DNA of 64,000 bases, taken from positions 42,408,001 through 42,472,000 of the forward strand of contig OX597823.1 in the NCBI GenBank assembly GCA_951406725.2, in the 5' to 3' direction. Below the pieces are notes generated by a model, which saw nothing but the letters and a program-made list of their open reading frames with translations, ran no database searches and was not told where the DNA came from. A program made the translations under genes and the position numbers. Below are positions 1 to 64,000 of this stretch, piece after piece. Every line of letters starts with the position of its first letter. Position 1 is the stretch's first letter. The stretch comes from Octopus vulgaris (Eukaryota).

Positions 1-226
1 CTGCCATCTGTTGGTGCACTACAGAACTAGTCTGGGAACTTTTTGATACTGTCTCATATATAGTTATTTTTTGCTGTGTGTGTGTGTGTGTGTTTCTGTG
101 TCTTTCAACATATAGACAACAGAACAAAGACTTAAAAAGAGACTATATGTACATATATAAATTTTATATATATACATATATATGTACATATATAAATTTT
201 ATATATATAGTTAGTTTTTTTGTTGT

Positions 227-282
<56 letters not shown>

Positions 283-1244
283 TGTATATGTATGTCTGTG
301 TCTTTCAAGATATAGACAATGTAACACAGACTTTAAAAAACTTTCACTTTGAACAGAAGTAGAGGAAAAAAGTTGTTGTTGAGAGAGATAGATATACAGT
401 AAGAGAAAGAGAGCACGAGAGAGAAAGCGTGTACATGTGTGTGTGAAACATAGATTGGTAGTGTTGTCACCATAGCAACTAACAAGTTTTGGTTAAAAAA
501 ACATGGAAATTTTAAGTGCAAGTCTGTCAACACAACACAGACTTCAAAAAAAGGCTATATGTATATAAAACATATAGCTATTTTTTAAAATTTGTATGTG
601 TTTCTTTCTGTGTCTTTCAATATACAGATAGTACAACACAGACTTAGTAAAACACTTTCACTTAGAAAAATTGATAAAGGTACATGTATGGTTAACAAAT
701 ATTTTTACTGGCAACATAGCGATGGGCAAGAACCTAGTATATGTAATATATAGCAATTTCATAAAATTAATTGAGATTATCCACGTCATTAGAAGACAGA
801 AGCTCCGCATGAGAAATGACAAATAATATCAATAAATAGCAATTAAAAAATGCTGTATGGGAGAGGATCTGGCCTTGGAACCAATTGAGGAAATCAATGA
901 ACATGTTTTAAGAATATTACATCTCATCGAAGCATTCCCTTAGCAAAGCTCAGAATTACACACACACACACACACACATGGGTAAATTGTCGCCATTTTT
1001 TTATTTCTGATTTTGCACATCTGCATTGTTTGTTTTTGAGTTTGTCAACCAGACAGTATAGTAGGGTCAGTTGGGCACTGTCTGTGAGAAAAATAGCACA
1101 ATGCCACAATTCACTCTACCAGAAATTTGGAAACAACATACTGTACTGCTTGGCATTCATGGCGGAAGCTCCAATACGAACATTCCAGTGTGTTTGGGTG
1201 TCAATCTGGTGACAATGAAATCTGAGGACACGTACTGAATGTGA

Positions 1245-1846
1245 TAAAAATCAAATATCCAGTCAACATCATGGTGATTGGAGTGATCCCTAGTAATGAT
1301 GACTTTATGCCTCCATTCCTCTTCCCACAAGGCCTCAGATTCAACACAGAGTGTCTGAAGGAGGTGCTGCTGTCGTGGGTGAAGATGGTGGCTGCTGGAA
1401 GACCCTAGGTCTGGTAACAGGCCTCTACACCTTGGCACACAAGCAGAAGAACCCAGTCATGGCTGTCGGACAATTTCTGTGATCACATCAACCCCTAACA
1501 TCTGGCCACCTAACTCCCCAGACTGCAACCCCTTAATAATTATGTGTGGGGTGCAGTTGAGCAAGAGACCAACAAAACTCATCATAATACCAAAGATGAA
1601 GTGAAGGCAAGGATTATGGCACCATTCACCAACTTAAACAAGGAGATTGCCCAGAAGAGTTGCATGAGATTCCGAAGTCGTCTGGAGGCCATAGTCGAAG
1701 CCAATGGCAATTTTATTGAATAAATTTACTCTTTAATATTTCAAGAAATTTTTACATAATTTTAGTAAATATAACTGTTAAAATGAGTTGTCAGTGTTAT
1801 TTTCATTTTTGCATAATTTAGATGACAGTTAATTCACCGGACCCTG
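1245..1846 (+). mobile_element. maT (DD37D) Tc1/mariner-superfamily transposon, 3' fragment
   Basis: Degenerate KYPVNIMVIGVI..MPPFLF..GRP*VW*Q..WPPNSPDCNPL..YVWG..FRSRLEAIVEANGNFIE*. 37 residues separate the second and third catalytic positions. Ends in TIR-like ACCCTG. Confidence 0.85.
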
Positions 1847-1849
1847 TGG

Positions 1850-2019
1850 CGATTTTTTTTCTCTGTCTTCCCTTCTCTGGATCTTTCCTTCTCCTATGTT
1901 TCCGACGAAGAGCTCCGCTCGAAACGTTAAACCCTCCTTCTTTCCTGAGCGTCCAATAATACTATATTTGTTCCACGTCCTCGCGTTGTGTTTTTTTGTG
2001 CTTTCTTGTTTGGATTAAC
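1850..2019 (+). mobile_element. Short non-autonomous Penelope pLTR/retrozyme-like element with a minimal hammerhead motif
   Basis: GTTT-CCGACGA-AGAGCtccGCTC-GAA-ACGT-T-AAAC at 1898-1932, followed by (GT)n. Related to 8311-8510 and 42634-42818. Confidence 0.6.
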
Positions 2020-2053
<34 letters not shown>

Positions 2054-2706
2054 AACTAAATTCAAATCCAATATGGTATTTAAATACCACATACTATAAA
2101 CAGAGCCATCACTCCAAAACCACCAGTTGCTCACTATTAAAATACACATGGCCAAAGCAATAAACATAACAGAAACAGGCTTACTTTTCGTGAAATACTG
2201 AAGTAAGGAATGTATATATTTCAGGATCAATTAATTTCACTTTCTGTATGAAAAATCAAACGTTAAGTGAATCCGCTGAAAATAACACTGTTACATCTAT
2301 TTCTAAGATATTCATCACATTATGCCATGTATATTGTTTACTTTTGAATGTCCCCGCGACATTCAAAATGGATTTCTCATGAGCCAGTATAAACTTATAG
2401 ACTGAGAGCCAGTCTTGATTTGATTAGACTTGAAACTCAAAAATACTGGCAAGGCACAATATGTGTACAAATGGTCCTAATTCCATGAAATGTGATTCTT
2501 AAGTATGCTTAGGTATGGATTAACTAATTATGAGATGGATAATCAACTTGCGTAAATAACTAATTTAATTAGACTTTAAGCTCCAGTAATGAATTACATT
2601 GACTATTACTCCTTAGACACAAGTGATACTTAAATGAAAACTTAAGAAAAAACTAGTATGGAAAGACAAATTAAGAAGTTTTAATTAGACAATTAGGAAT
2701 TAATTA

Positions 2707-3153
2707 GACTTTCTTCTCCAGCGTCAATTACTTCGCAGAAATGTTCACTAAACTCAACTGAATCTATTCATGTCACTTAAGAACCATTTTAGGCTTGGAT
2801 TTCTAATTTAAGAAGCATGTTCTACTAATCACTATACACTAATTAAGGAGAAATATACAGAAACACTGGTTTCAAGCTACGACATGAATGCAACATAGAA
2901 ACATACCTTAGACCCATTTAACATGAAGGGAAGAAATTAAGAAACATCCCAGGTATTGGAAGACAATAAGAAACCTTTTAATTAGATCGTTAATAAGGTC
3001 TTAATTAGACTTTCTGCTCCGGTGTAAATTCCTTCTCATAAATATTGGGTTCATCAAATCATAGTATATAATCATAGTATGTAAGAATCATTATAGGTAT
3101 GGATTCCTAATTTAAGAAGCATTTTGGCTAATTAACACATCCTCTTCATTGAA
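2707..3153 (+). repeat. Left arm of the Academ long inverted repeat
   Basis: Reverse complement of 7198-7628 aligns along its length, e.g. AATTACTTCGCAGAAATGTTCACT and AACTGAATCTATTCATGTCACTTAAGAACCATTTTAGG. Confidence 0.95.
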
Positions 3154-3195
3154 TTGTACTGGGGGTTTTGGCAAGCAAACCCCCTGTACAATTCA

Positions 3196-6100
3196 TCGTA
3201 CTGAGGCTGCTAGTTAGGATGCCTTATTTGTCGTTACGCAAGGAGCAATCAAACCCAGAAAACACATTGCAATGGGTATGGGTATAAAATCCATGACAGT
3301 CAGCAGAAAGGAGGTCACCCTCTTGAACCATTATGGCTAGAGCATCAATTATCATTGCGCAGAGGAACTGAGTTGACCTTTGCCCACAATGAGAAGCAGA
3401 CCATCGTCCCCGAGGGCGTACAACCAAACCGAGTAATGAGGAATGCCTACGATAATTATGACGAACTCGCCTGCACTCTATCAGGTGCAAATTCCTTACA
3501 CGATACGACGGGCATCCTTTACCAAAACGAAGATGAAACAGATCGAGGACGGCGTGATGCATCAGAATGGATAGTCCCGACTCCTTGGGAGAAACCAGAG
3601 AAAAGGAGAAAGTTGGATACAGACGATTCTGCACTTCTGCCCTACAAGAAGACTGCAAGAGTGAAATCGTTTTGTTACAGTACGACAAACGTGTGGGACA
3701 GGCCCGTTGCGACACTGCTGAAAGCTCGCAAGGCAGATTACGTGTTCATGATGAGCCACTCCTTCAAAATAGATGGAACGCCAATGTGGGGTGCATTCAA
3801 TGCCAGGTATCGCACGGACACAATTCCAAGACAGAAGATCTTCTAAATGCCTAATATCAGTCATTCTCCGACGAGTTTGGATGTTGTGGGTGAAACTCCC
3901 CGATTGACACAGAAGTGCGCCCTGGAATGTAATCAACAGTATGGTCTCGTGACATACGATTTCGCAATAGCGAAACCTGCCATCAGAATCCAAGACACCG
4001 AAAGTCCGACCTTCGACAAAGTATTCAGAATGTTCGGCCAATTTCATCTCCAGATGTGCAGTTTCAAGGCAATTGGCAAACTATTGGCCGCGTCAGGTGG
4101 CCCAAGAATCCTTACAGAGTGCGACAACGTACTTTCCCCTGGATCGCTGAAGGGATTCGAGTCTGGCACTCATTTCAACAGATGTAAGCAGCTGCATCCA
4201 ACCATGGCTTTCGCATTCGAGTGTCTTCACTTCAAAGCATTCCTTCAAAGCTATGAAACTGACGACATCGAAGTCCAGCTTGCGGTGGAAGAGGCACTCG
4301 GTACCCCAACTTGCGCTGTTACTTCCGATCTGTTGGAGAAAGTCATCTCTGATTACATGAAATTTTCGGAAGAGATAAAGAACGGAGCTCGAGGACCTAC
4401 CGCTCAATTCTGGATGGATTACATCGAAAGAATGCACGATTATCATGTACTCGATCATGCCATCAGAACAAACGATGTTGACTTGTTCATAGACGCTTTC
4501 GCTCCGATCATCTCTCTGCTGTTCGCAACCGATCGACAGAACTACGCTAGGTATATGATGAAGTACCAGATAGGTCTTATGAATATAGATGAGACACACC
4601 CTGGATTATTAAGAGGCTTGCTTAATCATGATAGGTTCACTATTTGTAGAACCAGTAATTCGTTCTCAAGGTGTCCTATCGATCTAACACTGGAACAGAC
4701 AATCAATGCTGATGCTGCTTCTCGGCTCATAGGGTTGTCAGCTATGACGAACAACTATATAGCCAGACTCCGTTGGATGTTCACCAAGTCATCTCGGGCT
4801 GCTATTGTCACTGAGCTGATGGAGATGGCAGGGATGGACACCACAGAATCAACTGTAGCTGAGCAACGACCGGCAAGAGTCAAGCGAGGCCGATCAGATT
4901 TGGAAAAAGTGATCGCGCAGATAGAAAAGTCCTGTAACCCTTTCACCCTTATGAACACGACTGACATACACACGGGAAAGGCATGCAGTGAAAACGTGAA
5001 GAGAAGTCTGCTCGATGTTCGAGCAACTGGCAGAAACATGCACGAAACATTCGTTGCGGAATGCGTCGAAAACCCAGCACTATTCGAAAAGCCACTGAGA
5101 AAGATAAAGATTAAAACCTTCGCAAGTGATAGCGTTGGAAATCGGCGACCAAAGAACAAAAGATTACAACGAATGAAATGCACATGTGACTTGATGGGTA
5201 GGATGTTGATCATCTCAGCGAAAGAGAAATTGGACCTCAAGCATGTTCTCACATACCCAATTACGCCTGTTCCGTTGGCACTCTGTTGCAGCGACGGTAA
5301 AATGACGAAAACCGATAAAAGCAAGTTGTTCAGCTATCTCGAGAGCCACGCAATGGAAGTTCATCAACCAAGCATCCAAACACCTTCTGTGATCGATGGG
5401 AACTTTTTGTTACACGTCATGCCATCCAAATTACCAAAGACATTCAGTGGATTGGCCTGGACAATCCTTGGCTTATGTGAAGCAACAGGTCGCCAACGTG
5501 TTGACATTGTGTACGACACACAACGGTCACCTTCCATCAAAGATGCTGAACGTGGACACAGACGTGCAACATAGATTACCTTCACCATAGTGGGACCAGA
5601 TCAGGTAACACCCAAGTTTTCCGAGGCAATGCAGTCCAGATCATTCAAATCGCAGCTTCCCCAGTTCCTTGCTCAAGAGTGGGAGAAAGACGAATACTCG
5701 TCGATTCTGGGTACTCGATCAATGTACGTCAGTGCTGGGGGTACCGTAATAATAAAGTTGTCATGATTCGAGAGAGAGCTCCAGAACTGGACTGCAACCA
5801 TGACGAGGGAGATACACGAGTGGTTCCTCATGTACTGCACATGGCACATGACTCTGAAGAAATTATCATCCGTGCGTCTGATACCGATATCGCTGTAATC
5901 ATGCTATGTCATCTCGAGAAAGTGAAGGCCACAGTATGGATGGAAGTGGGAACGAGCTGCCAGAACACTCGATGGTAAGTCAACCTGTCGCAGATAGCAG
6001 CATCGATTGGCCCTCTCATGTGCAAACCTCTGCCTGGATTTCACACATTTACAGGCTGTGGCTACACATCTTTTGACAGGCAAGGAAAGATACGGCCTCT

Positions 6101-6592
6101 TCAAATCCTTGAGCAGAACACAGAATTCCAGTATGCATTTGCCAAGCTGGGCGATGCTGACCCAGACCTGGAAACATTCATCATTATAGAAAAATATACC
6201 TGTCGCATATATCGCCAAATAAGCTGTACCAGAAACAACGACACACGTTACGCAGTCTTCGAGAAAGCATTCTCCCCCATGCGTTAAAGCAAAAGATCCA
6301 CTCGAGAAACTGAAGGGAATCGACGCAAGCAGTCTACCACCGTGCCACAATGAACTTTTGCAACAATACCAACGTGTAAGATTCGTTGCGAACTTGTGGA
6401 GAAATGTCGAATAATTGTTACTTGAACGACAACTGCAGTATGGATGGGAACTGGTCGATAACGAATGCACGATCATCTGGTTCCATGGCGAGTCTGACAG
6501 AGGAGAGACCAGCATCACTACCCATTGACGTGGATGATACCATGTTGACCGTATCCTCTGGCGACGAGCAGTCAGACTCCGGTACAGAATAG
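3196..6592 (+). pseudogene. Academ transposase fused to an XPG/FEN1-like nuclease (few stops and frameshifts; N-terminus missing)
   Basis: Stitched from ORFs 3355-3846, 3847-5574, 5679-5978, 6018-6287 and 6386-6592. Transposase motifs: KPRKHIAMGMGIKSMT, AYDNYD..TLSG..SLHDTTGILYQ, VTYDFAIA, GQFHLQM, GTHFNRC, PIDLTLEQTIN. Nuclease motifs: VIDGN, RVDIVYD, NHDEGDTRV, SDTDIAV, PGFHTFTGCGYTS..GK, LPPC. Confidence 0.85.
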
Positions 6593-7197
6593 AATACACA
6601 CTGCAGCCGTTTGGATAATGGGGCGTCATATACCAACACCTCTACTCTTTGGTGTAAATGTATTGATAGATTTAAAATGCCATGGCGTATGTGTCGTTTA
6701 GAGGCAGTACGAGAATTTGAATATCTAGCGTTAAGTATTTACATATTTGATCATCATATAAAATTTTGTTAATTCCAACAATGCGAGTAAGGGGTTTCGA
6801 TGCTCACTATTATACTTTCACTCCAGTCTTGCTTTGTAAGCCGCGGTTTTGTCAACAGGCTAAAGTTGCGACATGGTACGTAAACGTTTCAATTCGTTGT
6901 TGGTTTCTTATAGCCAGTTTGCATTAATGAGACATTTTTGTCCAAGGGGCAAGTTGCCCTTTGTTGTAGTTTTAATCCATTTTTTGTTTGTAACAGTCAG
7001 TTTCTATTTTTGTCAAGTTTCTGACGGGACAAGTCACGTTCAAGAGAAAACTTACTGCTTTAAAAATTAATTTCATTCGAATGAACGAAAGCTACATGCA
7101 TTATATGTTGACAGAAGTCAGTATCAGTAATGGAGGAAGGATTCCGATGCCATGCAATGGAAAATCAACATTTTTTCAGTTAAAGGTGTTTTTCCAT

Positions 7198-7628
7198 ATT
7201 CAATAGAGGATGATATGTTTATTAGTTAAAATGCTTCTTAAATTAGGGATCCATACCTATCATTCTTACATACTATGATTATATTCAGTTTGACGAGCCG
7301 AATATTTTTGTGAAAGAATTTACACCGGAGCATAAAGTCTAATTAACGATCTAATTAAAGATTTCCTAATGTCTTCCAATACCTGGGACGTTTCTTAATT
7401 TCTTCCTTTGATGTCAACTGGGTCTAAGACATGTTTCTATGTTGCATTCATCACGTAGCTTGAAAACAGTGTTTCTGCATGTTTCTTCTTAATTAGTGTA
7501 TTGTAATTAGTAGAAAATGCTTCTTAAATTAAAAATCCATACCTAAAATGGTTCTTAAGTGACATGAATAGATTCAGTTGGGTTCAGTGAACATTTCTGC
7601 GAAGTAATTGTCGCTGGAGCAGAAAGTC
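7198..7628 (-). repeat. Right arm of the Academ long inverted repeat
   Basis: Inverted copy of 2707-3153 with scattered substitutions and small indels. Confidence 0.95.
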
Positions 7629-7629
7629 A

Positions 7630-8305
7630 AATGAAAAATAAAAAAACATTTACCCTATTTTTTTATTTTTCATTCCCTTTCAGAATTACAGCTATTAGTG
7701 GTTTGTAGTTTAACTACTCTTTCCAGCGAGTCAAATGTCCTGTTATGTCCATCTCTTATGTGTTTAAATGTACACTGTATGTGTATATATATATATAATA
7801 TATAGTCTATTGACTAATTTTTCCTTCTTGCTAGACCACTGGTAGTAAAGAATTTTTCTAAAATTTATTTGCTACCCTATGATTTACTAATTAATGATAA
7901 AAAAGTTTTTTGGCTAGTTTTGAAAGAAAATCGGCACTTGCTTGTATTTACTGCCAAAAAATCCGCGTGTGCGATGGATTTTGAAAAATTATAACATATA
8001 AACACAAGGCATGTTCTTTATCACCTCGTATCTATATGTTAGCCTTGGCTTCCTGCTGAAGAGGACAACGCCAATTGTAAATTAATATTATTTTATTTTA
8101 TTTTATTTTATTTACAAAAGATTGCCTGAAACTATGCATAGTCCAGGAAAAATACGGTAAATGTTTATTTTTTTTTCATTCCCTTTCAGAATTACAACTA
8201 TTAGTGGTTTGTAGTTTAACAACTCTTTGTAGCGAGTCAGATGTCCTATTATGGCCATCTCTTATGTGTTTAAATGTACACTGTATGTGTATATATATAT
8301 ATATA
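7630..8305 (+). mobile_element. Partial tandem (~505 nt period) Penelope pLTR/retrozyme-like repeat containing a hammerhead ribozyme
   Basis: Direct repeat 7668-7795 vs 8173-8300 (TTTCATTCCCTTTCAGAATTACA...AAATGTACACTGTATGTG). The hammerhead lies immediately upstream of the second copy. Confidence 0.7.
8050..8149 (+). ncRNA. Type I hammerhead ribozyme with palindromic stem III and extended stem II
   Basis: Stem I TTCCTG/CAGGAA; core CTGAAGA 8056-8062; stem II GGACAA..TTGCCT with inner hairpin TTGTAAAT..ATTTACAA; GAA 8128-8130; perfect palindrome ACTATGCATAGT; GUC cleavage triplet at 8141-8143. Confidence 0.85.
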
Positions 8306-8310
8306 TGTAT

Positions 8311-8510
8311 AGGGAGAATTCACAAAAAAACAAAAGATGAAGACAGATGGTATAGACAACATACAGATGTATTAGTTTAACACTCGGGAAGTGAAAAAGT
8401 CTTTAATGTTTCGAGCCTATGCGCTTCCACAGAAAGGAACACAGAAAGAAACACAGAAAGAAACAAGGAGAGAAAATAAAGAATGTGTAGTGGCTAGAGA
8501 TCTATCATGG
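8311..8510 (-). mobile_element. ~200 nt microsatellite-flanked element with a variant minimal hammerhead (second copy at 42634-42818)
   Basis: Minus strand 8401-8436 reads CTTT-CTGTGGA-AGCGCatagGCTC-GAA-ACAT-T-AAAG. Flanked by (TA)n and (CA)n. Confidence 0.65.
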
Positions 8511-8517
8511 TGAATGA

Positions 8518-8988
<471 letters not shown>

Positions 8989-9360
8989 CTCTTTTACTTA
9001 TTTCAGTCATTTGACTACGGCTATGCTGGAGCACTGCCTTTAGTCGAGCAAATCGACTCCAGGACTTATTCTTTGTAAGCCTAATACTTATTCTATCGTC
9101 TCTTTTGCTGAACCGCTAAGTTACAGAGACGTAAACACACCAGCATCGGTTGTCAAGTGATGTTGGGGGGGACAAACACAGACACACAAATACACACATA
9201 TATATACATATACATATATACAACGAGCTTCTTTCAGTTTCCATCCACCAAATCCACTCACAAGGCTTTGGTCGGCCCGTGGCTATAGTAGAAAACACTT
9301 GCCCAAGGTGCCGTGCAGTGGGACTGAACCTGGAACCATGTGGTTGGTAAGCAAGCTACT
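8989..9360 (-). mobile_element. tRNA-derived SINE, family B (5' head clipped)
   Basis: Inverted match to 53076-53445 (GGCACCTTGGGCAAGTG, CCAAAGCCTTGTGAGTGGATTTGGT, CAAATGACTGAAA). Confidence 0.85.
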
Positions 9361-9439
9361 TTATTTCATTAAGATTGACCATAAAGGCATTACAAAGAGC
9401 AGCTTGCGGGATGGACATATACATTGACGAGATGAATGA

Positions 9440-9750
9440 TGAAATAAGGATGATATTGATGAGAGAAGGCATCTATTTACAAGCTTTTTAATCCCATCAA
9501 TGTAAAACGCTTTTGGTTTCAAAGTAAAGAATTCTAAAATGTAAGTTTCGACCTCGTCCTGGTTTGTAAAAGTTATGACCCCCAAATGATTCTGTAAACT
9601 ACAAAACAAATGGTAGTCTGAAGGAGCAAGGTTGGGAGAATAAGGTGGATGAGGAATATTTTCCCAACCAAGCTCTTCGATCTTCTGTGATGTGATCTTT
9701 GCAGTGTGGGGTCACGCATTGTCCTGATGAAACGTCACTCCTTTTTTTGA
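9440..9750 (-). mobile_element. mariner (DD34D) transposase C-terminal fragment
   Basis: Minus strand FHQDNA*PHTAKITSQKIEELGWENIPHPPYSPNLAPSDYHLFCSLQNHL..FYIDGIKKLVNRC. Confidence 0.9.
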
Positions 9751-9787
9751 TTCAATAGTCTACATCATCAGATGTGAATTCAATATG

Positions 9788-9818
<31 letters not shown>

Positions 9819-9819
9819 G

Positions 9820-9990
9820 ATTTTGCAATATCTCCATTGTTTAAAACTTTGGCATTGTAGATTAGCTTTCCAGGAGGTCCTTATTATCCAATGGATATTG
9901 TGATCTGTTTCTAAAATTACAATCTTGTTGGGTTGGGTTTACAAATTTAAATAATTGTTTCTTTTACTGTGATTCAATATCTGTGACCCT
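9820..9990 (-). mobile_element. Penelope-like (Naiad/Poseidon-type) GIY-YIG region fragment
   Basis: Minus strand degenerate CNFRNRSQYPLDNKDL..LIYNAKV resembles the CNCR...CPL...CL...IY.A motif. Confidence 0.5.
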
Positions 9991-11939
9991 TTATTACTGA
10001 GACACCTATAACTAACCATCACGTTCAGTTCCACTATGTGGCACATTGGACAAGCATCTTCTACTACAGCCCCAGGCCAACCAAAGCCTTGTGAGTGGAT
10101 TTAGTAAATGGAAAATGAAAGAAGTCAGTTGTGTGTGTGTACGTGTGTGTATGTGTAATATATATATATATACACACACACACGTGTGTGTGTGTGTGTG
10201 TTTGTGTCTCCTTTGTCTAACATCACTTGATAGTTGTAAAATGATTGTCACTGTCATACAAGCAATGTCATTCATTTCAAATATTCTGTAAGTATATGTT
10301 TGCCCATAGAGAAATATTAACTGGCTTGGAAACAGGTGAGGGTTGGTGACAGGATTGGCATGTGCTTGTAGAAAATTTACTTCAGCAAACTCTCATTTAA
10401 TCCATGCACGCAATAAAAAGGGGCATTTAAGTTATGAAAAATATATAAATACACACATACTTATACATATACATATATATATATAAACATAACGATAAAC
10501 ATAAACATAACGATAACTCTATTCAACATAAACATAACGTTGCAAGAAATTTGAAAAGCTACATGCGAAACCGGTCTCTCTTTTAAATTATGTCATTATA
10601 AGAGGAAAAAAATTTTTTTTTAATTTTCTAATATTCTTCAGACATATTGATGCAAATGTATATATTTTTTAACATTTAAGCCTTCTGTAGTTTTTTCACT
10701 CTTTACTATTTTCTATATATTCACGCACGTGCTTTCACAAACCAACTTTCTTATCTATATATATATATATATGGTAAGGTCTCACATGTGTAACATTGTG
10801 AATTGTAAGCCTTTTCCTAAATGAGTTTAACCATGGGATCGATAAGAGCAACAACCTTCAAGGCTGTTTAAAATCTAAAGATAAGAGAGGCAAGTCTAAT
10901 AAATCAATTTATATTTTAGAGGAAAAACTATAGCTGTATGTTTAAGAAGTTCACACTTTGCTAGCGTGTTGTTTAGGATTCAGTCTCGATGCCCCTTGGA
11001 TAATTGTCTTCTACTATTATTATCCTGGATCAACCAAGGCTTTGCAAGTGAAATTTGTTTGAGAGATATTGAAGGAAGACTCTGTGAGTGTGTGTGCATG
11101 TGCACATGTCTGCGTTCACATTCCAAGCTATCACCATTTGAGTGAAGTAGTGTTGATACTGACATTCTTTGATGACATGATGGTCAGGCATGCAACACTT
11201 TCAAAGACTTGTGAAATGAAAAGAAAACCCTTTACTCAAATTTATTTTTCCAGTAAGAGATTTCATTTTTCCTCAGAGTGATTACTAATAATTCTTTTTA
11301 TTTTTGGTTCAAGGCCTGAAATTGTGAGGAAGGGAATTGTTGATTAGATCAATCCCAGAGCTCAACTGGTACTTATTTCATCAGGCTTAAACAGATGAAA
11401 TGCAAAATGAACTACGATGGTATTTGAACTCAGAATATAAAACCACAAGAAGTGCTACTAAACATTTTGTCCAATGTGCCAATAATTCTGCCTGCTCACC
11501 ACCTTAGAGGGATTACTAATGTCAATAAGTTGGCAACAGGAAGAGCATCCAGCTGTAAAATCCTGTTTTTGATAATTCTCAGTCACAAACATAAAAGTAT
11601 TGAAAAAACCCATGTTAACCAAACTAATGAATAAAATAAATAAATGCAAAGAAAAAAAGAGAAGAGATCTGAGAAGTTTCAAAAGACATCATTGAGTTTT
11701 TATAAAAGAAAAATATGGAATATAGTCTTGAAATGAGCTGGTGACATAAATGGACTTGCTTCATTATTATTAAACCTCTTTAGCAAAACATATTCAACTT
11801 GGTTGGTAGCCATTAATTAAATACACATCACTACTATAAATAGTCAGATCACTGATGTGGATTACAAAGTCTTTACAAGATATCTTGATTTAAGGGTTAA
11901 TTTTAGATTCCTGGAGAGTGTGACCAGGTGGAGTTGGAA

Positions 11940-12270
11940 AGAGAGTGACAAAGTGAAAGAGGGTGTGTGTGATTGAGAGAGAGAGGGTGTGAGTGATTGA
12001 GAAAGAGAGGTGAGTGGTTGAGAGAGAGAGGGTGTGGTAGTGACAGAGAGGGGGTAAGTAAGCAAGAAGGAAAGGGTAGGTGTGAGTGAGAGAGGGTGTG
12101 AGTGAGAGAGTGAGGGGGTGTGAGTGAGAGAAACGGTGTGAGTGAGAGAGGGTACAAGCGAGTGAGAGAGAAGGTATGCATGACAGAAAGAGAGAGAGAG
12201 AGGATGTGAGTGACAAAGAGAGGGTAAAAGGGACAGAGAGAGGGTGCGAGTGACAGAGAGAAGGTGGGTG
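11940..12270. repeat. Purine-rich (GA/GT) low-complexity repeat
   Basis: Recurring GAGTGAGAGAGGGTGT units. Confidence 0.85.
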
Positions 12271-13674
12271 TAATAAGAAGCTGGAATTTACAATTTTCCT
12301 TCACATGTTACATATTAATTTCCCCATTTATCATTGTTAGCTTCAATGGAGTGTACATTAACGAATTTAGAAATTAGCCTGTTATAGCAGTTTTCCTTTT
12401 GTTTTTTGCTTCTTTTTTTTTGATACAGCTAAGTGATTTTGTTTCTACTGAACCACGCAGGCACTGTCAATAGCACCCATATTTACCTAAGCAGACTACA
12501 GCAAGTTGTTATTGGTTTAATGTTGTTATGGTGCTAAACTTCACTTGAAGAATCTATCATAATAATAATAGCAAAGAGCATATTAGCATTGACTGCCATT
12601 TGGGTACTATTCATTATATTAGTTATCGCTAATGAAATGGAATCGGTAATGAGCTGGTTGATTAGAAGAATCATTAGTGCATCAGACAAATACCTTGAAA
12701 TAATTGTTCCAAGTCTTTGCATTCTGAGATTAAATCCTGGTAAGGTCACCTCAGCTTTTTATTCTTCTGAAGTCAATAAGTACAAGAGAGATGAGTTCAA
12801 TAAGTACAAGAGAGAAGAGAAGAATTGACTCCCTGAAGGGAATCAGTTCTTCTCTTCTCTCTCTCGCTCTCTCTTTCTCTCTCTCATTGTCTCAGAATCA
12901 GAGTTACATTATGAAGAAATGGTCATGAGGGACCACTTACAATGTCACCATCAAGAAATGGAGGCAGAATGAGATAAAGACTAGCAATGTTGTCTCATTT
13001 ATTGGTCTATAGAAATTATGGCAGGAAACCAGAAATCATGGCAGGCATGAATGGAACAATGGGTTGTACAATATAGAATCATTAGAAACAAAATGAGTAA
13101 TTAAGTTGCTTTAATGAGCAAGTGGATTTGATTCAGAGAAAATATACTATGAAGTCCATCGTGTGTATGTGTGTGTGTGTGCACGTGCGTGTGTGTGTCT
13201 GTGTGTGCATAAGTGAGCACATAAACTGGTTTGTTTAACACTGATGCTTCTCTGAAAAATCACTAAGCTACAAGTTAAAAAACACTGTTGTCACTACTTC
13301 TGTCAACAAATTGTCCACTAGCTCTGTTCTTTTAAAAATGTGGAATAACAGAGCCATGTCATGAAAGTTTAGTAAGTTTAGTTAGCAACAGGAAGAGTTG
13401 TAAAATAATTGTCATAATACAGTATTTGTCAATCACTTTAACATTGAGTAAGAAATGGACATAAAATGGATGCTCAAAAATAATGAACTTAATGAAATCA
13501 AGTTAAATATCTTCATATTTTTGATTTCAAATCCAGTTATGTAAAGATGTTCAAACAAGAAGGCATTTTGAAAGTTTTGTGATATCAAGTTCAACACCTG
13601 AAATTTCTGTTTAATTCCTGCTAGTAATGATAATTTTGGGTTACAGATTCAAGTACTGATGCATTAAATATTAG

Positions 13675-14010
13675 TATCACTGGCACCTGTGCCTGTGACG
13701 CATAAAAAGCACCATTTGAGTGTGGCTGATGCTAGTGCCATCTGACTGGTGTCTGTGCCAGTGGCAAGTAAAAAGCACCATTTGAGCATAGCCAATGCCA
13801 GTGCTGCCTGACAAGCACCCATGCCGGTGTCACATAGAAAGTACCCACCACACTCTCAGAGTGGTTGGCGTCAGGAAGAGCATCCAGCTGTAGAAACCTT
13901 GCCAAATCAGATTGGAACCTGGTGCAGCCTCCCGGCTTACTACTTCTCAGTGAAACTGTCCAATCCATGCAAGCATGGAAAGCAAACATTAAATTATGAT
14001 GATGATGATG
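13675..14010 (+). mobile_element. RTE-LINE 3' UTR/SINE-like family C copy with (GAT)n tail
   Basis: AAAAAGCACC repeats, GAGTGGTTGGCGTCAGGAAGAGCATCCAGCTGTAGAAAC, CCATGCAAGCATGG hairpin and (GAT)n tail. Confidence 0.8.
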
Positions 14011-14059
14011 ATATATGTATATTTTGTTTCGAATTTGTGTGAATGGGTATAGAATAATA

Positions 14060-15085
14060 TATAAGTTGAATAAAGTTAAAGCATAGTCTGGTTTTCAAGT
14101 TTTTTATTATGGCATTTTAACAAAATTAGCGCTTTTATACATAGTGTACTCATCAGATTTCGAATGTGTTTAACTGACAGTTAAGTTCTTGACTTTAGTG
14201 TCTCTTAGAACGCTCCAAGCAGCTGATTTTTTAGAATACCTTTTTGATCAAGCCGCATGCTCTTAAACATCACAAGTTTGCCAGATGTACCAATATTCTG
14301 TAACTTGTCTATATTTATCAATCCATATCGTTAACTTGTTATATTACTACTGGTATTTCCGTTCAGAACAGGTTTGATCATTTTAATAAACCGTTTTTCT
14401 TTTATCTTTCATCCAATGTCACTTGTGTCATGTAGTTTGTTGGAAAGGAAAAATTAGAAGCATTTTCTGACCACATGTCTCTATATGTTTGCTCGATGGA
14501 ATTTGGTGAACATTGGTGTTCTGGATTTGTTGTCTGTGGACTCATGAGCATTCTGATAATGCATTCCCTGTCTCGCCTATATATAATTCCTTGCAATTTG
14601 GGCATTTAATGCAGTAGATCAAATTTCTGCTTTTGCAGTTTATATCTGCATTTGCAAAAATCTATCCATTTTTTGTTCTAATGGATCTACTCATATGCAT
14701 GTGTTGACATGTTCCACATCTATTATCATTACACTTAGAATCTGTGAATATGTTATCCTGTTTATTCATGTTGAATTTTGCCTTTGTTAATAGTTTCTTT
14801 AAGTTAAGCCTTTTGCTTAAGATAAATGTTCAATTAGTCATTATGTTTTTTAATTTTTCCCTTAGTTTTATGATTGGCAAATTTGTCTTGATGATGTTAA
14901 AAATATTTTGGTGATGCAGATTGTGTGTTACTAGAAATAGTATTGTGTTCCTTTGATGGGTTCATTTTTTATGTGTTGCTCTAAGTTGTTCTATAGGTAT
15001 CTCTTTTGCTTGTTGTATGCTATGCTCTATAAGTAGGAGAGAGTAATTTTGCTTCAGCAGAAATCCTTTGAGTTCTATAAATGAA
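14060..15085 (-). mobile_element. Penelope-like retroelement 3' remnant (GIY-YIG endonuclease plus pLTR)
   Basis: Minus strand NADINCKSRNLIYCIKCPNCKELYIGETGN (~14560-14655) and terminal KEKRFIKMIKPVLN (~14361-14402), followed by a hammerhead motif. Confidence 0.9.
14121..14162 (-). ncRNA. Decayed minimal type I hammerhead ribozyme in the Penelope pLTR
   Basis: CGAAAT-CTGATGA-GTACactatGTAT-AAA-AGCGCT-A-ATTTTG. The expected CGAAA reads TAAAA, consistent with CpG decay. Palindromic stem III AGCGCT. Confidence 0.75.
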
Positions 15086-15149
15086 AAACTTCATATGCTG
15101 TATAAAATTGCATAAATAAAAAATGATTAACGGCAAGTTTGCTCAAAAC

Positions 15150-16000
15150 CCACAAGCTGTATATCACACTATGAAAAGTGATATTATCAAGGTAATGAGT
15201 GCTCCCCCTCAGAAAGACCTAAATTCATTCTGACATCCTTAATGATGAAAACTATATGTATCTCAGAATCAATGAGAATGTTGCATATGACTAAAGCCAT
15301 AATAACAAAAGACTACTTCCATAGAATCTGGAAAATATGGACCTCAGTGTTGTTTGCATTTAACAAGACCATATCTCACAATGCTTTCGCAGTGCCAATG
15401 TTGTTACTCACATTTGTAACTTCACATGAATGATGACACCAACAGGATCTATGCGAGGTGAAGAGATGGTGGTAGAGGTAGAAGGGGTCTGTCCAAACTG
15501 CCTTGTATCACTCACACAAAACCTGCTGAACAGTAAAGAAAGAAGTGAGTACATTGCATGCATACTCAAGAGTGAGAGCAACATCCTCAGAGACAGATAA
15601 GAATTGCTATGCAGGTACTCTAAGATTACAACTGTCTCAGTCAACCCATTGGAGGCTGGGCTGATTTAAACAGAAATTTGAAAGAGCAGGCATCATACCA
15701 GCAAAAAGCAATGCATGGGTACACATCCTCTAAGCTAGAGGGCAACAAAAACATTGACCGAAATAGTAGACACTCCTAGACTTGTGACAGATACACTACA
15801 TCACACCTAGAAGGATATGCCTCCACTTTCCATGAACAGGAGATAGTTACTAAATACTTGGTAAATAAGAGAAGCAGAAATGCCACTAAATCTCCACATT
15901 GTGATGAAAAATGCAGGATCTTCTACATCACCCTCATAATCAGCAACTCTCAAAAAGGAATTCGCTTTCAAGTAACCTTTAACTGCATCTGGGTCTGATA
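15150..16000 (+). mobile_element. Highly decayed non-LTR retrotransposon (R4/Dong-like) fragment
   Basis: IYAR*RDGGRG at ~15447-15480 resembles the LY.PR..GGRG motif of RLE-bearing LINEs. Confidence 0.4.
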
Positions 16001-16799
16001 GTAAGTGTACTGGTGATCATGTGGTCATCAAGAAAGGGAAAAAAATTATTAAATAAGAAATTTGCATCAGATATCCTGGTTACTTAGTAATTGTTCCTTA
16101 ATAAGGTATAAGGCCTGTAATTTGAGAGAAGGTGGGAGTCAATCACATCGGCCCTCAATGCTTGACAGGTACTTTATTATATTGATCCCAGAAAGCTAAC
16201 TTGTGCAGGATTTGAACTCAGAATGTTAAGTGTCAGAACAAATGCCGTGAAAGTATTTTTCTAAGCTCTAAAGATTCTCCCAGTTCACAACCTTTATGTA
16301 CATTCTAATAACGTGAAGCTGGTCGATACAAGAGTATTGTAATTTGCTCAATGCACTACCATATGCATAAAGGAGATAAATGTTTGAAAAATCTCTGTGA
16401 TATGGATAACAAATTAAAATATTTAAGGTGATGTCAAATAATTTGCATATTCTAACAGCTAGAGCACACATCATTAGCAACAAAATGAAACACTTAACAT
16501 ATCAGCATTTTAACACTTTGTCTACCATGAGAATCGCTGGTGACTCCCAATCATGATATTTTTTCATGAAGCCTTACATTACAGCGTATCAAAATATATT
16601 ATTCAAATTTTAGGAAATGTACAGAACACAGATATCAGATGGGTGTAAGTCACAATCATTTCCAACATTGTAGTACTACCCCTTATGAAAATAATTTTTG
16701 TCAAAAAGAAACCACTAAAGCTTATATTTTCTGGGGGGAAAAATCTGGGGAAGCAAAAATCCATAAATGGGGGTATACTGGATATTTTAGCACTACATG

Positions 16800-19455
16800 T
16801 ATTAATCTATGAATTGGAAAATAACCAGAAGGCAATCATCGTAAGTGCATATGTCTCAACCATGAGCCACCTAGATGAATACAGAGAAGCCTTCTATGAT
16901 GACCCCAGGAGAGTAATTAGAAGCATACCATATAAAGTGAAGCTAATCCTTCTGCAGGACTTTAATGCTTGTGTTGGTAAGGATCATTCTACATGGAAGG
17001 GTGTAGCGTGGGAACATGTCATTGGATGGAAGAATTCTAATGGTCATCTCTTCCTGACGAAATGTAGAGAGTTCAAGCAAGCAATTACTAACACAGTCTA
17101 CAAGTACAAAACCTCGATGCACACTGGCATTTGATACACTATGTGATTGTTCAGTAGAGGGACTAAAATGATGTTTGTTATACCAGATCATTCAGAGGCA
17201 CAGACTGCTGGTCAAATCACAGGAGCATCATGTCCTTAAAGTTTACAGTTAAACTGTCTAGCCACAGAACCAAACCTGTAAAGAAGTTCAATATACCCTC
17301 ACCCAAGGTAAAGGAAAAGCTCACTGAATTAGTAGAGTCCATAGATTAAGTTCTGGAAAGCATATCAGATGACTCTCAATATTGAACAAAACTGGAAGAG
17401 CTTAAAGCAGCATATATATGAGAAAACCGCTGAGCCTTTTGGCTTTGTTAAGTACAAACATCATGACTAGTTTAATGAGAACAATCAAGACATTGGAAAA
17501 CTCATTGACATTATGTATTCTGCTCATAACAAGTACTTCGCGGCCAAAGCATTGAGAGGAACTAAAGCCAGGTACCATCAGGCAAAACACATCCTATAGA
17601 CCAGGTTAAAAACCATGAAGAACCTGTGGTAAGAGAACAAAGCATTTGACCTACAGGCAGTTGACAAACATGACATAAAGACATTTTATGAGGGTCTCAA
17701 GGTAGACTATGGCCTCAAGACTAGTAGTGCTCTACGTGTTCTAATATTAGATGACACACAGCTTCTTATGGACAAGAATTACATCCTCTCTCATTGGGCA
17801 GAACACTTTAACAGAGTTCTAAAACAAGTATCAACAGCAAACAACGATATCATAGATGACTTCCCACAATGTATCTTGGATCAGCTTGACTGGGAACCAT
17901 CCCTGTCAGAAGTGATAAAAGACAAAGCAACTGTACTCTGGGAAGTCATCAGGTTCAGAAGGCAAACCAGGCAAGGCAGCACTCACCTGGCTAAAAAATT
18001 CACCAAGCTTTACCAGTATATATAGAACCAACACAAGACTACAAAGGTGTTTCTATAATACTGTTGCAACAACCATCATGATATATAACTCCTTTCTATT
18101 GCCAGTTAAACATTTGCTCATCAGGATCATTCTTCACCTAGTAGACACTGAGAACTCTAAATCACAATGTAGTTTCTATGGTAGTCAAAGATCAATTAAT
18201 ATGATATACACTTCATGTCAGGTTCAGAAGAAGGCCAGAGAGCAGTACCAGGACCTCTACTGGGATTTTGTTAATTTAACAAAACTTTAGATAAAGTTAA
18301 CTGTGATACTCCCTGGAAAGTACTTTACAAATCTGGATATCTCCAAAAAGATTGTCGGAGTAATAAGATCATTCCACAATGGTATGATGGCCTTCATGAT
18401 TCAGCTTCCAACACATTCTACATAAAAAGAAAGGAACCAAGTTGGACTGAGTGATGGTATCTATCTCATTGGCAAGTTACTTCTTAGTTATGATGCAAGA
18501 GGTATTCAGAGATATTGTGAAAGGTGAACACATCTAGTTTAGGATACATGGTAATGTTTTCAATCTACAAGACCTCAAGACCCAGAACCAAAGTCAGAGA
18601 ACATCTGAGAGAGTTTCTATTTGCAGACGATTGTGCACCCTCTACAAGACATCCAAGCATTAGTTGACTGTTTTACTTATGTTGCTTGATCTTTTGGCCT
18701 AACCATCAGCTTGAGGAAGACCAGCCAGTACCTGGACACCCAAAATAGGATTTTATTGTCATAGTAGACAATGCCCCAGTAAATGCTGTGACAAAATTCT
18801 GCTACCAAAGAATCATTCTATCAAACAATGTTCAATTGGATGAAGAGAACCCCTTAGCAATTGTCTAAAACAAGCTCATCTTGCAATAAACTCTAACACT
18901 GAATGTGGAGAGATCATGGACACTTTACAGGCATTATATTAAACAATTAGACTCATTCCATCTTGGTTGCCTTCATCCAATTTGCAACAGAGTGATGGGA
19001 CAAAGTCCCTAACACAGAGGTTCTTACAAGAGATGACATTCTAGACATAGAGAGATACCTTATCAAAGCACAACTGAAGTGGTCAGTTATGTAGTACACA
19101 TGGATGACACTTGCTTACCTAAAGCCCTCTTTTATGGTTGGTTTAGTTCTAGTACAAGGCAACAAGGTCACCCACTGCTCCATTATAAGGAGTCTTTAAA
19201 AACTTGCTTGAAAATCTGTCGGATAAACCTGAAGATATGGGAAGTGATAGCGCTGAATAAAACTCAGTAGAGAAGCTCTTGCTGCCAAGCCAACTCCTAC
19301 TTTGGGGCAGTCATAATCAACACCCTGAATGAGAAAAGAGCCCAACATAGGTCAATTCTACAACAAAATGAGGATCACCACTGCAACAGGATCTGCAAAT
19401 CCTGGATATACCTGTATTCCTATATGAGACCACACAACAAAATATCAAGCTGAGA
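16800..19455 (+). mobile_element. Decayed RTE-clade (BovB-like) LINE
   Basis: Endonuclease region SAYVSTM..EAFYDD..KLILLQDFNACVG..NSNGHLFL..C..ITNT; HWAEHF..VL; RT FLFADDC (~18615-18635); HMDDTCLPKALFYG..GHPLLHYKESLK; terminal CNRICKS..H motif. Confidence 0.9.
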
Positions 19456-19774
19456 ACACTGTGCCGCTGTATCTAGCTGAAGTGTCATTTGTCAAATAGA
19501 CAAGAGGGTTCAATGAAAATATCACTGGTGACTCCTGTTGTACAGAATGAATATAATATTTATTCAGTACTGCAGGAGTCACCAATGACTCATACTATAA
19601 ATCATTGTGATAGTTTATATAGTGAACTAGAATATATACACAGTAAAATATTTTTTTAATGTAGAACTTATAACAACATTAGACTGCTGGTGTAAAAGAA
19701 AATATGTTGCAAATTGGGCTTGAAAGGTGGAGTGTTGAATCTGCCTGTCTAGAAAAGAGAGGAAGCTACAGAGT

Positions 19775-19817
19775 AGTTGATGATGATTTCAGCAAAAGTT
19801 GAAACACGTGTACAGCT
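19775..19817 (+). ncRNA. Degenerate hammerhead-like motif
   Basis: AGTTG-ATGATGA..GAA-ACACGTGT-A-CAGCT. Palindromic stem III and pairable stem I, but C3 is mutated and stem II is weak. Confidence 0.45.
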
Positions 19818-21350
19818 GTTTATACATATTGTATAAATGAAGTTTACAATCTTAACACACAATGTTAACAAGAAAACTTGTTCTACAATACTGTATTACT
19901 AATTATTTGTCAATATTTCTGGTACTTACAGAAAGGAGATATAGCACCGACAGAATGATCCATTTTTAAGTGATGAAATTTTTTGCAATATTTATAAGTA
20001 GGAATTCTTTCTAGAGACTTAATTTAGAACTATTAATAAAATATAATACAAAGACTGTCTAGATTTAACAATCGGTAACTGTACACACACATATTTACAC
20101 ATGTAAAACAAGCCTCCACACAATCTTGGTCAACCAATTTCATTCACAAAGCATTTGTTGACCCAGGGCCATAACAGAAGACACTTGCCCAAGATTCTTC
20201 TCATTATGCTAGAACCCAAAACCACATAGTTGAAGATGAACTTCATAGCCTCAGAGATAAGGCCTCCCCTTGCCAACACACACACACATACACACACATA
20301 CAGAGTGACTGACTACAGATATAGGTGAGTGGTTAAGAAGTTTCTGCCACAACCATGGAGTGTCAGATTCGATTACCCTGGGTGACATCTTGTGCAAGTG
20401 CTTTTGCCAAAAGCTCAGGTTGACCAGAGTCTTAGGAGAGAACTTAGGCAGATGGAAACTGCATTGAAGCCCCAAAATATGTTTAGGGTACTTGTGATTG
20501 TGAAATGTTCTGCCTCTCACATGCTAATTCCATGGACAAGTAGTGGGGTTGATCTAATGCCTGGATAATATGTCTAACACCTGGATGAGAGCTCACGATC
20601 ATGTATGTATATGTCTATATATGTGCATGTGTGTTGAGAAACTACATGTAAAGAGCAAAAGTAGAACTCAATATCGTTGAAATAGAGGATTATATTTAAT
20701 ATATGATACAAGCATGGAACATACATATCAGTACTCAAGAAACTCCAGGTAGTAATGTGTTAGTGTTTCATGCTTGTATTGTGTGTGTGTGTGCATGCAC
20801 ACACATTTTCATTGAATGATACACTTATGGAGACTCACATACAGAACTTCATGTTTCTAAGTCAACAATATGAGGATGTACTCCAGTTGCTGTAAGTCTG
20901 GTATGCTTATATATATACATATATACACACACAAACACATCTATGTGTGTGTTTGTGTAACTCTTTCAGAGCACTTAAATCGACATTTTGTATCATTCTT
21001 TCAAGCTAAAGTTGTCCTAATTGTATATTAATGTGTTGTTTGGTATATCTCATCAAGTTTTAAGAAACTGAGATGCTCGTAAGGTCATGCTTGTGCTATT
21101 CAGGAAATATGCAGTTGCTTGTCAATGTGCACAGGGCAGCACATGTATTGTTATGAATTAGATATTTTATTAGTAGAATATCAAAATTATCAATCCAGAT
21201 AACTGGAAGGGAAGTATGAAATCAATATGAACCATTGTAATTATTTAACCAGTAGTAGTAGTAGTAGTATAAAATGGGAATGTTAGGATGTGAAAAATTT
21301 ATGGCCCTTAAAAGTGGAGAGAATACATCATGAGTTATAGATATGTGCAT

Positions 21351-21392
<42 letters not shown>

Positions 21393-21725
21393 TAGATTAT
21401 GGTTAATAGCTTATAGCCATTTGGGAATTTTTGCTGTAGATTTAATAACATATCAGTTATTGACAAAGAATATTGCCATATTGGTTGCTTTCATATGTTA
21501 GGATATTATGGAATCTTATTAAAATAAAATAAATTTTAGATTTCAATACTTGTCTATCTTTTATAATTGCAAAAATGAAAAAGACAAGGAAAGGAAATGG
21601 TGAGGTTTATTTGACAATTGAATCATGTATGTATGTATGTAAGTATAAATATTATATTAAATTTGTATATGGTCATATATTATATATTTGCATATACACA
21701 TATATATGTGAAATGTTTATATAAT

Positions 21726-21772
<47 letters not shown>

Positions 21773-21844
21773 CATACATACACACATACATGCTCACTTA
21801 TACACATGATGAACACAACATATATTTATGCATTATATACATGT

Positions 21845-21880
<36 letters not shown>

Positions 21881-21949
21881 AATACAAACATTGTATTCAT
21901 ATAAATATACACATACATCACATATAAAGACATATAAATACACACACAA

Positions 21950-21980
<31 letters not shown>

Positions 21981-22479
21981 ATTCTTAAGACACACACAAT
22001 ACATATCTTATATATTTCTGTGTGTGATCCACCCTACATAATCCTTGCTACACCATAACAAATTAATCATAAAAACCCCAGCTACTTTGGCAAACTGTGT
22101 GAACCTTGTAACAATAAATATAAAATGACAAAATATTAATTTCCTACACACACAAGATATATGAGTTGAATTTAAACATTATGTTGTGTAATTAACCCCA
22201 TTGACTACAATGGGAAAGAAAACGGGTGCCTTAACTTTGATGCCTCAATATTCTAAAGAGCATTAATAATGCAAGTGTATTCAAATGGTGGCAATTTATA
22301 TTTAAACCAAATTTTGTACTGGAGTAGATACAATCTTCCTCAAACAAATGTAAAATATGTAGGCAGAAAATGATACATACACCATCAATTACATGTTTGC
22401 ATCTTTACAGCTAAACTTTGTATGGTAATTTCAAGCCATTTCCATTGTTTTCAAGATGTGAGGTGAGAGTATGAACTGG

Positions 22480-23530
22480 GTGGATAAGCAAATAGGTAAA
22501 TATGTAAGTAGGTGGATGCTTAGGTAAGTAGATGAGAGGTAAGTAGATGAGTAGGTAAGTAGGTGGTTGGATAGAAAGGTAGGTAATTATGTGGGTGGAT
22601 AGACAGATAGGTATGTAGATGGGTGGATAGACAGATAGGTATGTAGATAAGTGGATAGACAGATGGGTATGTAGGTGGGTAAATAAAATGGATGGGTGGA
22701 TGATTGAGCGGATAGGTAGAATAGACAGACAGGTAGGTAGATGGGTAGATAGATGGACAGGCAGATATATGGGTGAATAGATGGACAGGCGGGTATATGG
22801 GTGGATAGATGGACAGGTAGGTAGGTAGGTAGGTGGATAGATGGACAGGTAGGCTGGTAGATAGACAGACAGACAGGTGAGTGGATAGATGGACAGGTAG
22901 GTAGGTAGATGGATAGCTGGACAGGTTGGTAGGTAGGTAGGTAAGTAGGTGGATAGACAGACAGGTAGGTTGGTAGATAGACAGACAGACAGGTGAGTGG
23001 ACAAGTCTGTAGGTGGATAGACAGACAGGTAGATAGATGGGTGGATTGATGGATAGGCGGGTAGCGGGGTGGATAGATGGACAGGTAGGTAGATGGGTGG
23101 ATAGATGGACAGGTCGGTAGGTGGGTGGATAGATGCACAGGTAGAAAGGTGGGTGGGTCAATAGATGGATAGGTTGATAGATGGGTGGATTGATGGACAG
23201 GTAGCTAAGTGAATAGACATATAGGTAAGTAGGTGGATGAGTATATGGGTAGCTAAGTAGGAAGATGGATAAACAGGCAGGTAAGTAGGTAGGTGGATAG
23301 ATAGACAGATAGGTGGATAGATAGGTAAGTAGGTGGGTTGATAGATGGACATGTAGGTAGGTAGGTGAATATACAGACAGACATGTAGGTGAGTGGATAG
23401 ACAGACAGACAGGTAGGTGGGTAGATAGGTGGATAGGAAAACAGATAGGTGGATAGACAGATAGGTAAGTAGGTGGGTGAACTGTTGGATAGGTAAGTAG
23501 GTGGTTGGATAGATGGTTAGGTAGGTAGGC
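22480..23530. repeat. ~1 kb compound tetranucleotide satellite (GATA/GGTA/GACA/GGTG)
   Basis: Directly visible; source of the PTYLSI ORFs. Confidence 0.95.
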
Positions 23531-23579
23531 AACACAAGGCCAGTTCCTTAGAGAGCAAAAGTTATGATGTTTGTGTACA

Positions 23580-23960
23580 GAAAGCAATGTTACATAGTCA
23601 TTAAATGTAGGCTGTGAATGCAGAGAGCATGTGACGGCTTGAAAGAAATGGAACTTGCCTGCTCTGCTCGATCTGCAATGTTAGTATGCATGTATGATAA
23701 AGTGTAGCTGTTGAGAGAAAATCTTGTCATAAGTGACAGCTGATGTGGAGTACAAGAGAGAAGACTGCACTGATATGGTCACATGATGCATATCGATGAG
23801 GACAGCTGCATAAAGAAATGCTGATAGCTAAGTGAAGATGGGAACTGTGGAAATGGAAAACCCAGGAAGACATAGGATGAAGTGATGAAAAATGACCTTC
23901 AGAGAAGAGATGACAAAGGTTTGAGATGACTGGCAATTTGCTGTGCTTGTGATGATCCAA
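23580..23960 (+). mobile_element. RTE-like LINE 3' end fragment
   Basis: Decayed ..RLH*YGH..MDED..GKPRKT* motif, homologous to the minus-strand fragments at 29050-29460 and 34500-34900. Confidence 0.6.
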
Positions 23961-24382
23961 TCATTCTAAGTTAAAATGGGACCCTAAAGGTACAACATTT
24001 ATGCCTATGCACCTGCACATAACCCATTCTTAACAAAGCTCTCTCCCACAACTCATCTTGCCAACCCTCACCATCCATGTTCACTAGCTGCATTCCCTTA
24101 CCATCCATCTCCCCTTTTTATTAGCACTGTCACAAACTTTCCTGTCCAATCAGTCCATCCAATTCCCTGTACTACTTGAGGATACATCCTGACATCATCA
24201 TCTCTTTCACCTCAGTTTTCCAAGTGGTGTAGCCATGTATCTCCTCTACTGTGAGTCACACATATCTGTCCATCTTTCATACTCTAACCTCACATCACCT
24301 GACCAAAGGCCACCTTTATCAACATCATTCCTCCTTTTGCTGAAGAGGTCTTATGACAACTAAAATGCATTCAGTACATTCT

Positions 24383-24608
24383 TATTTCTTCATTACCCAC
24401 AAGGGGCTAAACATACAGGGGACAAACAAGGACAAACAAAGGGATTAAGTCGATTACATCGACCCCAGTGTGTAACAGGTACTTAATTTATTGACCCCGA
24501 AAGGATGAAAGGCAAAGTCGACCTTGGCAGAATTTGAACTCAGAACGTAGTGGCAGATGAAATACCGCTAAGCATTTCACCCAGCGTGCTAACAATTCTG
24601 CCAGCTCA
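24383..24608 (-). mobile_element. tRNA-derived SINE, family A
   Basis: Inverted match to 55746-55970 (GAGTTCAAATTCTGCC..GGTCGACTTTGCCTTTCATCCTTTCGGGGTC). Confidence 0.85.
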
Positions 24609-25790
24609 CATTCAGTACATTCTGTAAAGTGATTCACATTATGAATGCCATTCAGCTGTAAAAACCATGCCAAAACATACATCAGAGCTTGCCACAATCA
24701 TCTGACTTACCAGCTAATGTCAAACAATCCAACACATGCCAGCATAGAAAGCAAACGTTAAATAGTGATGATGATGATGAAGTGTGTTTGAGCATGTATA
24801 AGTGCGAGTGCATGTATGTTTGTATCTCCTTGTCTTGACTTCATATGATAGTTGTATATCATTGTTACTGTCTTATTAGTCATGCCATTCATTTCCAGTG
24901 TTCTGCAAAAACATATCTAGCCATGGGGAAATATTACCTTGCTTCTAATAAGGACATCTGATATAGAAAATCGGCCTCAATAAAATTCGTCTAATCCATG
25001 CTAGCATGGGAATGTAGATGTCAGAACAACAATAAGTTGTCTCCCTGTCATTAATCCACATAAGGCATACAGCAACATTATTACACAATCATACATAATG
25101 TATTACACAGCACTTTTATGGTGTAGGTATGGCTATGTGGTTCAGATGTTTGCTTTAGGGGCACATGGCTTTAGTTCAGTCCTATCCCACTGCTTGGTCC
25201 CTTCTACTTTAGCATTGAGCTTAAAAATAGTAGGAGGGAATTAGGTAGTGGAAACCTGCAGAAAGCTCATTGTATAATCAGCATATCATCATTTTAACAT
25301 CTGTTATTCCATTCTTGCATGGGCATGGGTCTGCTGGAATTTGCTAAAGAAGATATTCTACAGCTGGAGATTACCAACTGTGAGTGGGCATGCACACACA
25401 AGTGTACATGTGTGTTTATGTTACATATTATCACCACTTGAGTAAAGGGAAGAAGAAAAAGAAGTAGAAGAAAGGAGGAAGAGGAGGAGGAAAGAACAAG
25501 AAGGAAAAAGAAAGATGATGAGAAATAAAAAGTGAGGAAGAAGAGAAAGGGGTTCCAATTTGATTGAATATACAATCACTATGAATTCAGCTTAAGTCTA
25601 GTGATTTGTTCTAAATCTTTACATTTTGAGTTCAAATCCCGCTGAGGTCAACTTTACTTTCCTCCATCAGGAATTTGTACAATAAAGAACCAATCTAGTA
25701 CTAAAGAGCAAATCGATGTAATCAACTATCCCCCTGCCCTCAAAATGTGTGACCTTCTCTCTAAATTAGAAATAGTTATTACTGTTATTA

Positions 25791-26099
25791 GTGGAGGCAC
25801 ATGGCCTAGTGGTTAAAGCAGTAGACTCATGGTCAAGGGATCGTGGGTTCAAATCTCAGACCGGGTGATGTGTGTGTTTATGAGCGAAAACACCTAAGCT
25901 CCACGTGGTTCCGGCAGAAGGTAATGGCGAACTTCAGCTGACTCTTTCACCACAACTTTCTCTCACTCTTTCCTCCTGCATCTTGCGGCTCACCTGCGAT
26001 GGACTGGCCTCCCATCCAGGTGGGGAACCTATACGCCAAGGAAACTGGGAAACAGGCCCTTATGAGCTAGGCATGGCTCAAGAAGGAACAAACAAACAA
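25791..26099 (+). mobile_element. tRNA-derived SINE with V-domain-like core and (AAAC)n tail
   Basis: A box TGGCCTAGTGG, B box GGTTCAAATCT, CCTGCGATGGACTGGCCTCCCATCCAGG, AACAAACAAACAA tail. Confidence 0.75.
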
Positions 26100-27285
26100 T
26101 TACTGTTATTAACATTTTTGTCAGTGTTGCTTTGGAGATGCTGCATGTCTGAATGGTAGTTTGCTTTGCAAACATGAGGCCCCAAGTTCAAGCCCATTGC
26201 TTGTTTTTAGCAAGTGCCTTATTGCATTGAGTCAAGCCACACCTTGCAAGTGAACGTGGGTAGATGGAAACTGCTAAAGTTCAGCAAATGTATTGTATCT
26301 CTAATTGCATTGATTCAGCCATTAACCCTTATTGCATGACCCCAAGTATACTCAGTTCCATGCATGTGCAGCTGAGACTCAAGAACTGTGTTAACTCATT
26401 TGTGATGGGCTACTTTCTGGAATTCTTCCATTTCATGTGATGTATCATGTAAATTTTAACTTCACTGGCCAATAGAAAGAGGTTGCAAGAACTGATTTGC
26501 ATAAGGTTGACATAAAAATTTTATCTGTGCGGTAGAGTGCAGTGCAGGCTAAGAGTACATGTGTCTGTGGAATACTCAAACACTTATGTGTTCATTTGGG
26601 GGCAGATAATTCAGCTGACACAATGACGAATACACATTATTATTAATCCCTTTATGCTTACTGCTATTATTTAGTACCAGCTCAATTCATATAAAGCAGA
26701 TCTCAGATAAAGACAATCAAGAAATGACCATCCCATCCCATCTTTCTTTGGGTGTCTAAGACTTTAATATCTAAAATGTACATTTTCTTGCCAAAAACTA
26801 ATAATAATTGTAGGGTATGAGTTGTGTAAGATTTGGCTGCTTTTTCTAGCAGACTGAACTACCATGTAAGAAATCCTCTTATTGTTGTTATTATTGTTTT
26901 TTTATGTATAAAGCCAGCTTTGATCGAGTTCATCTTTGACCAAAAGAATTCCAGGTGTAAACATCCTGTTTAGTTTGTAGATCAGGCATTATAATGTCTG
27001 GTGTTGCCCTTTTATTAAAGATGGTATAGGGCATTTGAGTGATTTTGGTGGCACTTTTTAGCAGGTCAAGTGATAGCAAAGTGGCTTCCTCATTGTTGTT
27101 ATTGTTGTTGTTGGTGGTGGTGGTGGTTATCAAAAGAAAAAGAGTTTGACTTACAAACTTAAGCTGACAGTCTAGTACAATACTCATTTCAAACTCATTG
27201 TACTTTAGAGGAGCATGAAACTCAGAACATCTCTCACCGATTTTCCAACAATTGTGTAGCCTAATATTTTGTCAAAACATTATTA

Positions 27286-27637
27286 TTATCTCCACCTTAG
27301 CGAAGGCGGAGGTATTGTTTTCAGTCATGTTTGTTTGTCCATGGACAAGATATCACAAGAACCGCTGGATGGATTTGAATGAAACCTTCAGGGATGTTTG
27401 GCTTCATGACTGGCACAAACTAATTAGATTTTGGGATCAATCCAGTACCGGTCAAGGATTCTGGATTATTTTTCCTGTTTTTTTAAATTAATTTTTGAGA
27501 GTGGTCGGCTTCATTTTTAGTATTTTTGCTTGTGAAAGCAGTTGAGTTTATTTCAGATATTCTCATTTTAAAAATCGTTGAAAGGATGTTGGTGTTGCCT
27601 TCACAGAGGTTTGCGCTCTCAGAGTGCTCTTGTTAGT
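27286..27637 (+). mobile_element. Non-autonomous Helentron/Helitron (HINE/DINE-like)
   Basis: 5' TTATCTCCACCTTAGCGAAGGCGGAGG, GTTTGTTTGTC, and 3' subterminal GCCTTCACAGAGG plus hairpin GCGCTCTCAGAGTGC ending TTAGT. Confidence 0.7.
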
Positions 27638-27639
27638 AC

Positions 27640-27955
27640 TGTTGTTGTTATTGCTATCATCATCATCATCTTCATCAACATTATTATTTAATGATCATTG
27701 ACCTCATCATTCCAATTTACAATATCGATGGCAGTATTTCTGAGGAAATAATAATAACAATAATTATTCCTCATTCATTATTACCACCATCAACTTCACC
27801 ACAACCACCATCATCATCATAATCATTATCTACAATATAGATTACTTGTAATTACATCAACAGAATTATTATTATAAATGTTGTTACTGTTGTTGTAAAA
27901 CATTGTCTCCATGGCTATTATTCCAATATAATAATCGTTTCATTATTATTATTAC

Positions 27956-28045
<90 letters not shown>

Positions 28046-28176
28046 CATCAGCAACATCATAATACATATTACAATGTCGTTTTATAACCAAAATTTATTG
28101 ACTTCCATTATCATCATCACAATTTTAATATCACTCCCTTTATTAAAAACACTGCTGCTTATAACAACAGCAACAC

Positions 28177-28212
<36 letters not shown>

Positions 28213-28375
28213 TACTAATACTACCTACTACTACTACTAATAATAATAATGATAATAATAATAATAATGATGATGATGATGATGATGATGATGATAATAA
28301 TAATAATAACTGCTTTTTTATTAATAATAATAGCAATAAATAATATTACATGACCACCACTACTACTACTATCGT
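27640..28375. repeat. Trinucleotide microsatellite cluster (ATT/AAT/CAT/GAT)
   Basis: Directly visible; poly-I/N/D ORFs. Confidence 0.95.
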
Positions 28376-28549
28376 GATTGTTCAAGTTTTATATGAATTC
28401 ATTGACAAATCTAAGTAAAATTGTTTTGAAATATTAACAATTAATGCTCTTTCATCCATATTATCCATAGTTTCAAATACTGTTACATACATACACACAC
28501 ACACATGAACTAATAAAGACATCGGTTTTCTGTCATTTGGTCATCCCCA

Positions 28550-29460
28550 TCATCATTGTCGTCGTTTAATGTCCGCTTTCCATGCTGACATGGGTTGGAT
28601 GGTTTGACTGAGGGCTGGCAAGCCAGAAGGCTGCACAGGGCTCCAATCTGATCTGGCAAAGTTTCAACAGATGGATGCCCTTCATAATGCCAACCACTCT
28701 GAGAGTGTAGTGGGTGCTTTTTATATGCCACCAGCATGAGGGCCAGTCAGGTGGTCTTGGCATTGACCCTGCTTGAATGGTGCTTTTTACATGCCACGAG
28801 CATGGGAGCCAGTCAGGTGGCACTGGCAATGACCATACTCAAATGGTGCTTTTTACATGCCACCAGCATGGGAGCCAGTCAGGCAGCACTGGCAACGATC
28901 ACGCTCAAATGATGCTTTTTACATGTCACCAGCACAGGTGCCAATCAGGTGGTACTGTCATTGGCCATGACAATTACTTCACATGCTTCAACAGGTCTTC
29001 GGTCTTTGCAAGAGCCGTTTATTGCCCAATGATTGAAGGGTACTCTTAAATGGGCTGGTTATGCTGCACTGGCACAAGCCACTGTTACGGTCTCACTTGG
29101 CTTGCTGGGTCTTCTCAAGCACCATGTATCTTCAAAGGTCTTGGTCACTTATCATTGCCCCAGAGAGCCCCAAGATTCAAAAGTCATGCTTCACCAACTC
29201 ATCCCAAGACTTCCTGGGTCTACCTCTTTCACAAGTTCTCTCTACTGCTAGGGTGTGACACTTTTTCACACGGCTGTCCTCATCCATACACACCACATGA
29301 CCATACCAGCACAGTCATCTCTCTTGCACACCACATCTGATTCTTCTTACGTCCAACTTTTCTCTCGGGGTGGTTACACTCTGTCATGTATGCACACTGA
29401 CATTACACATCCAGCAGAGCATACTAGCTTCATTCCTTGCAAGCTTATGCATCTCCTCAG
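28550..29460 (-). mobile_element. RTE-like LINE 3' end with family C 3' UTR
   Basis: On the minus strand, the RT C-terminal remnant (29050-29460) runs into AAAAAGCACC tandem units and the family C terminus. Confidence 0.75.
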
Positions 29461-29901
29461 CAGTGACAGCCTGAGAAAAAAAGATACAGACAGATTTCCC
29501 CACCAGCTTAATGTATATACAGGAGAATGCAGTCTGATATATAAAAAGAGGGGATGATCATGCTTGGAATGTCTTCAATATTATGTCATCTCATAAAGTG
29601 CACATATAGGTATAAACAGTAATACACAAGTACAAACAAAAACAAACAGCATGCAATTATGCATCAATGCAGCTGTGTAATTAAGAGTTGCTTCCCAACC
29701 ACATGATTTGAAGTTCAGTGCCAATGCATGGCACCTTGGGAAAGTGTCTTCTACCATAGCCTCATGATCACCAAGGTCATGTGAGTAGATCTGGTAGACA
29801 GAACCTGTGGAAGCCCATTGTGTGTGTGTGTGTGCATGCGCACGCATGTGTGTGTGTGCATGCGCACGCATGTGTGTGTGTGCATCTGTCTTAACATTGC
29901 A

Positions 29902-30113
29902 TGGGGGGACAAACACAGACACACACAAACATACACACACACACACACATATATATGATGGGCTTCTTTCAGTTTCCGTCTACCAAATCCACTCACAAGG
30001 CTTTGGTTGACCCAAGGCTATAGCAGAAGACACTTGCCCAAGGTTCCACACAGTGGGACTGAACCTGGAATCATGTGGTTCATAAGCAAGCTACTTACCA
30101 CACAGCCACTCCT
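29902..30113 (-). mobile_element. SINE family B
   Basis: Inverted tRNA-like head GGAGTGGCTGTGTGGTAAGTAGCTTGC..GGTTCAGTCCC. Confidence 0.85.
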
Positions 30114-30373
30114 ACAGTAATACTTATGTGAACTGTTCCACAATAGATATGAAGATGATTTTGGTTATTGGAGTGACCAATACAAAGTTAAATGGTGAGC
30201 TGAGCTAGCTAATATTTCTATTTGTATTTCTCATTTCATTGTTGGTTTGTTTAGGCAGTAATTATCTTGATTCTATGATCTATGTAAACCTGCTTATTTA
30301 TAAAGCATGTATGATCTCCCAATTTGATGATAAAGAACTGTGTTATATAACTGGTTCTGTAATCAATTATTAA

Positions 30374-31298
30374 TTACATGAGAATCGAACCAAATATCAA
30401 TGGAAACAGTAGTAGTTGTGATACCTGTGCCGGTGACACATAAAAAGCACCATCCGAACGTGGCTGTTGCCAGTGCAGCCTCCACTGGCTTCTGTGCCGG
30501 TGGCACATAAAAAGCTCCATCCGAACGTGACCGATGCCAACCCTGCCAGCACCATCCGAACGTGGCCGTTGCCAGTGCAGCCTCCACTGGTTTCTGTGCT
30601 GGTGGCACATAAAAAGCACCAACCGATCGTGGGATCCCGGAACATCTCGCTGTGCTTGAGGAGACCTGTTGAGTCAAGTGCATGTACATGAGAATCGAAC
30701 CAAATATCAATGGAAACAGTAGTAGTTGTGATACCTGTGCCGGTGACACATAAAAAGCACCATCTGAACGTGGCCGTTGCCAGTGCAGCCTTCACTGGCT
30801 TCTGTGCCGGTGGCACATAAAAAGCTCCATCCGAACGTGACCGTTGCCAACCCCGCCAGCACCATCCGAACGTGGCCGTTGCCAGTGCAGCCTCCAGTGG
30901 CTTCTGTGCCGGTGGCACATAAAAAGCACCATCCGAACGTGACCGATGCCAACCCTGCCCCGAATGGCTTCTGTGCCGGTGGCACATAAAAAGCACCATC
31001 CGAACGTGGCCGATGCCAGCACCGCCTTGACTGGCTTCTGTGCCGGTCGCACATAAAAAAGCACCAACCGATCGTGGCCGATGCCAGACCCCTCTGGCAC
31101 CTGTGCAGGTGGCACGTAAAAAGCACCCACTACACTCGCAGAGTGGTTGGTGTTAGGAAGGGCATCCAGCTGTAGAAACACTGCCAGACCAGACTGGAGC
31201 CTGGGGCAGCCCCTGGCTCCCCAGACCCCGGTCGAACCGTCCAACCCGTGCTAGTGCGGAAAATGGACGTTAAACGATGATGATGATGATGATGATGA
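30374..31298 (+). mobile_element. Young family C (RTE 3' UTR) copy with expanded minisatellite and ~310 bp tandem duplication
   Basis: 30375-30620 is repeated at 30685-30930. Unit GGCACATAAAAAGCACCATCCGAACGTGGCCG; CpG-rich; (GAT)n tail. Confidence 0.9.
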
Positions 31299-32391
31299 TT
31301 GCTATTCCTCATCACCTTGTACATTTCTTAGTGTACTCATCAGCAATCATCGTTTAGCATCTGTTTTCCATGCTGGCATGGGTTAGACGGTTTGATTGGA
31401 ACTAGTAAGCCAGAAAGCTGTACCAGACTCCATCTGGTTTGGCTTAGTTTCTATTGCTGGATGCCCTTCCTACTGCCAAAGACTCCAGAATTGTACTGGG
31501 TGTCTTCTATATGTCACTGGCACAAGTGCCTTTTATGTGTCTCTGGTACAAGAGCCTGCTACGTAGCACTGGTACCCTCTACATAGCACTGGCATGGGTG
31601 CCTTTTACATGTCACCAGCACTGGCCATGACTACAATTTCAATTGACAAGTCTTCTTGAGCAGAGCAAATCACCAAGGGTCTTGATCGCTTGTCATCGCC
31701 TCCGTGAGAGCCAACATCCAAAGATCATGCTTCACCACATCGCCCCATGTCTTTCTGGGTCTACCTCTTTGACATGTTACCTCAACAGTTAGAGATTGGA
31801 ACTTCTTTACACAGCTGTTCTCATATATTCTCATGGACATTAGGTTTTATTTACATACTGATTACATCATATCCTATATATACTGTTCTATCAATATTTA
31901 CACATTGAAAAATCTATCTTCCTACTTGTTTTATTTACATACATAATATGCACCCATATATGAATGTATATAGATACATTCTATATGCATAGGTGTATGA
32001 GTACATACTTGTCAATATACATATGTGTCTTCCTAGATGTAAACATGAGTTATTACAGGTATTTCTGAAAATGCATGTACCGAATACCTGTATATATATA
32101 TCATTACCATTTCTGTAGTTTCGATATTTATTTATTCATGTTTACATGGGTCAAATGGAATTCATTGAGGCAGATTTTCTATGACCAGATACTCTTACAG
32201 TGGCCAACCCCACATATTTCCAAGCAAGGTAATATTTTCCATACTGGAGATGTCATAGAAGTATAGAAACAAACAGACATCACCTGTGGGACAGGCTAGT
32301 TTGCAACCATCACACAATGTCAAGACTATAAGACATACATATATACACATATCCATATATATGTGTGTGTGTGTATGTGTGCGTGCATGCA

Positions 32392-32423
<32 letters not shown>

Positions 32424-32439
32424 GATATATATATGTATA

Positions 32440-32916
32440 ACCGGCCTCCGTGCCAGTGGCACATAAAAGGCACCATTCATGTGTGATCATTACCAGTGTC
32501 GCCTTACTGGCACTTGAGCCCCAGCTAGTAGGGTGCTAAGAGCAGAACCCGAGCGTGATCATTGTCAGAGTGGCTAAGTGGATTCTGTGCTGCTGGCATG
32601 TAAAAGGCACCATTCGAGCATGATTGTTACCAGCATCAACTTACTGACACCTGTGCAGGTGGCATGTGTAAAAAGATTTGAACGAGGTTGTTGCCAGTAC
32701 TGCCTTACTGGCCCCCCATGCTGGTGGCATGTAAAAGCACCAACTACACTCTCGGAGTGGTTGGCGTTAGGAAGGGCATCCAGCTGGAGAAACTCTGCCA
32801 AATCAAGATTGGAGCCTGGTGCAGCCATCTTGTTTGCCAGCCCTCAGTCAAATCATCCAACCCATGTTAGCTTGGAAAGCGGACGTTAAACGATGATGAT
32901 GATGATGATGATGATG

Positions 32917-32917
<1 letters not shown>
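32440..32917 (+). mobile_element. Family C copy
   Basis: GAGTGGTTGGCGTTAGGAAGGGCATCCAGC..GGACGTTAAAC(GAT)n. Confidence 0.85.
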
Positions 32918-32945
<28 letters not shown>

Positions 32946-32948
<3 letters not shown>

Positions 32949-33108
32949 TGGGCTTCTTTCTCTTTCCATCTAAGAAATCTACTCACAAGGCTTTGGTCGA
33001 CCTGAGGCTTATAGTAGAAGACACTTGCCCGAAGTACCACATAGTGGGACTGAACCTGAAACTACGTAGTTGAGAAGCAAACTTAATTACAGAGCCATGA
33101 CTGTGCCT
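32946..33108 (-). mobile_element. SINE family B
   Basis: Homologous to 29960-30113. Confidence 0.75.
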
Positions 33109-33239
33109 ATATATCTATGCATGAATGTAGATATGTGTATGTTTCAATATATATGAAAGAACTCATACATGTGTGTGTATATACGCCAATGTAGCTATGT
33201 ACATGTATCTTTATCTACAAGTATATAGTCATCCTTGTT

Positions 33240-33372
33240 AGGAAAACTCTACATAAAATTCCTAATGCAGAAAGCAGACAACTTCATTAAACGGCTCAGA
33301 TGGCGCGCCTATTTCTTTGACAAGGAGGATGAAAGCCAGGACAACACCATTAAATATGGATTTAATTCCATA
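33240..33372 (+). mobile_element. Penelope-like (Naiad-type) ORF N-terminal fragment
   Basis: KLYIKFLMQKADNFIKRLRWRAYFFDKEDESQDNTIKYGFNS matches the F.KR.RW.A.FF...YGF.S N-terminal motif. Confidence 0.6.
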
Positions 33373-34194
33373 TTTTATATTCTGCTTTGCCCATAATTAC
33401 TACTGATTCAGGAAGGATTGGTCATATTAATTTGAAGTATTAAGTTAGTAACAGTTTCCAAATTACATTAAAGATGAAAATAAACGATATCCAGAATTCA
33501 TTTATATCAAGTCAGAAAAGACTAAAACTCACCAGATTGAGCTATGCTAACCGCTCTAAATTCATTGATTCAGATATAAGCACAACTACAAAACTAGCTG
33601 GTATATCTTATATTTTATTTAAAAACACAGAGGGGAAAAGAAACTTTAAATATTAACATAGATAATATAACTGAATCACACAACTATATTTTTCCTTTTT
33701 AATGTTCATAAACTTTAAGGTCTTGAGCTGGTAGAATTGTTAGCACATTGGACAAAATGCTTAATTTCATATGTTCCAACTATTTGCATGCCAAGTTCAA
33801 ATTCCACCAAGGTTAACTTTGTCTTTCAACTTCTCAGGGTTGATAAAATACAAAACCAGTGAAGTACTTGAGACAATGCAATCAACTTGCTCCCCAAACC
33901 TCAAAATTGCTGACCTTGTGCAAAAATTAGAACGAATGTTTGAAAACTCAACCATCAATCAATCAATCAGAGAAAATTATTCCTAAATTTAAGGTGGTAT
34001 CATGCCTTGAAATAATATAATTAAGGTCAGTGCAAGGCTCATGTCCATTTTGAAAAAATGACTACTTATAAAATTTTGCAAATAGTCATCAAGGGTTATC
34101 CTGCTTTCATTATCGTCATCGTCGTCATCGACATCACTATCATCATCATCACCACCACCACCATCATTGCCGCCGCCACCACCACCATCATCAT

Positions 34195-35790
34195 CATCCT
34201 TAAATGTTCACTTTCCATGCTGGCATGGGTTGTTGATTTTGACAGGAGCTGGCTAGCTGGAGAGCTGTTTAGACTCCAATTGTCTGCTTTGACATGGTTT
34301 CTATGGCTGAAGAGCCTTCCCAATGTCAGCCACTTTACAGAGTGTGCTGGGTGCTTTTTACATGGATGTGTTTATGTAGCACTAGCACAAGTACATTTTA
34401 CATGGCACTGGAACCTGCATGGCAAACACCTCTCAGTTGGGAGAGGGAGTGGAGTGCATAGCCATAAATGATATTCCTAAGTGTATGGATGGTTGCGATT
34501 TTACTTAGCTTGACATGTTTTCTCAAATATAGCAAATCACCACAAATCCTGATCCTTTGTCATCTCAATGAAGCCCAGCAATTGAAGATCCTTTCTGACC
34601 ACTTCACCCCATGTTTTCTTGGGTTTACCCCTTCCACAGGTTTCCTCCACAATTAGAGATCAGCACTTCTTTAAGCAGCTGTTCTCATCCATATGCATCA
34701 TATGATCATACCAGCACAGTCTTCTCTCTTGCATACATTTGGTGCCTCTTATACCCAGTTTTACTCTTCAATCATTTACACTGTCACATAAGCAATGACG
34801 TTACCCATTCAGCTTTGCTGGATGCATAATGCTGGCTTCATTAATTTCAAGCCTTTGCAAGTCCTCTGTGGTCAAAGCCCATCTTTCACAGCATGTAGCA
34901 TAGTTATACACACAATGGCATCATACAATCTACCTTTCACTCTATGAGAAGAGCCCTTAGTTACCAACAAAGGTAGTACTTCTCTGAACTTTGCCTACCC
35001 TATTCTTATTCTAGCAGGTATACTTTCAGAACTTCCTCCTCCACTGCTAACTTGGTCACATAGTTAGAAAAAACTATCTACTACCTCTAAGGATCTCTAC
35101 AAGCTCTTGAAGAAGTCTATTCTCTGCACATTTTTAGTGCTTATTGTACCTGCTCATTTGCTACACACAAAGACTATTTTCTGTTAAACTTCCTGTGATA
35201 CTACTACACCTCTGTGTCCAAAGCTTGCAGTGGATACAATGTATGGAGTTTCTACCAATACCCTTTCTACATATCGAGCAGGGCCATCTCACTGAAAGGA
35301 CTTATGATTTGTCTGTTTTTCTACTTGCTAGGACATTTGTCTTTGCTAACTCTATGGCCTTCGGATTCTAGATCTTCCTTCCACATTTGAAATGTCTTCT
35401 CTAGGTCAGGTAGTGATTTAGCTATAAGAACAAGATTATCAGCAAAAAGGAGCTCCTCTGTCATGGCCTGGAAAATTATGATAAAGAAGAGAGGGCTGAG
35501 AACTGATCCGTGGTGAACTCTTACCTGCATGCTAAATTCATTGCCAATCTTCACCTTACTGGTAACATCTCTCTACATGACTTGTACATCTCTCACTAAC
35601 TACTCATCTATCCTTAACTTCTGCATTGACCAGCAGATAAGGGAGCAGGTGACCCAGTCAAAAGCTTTTCTCCATGTCAACAAAATTCAAGTACAGGGGT
35701 TTATTTTTGGCTAAATACTTCTCCTGAAGTTGCTTTACCAGGAATATAGCATCAGTTGTGCTTCTCCCAGGCACAAAACCAAACTGCATC
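34195..35790 (-). mobile_element. RTE-like LINE (RT domain to 3' UTR)
   Basis: EFSMQVRVHHGSVLSPLFFIIIFQAMTEELLFADNLVLIA; FVDMEKAFD motif at ~35657-35685; continues into the family C terminus with (GAT)n tail at ~34195. Confidence 0.85.
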
Positions 35791-35849
35791 TCATCCAATA
35801 ATTGGGGTTATCCTACAAGCCAAGAAAACTTTGGTAAACTACAATAATT

Positions 35850-36960
35850 CAGTCTGGATTAAAAAGCAGCATTCAATAATAAAAAAAATGTGCTACACAA
35901 ATTTGGTGGAAATAAGCAATTTAATAGGTGTATATTTAGTGTCAAACCAATATTCTAAATTTTCAACCAATGAATTATACTGAGATGATGGACTTTTCTT
36001 GCTTAGGAATTTCAAACTACAGTCTATTACCATTGAGACTAACCAAGTTACTGTTAATTCGCAAGACTTTATACTTAATTTAACAAACTCATAGCACTAC
36101 ACAGTTCCTAAACTGAACAAAACATGATGTTACATCATAAAACCCTCCAATCTGCCAAAAATATATTTAATATCTTAGCAACAAATATCACCCATAGATT
36201 CTCAATACACCTGGCAAACAAGCAAATTATCACAGGAGCATCTACAGACTATAATGAAGCTGTGCTGAGAAGTATGTTCCCAAAGATAGAATGCATAGAG
36301 AACCATCCAGACAGATAAACAATAGAATGAGATATGAGAATAGAAATATTAACTGGATCAAGCCACCACTTAAACTTTGCAGTGGCCACTTCAGTAGCCA
36401 ATATCTTGTTCAAACTAATTAGGAAACTTTCCATATTACAACATTGCTACAAAATTTTCAACAGAAATACAACTAAACTTTTTCTTCACTTTAAATTTCT
36501 CAAAATGCTTCCTCTAGTATCTCTAAATAAAAATTCCCTAACACTCAATAACAATACCAATTATCAGTAATGAACTAAAGCATACATAGGACTAACTACT
36601 AATACTTTTAATATACACTACTACTAGCACACATACAGGTTTCAAAGCCTACTGAGGAAAACTGATACAAAGTCTTTTTGCTTCATAACCTGAACTGGAA
36701 TACTTAAGCTAAAGTGCACCTACATTTGCTTTATAGTAAATCGTGAATCCTTACTAGAGTACTGAAAACTATAGATATATTCCTAGATATGGCACCAATA
36801 CCCCCAAAATTGTGACTGCAGTACCTCAAATACATACCCTTCTGAAATCCTACAGCCATTATAGACTATTCATCTAACACAGCAACTAACAAGATCCTAC
36901 TGGAAAACAATCTTGTAAACTTAGGACCCAACTATGAGCAAACTGTCTCACATTTCTGAC
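35850..36960 (-). mobile_element. Very decayed L1/Tx1-like LINE remnant
   Basis: Minus strand VPYLGIYL (~36772-36796) and a GGL-like motif (~36350-36370) in L1-like order. Confidence 0.4.
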
Positions 36961-38054
36961 TATATTTCCAATATCCATACTTAATGAGATAGATGCATAA
37001 CTGGTTCTATGCTTTATGAAATTATTCCTCTTAACCCAAAATACATTTTTTTAAGAGTATATATATATATATATATATATACATACATGCACACACACGC
37101 ACACACACATATACCTATTCATATACTTGTGGATATCAAGCACATGTATGTGGGCATGGAGTGTGCATGTATTTATATATTTTTAACAACATGCCACCAA
37201 TTATGTTTGCTGATGCTGTAACACTTTCTAATGTTCATTATATACCTTAAAAGGTTATTTGCATTTGATATGCAATCTGTAAAAATTTGATGATGTAATC
37301 TGATTATAAGGTTTTTCCTTATATAACAGGCATTATAGTTAACAAAATATACATCAGATGCATTGATCAAAGGTAAAAATTTATCTCCACATTTGTTTCA
37401 TATTTGTACTGTGTTCATAATATTGAAATGGAACTACAAACAGAAACATGGAGTATTAATACATTTCCTATTCACATATGGGTCTTTTGAAATATATCTG
37501 GAAACAAGGAGATATAAACATTCATTATATATCATGACTGATAACCCAAACTATACAGATATATAAACACACCTGTACATGCTTGATTGTGTGTGCCTGT
37601 ATGCCTACATGTAAATCTATATATTTGTAGGTATCCATCTATATGATTGTGTATATACATATGCATATGTGTGTGTGTATATATACTTATATATATATAT
37701 ATATACACCCCACCAACACACACGTGTGTGTGTGTTCCACCCACATGTAACATTAAATTTTTCACACACCCTACCTGAACCAAAACTACATCTCTTCACC
37801 TCTTCCTCACATCTCCTTTGTGCCCTATGCTCATCTCACCCTGCCCAGTCCTGTCTTCTCCACTCCTCTATATACTCAGGATGCACCAGTCACTGACTTC
37901 TCCCACTTGCCCCTACTTTTACATTCACATAACTTCCCTCCTCACACACCCTGGACAATCCTCTACCATCGCATTTATATTCACATCCTCATACCATGAG
38001 AGGAAGCCCTGGCACATCACTACCATCTCCTTCGCTCATTCTCCTTCTCCTGCC

Positions 38055-38085
<31 letters not shown>

Positions 38086-38823
38086 ACCCTCACCCTTCTG
38101 CACTCTCATTCACTCTCACTCACTCTGTCCCTCTGACTGGGGTAACTATGTATCTCTTCTAGAGCAAGACATTTCTTTCTGTTCTTCTGTCATACTCTAA
38201 CCTTCCATCACCTCATATAAAGCCACCTCCTTCAATACCAGTTTCCCCCTTTCAAAGGATCTTTATTTTGAAAGTTACTTTGGTTACCTTGCTGGTGCTG
38301 ATGCCACATAAAATGCATCCAGAACACTCTGTAAAGTGGTTGGTGTTTGGAAGAGCATACAGCAATAAAAACCATGCCAAAGCAGACTACATCGGTGGTG
38401 GGGCCAAGTAAATAGCACCTAAACTGCTCTGAAAAGTGATTGGCATTAAGAACAGCACCCAGACATAAAAATCAAGCCAAAACAGAATTTGACAGAGTTA
38501 GTGCCACGTAAAAAAACACCAAATCCAATTTGTAAAATGATCAGCATTAGGAAGGGTATCCAGTCATAAAAAATGTACCAAAACAGTGTAGATTGATGCT
38601 ATTCTCTGACAATCCATCCAACTCATACAAACATGGAAAGTGGATGTTAAATTATGATGATAATATATATGTTATTTTATTTTAGTCAAGTCAGTCTCTT
38701 TCTACTCTGAGTTTAACTGTAGGTGCACAGGATCTTCAAGTAAGTTATGTCATAGCTTGTCTGAAGATCCTGAATCAACCAAAATAAAATACATTATTAA
38801 TCTCTACTATGACTTTGAGAACT

Positions 38824-38861
<38 letters not shown>

Positions 38862-38912
38862 CACACACACACACACAAAGATATATATATATATATACAC
38901 ACACGCACACAA

Positions 38913-38957
<45 letters not shown>

Positions 38958-39031
38958 AAAAGGGTGAAATACAATTAATTTAATAAAATTAATAAATTTC
39001 ACCTAGTAGTTTTATTGGTATGGAAAAGACC

Positions 39032-39067
<36 letters not shown>

Positions 39068-39069
<2 letters not shown>

Positions 39070-41285
39070 GGGTGCTTAAGCTATTTGTAGACATACCTTT
39101 TTTGGGATCATTGCTGCATTTTTTTGCTGACTCTGTATAATCTTTGGTTCAGAAAATAATAATGGCAGATCTCAGCTTATTCATGAAATGAAGAGGCATG
39201 CTGTTATTGTGGTTATAAAGGCTGAGCATAGCAATTTAGAAATATATCAACTTTTAAAAGTTGCCAGATCTTTTGTCTACAAAGTTTGTAAGGTGTTAGA
39301 GATTGAAGATGGAAATGTATCACAAGTATCAAAGGGTAAAAAACATTCTAAACACTCTGAAACCATCAGAACATCTGAATTTATCTAGCAAGTTCAACAG
39401 ACCACTGATTACAATCCCATAAAGTCCATGAGGTCAATTGCAAAAGATCTCCATGTGTCAGAAGGAATAGTTAGTTAGTTAGTTAGTTAATTTGGCTCAA
39501 AAGCAAATAGCAAGGCCATGTAGGGGGACATGGAGTTAAGTACAGGGTGGTGTTCATGTAAAGAGTTCAGGCCACTTGAGGTCCAGGGAGGCTTTGAACA
39601 AAGCGGTCGTCGGCATCTTCACCATCTCGTCTGGCAGCTTGTTCCACGGATCCGCAACCCGGACGGAGAAAGCTCCTCTCCTTCGATTGAGATGAAATCG
39701 TCGCAGGTAGAGCTTTTCGGAATGACCCCGCAGCCGACGCTCCAGAGCAGGAGTGAAGAACAGCTCTTTCGAGAGGTTACACTTCCCGCTTATGATGTTC
39801 TGGGCGAGAATGAGATCACCACGGCGGCGGCGTTTTTCAAGAGAATAAAGGTCGAGCGTCCTCAGCCTTTCTTCGTAGGACAAATTTTTGAGACCATGAA
39901 CCATGCGGGTAGCCAGCCTCTGGACTCTTTCGAGATGCTGTATGTCTTTGAGGAGATAAGGAGAAGAGGCTTGAATCCCATACTCCAATATGGGTCTCAC
40001 CAGCGTGACATAGAGTGGTAGGAATATGGCTGCTGTGAGCATTCCGAATGACCGTCGAATCAAAAACAGAATTCCGCACGCTTTGTTGGCAGCATGGACG
40101 CACTGGGCCAAAGGCGAAAAGGAGGAATCCACCAAGATACCCAGGTCCTTTACCTGATCGGTCCTCTCCAGCAGCAAACGACCCGGCTCGAAATCAAGTT
40201 GAGTTGCAGGAGTAGAGCCGACAGGCAGATGACAGCACTTTGACACATTCAGACACAGGTCCCAATCGTTAGACCACTTCCAAATTTGGTGGAGGCATCG
40301 ACGAAGATCCTCTATACTACCACGAGGAGTGACCAGTTTGATATCGTCAGCAAATAGAAGGGTGTGTTGCGTGAGGTCGTCGGGCAAGTCATTTATGACT
40401 TGTCAGAGATGTTGACTAGTCAGAGATGTTGTCCACAAAGTCATCAGATATAAGTCTTTTATGATGAGGAAAGGTTAATTTGAGAGAAAAAAACAAAAGA
40501 AAATCACTTCATTAGATCTAAATGGTTCTTAAACAACCTGAAAAATCCAGCGGAAGAAGATTTGATTTGGTTTTTCTCAAACGAGAAAATCTTTGACCAA
40601 GATCAAAAAGTTGACAGAAGATATGACAGATAGTTATGTGCAGACCCTTCTGAAGTTCCAAGTGATATGCATACAAAATTTCCTGCAAATGTCATGGTTT
40701 TAGGGGTTGTCAGCAATGATGGAGATGTGATGTCTCCTTACTTCTTTCTACAAGGCCTTCGACTTAACTTTGCCACTTACATTGAGGTTCTGAAAACAAT
40801 TGTCAAGCCCTGGATAGACAGTGTATGCAATGGAAGGCCATATGTGTTTCAGTAAGACTGCACTATCACATATGGCTCTAGTAACACAGGAGTGGATGGT
40901 TGAAAAGTTTCATGATCTCATAACCCCTAACATTTGGCCTCCTAATTCCCTAGATCTCAATCTATTGGGCTATTACATGTGGAGCATTGTTGAGGGAGAG
41001 GTCAATGAACATGCCCATAACACCAAAGATTCTTTGAAAGTTGCCATAGTCAGTGTAATGTCCAAAATTAACCAGGACCACTTGATTCGAGCCAAGAGAT
41101 GATTTAGATCTCATATAGAAGCAGTTGTTGAAGCTGAAGGTGGCTTTATTGAATAACATTATAGAAAAGAAGATTTATTTTTATTCTCATAGCAGTTTTT
41201 GCTAAATAAAGTTATTATCTGTTATTATATATCTGCTTTCTTTTTTATAAACATAAATCTGTCCTCAAATATCTTACGCACCCTG
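39068..41285 (+). mobile_element. Full-length decayed maT (DD37D) transposon interrupted by a CR1 LINE
   Basis: TIRs CAGGGTGCTTAAGCTATTTGTAGACA / TGTCCTCAAATATCTTACGCACCCTG within TA/CA repeats. Transposase pieces MKRHAVIV..SMRSIAKDLHVS, WFFSNEKIF, KFPANVMVLGVVS, WPPNSLDLNLL, EAEGGFIE*. Confidence 0.92.
39468..40397 (-). mobile_element. 5'-truncated CR1-clade LINE with uninterrupted ORF2 C-terminus and (TAAC)n tail
   Basis: ORF 39554-40387: INDLPD..LLFADDIKL..KCCHL..DLGILVD..LVRPILEY..LERVQRLATR..YEERL..RGDLI..FSVRV..WNKLP. Tail TAGTTAGTTAGTT at 39468-39490. Confidence 0.95.
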
Positions 41286-41339
41286 TATATATATATATAT
41301 ATAAAACAAAAGAGGGGGTGTATTTCCACACAGGAAAAA

Positions 41340-42152
41340 ATATAGGAAAATTTGTTGTTGAAAATGCACCTGAATTTGAAAAGCTTGTAATTATTTTTAA
41401 ATAAATTTATTTACATAAATATAAAACCAATTTCGATAATATTTTCTGTTTATTAATGGTAAAACATTTCAAATTCCAAAGTAGAAAAACATGTTTAAAA
41501 GATTCAATGTTTACATGATTCAAAAATATCAAATATGATTTAAAATTTCACAACATTCAATAATATGTGGATCATCTTGTATAAATGCACAAAATTCAAT
41601 AGTGTTAGAAGTCATCGATAAGAAATGTGAACCACCAAAGTTCGGTCATACTAAGTTAAGAGGGAGAAAAACAAGAAAGAAATGAAGATAGTAAAAAGAG
41701 GATTTTGTTACAGCTTCTGTGATTCTTTTTCTGTCACAAAAATCCCTACACATGACGGAAATAGAATCACAGAAACTGTAACAAAACTCTTTTTTTAGTA
41801 CCTTAATTTCTCTCTTGTTTTTCTCCCTCTTAACTCAGTATGACTGAACCTTTGGTCAACCATATTTCTTATCAATCACTTTTAACACTATTGAATTATG
41901 TGCATTTAAAGAAGATGATTCACATATTTGATATCATTGAATGTTGTGAACATTTAAATCATATTTTATATTATTGAATCATGTAAACATTGATTCGTTT
42001 AAACATGTTTTCTACTTCACAACTTGAAATGCTTACCATTAATAAGCAAAATATATTGTTGATATTAGTTTGGTATGCATGTAAATACATTTATCTAAAA
42101 TAATTTCAAGTTTTTCAAACTCATGCATTTTCAACAAAAAAATATACCTATA
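41340..42152. mobile_element. ~810 bp palindromic foldback/MITE-like element
   Basis: Arms of ~395 bp pair around a centre at ~41747 (e.g. AGTTAAGAGGGAGAAAAACAAGA / TCTTGTTTTTCTCCCTCTTAACT). Ends TATAGG..CCTATA. Confidence 0.9.
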
Positions 42153-42169
42153 TATAGATAAAGGGTAAA

Positions 42170-42497
42170 AATCCCCTTTGGTCATGAATGACCATGGGAT
42201 TGCACCTAGAAAGTTACCCTCTGAAGTCCAGGCAAGGTTGTTTATGGAAGACCAGCAGTCGCCCATGTATATCAGCCTCCACTCTCCATGTCACCAATGT
42301 TATCCAAGAGATAGGCAAACACCAATACAGCTTGGCACCAATGATGTTGCAACTCATTTCTACAGTTGAGTGAACTGGAGCAACATGAAATAAAGTGTCT
42401 TGCTCAAGAACACAACATATGGCCCAATCCGGGAATCAAACTCACTAACTTATGATTGTAAGCCCAACACTCTAATCACTGAGCCATATGTCTTCAC
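42170..42497 (-). mobile_element. tRNA-derived CORE-like SINE
   Basis: Minus strand TGGCTCAGTGATTAGAG..GAGTTTGATTCCC..TGTGTTCTTGAGCAAGACACTT. Confidence 0.75.
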
Positions 42498-42633
42498 AGC
42501 AAATTGGCTGAACTGATTAAGCAATGGATAAAATGTCCTTGATAAACTTAATTATGTCCCTTTATAATCAGAGTTCAAATCTTGCTGAGACCGTCATTAC
42601 ACACACACACACACACACACACATATCTATATG

Positions 42634-42818
42634 CCATGATAGATTGTTAGCCACTAAACACATTTTTTCTCTCCTTGTTTTTTTTGTGTCCCTTTCTGTA
42701 GAAGAGAGTAGGCTCAAAACATAAAAGACTTTTTCTATTCCTGGGCGTTATACTAATACATCTGTTTGTTTTGTACACCACCTGTCTTCGTCTTTTGTTT
42801 TTTTCGTAAACTCTCCCT
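42634..42818 (+). mobile_element. Second copy of the ~200 nt hammerhead-bearing short element
   Basis: Reverse complement of 8311-8510. Motif CTTT-CTGTAGA-AGAGAgtagGCTC-AAA-ACAT-A-AAAG at 42692-42727. Flanked by (CA)n and (TA)n. Confidence 0.7.
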
Positions 42819-43280
42819 ATATATATATATATATATATATATGAGCAGGAATATAGATGAGTACTTGTAGTTATTTGACCGAATGTAGTTACATATATAG
42901 CCATAGAAATTATGGCCAAATCAGAAATTTGAACATGATGCAGTCTTCAGACATGTTGGATTCTGTGAAACAATCCAACTCATGTTAGCATGGACCATGG
43001 ATACTAAATAATGTTGATTATCACACGCACACACACACACATTGTAAATAGATTGTTTCTAATTCTGGCACAATGCCAGCAATTTTGAGGTGTGTTGGGG
43101 TTAATTTATATCATCAACTCCCAGCATTTGACTAGTTCTCTAGATTATTGAACCTGAAAGGATGAAAGGCAAAGTTGAACTCGGAACATGAAAGAAATAA
43201 AAGAAATATTGCATGGCATTTTACCAATGCAAACAATTCTGCCTCTTCGCTACTGAATAATAATAATAATAATAATAATG

Positions 43281-43323
<43 letters not shown>

Positions 43324-44559
43324 GATAAATAAATAAATAACAACATATATGCATAAAAGATAATCACTTCTTAATTATCACACATGCAGTATATCAAACA
43401 TGAAACCTGCACAAAATCTCAAACTCAGAAATATTTTTATAAATATTTGGAAACTTAAAACAAATATTTATGTTAAATTAATTTGCTGAAAGTATTTCCA
43501 ATATCTGAAAAATCACAGCTGAATTAATTTCAAATTATTAATAGGAAGAACAATAAACAATTGCAGAATAAAAACTACGGCAACTGTAGTATTATTCATA
43601 TTTTCCAGCTGAAGTGTACAGATATATCTGAAGGTATTTATACACGAGTCATGTTTTATTTTGAAAGATTACTTAGACAAGAAACAGCAGTGTAAATGAC
43701 CTTTTGTAAGTCCTTCATGACTAGTAGAGGAAAAGAGATCAAGAAATCTCAGCTCATGGGTTGCAGCAGTAAGGATCAGTAAATGGAGATATAAAGATAT
43801 TTTCAGAACAAAGGAACAGGTTTAAATGCTGGAAACAAAGTGGATTCAGATAATGGCAATCAAAAGCAAGAGGCTGGTTTAAGAATAATAAATATTAAAA
43901 AGAACAGCTCAAGGAAAATGTTTTTGGATATTATTAGATTATTTTATATTTGAAAAGTTGAAATGAGAGTGTTTTAACTTTTTTAACATTAGCCCTTCAT
44001 CAGGAATTTAAGTAGAAAGAGGTGGGAAATAGTGGAAGTACACAAAGAAAATGAAAAGAATTAAAAAGAGAGCAGAGAGCAAAGGATGAAAGAGAAAGGT
44101 TGGAAATGAATGAGTAATGTTCTTCGATGGTATTAATAAACTGGGCCATGGATTATGTCAACAAGACATCAAAGGCAGTAAATTGGAGGAGTCATTAAAG
44201 CATAGATAAAAGTGTCTTATACTATTTGTCTTATTCACTGCAGTTTGAGTTCAGTTCCTACCAAGGTCAGATCTAACTTTCTTCCTTTCAGTATTCACGT
44301 AAGTAAAATTCCTATCTTTATCAAGTAGATGGGCAGAATTGTTAGAGCATCTAAATAATGGCTTCATAGAATTTGTTAGAGCTCTTTGCATTTTGAGTTG
44401 TTGGAATTGTAAATTACATCTACATTCCAATTTATACCACCAACTAGTCCTTGGCTATCTTCACTCAATATGATTCACTCTGTTGCAAGTATTTAGGCAA
44501 AGACTGGTTTGAAGACAGCTTCTTTCCTTTCTCCCTTCAGCTAAGAAAAGGAACAAAAG

Positions 44560-44778
44560 AAAGGGACATAGACAATACGTTTTCCCTGACAAAGGGGTGA
44601 GACACAGACACTATGTTTTCCCTGACAGAGAAAAGGGAAATGGACTCTACGTTTTCCCTGACAAAGGAGTAAGACATAGACACTATATTTTTCCTGACAA
44701 AGGAAAGGGACATGGACTCTACGTTTTCCCTGACAAAGGGGTAAGGCATAGACACATGGACACTACGTTTTTCTCCCT
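44560..44778. repeat. 36 bp-unit minisatellite with alternating A/B units
   Basis: About 6 units containing TACGTTTTCCCTGACAAAGG. Confidence 0.9.
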
Positions 44779-45477
44779 ATCTTATAGAGTTAAGAAAAAT
44801 AGGAATGACAAGGTAGTTATGGAAAGTTTTTTTTGCTGTTGTCATAGTGAAAAAAATGATACTGAGAGTATATCAGTTGAGTAAGGATGTTACAAATCAA
44901 AATTATTGGTCAAAGTTTCCTTAGTACATCTATATATACTTCAAATGTGAAAGTGTTGGTATGACTACTTACACAGACATCTCAAGTCACATTCAAACCA
45001 AAGTCATGCAAGTGTTCTTGACAATGATTCTTTCAATCTATTCAGTCACCTTAAAAACAGTAAGGAATAATATGTACAATGCCCTAGACATGAAAAAAAA
45101 TGCAGAGTATTCAACAACTGGAGCATCAGGTCCACCAGGTCTGACCCAAGGCTAAAAAGCAAAATAACAGCACACAAAAACAACAGTTTTTACTGTTGGA
45201 AATTGGAACAATAGAGAGAAGATATTATTGCTTCAGTTCATATGCAATATAGTTGTCAGACAAGCAGTTTCTTTAATTATTCTACAACAACTACAATAAC
45301 CTCTACTAACCTAAAATAACTAGTTGTATACCCTCTCCATCCATGGCTGTGTACCTTCTTTGCAGAGAGCTGTATAACTCCTCTACCTAAATTTCTCTAT
45401 CCATTTACCAAAACTCCAGGCGAAATATATTTCACCTTGATCCATAACCCACAACAATCTTTTATCCTTATCTTCCC

Positions 45478-45836
45478 CTTGTTTCAGTTACTGGGCCATG
45501 TCTTGAAGGGTTTAATCAAATAAAATTAACCCTTGTGCATATTTTAACCCAAGTACTTGGTACTTATTCTATCATTCTCTTTTGCCCAACTGCTAAATTA
45601 CAGGGATGTAAACAAACCAACATCAGTTGTCAAGTGGTGATTTGGAACACACAAAAAGCTCACATACACACACATAGTTGCTTCCACACAGTTTATGTAT
45701 ATCAAATTCACTCCCAAGGCTTTGGTTGGCCCAGGGCTATAACAGAAGGCACTCACCCAAGGTACCATGCAATGGGATTGAACCTGAAACCACAAAATTG
45801 TAAAGCAAGCATCTTGAATACACAACCATGCCTGTG
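45478..45836 (-). mobile_element. Old SINE family B copy
   Basis: Decayed homology to 8989-9360. Confidence 0.7.
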
Positions 45837-45937
45837 CCAAAATATCTGCCAAGCTGCAATTGAATATTTCTCCGCCAAGGCTTGATCTACCAATGTCCTC
45901 GCTGAAACTTATTCATCTCATTCTCATTAGCATAGAA

Positions 45938-46518
45938 CAGGGCTGGCCAAACTGAGGCCCATGGAGTGCATGTGGTCTGCAGACTTATATCTTGTGGCCC
46001 ACTTGATACCTTCTTGAAATGGGCTTATTTAATCCTTTCATTACTGTATTTATTTTAATATGTACTGTATTTCTTTCAATTATTTTAAATATAACAAAGA
46101 ATTTAGAAAATTACTTTGTTATTATTAAGCTAATGTTAGGAACATAAATTGTGAAAAAGGTTTGGTGGAAGATTTTAATTCAAAATTTATGAAAACAAGA
46201 CAATTGTACTACAGGGCCAGTGCCAGTTTCAGCCAAGATTATAACGAACATTTTAAAGATTTTATCAAAAACTAAAGATTGTAATGAAAAGTAAAAAAGA
46301 AAGATACTACCGTTTTCACAATGATAATTAAAAATTTATAAGTGGCAATAAAGCAATTGTCTAGAATTTAATAATTTTAAACAAACGAAAAGTAGGAAAA
46401 ATTCTTGATGCTGTAATTTGATTATTTGACTCTTCGTGCATAAAGTATACAAGCAGCCCTCAAAAACTTTTCTGTTATTAAAGTGGCCTGCAATATAATT
46501 CGAGCTGGCTAAGGCCTG
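45938..46518. mobile_element. Non-autonomous hAT (Charlie-like) element with a nested TTAA-type MITE at ~46029-46250
   Basis: Ends CAGGGCTGGCCAAACT..AGCTGGCTAAGGCCTG. Imperfect 8 bp TSD GCATAGAA/ACCTAGAA. Confidence 0.55.
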
Positions 46519-46765
46519 ACCTAGAATAAGGAGTGGATTGCAAAAGTTGCAGCAATTCTCCTCTACCTCCCCTGATTAACAAATTTTCTTTGGAAATGAA
46601 TACTACAAGTATGGCTAGATGGTTCACAGATTTACTTTGCAACCACATATGTCCACTTTCAGTTTCATTGTGCACTACATTGGGTAAATGTCTTTTACTA
46701 AGAGTAAATTCAACCAGCAAAATGCACAGAATCTCAATGTTTGTTTGTGACATCATACATATGCA

Positions 46766-46810
<45 letters not shown>

Positions 46811-47067
46811 TGGGGAGAGATCATCATCATTTTCATATGCTCAAATGTTTCAGACAGAATTCCTTGAGGCAGATTTTCTGCAACTAGGTGATCTTCTATT
46901 GCCAACCTTCACCTAGCAATGTAAAATTTCCCCATGATCAGACATTTTCATGGGAAATTAGAAATGAATGACATTGCTTGTATGTTGGTGACACTAACAA
47001 TTATCGCATTATATCAAACCAAGGAGACAGCAACACACACACAAACAAACAAACAACAACAGCAGCA

Positions 47068-47525
47068 AGAGCAAGAAGAAGAAGAAGAAGAAGAAGAAGA
47101 AGAAGAAGAAGAAGAAGAAGAAGAAGAAGAAGAAGAAGAAGAAGAAGAAGAAGAAGAAGAAGAAGAAGAAGAAGAAGAAGAAGGAGGAGGAAGAGGAGGA
47201 GGAGGAGGAGGAAGAAGAAGAAGAAGAAGAAGAAGAAGGAGAAGGAGAAGAAGAAGAAGAAGAAGAAGAAGAAGAAGAAGAAGAAGAAGAAGAAGAAGGA
47301 GGAGGAGGAGGAGAAGAAGAAGAAAGAAGGAAGAAGAAGGAGGAGGAGAAGAAGAAGAAGAAGAAGGAGGAGGAGAAGAAGAAGGAGAAGAAGGAGAAGA
47401 AGAAGAAGAAGAAAAAGAAGGTTGAGGAGAAGAAGAAGAAGGAGAAGAAGAAGAAGAAGAAGAAGAAGAAGAAGAAGAAGAAGAAGAAGAAGAAGAAGAA
47501 GAAGAAGAAGAAGAAGAAGAAGAAG
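47068..47525. repeat. ~455 bp (GAA/GGA)n polypurine tract
   Basis: Directly visible; poly-E/R/K ORFs. Confidence 0.97.
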
Positions 47526-48724
47526 CTATTTTTAGTTTCTGTCACCCAAATCTATTCACAAGGTTTTGGTTGGCCTGAAGCTATAAAAGGAATCACCTTT
47601 TAGAGTGCCTGAACTTGAAATCACATGGTTGTAAAGCAAATTTCCTAAACACATGAACAAACCTTCAGATGATATGTGTGTATGCGTGTGTGTATGTGTC
47701 TGTAAGAGAGAGAAAGAGAGAGAGGGAGAGAGAGAGAAAGAGAAAGAGAAAGAGAGGGGGAGAGAGAGAAAGAGGGAGAGAGAGAGGGGGAGACAGAAAG
47801 AGAAAGAGAAAGAGAGAGAGAAATATAGGGGAGAGAAAGAGAGAGAGGGGGAGAGAGAGAGAGAGTGAATGTGTGTGTGTATATTTATATAAGATGTGAG
47901 AAAAGATTTAGCATTGCAGATAAAAATATCGGGGAAAATGACATGAATATGGAAAAATATTAGCTGACATATGAAAGATTAGGAAATGCTTTTATGGCCA
48001 TGTAGTGTACAAAGACTATATCTGTTGCATTAAGTGAAATTTCCTTTGGACCAATTGTAGATAGAAGGATAGTAGGGGAGATCCTGAAAGGTGTAGTTAA
48101 AATCAGACCTTAGAGAATTCAGGAATGATTTAGGTGAAATCACAGTGGAAATAAGACTAGAAGTATGCTTGTTGTACAAATCCTTTCAACTTATTCCCAT
48201 ATAAAAGTAAACAAATGTCAGTGATGTTGATTATTGTATAAGGCTGTGTTTTATTTTTCCCACAGAGAACAGAATCATATCTGCAACAATTCTTTAATGT
48301 ATGACTATTATATAATATTTTGATGTTTATGTTGGTTTGCTTGTAAATGAGGCACACATGCAGCAAAATAATAAAAAGGAACAAAATGACAGCCAATAGA
48401 GGAAAAAAAGTGGGGAGGGGTGCATGTATATGTATGTGTATATATATATATGTGTGTGTGTGTGTATTTGTATGAATGAAGTATAATATTTGTACATTAG
48501 CTCTGTGGTTGGATTAAAGGAGAGGAAATCGTTCATGTAATTAACATTGTATGCGTGAGTTGACATGAGTGCATATATAATATACATACTTATATACATA
48601 AATGTATATATATATGTATATATAACTGATTATTCCAAGATATGTATATAAATATAAATTTCCATGTACATAAACATGTATGTATATGCAAAGACAAATA
48701 TAAACATACCATAATAAAATTATG

Positions 48725-48960
<236 letters not shown>

Positions 48961-49539
48961 TGCATTTGTGCTGTGTTCATACATACATGCACATCTCTCT
49001 AAATGCATCCCTCCAGTTGTTACTACATTATATTACATTTTTTTTTTTATCTTGGCTTCCCATATTAACCTATGCAGAATCACACATACACATTCATATT
49101 TATTTATTTATTTATTGCAATTTGCTACCAACAGCATCAACGTCCATACAACTGATTTCTAATTTTGCAGGGTCTCTCTTATAAACCTAAAACCTCTCTA
49201 TAACTATTTTCTTCCGGATTACTCTCTCCACATTTACACAATTCTAAAGTAACAGAATGTAACAACACTGAGATGGATTATGGGAATTTTTACTTCATTT
49301 TATTTTTGTATTAATTTGTTTTCTATTTTTCATTCATTTTTTTTTTCCCTGTTTGGAAATTTTACATTTTTAACTATTTTATCTTATTTTATTACACATT
49401 TTTCTTTGCTTATTTAATCTCCCAGTTGCCATAAGCAATAAAGTTTCAATTATATCTGAAAAGAAAAAAGCTAATATTTTATTAGTGCTATCAAAAGTTC
49501 ATGTGTCCCAGAAAAGTTCTACTATTTGAGATATTCATC

Positions 49540-50150
49540 GGTGCGTCAGACAAAATGCTTAATAGCATTTCTACCAGTACTTTACATTCTGAGATCAATT
49601 ACCATCAAGGGCAACTTTGGTTTCCAACATTTTGGGTTGGATAAAATAAAGAACCAGTCAAGTACTAGGGTTTATGTACTTGATTTACCCCCCACCCCTT
49701 AAATTAGAAAGCATTATTATTGAGGGTGGTAAGCTGTTAGAATTGTTCATGTATTTGGATAAAATTTTCAGTGGCACTTCTTCGGGCTCTTTATATTCTG
49801 AGCTCAAACTCTACCAAATGCCAGCTTTGCCTTTCCTCTTTATGGTGTTAATAAAGTAAGCCACCTGTTGAGTACTGGGGTCAATATAATCAGATTATCC
49901 CCCCACTCTTAAAATTGCCGGCCTCTTGCTGCGATTATAGAAAAAATTGTATGAGAGAAGTGAGTGAGAGGGCAAGCTGGCAGAATCGTTTGCCCGTCAG
50001 ACAAAATGCTTAGTGGCATTTCTTCCAGCTCTCTACATTCTGAGTTTAAATACCACTGAGTGTAATTTTGCCTCTAATTCTACTGAGAACAATGTAACCA
50101 ACTTGCCTTCTCCCCTCAAAATACCTTGCTATGTGCTAAGATTAAAAAGA
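49540..50150 (+). mobile_element. Cluster of three old family A SINEs
   Basis: Repeated CAAAATGCTTA..GCATTTCT..ATTCTGAG..CTTTG motifs. Confidence 0.7.
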
Positions 50151-50179
50151 ATTGTTTGAAGAGAGAGACACTAATGGCT

Positions 50180-52058
50180 AGTTTCACTTTTTGCTCTCAC
50201 TTCAAAGCAAATGTTGCAATTTCACTTCCTCTTCTCTTTCAATTTCTGCTCTCTTCAGAGCATAAAGAAATAAAAAAAAACTTTTATGGAAATTTACAAA
50301 TACATTCAAAACCTGAGTTGCCAAGGTTGACGTATGGGGTACCAAAAGATTTGATAATCTTTTGTCTAACAAATAAACTTTATTTTCCTTTACATATTTG
50401 CATTACAAAAATTTAATGTGTATATGTTATGAGGAAATGCAGTCACTCACTTTCTCTCTTACATGCACATGCACACATACATACAAAAAAGATGTGTGCA
50501 TATGTATTTATGTATGTGTATATGAAAGATAATGTGTGTGAGAGACAGAGAGAGAGAGAGAACAAGTGCCACTTATACATATTTGCAAAACAGTACACAC
50601 ATGACAACACACACCATCACTCACACTCTCTCTCTCTCACACACATGCGCACTCATGCACACACACACACATCCATTTCATATACGCGTACATGCATCTT
50701 TCATTTTTCCTCTCTTTCACTTTTTGCTCTCATTTCGAAGCAAATGTCACCTTTACACTTTCTTCTCTCTTTTAATTTCTGCTCTCTTCAAAGCATAAAG
50801 AAATAAAATTTATAGAAATTTACAAACAATCGTATGATCCCATATTATTGTCCATATGATCAAGTTGACAGCTTTCCTACTTGAAACGAAAAAATGCCAT
50901 CAAATAACTTCCTTTAGCACACACACACTATATGAATTATGTTATTTCTTGCTATGTAATTATGTTATTTTTTGCTATGTACATGCACAAAATTACAGCT
51001 CAAATCCAATTGAAATCACCCTTTTCTGTTCTGTAATTCATGTTTGTGATGAGTGTATTTAAAAACCTGATCTTCGATATAAATTTAAATCCTGTCTTTA
51101 CCTATTGTTTCTAGCATGTCCAAGGTGACATTTGCTTTTCCCCTACTGATTTTTTTCCTAAATTTCTTCCGATTCCTATGTTTTCAATACAAGAGATTAG
51201 GATTTTATCCGAAAAACACATTCTTAATATTTTAATTTTCTCCCTCCACACCGCAATTTCTTCAGTTTTTACATTTTTCAAATTTCTTTCTTAGTAATCC
51301 ATGGAGGAAAAAACAGAGAGTACGAATCTTTAAGAATTTTCTTCCTTCTCTTTTTCTTAAAGAAACACTAAAATTTCCTTCCCAAACATCCACCCATCAT
51401 CTCACCACTTTCAAAAAACTACAAATTCTCAATGTTTCACAGGGAAGTTTCTACAGAAATAATGTTGTTTACCTGTTGTTTCTAGCATGTCGATATTTTT
51501 GATGGTGCTCTAATATTCTTTATGTCTGCTATTTCAGTACAATTCTATGCATGTGTGAAACATATGACAAAAATGAAACATAGAGTGCTTTTAGCTTTTT
51601 GAAAGCAGGTAGCTGATTTGGAAGAGGCATTGAATGTTTCTTTAAGAAAATTTAAACTTTAAAAAAAATATATATTTCCAAGATTCATAATCTCTGTACT
51701 TTAGTACATGGATAAAAAAAAAATTTGGTAAAACAAAAAAACATTAAGAAATTGCAGTGGGGACGGGGGAAAACTAAAATTTTGAAAACATGATTTCTGG
51801 GCAAAATCATATTAATCCCATCTTATACGATCAAACAATAAATAGTTTTTGATCCGTCTTAAGAAGACAAAGCACTTTCATACAAACCCATGCAAATTGT
51901 ACCTTCTCCCTTCACTTTTAAACAAACAATAACTTCCATTACACCAGTAATTCAGTTCACTATATATCAGCTGTGCTGATTCTGCCCATAAGAAAGGAAC
52001 AAATAATACAATATGGCTGTAGGTCATAACGCCCGGCAACGCCGGAATGCATTGCTAC
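50180..52058 (+). mobile_element. Probable decayed Helitron with internal direct and inverted repeats
   Basis: 3' hairpin CCGGCAACGCCGG followed by GCATTGCTAC (degenerate CTAG) at ~52032-52058. Direct repeat 50185-50303 vs 50718-50828. Inverted repeat 51180-51440 vs 51570-51840. Confidence 0.45.
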
Positions 52059-52344
52059 CTTTGGATTACATTAACTTATTCATTTAAAGTATGCCCCTTT
52101 TGCACCCGCCAACACTTTTTTCTGCAAAATTTGGGTAGCTTATCCTGTTCAGGCTATATTATTAGCATTATCCTGCATCTGAGAACTTTAAATCACTTCT
52201 TTAAGTTTCTAAGACATCTCAATGCTTCTAAAAGCAAACTTCATTTGTTTTTTTACTTTCATTGTAAAATATATATATGTATGTATGTATGTGTGTGTGT
52301 GGGGGGGTGAACAAAAATTATAAAATTATTGACACCAATCAATC

Positions 52345-52548
52345 ATGGCTGTTTGCCAGCCTCCCCTGGCCCATGTGCCAGTGGCACGTAAAAAACACCC
52401 ACTACACTCACAGAGTGGTTGGCGTTAGGAAGGGCATCCAGCTGTAGAAACACTGCCAGATCAAACTGGAGCCTGGTGCAGCCTCCTGGCTTCGCAGACC
52501 ACGGTCGAACCGTCCAACCCATGCTAGCATGGAAAACAGACGTTAAAC

Positions 52549-52578
<30 letters not shown>
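52345..52578 (+). mobile_element. Family C copy
   Basis: Close match to 31090-31298, with (GAT)n tail. Confidence 0.85.
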
Positions 52579-52579
<1 letters not shown>

Positions 52580-53023
52580 TGCTCTGTTAAATCATATATT
52601 AAAGACAAAAAAGAAAAGCATCAGTAAAAATTCAGTTGGTCAGAAGTCCCAATGCATGGAAACAAACGAAACATGTGACTATGGTTCTGAATGATAACAC
52701 ATTTTTCTGTAGATATTTTAGTTATTGTTGAAGTATTACTTTAAATAACTATAGTATCTGATCATTCATTTGGCAACATTTTCAATGGGGGAAGTTTTTG
52801 CTTGCTTTACTCTTTTCAATATAAAACTTATAGAATAAAACAAACTGGAAAATATTTATGAAAGCATTTTTGAAATTAAAATAAAATTCTGAAAACCAAA
52901 AACCAAACTGATTAGGAATCAAACTTCTTTACCAGACAACCTTGCCTGCCCATACATCAATATATACACACATGTATGTATATGTGTGTGTGTTTGTGTA
53001 AGTATGTATATAGTGTGTGAGTG

Positions 53024-53071
<48 letters not shown>

Positions 53072-53075
53072 CATA

Positions 53076-53445
53076 GGCACAGGAGTGGCTGTGTGGTAAG
53101 AAGCTTGCCTCCCAACCACATGGTTTCAGGTTCATTTCACTGCATGGCACCTTGGGCAAGTGTCTCTCTGCTATAGCCTCAGTCTGACCAAAGCCTTGTG
53201 AGTGGATTTGGTAGACAGAAACTGAAAGAAGCTCATCATGTGTGTATATATATATTTGTGTGTCTGTGTTTGACCCCCTATCACCTCTTGACAACCGATG
53301 GTGTGTTTACACCCCATAACTTTGTGGTTCAGCAAAAGAGATGACAGAATAAGTACTAAGCTTACAAAAATAGGTCCTGGGGTCAGTGTATTCAACTAAA
53401 GGGAGGGCCCTAGCATCGCCACAGTCAAATGACTGAAACAAAAGA
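53076..53445 (+). mobile_element. Full-length SINE family B
   Basis: tRNA-like head with A/B boxes (TGGCTGTGTGG, GGTTCATTTC), CORE-like CCTTGGGCAAGT and an internal microsatellite. Confidence 0.85.
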
Positions 53446-53589
53446 ACAAACTGAATATATATGTATATACAAATATATATATTGTATGTATGTATATAGG
53501 TATGGCAAAACAAACAGGATAAATAGAAGTCAATAAGTATACATGTTTTAGTTTAGAGTGTTTTTATATTCAGTCCATTAAAAATAATT

Positions 53590-54390
53590 TTTCTATTATA
53601 GACACAAGGCTTGAAATTTTGGGGAGGAGGTTGGTAGAAGAGTCGATTACATTGACTCCAGTACTTGAGTGGTACTTATTTTACTGACCCTGAAAGGTTG
53701 AAAAGCAAAGTTGACCTTGATGGAATTTGAACCCTAAACACAAATATAGACAAAATGCCACTAAGCATATTCCTTGGCATGCTAACAATTCTGCCAAGTC
53801 ACCATCGTAATAATAATAATAAGAAGAAGAATCCTTTCTACTATAGGCACAAGGCCTGAAATTTTCTGGGAGATCGACCCCAGTACAAAACTGGTACTTA
53901 ATTTATCGATCTCAAAAGAATGAAAGGCAAAGTCAACCTCAGTGGAATTTTAACTTATAACATAACGATGGGTGAAGTACCACTAAGCATTTCATCCACC
54001 ATGCTAACAGTTCTCCCAGCTCATCACCTTAATAATAATCTTTTTTCTTTTCTACTAAAGCCATATGGCCTGAAATTTTGTGGGAGGATACTGGTCAATA
54101 ACATCAACCACAGTACTTCACTGGTACTTAATTTATCAACCCCAAAAGGATGATGGGCAAAGTCGACCTTGGCAGAATTTGAACTTAGGACATAGTGGCA
54201 GATGAAATGCCACTAGGTATTTCACTTGGTGTGCTAAGGATTCTACCAGCTTGTCAACTTCATAATAATGGTTTCAAATTTTGGCAAAGGGGCCATTTTG
54301 AGGGGTGAAGGAAGTCAAATACAGTGAGTCCAGTACTTGACTGATACTTTATTTCACTGATTCTAAGAGGATAAAAAGCAAAGCCAAATG
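53590..54390 (-). mobile_element. Head-to-tail cluster of family A SINEs
   Basis: Three to four repeats of CAGTAC..CTGGTACTTA..GAAAGGCAAAGTC..GAATTTGAAC..CTAAGCATTTC. Confidence 0.8.
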
Positions 54391-54399
54391 GTCAGTCAT

Positions 54400-54630
54400 T
54401 ACATGACAATCAAGTAGAATGGTTTTTGAAGATAATAGTTCATCTGAAGACTAGGCATATATGTTCCAGATATAACAAGTTGCCCCATATTTGTTAAGTT
54501 AAGTGAATGTTAAATGACAATGCATGGTTTGGAGTTACTTAATATACCAGGAAATCTAAAAGTATCAGAACTACAAAAAATTGTTCTCAATAGTATTGGA
54601 CATATTCTAAGAAAAACACTGCCAACTTAC
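54400..54630 (+). mobile_element. R4/Dong-like LINE extreme 3' fragment
   Basis: IPGNLKVSELQKIVLNSIGHILRKTL resembles the QK..LLGTAHILRK.L terminus. Confidence 0.6.
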
Positions 54631-55745
54631 AAATACCTAAGTCTTTTAAACTCATTTGAAATCACAAATATTACAACAAACTTTTGACAAAATCCTAATT
54701 CTCAGTATTCAATCTCCTTTCCCTGTAATATATCATTACCACTCATAAATAATGCCCACATTTTAAAATGTTCAGCATATTGTCACTCAAAGTGTTTGAG
54801 TGAAACTTAGAACAACTAGTGTAAAACAAACCAACACCACCAACAAAAACAATGAGTCAAGTTTTTGGCATAAGGTTAGCAATTTTTGAAGCAGAAGACA
54901 AGTCAGCACCATCAACCCCAGTACTCATCAACTTCAAATGGATGAAAAGCAAAATCAACCTTGGTGGAATTCGAACTCAGAATACAAAGAACTGGAAGAA
55001 ATGCCGCTAAGCATTTTGCCCAATGTGCTAATGATTCTATTAGCTTGTTAGTACATTACATTCTGAGTTTAAATCGAACTAAGGTCAACTTTGCCTCCCG
55101 TCCTTTCAAGATCAATGAAATAAAGTATTAATCAAGTGCTATAATCAATGGAATCAACTTTATCCCTCCCCTTAAAATCACTGGTTTTGTGCCTCTATCA
55201 GAAACCATTACAATCAGAGGTTAGTCTACATTTTTGAGGCCCTGGAACTTGAACAGTTATTGGTGGAGAGACCATCCTTGAGACCAGCAACAAAGTCTGA
55301 AAGATCTTGATATCTATGCAAGGACTTGGAGGTCCAAAGGGCAGAGAAGAATGCAATTAGGTAAAGTCCTTAAAAATGAGGCCATACTGCAAGTCCTGCC
55401 TACATGCAATGAGTTATGGATAACCACCAATCTTCTTCAATAGGTCTGTTCCTTAAAAGATTACTACAAGTTTTAAAATAAAAGTTTAATCAATGTCTCA
55501 AATTTTGATTCAAATTATTGTACTGGATAATCTCACATGTTTAGAGTCACTTGTGTGAATAAATATTTCCTATACCATATAGTTTTCAAGTTGGGTGGGT
55601 GGATGAAAATTAAGCATAATTCATTAGCATGCACAATGCATCATAGATTGATGAAATATAATATAGCTAAGACCTGAGTTAATATAATCATTTATTTTAA
55701 ACACTCATGGGAATATTAACTACAAGAATCACATTTAACAAAATA

Positions 55746-56154
55746 AGGCAGCGAGCTGGCAGAAACGTTAGCACACCAAGTGAAATGCTTAGGTGGTATT
55801 TGGTCTGCTGCTACGTTATGAGTTCAAATTCTGCCGAGGTCGACTTTGCCTTTCGGGATAGATTAAATAAGTAGCAGTTACACACTGGGGTCAATATAAT
55901 CGACTTAATCCGTTTGTCTGTCCTTGTTTGTCCTCTCTGTGTTTAGCTCCTTGTGGGTAGTAAAGAAATAGGTATTTCATCTGCCGCTATGTTCTGAGTT
56001 CAAATTCCACCGAGGTCAACTTTCTCTTTCATCATTTCAGGGTCAATTAAATAAGTACCAGTTACACACTGGGGTCAATATAATCGACTTAATCCGTTTG
56101 TCTGTCCTTGTTTGTCCCCTCTCTGTGTAGCACCTTGTGGGCAGTAAAGAAATA
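55746..56154 (+). mobile_element. Family A SINE with tandem-duplicated 3' portion and a target-site-like duplication
   Basis: 55790-55970 is repeated at 55971-56153. Flanks CACATTTAACAAAATA at 55730-55745 and 56161-56176. Confidence 0.9.
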
Positions 56155-56179
56155 AGGAGCCACATTTAACAAAATACCC

Positions 56180-57900
56180 TTCTTCCTGTTTTTAACAAGT
56201 AGCAAATTTATACAAAGTTTTGTCAGATGAGCATTTTGTTGCAATGTTATTTTCTAGATACGATACTGATAAACAATTTGAGCACTCTTCAATCATGGTA
56301 GGTATTTTTATTATAAAGGACAGCATTGAAAAATTCCTTTCTGCTTCACAGCTCATGATAGACATTGTCAAATACAGCTTGAATTCAGTGGAAATAATGA
56401 GGAACACTTCAGTCAGGTGTTGCTCACAAACTGAAGAATTTCTGAGCATTCCATTTTGAATGAAGTGTTTTCTTCTGTGTTTTTGGATTTCTTAAGGGAC
56501 AAATATTCTCTGAACTGTTAGTACTCACTAATTTAGGGTGAATATCATATCTGTAATGTAAGTTTATTGCCCTTATCAGTTTTAGAACTGTTCACTAATT
56601 CTGAGAGGAACTTGAAACTTTTCATAATCTGCTCAAAAGAGTTAATCTTCTTCTTATGTAACCGGATTATCCAACAGTCATAAACTGAATCTAGAACTTC
56701 AGTATTAAATTTATCAATTCCTCTCAAAGAAGCACTATCACTTGTAACATTTGAAAATTCCTTTGTAACTATGCTTTTTGGAAACATTGGAATACTTTGA
56801 TATCACATCTTCACACAATCCTTTTGCTTCTGATTCATAGTATGACATACTGTCATCTGAATTTTCTCATTTCTTTTACTAACCAAAGTAAAGATGATAG
56901 CAGAAGATAACATTCAAATATATACAAATCGAAGGTCTGAAGTCTCTCATTTAGTTAAAATGCTTCAACACTTCCTCCCAAATGACTTAAAGTACCATTC
57001 TCCAACTTTATGAATTGGATGTATAAATTCTTTGATTCTTATTTACATTTAACTTTCACCTTTTAGTCTTCAAAAATATGTTTGAGTTCATAGAATATCT
57101 GATTATGTTTTTAATTGCCCTGATTGTTTCACATTGTGTAGACCATCTAGTTTACATTTCAGAGAAACATCTAGATTATTCTGTGTGTTTAAAATCTCTC
57201 ATCTTTCTGAAGATTTTGCAAAGAAGACCTGCAGCTCCTGAAAAATACCAAAATATTCAACAACTCCAGGTACAGAAGACAGCATCTTTTCTGTATCAGG
57301 GTTGAGTGAATGAGATGCACATGGCACAACATTGTTCACATACCTGTTAATATTCTTAAAAAGTTCTCACAACTCTTTTATTGTGGAACTAACCACATAT
57401 TTTCAATTGAAAGTTTGTGTTCATGCAATACTTGTATTTTGTTGAATAAAGTTGTGGATGAATGCTTTTGTATCGACAAAATATAAATCTCTTGCATAGT
57501 TTTCCATTGGGACTAGGCAGCCTGAATTACAGGAAATCAAGGGAATGTAAGAATTCCATAGGTTCACAATCATTTGGCAGGTTGCCTTATATGAGAAAAT
57601 TCACACAAATAAGCATACATTACAAGCTCGTCAACATGTATCAGATCATATGTAGAGTTGACTATAATAGAATGTTATTATTGGTGTTGAGGATTTGATT
57701 TACAATTGCATTTTGCATGTTTTCCTATGATTTCTCTCAATTCTTCATACGGTTTTTTTGATGGAGAAATATTGTTTGCTTTTTCATTATTATATCTCTT
57801 AAAATGTTCCTCTAAAAATGTGTTTAACTATGCTATTACCTCCACGGTTCCCATAAATATTCTATTATTCAAGGCACAAGATATCTCATGAAAATATAAC
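56180..57900 (-). mobile_element. Decayed hAT transposase (ZMYM1-like)
   Basis: C-terminal dimerisation motif LYLTMSIMSCEAERNFSMLSFI..TMIEECSNCLSV; VPCASHSLN at ~57300-57328; WST-like motif at ~57135-57145. Confidence 0.85.
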
Positions 57901-57954
57901 TGTCTAAAAAAATAGACTGGTAATATATTTCATGGTTTTCTAATCTTATTGAAT

Positions 57955-57992
<38 letters not shown>

Positions 57993-58379
57993 TTCATGAG
58001 CTTTATATGTTTGGTAGCCAAAGGGGATGAACACTGACAAAACTTTTTTTGCAGTTTCTACTCAGTGTCCAAAAGGTGGGTATGCATGAATCTACAATCT
58101 GTTTATTGATAGTGGAGTTCTTGATTTTTGCATTTTTTCCTATTTTTCCTTACCCTCAATCTTACAATGAATTGCACAGATGAGTATCTAGAAGGTAAAA
58201 TAACTTTGGCTATCGTGGAAGACTAATGATGATATATCTTCAGAGAACAATGCTTTCTTATCTGATGATGACTGATGCCAACAATTTCAATAACAGTAGG
58301 TGATCATTTGTATTGATTGATCTGATGTAGGTAATCTAATGCCAGGAACAAAGGTTGATGGCAGCAACACTGCAGTGAT

Positions 58380-60080
58380 TCCTCTTGAAGACATTCTCAT
58401 AGATATTTGATGAAATTTTGATTGAGTTGATTTGCAGGGAAGCAAACAAATATGCTGGTCAAAATTCAGCACATAATTTGACAACTGTCACACCTGCAGA
58501 ACTTCATGTGTTTTTAGGGATGAATGCAATTTTTGTACTAAAAATTCAAGATACTATCAAATTATTAGGAGATCTGTCTTGGCCAAAGAAGCCTATGCTA
58601 CAGCAACACATTTTGTTAAAAAAAATAATGACATGCAACAAGTCTTGAAACCTGAAACAATATCGTCATTTCTCTGATAATGAAATTTAGAATCGTGAAA
58701 CTCTTCACACCCATCCTAAAATAAATAAGATATATAAAGTGTTTTGTGATATTGCAAAATTTCATCATTCACATACTCTAACAGGGATATAGATATTTAA
58801 AAAAAGCCATTATGTTGTATAACGATAGACTTGCATGAATTTAATACAAGCCTAGTAGATTTGGAGTGCACTATTTTATGTTGTGTAAATCAGAATTGGG
58901 GTAGACTGCTTGGGCTATCATCATCATCATTTGACATCTAACTTTTATGCTGTCAATGGGATGGATTGTTTGACAAGCTCCATTGGGCTCAAGGATTGCA
59001 TCATGCTCCAGCATCTGTTTTGTCATGGTTTCTTTGGCTGGAGGCTCTTCCTAATGCCAACCATTTTACAGAACATACCGTGTGCTTTGGGTGCCTTTTT
59101 GTGCTACCAGCACTTGTGAGGTCACCAGGCAGCTTGCAAAGACTATGAACCCCAAGGTAGTATGTTTACACTAGAAGAAGGTTTAAAGTATGAAAGAAGA
59201 GGCAAGGGAAGAACATGTTTTTTACTGCCAAGTTACAAGAGTGCTCACATTATAGAAGAGAGGAGAGTGACTGGGTGGAGCTGGAAAGTGATATAATTGG
59301 TGGAGATGAGGTGTCTGGATGGACCCTCAAGGTACAAAGTGAAAAGAAGAGGAGACAGAGGAATCAGGGTGTGTGGGTGGACCTTGCAAGGGTGTATGGG
59401 GGAGGGGGAGGGAGAAATAGGAAATGTACAAGGGAAGGCAGGTGACAACTGTGAAGATTGGGTAGAGTTAAAGGATTTGATGTAGTGAGTGGTGGATAAG
59501 GGTAGGGGATGACAAATGATGCATAACTTAGGGGAGGTAGGGAGTGTAGGGGATAATTGATAGTGCAGGAGAAATGTGGAGAGCAGTAGTATAGTAATGA
59601 TGGTATAGTAGGAAATGGGATGAAGCTTCATCAGGAATTTCATAACATCGCAATGTCCTTGCAACAATCATGAAACTTTTGATACAACAAAAAACTGCCT
59701 AGCTTTTATACAAATCACTAATTAGTTGATATACTTGTCCAAAATAGAAAGGAAATGCCTGAACCACTGAAGAAAAAAAAACTGAAGAGAGATGTAATTT
59801 TTATATTTTGGAGAGGCACAGTTCTGGCTCTTAAATGAAAAGATAAAAATATGCACCTGTAGTCAACAATTCACCTATAAAAAAAGTAACTACTAGAACA
59901 AAAGTTATGAAAAGACCAGAGGCTGTTTGTGACTACAACTTAATAATGAGAAGGGCAGATAAGGTCGATCAGCATTTCAATGATTTGCCAGTATCTAGGA
60001 AATGAAGCAAAAAAGTTCTATGAGAAGATCTTTCACTTAGTAGTTATTGCATTATGGAATTCACACACCTTTTATAAAGC
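58380..60080 (+). mobile_element. Decayed piggyBac (PGBD4-like) transposase interrupted by a retro-insertion at ~58910-59650
   Basis: CREANKYA, ELHVFLGM, HFSDN, SRFG..FMLC, NRKEMP, KRPEAVCDYN..DKVDQH, KKFYEKIFHL..ALWNS. Confidence 0.85.
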
Positions 60081-61377
60081 ATCACTTGCAGCTGATGATG
60101 ACAACTAGGACAATAATTATAGCAATGATAATGATGATGCAGCAGCTGCTCAAAAACCTGGCAGCTTGAAAAGACTATGAACCCTAAGGCAGTATATTTA
60201 CACTAGAAGAAGGTTTAGTGGTGAATGCTAAATAAATTTGTACAGCAAACCAGTTGGATACATCATGAAGATAACAGTCTGTAGAAAATATACAGTCTAT
60301 TTCTCAACTCAGTTGAAACTTGGTTACACGCGCTTCAATAACAGGAACAAAATGACGTGACATAGCTTCCAGGAAAATCTCTGAAAATTCCCACCTCGTT
60401 AGCCAAAGCAGGAAAAATCTTCCTATTTAAAGATAAATTGAAGTTCACACAGGCACTTGATTTTGCTGCTCTGGTTGGTCTATTATACAACAGAATTAAA
60501 AAAAAAACTGTATCCCACATAAAACTAAACCAATCAGTCAAGTATACTCAGTCAAGTATTACATTATTATATGACCAGTTTATGTGACAAATCATTAGGA
60601 ACATATAGGATGAGCCAATTTCTGACCATTTGAGTCTAAATGATGCAACAATTTATGACAACAGTCTTGTGACAAGTGTAATTTGAAAAAATTTACTGTA
60701 AATATTTTCAACAATTTCCACAGTTTAAAAACAACAGCATTTTATTTTAGAATATTCTTCGAATTAATGTAATTAATAGACCTCATAAGGTGGGAAAATG
60801 AAACATTTTAAAATTTGAAATACAAAAAAGTATTTTCATTTGAATTAAAACAAGTTAAATTTTTAGCTCGAGCAACATAAAATAAAATACGTTAGAGAAA
60901 AGTTAATGAATTAAGAAAAATAAACTTAATGAAAACAACGTGTTTTCAGTGAATTTTTTCATAAATTCGATTTAAGCTGAAATAAACATGTCTGAAGTTT
61001 GTCAAATAAATAAATTCCAGTGTTAAATAAATTCCAATGTTAAAATGCAGTTAGGGATTAAATAAGTAAAAGTAAATTAACTGATAGTTACAGCAGTGAC
61101 ATTCGATAATTTGATAAAGAGAACTGGATTAACTAGCTATCTAGAGGTTTAGTAAGATGGCAGCCAATTCAGCAAAAGTAGTCATAGTGAAATCTAGTAA
61201 AATAGATTATTTATGTAAATAATCTATTGTAAGGTGACAGGAACAATGCCACCACTTCCTCTCGGTTCTTTCTGTAAAACTCAGAAGTCTTGCAGAGTTA
61301 TTGTATTATTTGCATGCAACAGCATTGGCTTATCATACATCAACATAGAAAGCACCACATTGCCTTTTCAGTAGTAT

Positions 61378-61621
61378 TTATTTCTTTATTGCCCACAGCG
61401 GGGTGGGGATGGCGCTAAATATAGAGGGGACAAACAAGGACAGACAAAGGGATTAAGTTGATTAGATCGACTCCAGTACATAACTGGTACTTATTTAATC
61501 GACTCCAAAAGGATGAAAGGCAAAGTCGACCTTGGCGGAATATTGAACTCAGAACCTAACGGCAGACAAAATACCACTAAGCATTTCGCCCAGCATGCTA
61601 ATGAGTCTGCCTGCTCACTGC
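61378..61621 (-). mobile_element. SINE family A
   Basis: Inverted match to 55746-55970. Confidence 0.85.
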
Positions 61622-62214
61622 CCTATTATTTACATGTTACTTATAGATTTGTCACTGAGGTCCACTATTAAAATGAATTATTTTACATTTCTTGAACCTT
61701 CTAAGTTTTTATGATGTAAACATTATTTCCTTTACTTTTCTAATACTTTTTAATTTATATATTTATTATTTTTTTTGTGTTGCTTCTCTTTTTGTTTTCA
61801 TCAAGTTTGAAGCATTTTCAGCCACCTATTAATATCCTTAGGAATTTTGCTTTCTTTGGCCCAAGCACTCTTTTATTTGTGCATTGACTTACATTTTTTG
61901 GTTTTTTCATCTTTACTTACGGAAAAGGGTTAATAAAATAAAGAATCTAAAGCAATATGTCATGAAAGTTGTTCCTAAAGGTCCCTTTGAGATTAGTGGG
62001 GAGCAATCCTATATGTAAAACCAAAATTAATCAGAAATGATAAACGATAACACCAATATAAATTTATAGAAAATGAGATGATAATTATACTACATAACAA
62101 TAATACTAATAATAATTACTTTTATTTGCTAGTGAGGCATCAAGTGGGGTATACAAAGACTGTACAGTTTCTGTGGAGGTTTACATAAACAATGAGGGAA
62201 AGAAAATGTCAAAA

Positions 62215-62411
62215 GAGAGGACAAAGAAGGACAGACAAACGGATTAAGTCAATTATATCGACCCCAGTGCATAACTGGTACTTATTTAATCGACCCCAAA
62301 AGGATGAAAGGCAAAGTTGGCCTCGGCAGAATTTGAACTCAAAACGTAGCAGCAGACGAAATACCACTAAGCATTTCGCCCGGTGTGCTAACGTTTCTGC
62401 CAGCTCACCAC
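62215..62411 (-). mobile_element. SINE family A
   Basis: Inverted match to 55746-55930. Confidence 0.85.
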
Positions 62412-62865
62412 CAATCGAGCACTGGAGTTGATGTAATCAACTTAACCACTCCCCTGTAAATTGCTGACCATGTGCCAAAATTTGAAACCAGTATTAGCAG
62501 AATCATTACCATTTCAGACAAAATGCTTAGTGATATTTCTTCTGGCATTTTATATTCTGAGTTGAAATCTTGTCATGGTCATCTTTGCTTACCATCTGTT
62601 TGAAAGCAATAAAATAAAGCATTACCGATGTACTGGAGTCAATGTAATCAACTAACCATCCCCACAAAAATTGCTGAAATATATTGAAATATTGTCTTGC
62701 TTGGAAACAAGTGAGTATTGGTGACAGAAAGGGTATCCAGGTTTAGAAAATCTAACTTTCCCTTCATCAAACCTGTCTGATTTGCAAGAATGGAAAATAT
62801 GAATGTTATTATGATGATAATGATGAGAAGGGGAGAAGTAGGAAGAGAAAGAGGTGTGTGTGTTT

Positions 62866-62960
<95 letters not shown>

Positions 62961-63531
62961 GCAATTTGCATCATGTTAAAGTGATGATAACCATTTAAAA
63001 CAAACTTATAACATTACATTCACTAAATTGAATACAATGTTTGTATTTATATTTCAATGAGTCTCAGGATGCTTGTATAATGCAATTGTCTCAGTTTTGG
63101 CATAACTGAATCTCAAAACAAACCAAAACAGTAACACTTTACTATATATGTAAGTTCCAAAAACATAATTAAAGCACAAACAAATGGAAACCAGGCACAG
63201 AAGGTTACCAAATCCTCAACAGTTATTGGTCACCATTTTAGTACCAGCAAAAAAAAAAAAAAATGGAAGATGTGTATGTATTTGAATTTTTCTTGTTATA
63301 TATCACATTTAAACACAGACATTTTTATTCTGATGTTTAATCTTATATCTCACGATTTTACATGATTGATATATATGCTAATTCATATTTATAATGTATA
63401 ATTTATAAATTTTAATTCTTAGTATCACAAAGTATAATTTTTATTCTTAAATTTTTAATTCGTAATTTTTAATCATTAATGCTTAATTGTATTAAAGGGA
63501 TGTAAAATTAGATATATAATATTTTGAAATA

Positions 63532-63663
63532 GAACCTGAAGATGTGTTGGAATAATTGTAAATCTGACGATTGCATATATGTATTTATGTATGTATATAT
63601 GGGTATACAGTCGTGTATACGTATATATATTGTAATCTTCCAATACTGAAAGACGTGTAGTTC
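63532..63663 (+). ncRNA. Type I hammerhead ribozyme with a long microsatellite-containing stem II
   Basis: Stem I GAAC/GTTC; CTGAAGA 63536-63542; stem II GTGTTGGAA/TTCCAATAC; GAA 63648-63650; near-palindromic AGACGTGT; GUA cleavage triplet ending at 63659. Confidence 0.75.
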
Positions 63664-64000
63664 CTTCATATTTAACAAATATAAAGATTAACTAATGTAT
63701 GATATAATTAATGAAGTACATTATTTCGTGATGTGCAAACTGATACCATGAGTTTACTGTAACATATATTCATTAGGTTATTTTTGTATTATCTGAAATA
63801 GAATTACCGCAGATTGGTTAATCCCCCAAAATTGAATATTGACTTTTATCAGATACTTTGTATATTTATAGATAAATATATAAATATATAATAAATAGGA
63901 CCCTAAAGTACAATATGTAGATGCATATAATGCTGTAGGGTTACACCTGATTGATTTGGAAATTTGTTTTCCCAAATTATTTATATCATATATAAATATA

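What the first reader, a model, noticed from the sequence alone, without database searches (positions are those of the whole stretch)
2490..7628. AcademX transposon: DDE transposase fused to an XPG/FEN1-like nuclease, with very long inverted repeats
Seen: ~1100 codons with few lesions, carrying a candidate DDE triad (DNYD, TYD, LEQ), a PIN-like acidic set (IDG, VYD, DEGD, DTD) and an H3TH-like GCxY..GK motif, between ~440 bp inverted repeats. Known: Academ elements (Kapitonov and Jurka; Kojima) encode this fusion, but to my knowledge the nuclease's role in transposition has not been shown experimentally. Inference: a nearly reconstructable copy useful for resurrection.
Basis: partly seen in the sequence, partly recalled or inferred. 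Interest (0 to 1): 0.7.

Follow-up and report, generated by a model that had tools for sequence, protein, structure and literature searches.

The report
Dead AcademX transposon copy in octopus
This is a broken copy of a jumping gene, likely of the known but untested AcademX kind, that has lost a quarter of its gene and one of its ends; its family's single protein joins a predicted cut-and-paste enzyme to a predicted second DNA-trimming enzyme that would free the element's other strand.

Summary
The motifs and inverted repeats are real and the AcademX reading is well supported; 'nearly reconstructable copy' is not. The element starts at 2398, not 2490. The family's terminal repeats are about 870 bp; the 455 bp pairing seen here is what is left after a 1.44 kb deletion (about 400 N-terminal codons of about 1550) and loss of the outer 300 bp and terminus of the right arm. 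The remnant has 6 stops, 4 frameshifts and Gly at a conserved nuclease Asp, and decays about neutrally. Sister copies give 3-bp target duplications (4 of 7 two-ended copies exact) and unequal termini (TAGAC.. versus TAATG..); 8 of 31 assignable arms carry the opposite terminus. Models match the P-element/IS256/hAT transposase fold and the FEN-like 5' nuclease superfamily (XRN1 first, XPG lower), so 'XPG' holds only at superfamily level. 65 of 66 relatives lack a C-terminal Cys finger. Intact relatives are common, so this copy adds little for testing the nuclease. The scan reported AcademX six times before in other genomes. No Repbase reference was available, so membership rests on architecture, fold and TSD.

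The parts
2398..2410 (+). 5'-type terminus of the element (TAGACTGAGAGCC)
   Evidence: Homology among sister copies begins here; 24 of 48 termini are of this type. Junction bridged by contigs of runs X2 and X8.
2398..3154 (+). Left arm of the ~873-bp terminal inverted repeat (inner ~120 bp deleted); holds an internal ~300-bp duplication (2636-2818 / 2930-3122, 74%) and six ATTAGAY motifs, candidate transposase sites (inferred)
   Evidence: motif 6 observed against 0.29 expected, 0 of 5000 mononucleotide shuffles reach 6, motif chosen after looking
3151..3154 (.). Deletion junction (GAAT shared by both sides); 1442 bp missing relative to L024: inner repeat, 5' leader, about 400 N-terminal codons
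   Evidence: junction bridged by single contigs in runs X2, X6, X8, so not an assembly error
3151..6592 (+). Broken remnant of the single transposase-nuclease ORF (46.6% GC against 36% for the window)
3436..4845 (+). DDE catalytic core with helical insertion domain: D 3451, D 3958, GxxH His 4045, E 4693; interrupted by TAA at 3844
   Evidence: AlphaFold model pLDDT 82; VIA-align best match P element transposase Z 10.1, rmsd 5.2, 300 aligned; codons
5380..6290 (+). FEN-like 5' nuclease domain (PIN core plus H3TH-type GxDY motif); stops at 5572 and 5976, frameshift near 5742-5763, Asp lost at 6060
   Evidence: Model of the sister copy L027, pLDDT 91; top 17 VIA-align rows are all 5' nucleases
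6277..6592 (+). C-terminal helical region and acidic tail, no Cys finger; family stop at 6590
   Evidence: 7 of 12 aligned sister stretches have a stop codon at 6590
6593..7078 (+). 3' unique non-coding region
   Evidence: Shared with sister copies
7079..7635 (-). Right arm of the terminal inverted repeat, inner 557 bp only; outer ~300 bp and the 3' terminus are absent
   Evidence: sister copies continue past this point, the window does not

Best explanation
The stretch 2398-7635 is a deleted, stop-ridden copy of a multi-copy DNA transposon family, likely AcademX, whose single protein is predicted to join a DDE transposase to a FEN-like 5' nuclease that would cut the element's second strand. 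Shown: ~870-bp terminal repeats with unequal outer ends, 3-bp target duplications, one ~1550-aa ORF in relatives, conserved catalytic residues in both domains, about neutral decay of this copy. Predicted by fold: an RNase H-like core with a helical insertion domain and a GxxH histidine (P element, IS256, hAT group), then a 5' nuclease with seven acidic residues and the arch Lys/Arg. Inferred mechanism for an active element (about 45% likely): the N-terminal Cys/His modules bind repeated motifs in the arms, the DDE site nicks the 3' ends and joins them to a target with a 3-bp stagger, and the fused nuclease cuts the non-transferred (5') strand at the branched end, as TnsA does for Tn7, so that transposition is cut-and-paste. 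This copy makes no working protein and lacks one end.
For: Identity: repeats plus ORF at other loci; TSD TAC, TCA, TTA, AAT exact in 4 of 7; chance about 5e-6; 66 relatives of 1021-1667 aa, best 46-50% identical; folds; nuclease columns about as conserved as the DDE core: mean 0.49 against 0.54, N-terminus 0.39; weak profile match to human EXO1 puts D78, K85, R92 and D225 on family-conserved residues. Dead: (pN/pS 0.67-1.64 in four stretches, two of which overlap). Mechanism by analogy: PMC9527255 (passages) for TnsA cutting 5' ends and cointegrates without it; PMC5499597 (passages) for FEN-like enzymes needing a free 5' end or flap; PMC7780238 (passages) for the insertion-domain His.
Against: No Repbase or Dfam Academ reference could be searched; Pfam gives only DUF6589 under its cut-off for the window protein and no XPG family for any of 24 relatives. 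The best structural matches of the nuclease are XRN exoribonucleases (Z 11.0-9.4), above the DNA enzymes (9.0-7.6), and Foldseek E-values are weak (best 6e-4). The nearest DDE folds (P element, Hermes) cut both strands without a second nuclease (recalled), so the need for one is not obvious. The EXO1 match has E 1.6 and ranks among chance hits. 3 of 7 two-ended copies lack an exact TSD (AAC/AAT, TTA/TTT, TTA/TGT). A 575-codon open stretch has P about 0.01 under random lesions. No biochemical data.
Confidence: 0.85

Rival explanations
1. Same element, but the nuclease acts after strand transfer or at the donor site: the DDE site cuts both strands (P-like stagger) and the nuclease trims leftover 5' flaps or resects ends to steer repair.
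For: Nearest DDE fold is the P element transposase, which leaves staggered ends (recalled); EXO1-like motifs fit resection; the Academ lineage with a helicase instead has a different TSD (PMC10045372).
Against: Host FEN1/EXO1 could do this job (inference), which makes invariant conservation across relatives down to about 30% identity harder to explain. Nothing here separates it from the best reading.
Confidence: 0.3
2. The nuclease acts on RNA (XRN-like or RNase H-like): it removes RNA from R-loops or primers at the long repeats, or counters small-RNA silencing, and is not part of DNA cleavage.
For: XRN1/XRN2 lead all three fold searches of the domain.
Against: The lead over DNA 5' nucleases is 1-2 Z units at rmsd 4.5-4.8 and may reflect shared insertions; the sequence motifs align with EXO1 (weak); Atlas neighbours with families are Pox_G5 and XPG clusters at scores under 0.9 (leads only).
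Confidence: 0.1
3. The 575-codon open stretch (3847-5574) is a domesticated host gene.
For: Longest open stretch has P about 0.01; gene predictions overlap the locus (P0082, P0083).
Against: pN/pS 0.80 (41 non-synonymous, 20 synonymous), within the range of broken sisters (0.39-1.68); the first catalytic Asp lies before the stop at 3844; P0083 is a chimera with a LINE-like frame at 17.6 kb.
Confidence: 0.03
4. Not Academ but an unnamed P/Kolobok/MULE-like superfamily that captured a 5' nuclease independently.
For: No direct reference comparison was possible; no Cys finger; the 3' end reads TTA.
Against: Fusion, length, long repeats and 3-bp TSD all match the AcademX description; a Cys-finger-bearing protein (P0066) is homologous at E 1e-20; P and Kolobok TSDs differ (Kolobok TTAA, PMC9587614 passage; P 8 bp, recalled).
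Confidence: 0.05

Closest known systems
AcademX lineage of the Academ superfamily (Kapitonov and Jurka 2010; Kojima 2020; neither held; known here from passages of PMC10045372 and from recall)
   Same: One ORF with DDE transposase plus 5' nuclease, no helicase, long TIRs, 3-bp TSD, total length about 7 kb (about 5.2 kb here plus 1.44 kb deleted plus 0.3 kb lost; curated bivalve Academ average 5.6 kb, PMC10294476 passage).
   Different: No C-terminal Cys finger (acidic tail instead, as in 65 of 66 relatives); the two termini differ in their first 9 bp and the 3' end reads TTA; found in an octopus, whereas PMC10294476 reports Academ almost only in bivalves among molluscs.
Drosophila P element transposase (6p5a), with IS256-family ISCth4 (6xg8) and Hermes hAT (8edg)
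   Same: RNase H-like core with helical insertion domain (Z 10.1, 6.6, 6.3); a conserved His (GxxH, 65 of 66) 29 residues after the second Asp, where this group has C/DxxH; unequal ends (ISCth4 repeats differ mostly in the first 14 bp, PMC7780238 passage).
   Different: 7-8% sequence identity; G in place of C/D; no second nuclease in those enzymes; different TSD lengths (recalled).
FEN-like 5' nuclease superfamily: XRN1/2, FEN, EXO1, GEN1, T5 exonuclease, XPG
   Same: PIN core plus H3TH-type motif, seven acidic residues, arch Lys and Arg (definition in PMC5499597 passages).
   Different: 10-13% identity, no Pfam XPG_N/XPG_I/XRN_N hit; fused to a transposase; no single family stands out.
Tn7 TnsA/TnsB (functional analogy only)
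   Same: A DDE enzyme paired with an unrelated nuclease.
   Different: TnsA is a separate protein with a restriction-enzyme fold; the shared role is inferred, not tested.

Membership tests
AcademX (Academ superfamily) | DDE transposase domain of RNase H-like fold | tested here: met
   Model matches P element transposase Z 10.1, rmsd 5.2, 300 aligned; D/D/E conserved in 56, 66, 66 of 66 relatives. Foldseek alone found nothing at E <= 0.001.
AcademX (Academ superfamily) | XPG/FEN-type nuclease in the same polypeptide | tested here: met
   Top 17 VIA-align rows are 5' nucleases; relatives carry both domains in one ORF.
AcademX (Academ superfamily) | 3 or 4 bp target site duplication (PMC10045372 passage) | tested here: met
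   4 of 7 two-ended sister copies exact 3 bp, 2 with one mismatch, 1 none. Not testable on the window copy, which lacks its 3' end.
AcademX (Academ superfamily) | No helicase (which defines AcademH, with 9-10 bp TSD) | tested here: met
   The internal region of the family is accounted for by leader, one ORF and 0.5 kb; no helicase family in 24 relatives.
AcademX (Academ superfamily) | Long terminal inverted repeats | tested here: met
   About 873 bp in L024, 89% over 743 columns plus outer pieces.
AcademX (Academ superfamily) | Sequence similarity to curated Academ transposases (Repbase, Dfam) | not testable with these tools
   No such library is held; the defining papers are not held.
AcademX (Academ superfamily) | Termini 5'-TAG...CTA-3' (recalled, not read in any paper here) | tested here: inconclusive
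   5' end TAG; 3' end TTA in this family.
Cys-finger-bearing Academ elements (a subset; the finger is recalled and named in earlier AI notes, and is not part of the AcademX definition read here) | C-terminal Cys-rich finger | tested here: not met
   Absent in the window copy and sisters and in 65 of 66 relatives, some of which are cut short; present in P0066. Not filed under this subset.
XPG/Rad2 family proper | Pfam XPG_N and XPG_I domains, or XPG as nearest structure | tested here: inconclusive
   No Pfam hit; XPG Z 7.9 ranks 13th behind XRN, FEN, EXO1, GEN1.
FEN-like PIN superfamily | Six PIN-core acids plus H2TH/H3TH acid, arch lysine (PMC5499597 passages) | tested here: met
   Family: 58-64 of 66 at seven acidic positions, K 62 of 66. 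Window copy: the seventh Asp is Gly.

The most novel reading that the evidence does not exclude
AcademX is a P/IS256/hAT-type transposase that carries its own second-strand enzyme: a fused FEN-like nuclease doing the job of Tn7 TnsA, working on two unequal ends that are both required, while the very long arms recombine so that the inside of the element flips relative to its termini (8 of 31 assignable arms swapped). It would be a eukaryotic two-nuclease transposase.
Probability: 0.35. Interest if true: 0.6.

Novelty: new member of a known kind. Interest (0 to 1): 0.2.

Why it matters
The open question, what the second nuclease of AcademX does, is real: six literature searches returned no experimental study of Academ, though the library lacks the defining papers. 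But this copy does not make the question more testable than intact relatives do. What this locus adds is modest: exact ends, TSD and repeat length for an octopus family, unequal termini, mosaic arms, and a note that the nuclease is no closer to XPG than to XRN1, FEN or EXO1. It also qualifies the statement that mollusc Academ elements are almost confined to bivalves.

Tried and rejected
Pfam on window pieces and 24 relatives: only DUF6589 (19 of 24 members). PDB sequence search with the full alignment: 0 hits at E 10; with the nuclease alignment 4 hits at E 1.4-1.8, two of them EXO1. Foldseek on the DDE model: no match at E <= 0.001. Assembly artefact: rejected, both the left junction and the deletion junction are bridged in independent runs. 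Domestication: rejected. Helicase partner: none seen. Partner ends of 8 swapped arms: no hit in a further 10 kb each (0 of 8), so inversion versus gene conversion is undecided. TAATTAGACTTT with 2 mismatches is not enriched window-wide (14 against 16.5); only the local count in the arm is. Expression: no RNA holder listed, no evidence either way. The search of 1.84 billion representatives did not run, so family size and stand-alone forms were not measured; the near-length search (20 hits) cannot show that the nuclease never stands alone. Horizontal transfer into octopus was considered (46.6% GC, nearest relatives about 50% identical) but not tested; other Academ-like families at 22-41% identity exist in G000. 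No earlier Academ note in this genome.
Full report
Setting. The window is G000:C10:42408001-42472000 of a 2.8-Gb genome. Proteins matching sister loci at up to 100% are named Octopus vulgaris by their sources. The surroundings are simple repeats and transposon remnants.

Observation. The inverted repeats are real: 2700-3154 pairs with 7198-7635 at 86% over 456 columns. All listed motifs are present. They lie in three reading frames.

Boundaries. A search of G000 gave 119 matching pieces at 80-96% identity, a lower bound; an exact terminal pattern occurs 34 times, its reversed control 0 times. I fetched 40 loci. Homology starts at window 2398. L024 holds both arms and shows a repeat of about 873 bp. 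The window copy keeps 757 bp of the left arm, then joins the ORF through a shared GAAT, 1442 bp being absent relative to L024. On the right it keeps 7079-7635; the outer 300 bp and the terminus are gone, and a high-depth unrelated repeat follows. Contigs of runs X2, X6 and X8, labelled as three different organisms, bridge the deletion junction, and X2 and X8 bridge the left junction: insertion and deletion are real and shared.

Ends and TSD. Of 48 termini, 24 begin TAGAC(C/T)GAG and 24 TAATGCAGG, allowing up to 3 mismatches. All 7 two-ended copies have one of each. Four of the 7 have exact 3-bp duplications, two have one mismatch, one has none; chance of 4 or more is about 5e-6. PMC10045372 (passage) gives 3 or 4 bp for AcademX and 9 or 10 bp for AcademH. 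Of 31 termini that could be tied to an inner side (17 could not), 23 are in the usual arrangement and 8 are swapped, and variable columns show the arms to be mosaics. Recombination or conversion between the long arms is the likely cause; no swapped copy with both ends was found.

Protein. The 575-aa frame finds 66 relatives of 1021-1667 aa, the best 46-50% identical (only proteins over 1008 aa were searched). Against them the window covers from about residue 360-393 to about 1520. Sister copies hold the missing part, about 400 codons with two Cys/His modules. Of 41 loci, 18 have coding matches and none is whole: best 1166 of 1572 residues of P0001 (L025), window 1116. The window copy has 6 premature stops, 4 frameshifts and Gly for the H3TH Asp. 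Its private changes give pN/pS of 1.41, 0.80, 0.67 and 1.64 in four stretches, and most copies differ from the per-codon majority by 2-7%: a past burst, then neutral decay. Against this, the 575-codon open stretch has P about 0.01, but it lacks the first catalytic Asp. Repeat arms of different loci are 90% identical at the median, 97.6% at most.

Folds. The window's frame 3391-5574, with X at the stop, modelled at pLDDT 82. Foldseek found nothing significant; VIA-align ranked P element transposase first (Z 10.1, rmsd 5.2, 300 aligned), then ISCth4 6.6, Hermes 6.3, Tn5 6.2. A GxxH motif (65 of 66) sits where that group has C/DxxH (PMC9587614 and PMC7780238, passages). The nuclease was modelled from sister copy L027, where it lies in one frame (pLDDT 91). 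The top 17 VIA-align rows are FEN-like 5' nucleases: XRN1/2 Z 11.0-9.4, mycobacterial FEN 9.0, EXO1 8.8, GEN1 8.6, XPG 7.9. Foldseek agrees weakly (best E 6e-4, XRN2), as does the viral library. A profile match to EXO1 at E 1.6 aligns D78, K85, R92 and D225 with conserved residues. The seven acids and the arch Lys/Arg are kept in 58-64 of 66 relatives, most exceptions being gaps, so the nuclease is likely active in living elements. Only 1 of 66 relatives has a C-terminal Cys cluster.

Mechanism. Shown: ends, TSD, fusion, conservation. Predicted: the two folds. Inferred: the DDE site makes the 3' nicks and the 3-bp staggered joining; the nuclease cuts the non-transferred strand, as TnsA does (PMC9527255, passages). 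I give this 45%, trimming or resection after DDE double-strand cleavage 30%, an RNA substrate 10%, other roles the rest. The nuclease cannot shorten a TSD after strand transfer, because the gap strand is continuous with both flank and element (reasoning, not tested), so the 3-4 versus 9-10 bp difference more likely reflects transpososome geometry.

Literature seen. Passages only: PMC10045372, PMC10294476, PMC9587614, PMC5751038, PMC10799480, PMC4455052, PMC12730594, PMC5499597, PMC3627910, PMC9527255, PMC7780238, bioRxiv 10.1101/2021.09.26.461848. Not held: Kojima 2020, Yuan and Wessler 2011; Kapitonov and Jurka 2010 seen only as a citation. The XPG label, the Cys finger and TAG..CTA termini are recalled. 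Searches listed no experimental study of Academ. PMC10294476 reports Academ as almost confined to bivalves among molluscs; I did not check whether this species was in its set, and did not open supplements.

Verdict. A real but ordinary dead copy of a known kind. Earlier notes of this scan describe more complete AcademX copies elsewhere, one already noting P-like unequal ends. Interest 0.2.

Noticed in passing
L031, L037, L047, L030, L036, L040, L048, L050: Eight arms carry the terminus of the opposite end, and arms are mosaics at variable columns; possible inversion isomers or gene conversion between the long repeats.
   Followed up: partly
L030:1520-2230 and 4587-5318: A copy whose right arm is an inverted duplicate of the 5' side, including leader and N-terminal coding sequence.
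   Followed up: partly
window 3150-3195; L026:2118-2158, L029:2134-2174, L032:2064-2090: Four copies have 5' deletions ending within about 40 bp of the same ORF position (L026 and L029 share one junction); in the window copy the junction region reads as an imperfect hairpin, partly through letters not found in sisters.
   Followed up: partly
L039, L051, L058, L060: Short two-ended derivatives (458-1245 bp) made almost wholly of repeat sequence, MITE-like.
   Followed up: partly
window 7630-8312: A different high-depth repeat at the right break, with direct repeats 7658-7805 / 8164-8312 (93%) and short inverted stretches; also seen in L048, L051, L053. Not identified.
   Followed up: partly
L070 and about 29 other places in G000: Older or unrelated Academ-like nuclease remnants at 22-41% identity; L070 is closest to P0018 and P0065.
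   Followed up: partly
window 1217-1720 (+) and 9361-9711 (-): Frames that read like Tc1/mariner transposase remnants (recalled motifs); Pfam gave no hit at E 0.01.
   Followed up: partly
window 39554-40402 (-) and 16649-18025 (+): LINE-like remnants; RVT_1 at E 6e-5, under cut-off, for the first, no hit for the second. A predicted gene (P0083) splices the Academ nuclease piece to the 17.6 kb frame.
   Followed up: partly
window 30363-31250: GC-rich tandem array with repeated open frames.
   Followed up: no
P0022: A relative named as a bacterial MAG protein on a 5.7-kb contig, likely host contamination (inference).
   Followed up: no

Follow-up and report, generated by a model that had tools for sequence, protein, structure and literature searches.

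A truncated copy of a protein-free repeat family with a predicted hammerhead ribozyme in the genome of Octopus vulgaris, likely mobilised by Penelope-like elements

Why should the segment that follows a predicted hammerhead ribozyme be repeated one unit further upstream, in a stretch of octopus DNA that seems to encode no protein? The question arose from a 64,000-nt stretch of the Octopus vulgaris genome (contig OX597823.1; C10:42408001-42472000), referred to below as the window. A sequence-only reading of it had offered two answers, a retrozyme or a tandem of Penelope pLTRs, and had named a simple local duplication with random boundaries among the findings that would refute it. We find that the two answers merge into one, because the unit is non-coding, as a retrozyme would be, and yet bears the insertion scars of Penelope-like elements (PLEs). 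Judging from sequence comparisons, the window very probably holds a truncated copy of a ~470-nt, protein-free repeat family that has a predicted hammerhead and that PLEs are likely to have mobilised.

Self-comparison of the window showed that the claimed repeat of ~130 nt at ~505 nt spacing is real, and slightly longer than had been noticed: positions 7658-7797 and 8164-8303 form a direct repeat of 140 nt with 94% identity and a spacing of 506. The claim that the unit has no ORF also held, with no ATG-initiated frame longer than 48 aa in 7600-8320 (the longest is 48 aa). The upstream boundary, in contrast, is not the one that had been described. The direct copy opens at the equivalent of ~8164-8169, which lies 20-25 nt downstream of the cut-equivalent rather than directly behind it, and a 33-nt fold-back piece precedes it. 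This inverted piece (7630-7662, minus strand) forms the left edge of the insertion; it matches 8148-8180, or nt 5-37 after the cut, in reverse complement with 91% identity, and it terminates 4 nt from the cut position. Its place ahead of the direct copy implies that the copied strand came within 4 nt of the cut and then folded back.

The remaining parts lie on the plus strand. The 5'-truncated upstream unit (7663-7785), covered by the 94% direct repeat, extends from approximately nt 21-25 after the cut-equivalent to a short 3'-end site; it is followed by a 'tail' (7786-7891), which spans the interval from the short to the long of the family's two fixed 3'-end sites (~7785 and ~7891, respectively) and has a hairpin (7841-7876) predicted from folds of natural monomers. 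Then come the non-coding body of the unit (7892-8049), delimited by copy comparison and ORF scan, the predicted type I hammerhead (8050-8149), assigned from its motif, family conservation and folds, and the post-cut segment (8144-8290), which has a 5' hairpin region at ~nt 3-37 and runs to the short 3'-end site according to the inverted match and the end mapping. A (TA)n run (8291-8310, unstranded) forms the 3' junction and is the putative target. At ~1.3 units the locus holds one ribozyme and no tandem pair, so that unit-length RNA could not be released from this copy by double cleavage. Its unit of 506 nt exceeds the family length, the excess coming partly from expanded TTATT and TA runs.

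In the left flank of the copy, a 32-nt repeat (7228-7259 and 7514-7545) has a spacing of 286 and 91% identity, and the similarity seems to extend further. To the right, a 450-nt (AT)n run (8533-8986) is followed by two repeats (8995-9350) that we take to be SINE-like and that are common in the loci examined. The frame at 9361-9711 (minus strand), which we take to resemble a mariner transposase fragment, had no match in a Pfam search; nor had the first frame within 16649-18290 (plus strand), where we presume the fragments to resemble a LINE endonuclease/RT region. A broken series of long frames at 3214-6290 (plus strand) includes one of 575 aa (3847-5574) that matches DUF6589 weakly and below the cut-off (E 1.3e-5), and is probably a decayed DNA transposon.

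The unit is not confined to this locus. A DNA search of the genome (2.8 Gb in 227 contigs) gave 81 scored matches, with 40 scored of 2374 first-look candidates, and the full-length copies among the matches listed are 79-86% identical to the window copy. The claim of a multi-copy element is borne out by exact matches of three unit motifs, which number 360, 179 and 526 against 0 in reversed controls; the last of these is the ribozyme-half motif, with at least 526 exact matches. The family is thus dispersed, ORF-less and multi-copy. The majority unit built from the copies is 472 nt long, natural cut-to-cut monomers measure 458-486 nt (family unit ~470 nt), and the GC content is 0.33-0.36. A simple local duplication with random boundaries would fit the 1.3 units that the window holds, but it is ruled out by hundreds of dispersed copies in which the 3' ends are fixed and the partial-tandem build recurs, and we leave it a negligible probability.

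The family also has relatives. The genome contains a younger subfamily of it and a sibling family (L282-L311) with a 472-nt period, a different hammerhead sequence and 192 motif matches, which shares the two 3' ends and the head-to-head arms described below. Contigs of three other organisms cover 28 of the 30 bins of the unit, and those of a fourth, more diverged, cover 25 of 30. Contigs from four runs taken as RNA were short pieces with masked stretches inside the ribozyme, none of them spanning the unit. At C1:212.56-212.59 Mb (L247-L249), fragments of the unit lie within a 1.5-kb tandem segmental repeat that has an AT-rich satellite. On C1 and C2, pairs of ribozymes lying far apart were considered as candidate full-length elements and proved to be fragments in the 1.5-kb segmental repeat plus two separate insertions.

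The ribozyme itself was drawn as a type I hammerhead on the plus strand, with stem I (8050-8055/8144-8149), the core CUGAAGA (8056-8062), stem II (8063-8068/8122-8127), which has one mismatch in the window copy and a long AU-rich extension, GAAA (8128-8131), a palindromic stem III (8131-8142) and a cut after GUC (8143/8144). Rfam, at its gathering and E-value thresholds, gave no hammerhead match, only microsatellite-driven miRNA noise, and unconstrained folding of the window's ribozyme did not produce the hammerhead (z −1.7), the constrained fold (−10.7) lying 4.4 kcal/mol above the free minimum (−15.1). Across the copies of the family, conservation reaches 95-100% in the core columns except at position 7, which varies (60%), and the full hammerhead can be parsed in 79 of the 90 full-span copies, the other 11 being damaged. 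Pair 4 of stem I is T-A in 43, C-G in 30 and something else in 7 of 80 copies, where copies rather than independent events are counted. In the sibling family and the younger subfamily, stems I-III are altered with pairing kept; specifically, the sibling has the sequences of stems II and III swapped and the pairing retained. Such covariation argues for selection on the hammerhead fold, and the repeat unit is predicted to carry a type I hammerhead with an intact core. By itself the stem III palindrome forms no fold (0 kcal/mol), and as a homodimer it gives −15.9 kcal/mol; the predicted dimerisation is in line with the dimeric cleavage that the consulted sections of PMC7761336 describe for hammerheads with a weak helix III. 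Circular folds are better than those of shuffled sequences (z −3.7 to −5.2), and so are antisense folds (z −2.4 to −4.2).

How do the copies begin and end? The sample of ends was drawn from two anchors with 360 and 179 matches, by taking the first 100 listed for either; removal of duplicates left 96 + 96 rows and 182 distinct 5' junctions. The exact anchors bias this sample to less decayed copies, and the rows are not fully independent since both arms of some insertions are among the 182. The 3' ends form two classes ~100 nt apart, short (window ~8280-8290) and long (window-equivalent ~7891), and 144 of the 182 sampled arms run into (TA)n at the 3' end. A head-to-head inverted arm was present at 96/182 of the 5' junctions; the window's own 33-nt inverted piece fell under the threshold of the script, and the window was counted as single-armed. 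Of the 83 two-armed loci, 71 combine one short and one long arm and 12 have an off-class end; short+short and long+long combinations are absent. The single-arm copies divide into 58 short, 25 long and 3 other, and only 2 of 86 have a flanking direct repeat of at least 6 nt, i.e., there is no clear TSD. Arm-to-arm identity is 0.950 within a locus versus 0.905 between loci; as the own partner arm ranked first in just 13 of 39 cases, arm identity cannot separate arms of the same molecule from arms of the same subfamily.

The (TA)n targets, the head-to-head arms and the two fixed 3' ends are Penelope-like insertion scars. Partial tandems, inverted arms, a one-ended tail of 30-40 bp and a (TA)n bias are described for PLEs in the sections of PMC8557442 that we consulted. 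EN+ PLEs (Neptune, Nematis and Naiad in PMC8557442; Poseidon PAc in PMC11167929) accordingly share with the unit 5' truncation, partial tandems, an inverted 5' arm, the (TA)n bias, the lack of a clear TSD, a one-ended tail and a hammerhead upstream of the 3' ends. Unlike them, the unit has no ORF, and its tail of ~100 nt is about threefold the published length. These scars suggest a route by which a borrowed PLE reverse transcriptase/GIY-YIG endonuclease would copy the unit into TA microsatellites. The PLE protein would nick both strands of a (TA)n run, and two cDNAs would be primed internally, one per strand and one at each 3'-end site; they would stop early, then join or fold back by microhomology. 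At the window locus, the short site would have been the starting point of a cDNA that passed one cut position, came to a halt 4 nt short of the next and folded back. PMC11167929 describes a PLE protein, predicted to form a dimer, that cleaves AT-rich DNA on both strands and extends each of them; reverse transcription starts at two internal sites with the tail lying between them.

Could the unit instead be a pLTR, belonging to a PLE (autonomous or with internal deletions) outside our sample? Every pLTR-type scar is present, frog retrozymes are homologous to pLTRs according to the consulted part of a preprint (10.64898/2026.07.22.740005), and our search for a partner scored 150 of 6136 GIY-YIG candidates and looked at 70 PLE-type loci. 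However, when the 1-kb 5' flanks of the 182 junctions were compared with 10 real PLE ORFs, the linked autonomous ORF that the sequence-only reading proposed to look for was found in sense in none of them (0/182), with one antisense neighbour, and arms that extend upstream continue as further unit, not as coding sequence. We therefore regard such a pLTR as improbable. No RT + GIY-YIG ORF lies within the unit, and comparison with 20 + 20 PLE loci and with the tandem junction of one young PLE family revealed no shared pLTR. The best PLE-locus matches to the unit are short (62-79%) and fall in other non-coding repeats; the long-end motif of the unit resembles the short-end motif of one PLE family, a likeness between AT-rich sequences in a set of PLE loci that is only partly sampled. 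A set of 91 'protein hits' consisted mostly of spurious frames of other repeats.

The genome does hold several RT+GIY-YIG families, which the CX4CxxC linker would place in the Neptune/Nematis type. At least two autonomous PLE families are young (L213, L218, L227, L269-L271), with hammerhead-like motifs near the 3' ends of both. One autonomous family has many open frames of 781 aa. The other forms exact tandems with a 4271-bp period (1716 motif matches), and its 3' ends in (TA)n fall at two sites separated by 31 nt, giving a 31-nt tail as against the ~100 nt of the unit; its opposed pairs were short+long in 4/4 cases seen among 30 loci. At the 3' TA run of a PLE, another head-to-head, non-coding family with a type I hammerhead was seen (L218:2800-3264), and this repeat is 64% similar to the tail region of the unit. 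A repeat at L210:475-790 (minus strand) is 62% similar to the post-cut segment and has parts of a hammerhead core seemingly out of order. Directly 5' of a truncated sibling copy, a PLE RT-like fragment (L283:1265-1414) matches no sampled family well; this single junction is possibly a template switch.

If ribozyme-cleaved RNA were the template, 5' ends should gather at the cut, as the sequence-only reading had predicted, and this was only partly the case. A broad excess is clear: nt 1-44 after the cut contain 63 5' ends, or 1.07 per 100 nt at risk compared with 0.46 elsewhere (2.3-fold, p 3.5e-7), and form the top 44-nt window of the scan. The excess is present in both 3'-end classes, and it has a counterpart at the same place in the next unit upstream, with 6 ends at 1.61 per 100 nt. 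Exact clustering was not seen: nt 1-5 after the cut contain 5 ends and are not significantly enriched (p 0.11), and among 108 arms at risk only 5 have their end at the first 2 nt. The rate per 100 nt at risk is 1.38 at nt 1-22, 0.81 at nt 23-44 and 0.39 at nt 45-88; it is 0.27 in the 22 nt before the cut and 0.3-0.6 further upstream. As the enrichment is broad and many arms cross the cut by read-through (103/166), the predicted boundary takes the form of a broad, partial barrier.

This barrier has an alternative cause, because the excess overlaps the hairpin at nt 3-37, which could itself favour fold-back. The hairpin together with microhomology at nt 3-37 might then account for the whole excess, and the hammerhead would have no role in the shape of the insertions. 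In keeping with this, the excess is strongest at inverted junctions (3.0-fold), many of which are joined within the hairpin, and a second structured zone, close to where the upstream unit has its long-end site, is equally enriched (13 ends, 1.03 per 100 nt). On the other hand, a hairpin sits poorly with the fall in rate from 1.38 to 0.27 immediately upstream of the cut, with the enrichment of single-arm copies (1.7-fold, p 0.03; for nt 1-22, 2.2-fold, p 0.009) and with the covariation, which implies a fold under selection. We consider it somewhat unlikely that the hairpin is all there is to the excess.

The multimers that had been predicted were found in partial form. Arms longer than one unit make up 30/182 and arms longer than two units 0/182, and a two-site pattern has 15 matches at 14 insertions, where two consecutive ribozymes thus occur in tandem; the longest arm is 1154 nt. 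Three consecutive ribozyme sites were not found with the two-site pattern (periods 458-488). Neighbouring units of one locus resemble each other to 90-100% in 13 of the 15 two-site arms, the remaining two being cut short. The family exists mostly as dispersed 0.3-2.5-unit pieces, and its multimers occur without arrays. Where junctions are read at the cut, the exact motif is present in 77/85, and a deletion of at least 3 nt touches the cut in 5 of 106 cut-crossing arms; indels at the cut, considered as a sign of template jumps, are not elevated (78th percentile for the unit). It seems that multimers arise anew from single units, as either a circle or template jumps could bring about.

In the PLE-borne route, the template would be a hammerhead-released, unit-length RNA that is partly closed to a circle. 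A cDNA that meets an open 5' end would stop near the cut, and one on a closed or uncut template would read through, giving up to ~2.5 units. We hold the circle step to be slightly favoured. The same element and the same PLE machinery could also work on linear read-through transcripts, cut in part by the hammerhead or uncut, with no circle and with multimers arising from linear dimers or template jumps. This would explain more easily why 5' ends accumulate just past the cut, given that a closed circle is endless; furthermore, an autonomous PLE in this genome makes exact tandems without a demonstrated circle, unprocessed RNA is the main substrate in vitro (PMC11167929), and deletions touch the cut in some of the crossing arms (the 5/106 above). 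But linear copying can only make arrays shorter, and there is no long master array from which to start, none of the 15 two-site matches (periods 458-488) having three consecutive sites; nor do the ordinary level of indels at the cut and the exact junctions (77/85) speak for jumps. Copying without a circle is a real contender that we place a little below an even chance.

How does the octopus family compare with what is known? Animal non-LTR retrozymes were defined, and PLEs proposed as their movers, by Cervera and de la Pena (2020; PMC7229834). As far as that paper and PMC7761336 were covered, metazoan non-LTR retrozymes resemble the unit in being non-coding, low-GC tandems with a type I hammerhead and a weak helix III, in having no LTR and in coexisting with PLEs (mussel examples are 350-390 bp). 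The unit is longer, at 458-506 nt versus ~170-400 in the first description (PMC7229834), its family consists mostly of dispersed 0.3-2.5-unit pieces rather than the long arrays of metazoan retrozymes, and it is known here from genomic copies, whereas metazoan retrozymes accumulate as circular RNA. The covered parts of these sources describe neither two-armed insertions nor fixed 3' ends for metazoan retrozymes.

The preprint by Li, Clavereau and Pollet (10.64898/2026.07.22.740005), in the parts consulted, treats animal retrozymes as non-autonomous PLE derivatives and so comes to the same conclusion of PLE mobilisation, with many monomers and with family lengths of 51-972 bp, a span that covers the unit. 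It argues from co-occurrence and from homology to pLTRs, for the most part in vertebrates, while the PLE link of the octopus family rests on insertion anatomy, with no pLTR homology to the sampled PLEs. The sample listed in those parts has no mollusc, and the supplements may list related families. In giant squid, 235 hammerheads were counted, without analysis in the part of PMC6962438 that was covered. No paper on cephalopod retrozymes was found in the literature searched, with Repbase and Dfam outside that search. Within the known class of animal non-LTR retrozymes, the octopus repeats likely form a new family, one that PLEs have probably mobilised; the family itself is a modest addition, because both the class and the proposed PLE link are already in print.

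The value of the family lies in the numbers, namely a strict rule of one short and one long arm, an unusually long tail and a measurable drop of 5' ends at the cut. The arm rule bears on how the two start sites of a PLE serve two target strands, and the drop bears on whether hammerhead cleavage matters in vivo; in PMC11167929, ribozyme cleavage was dispensable in vitro and no reads started at the cut. We tentatively suggest, while thinking it less probable than its negation, that the family records the in vivo copying of ribozyme-processed RNA by a PLE dimer. Two protomers would use two fixed internal sites, one per target strand and never the same site twice, with a spacing of up to ~100 nt, and the RNA would alternate between a closed circle, giving read-through and multimers, and a hammerhead-opened line, giving stops near the cut. 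If true, this reading would give the hammerhead an in vivo role that was unseen in vitro (PMC11167929).
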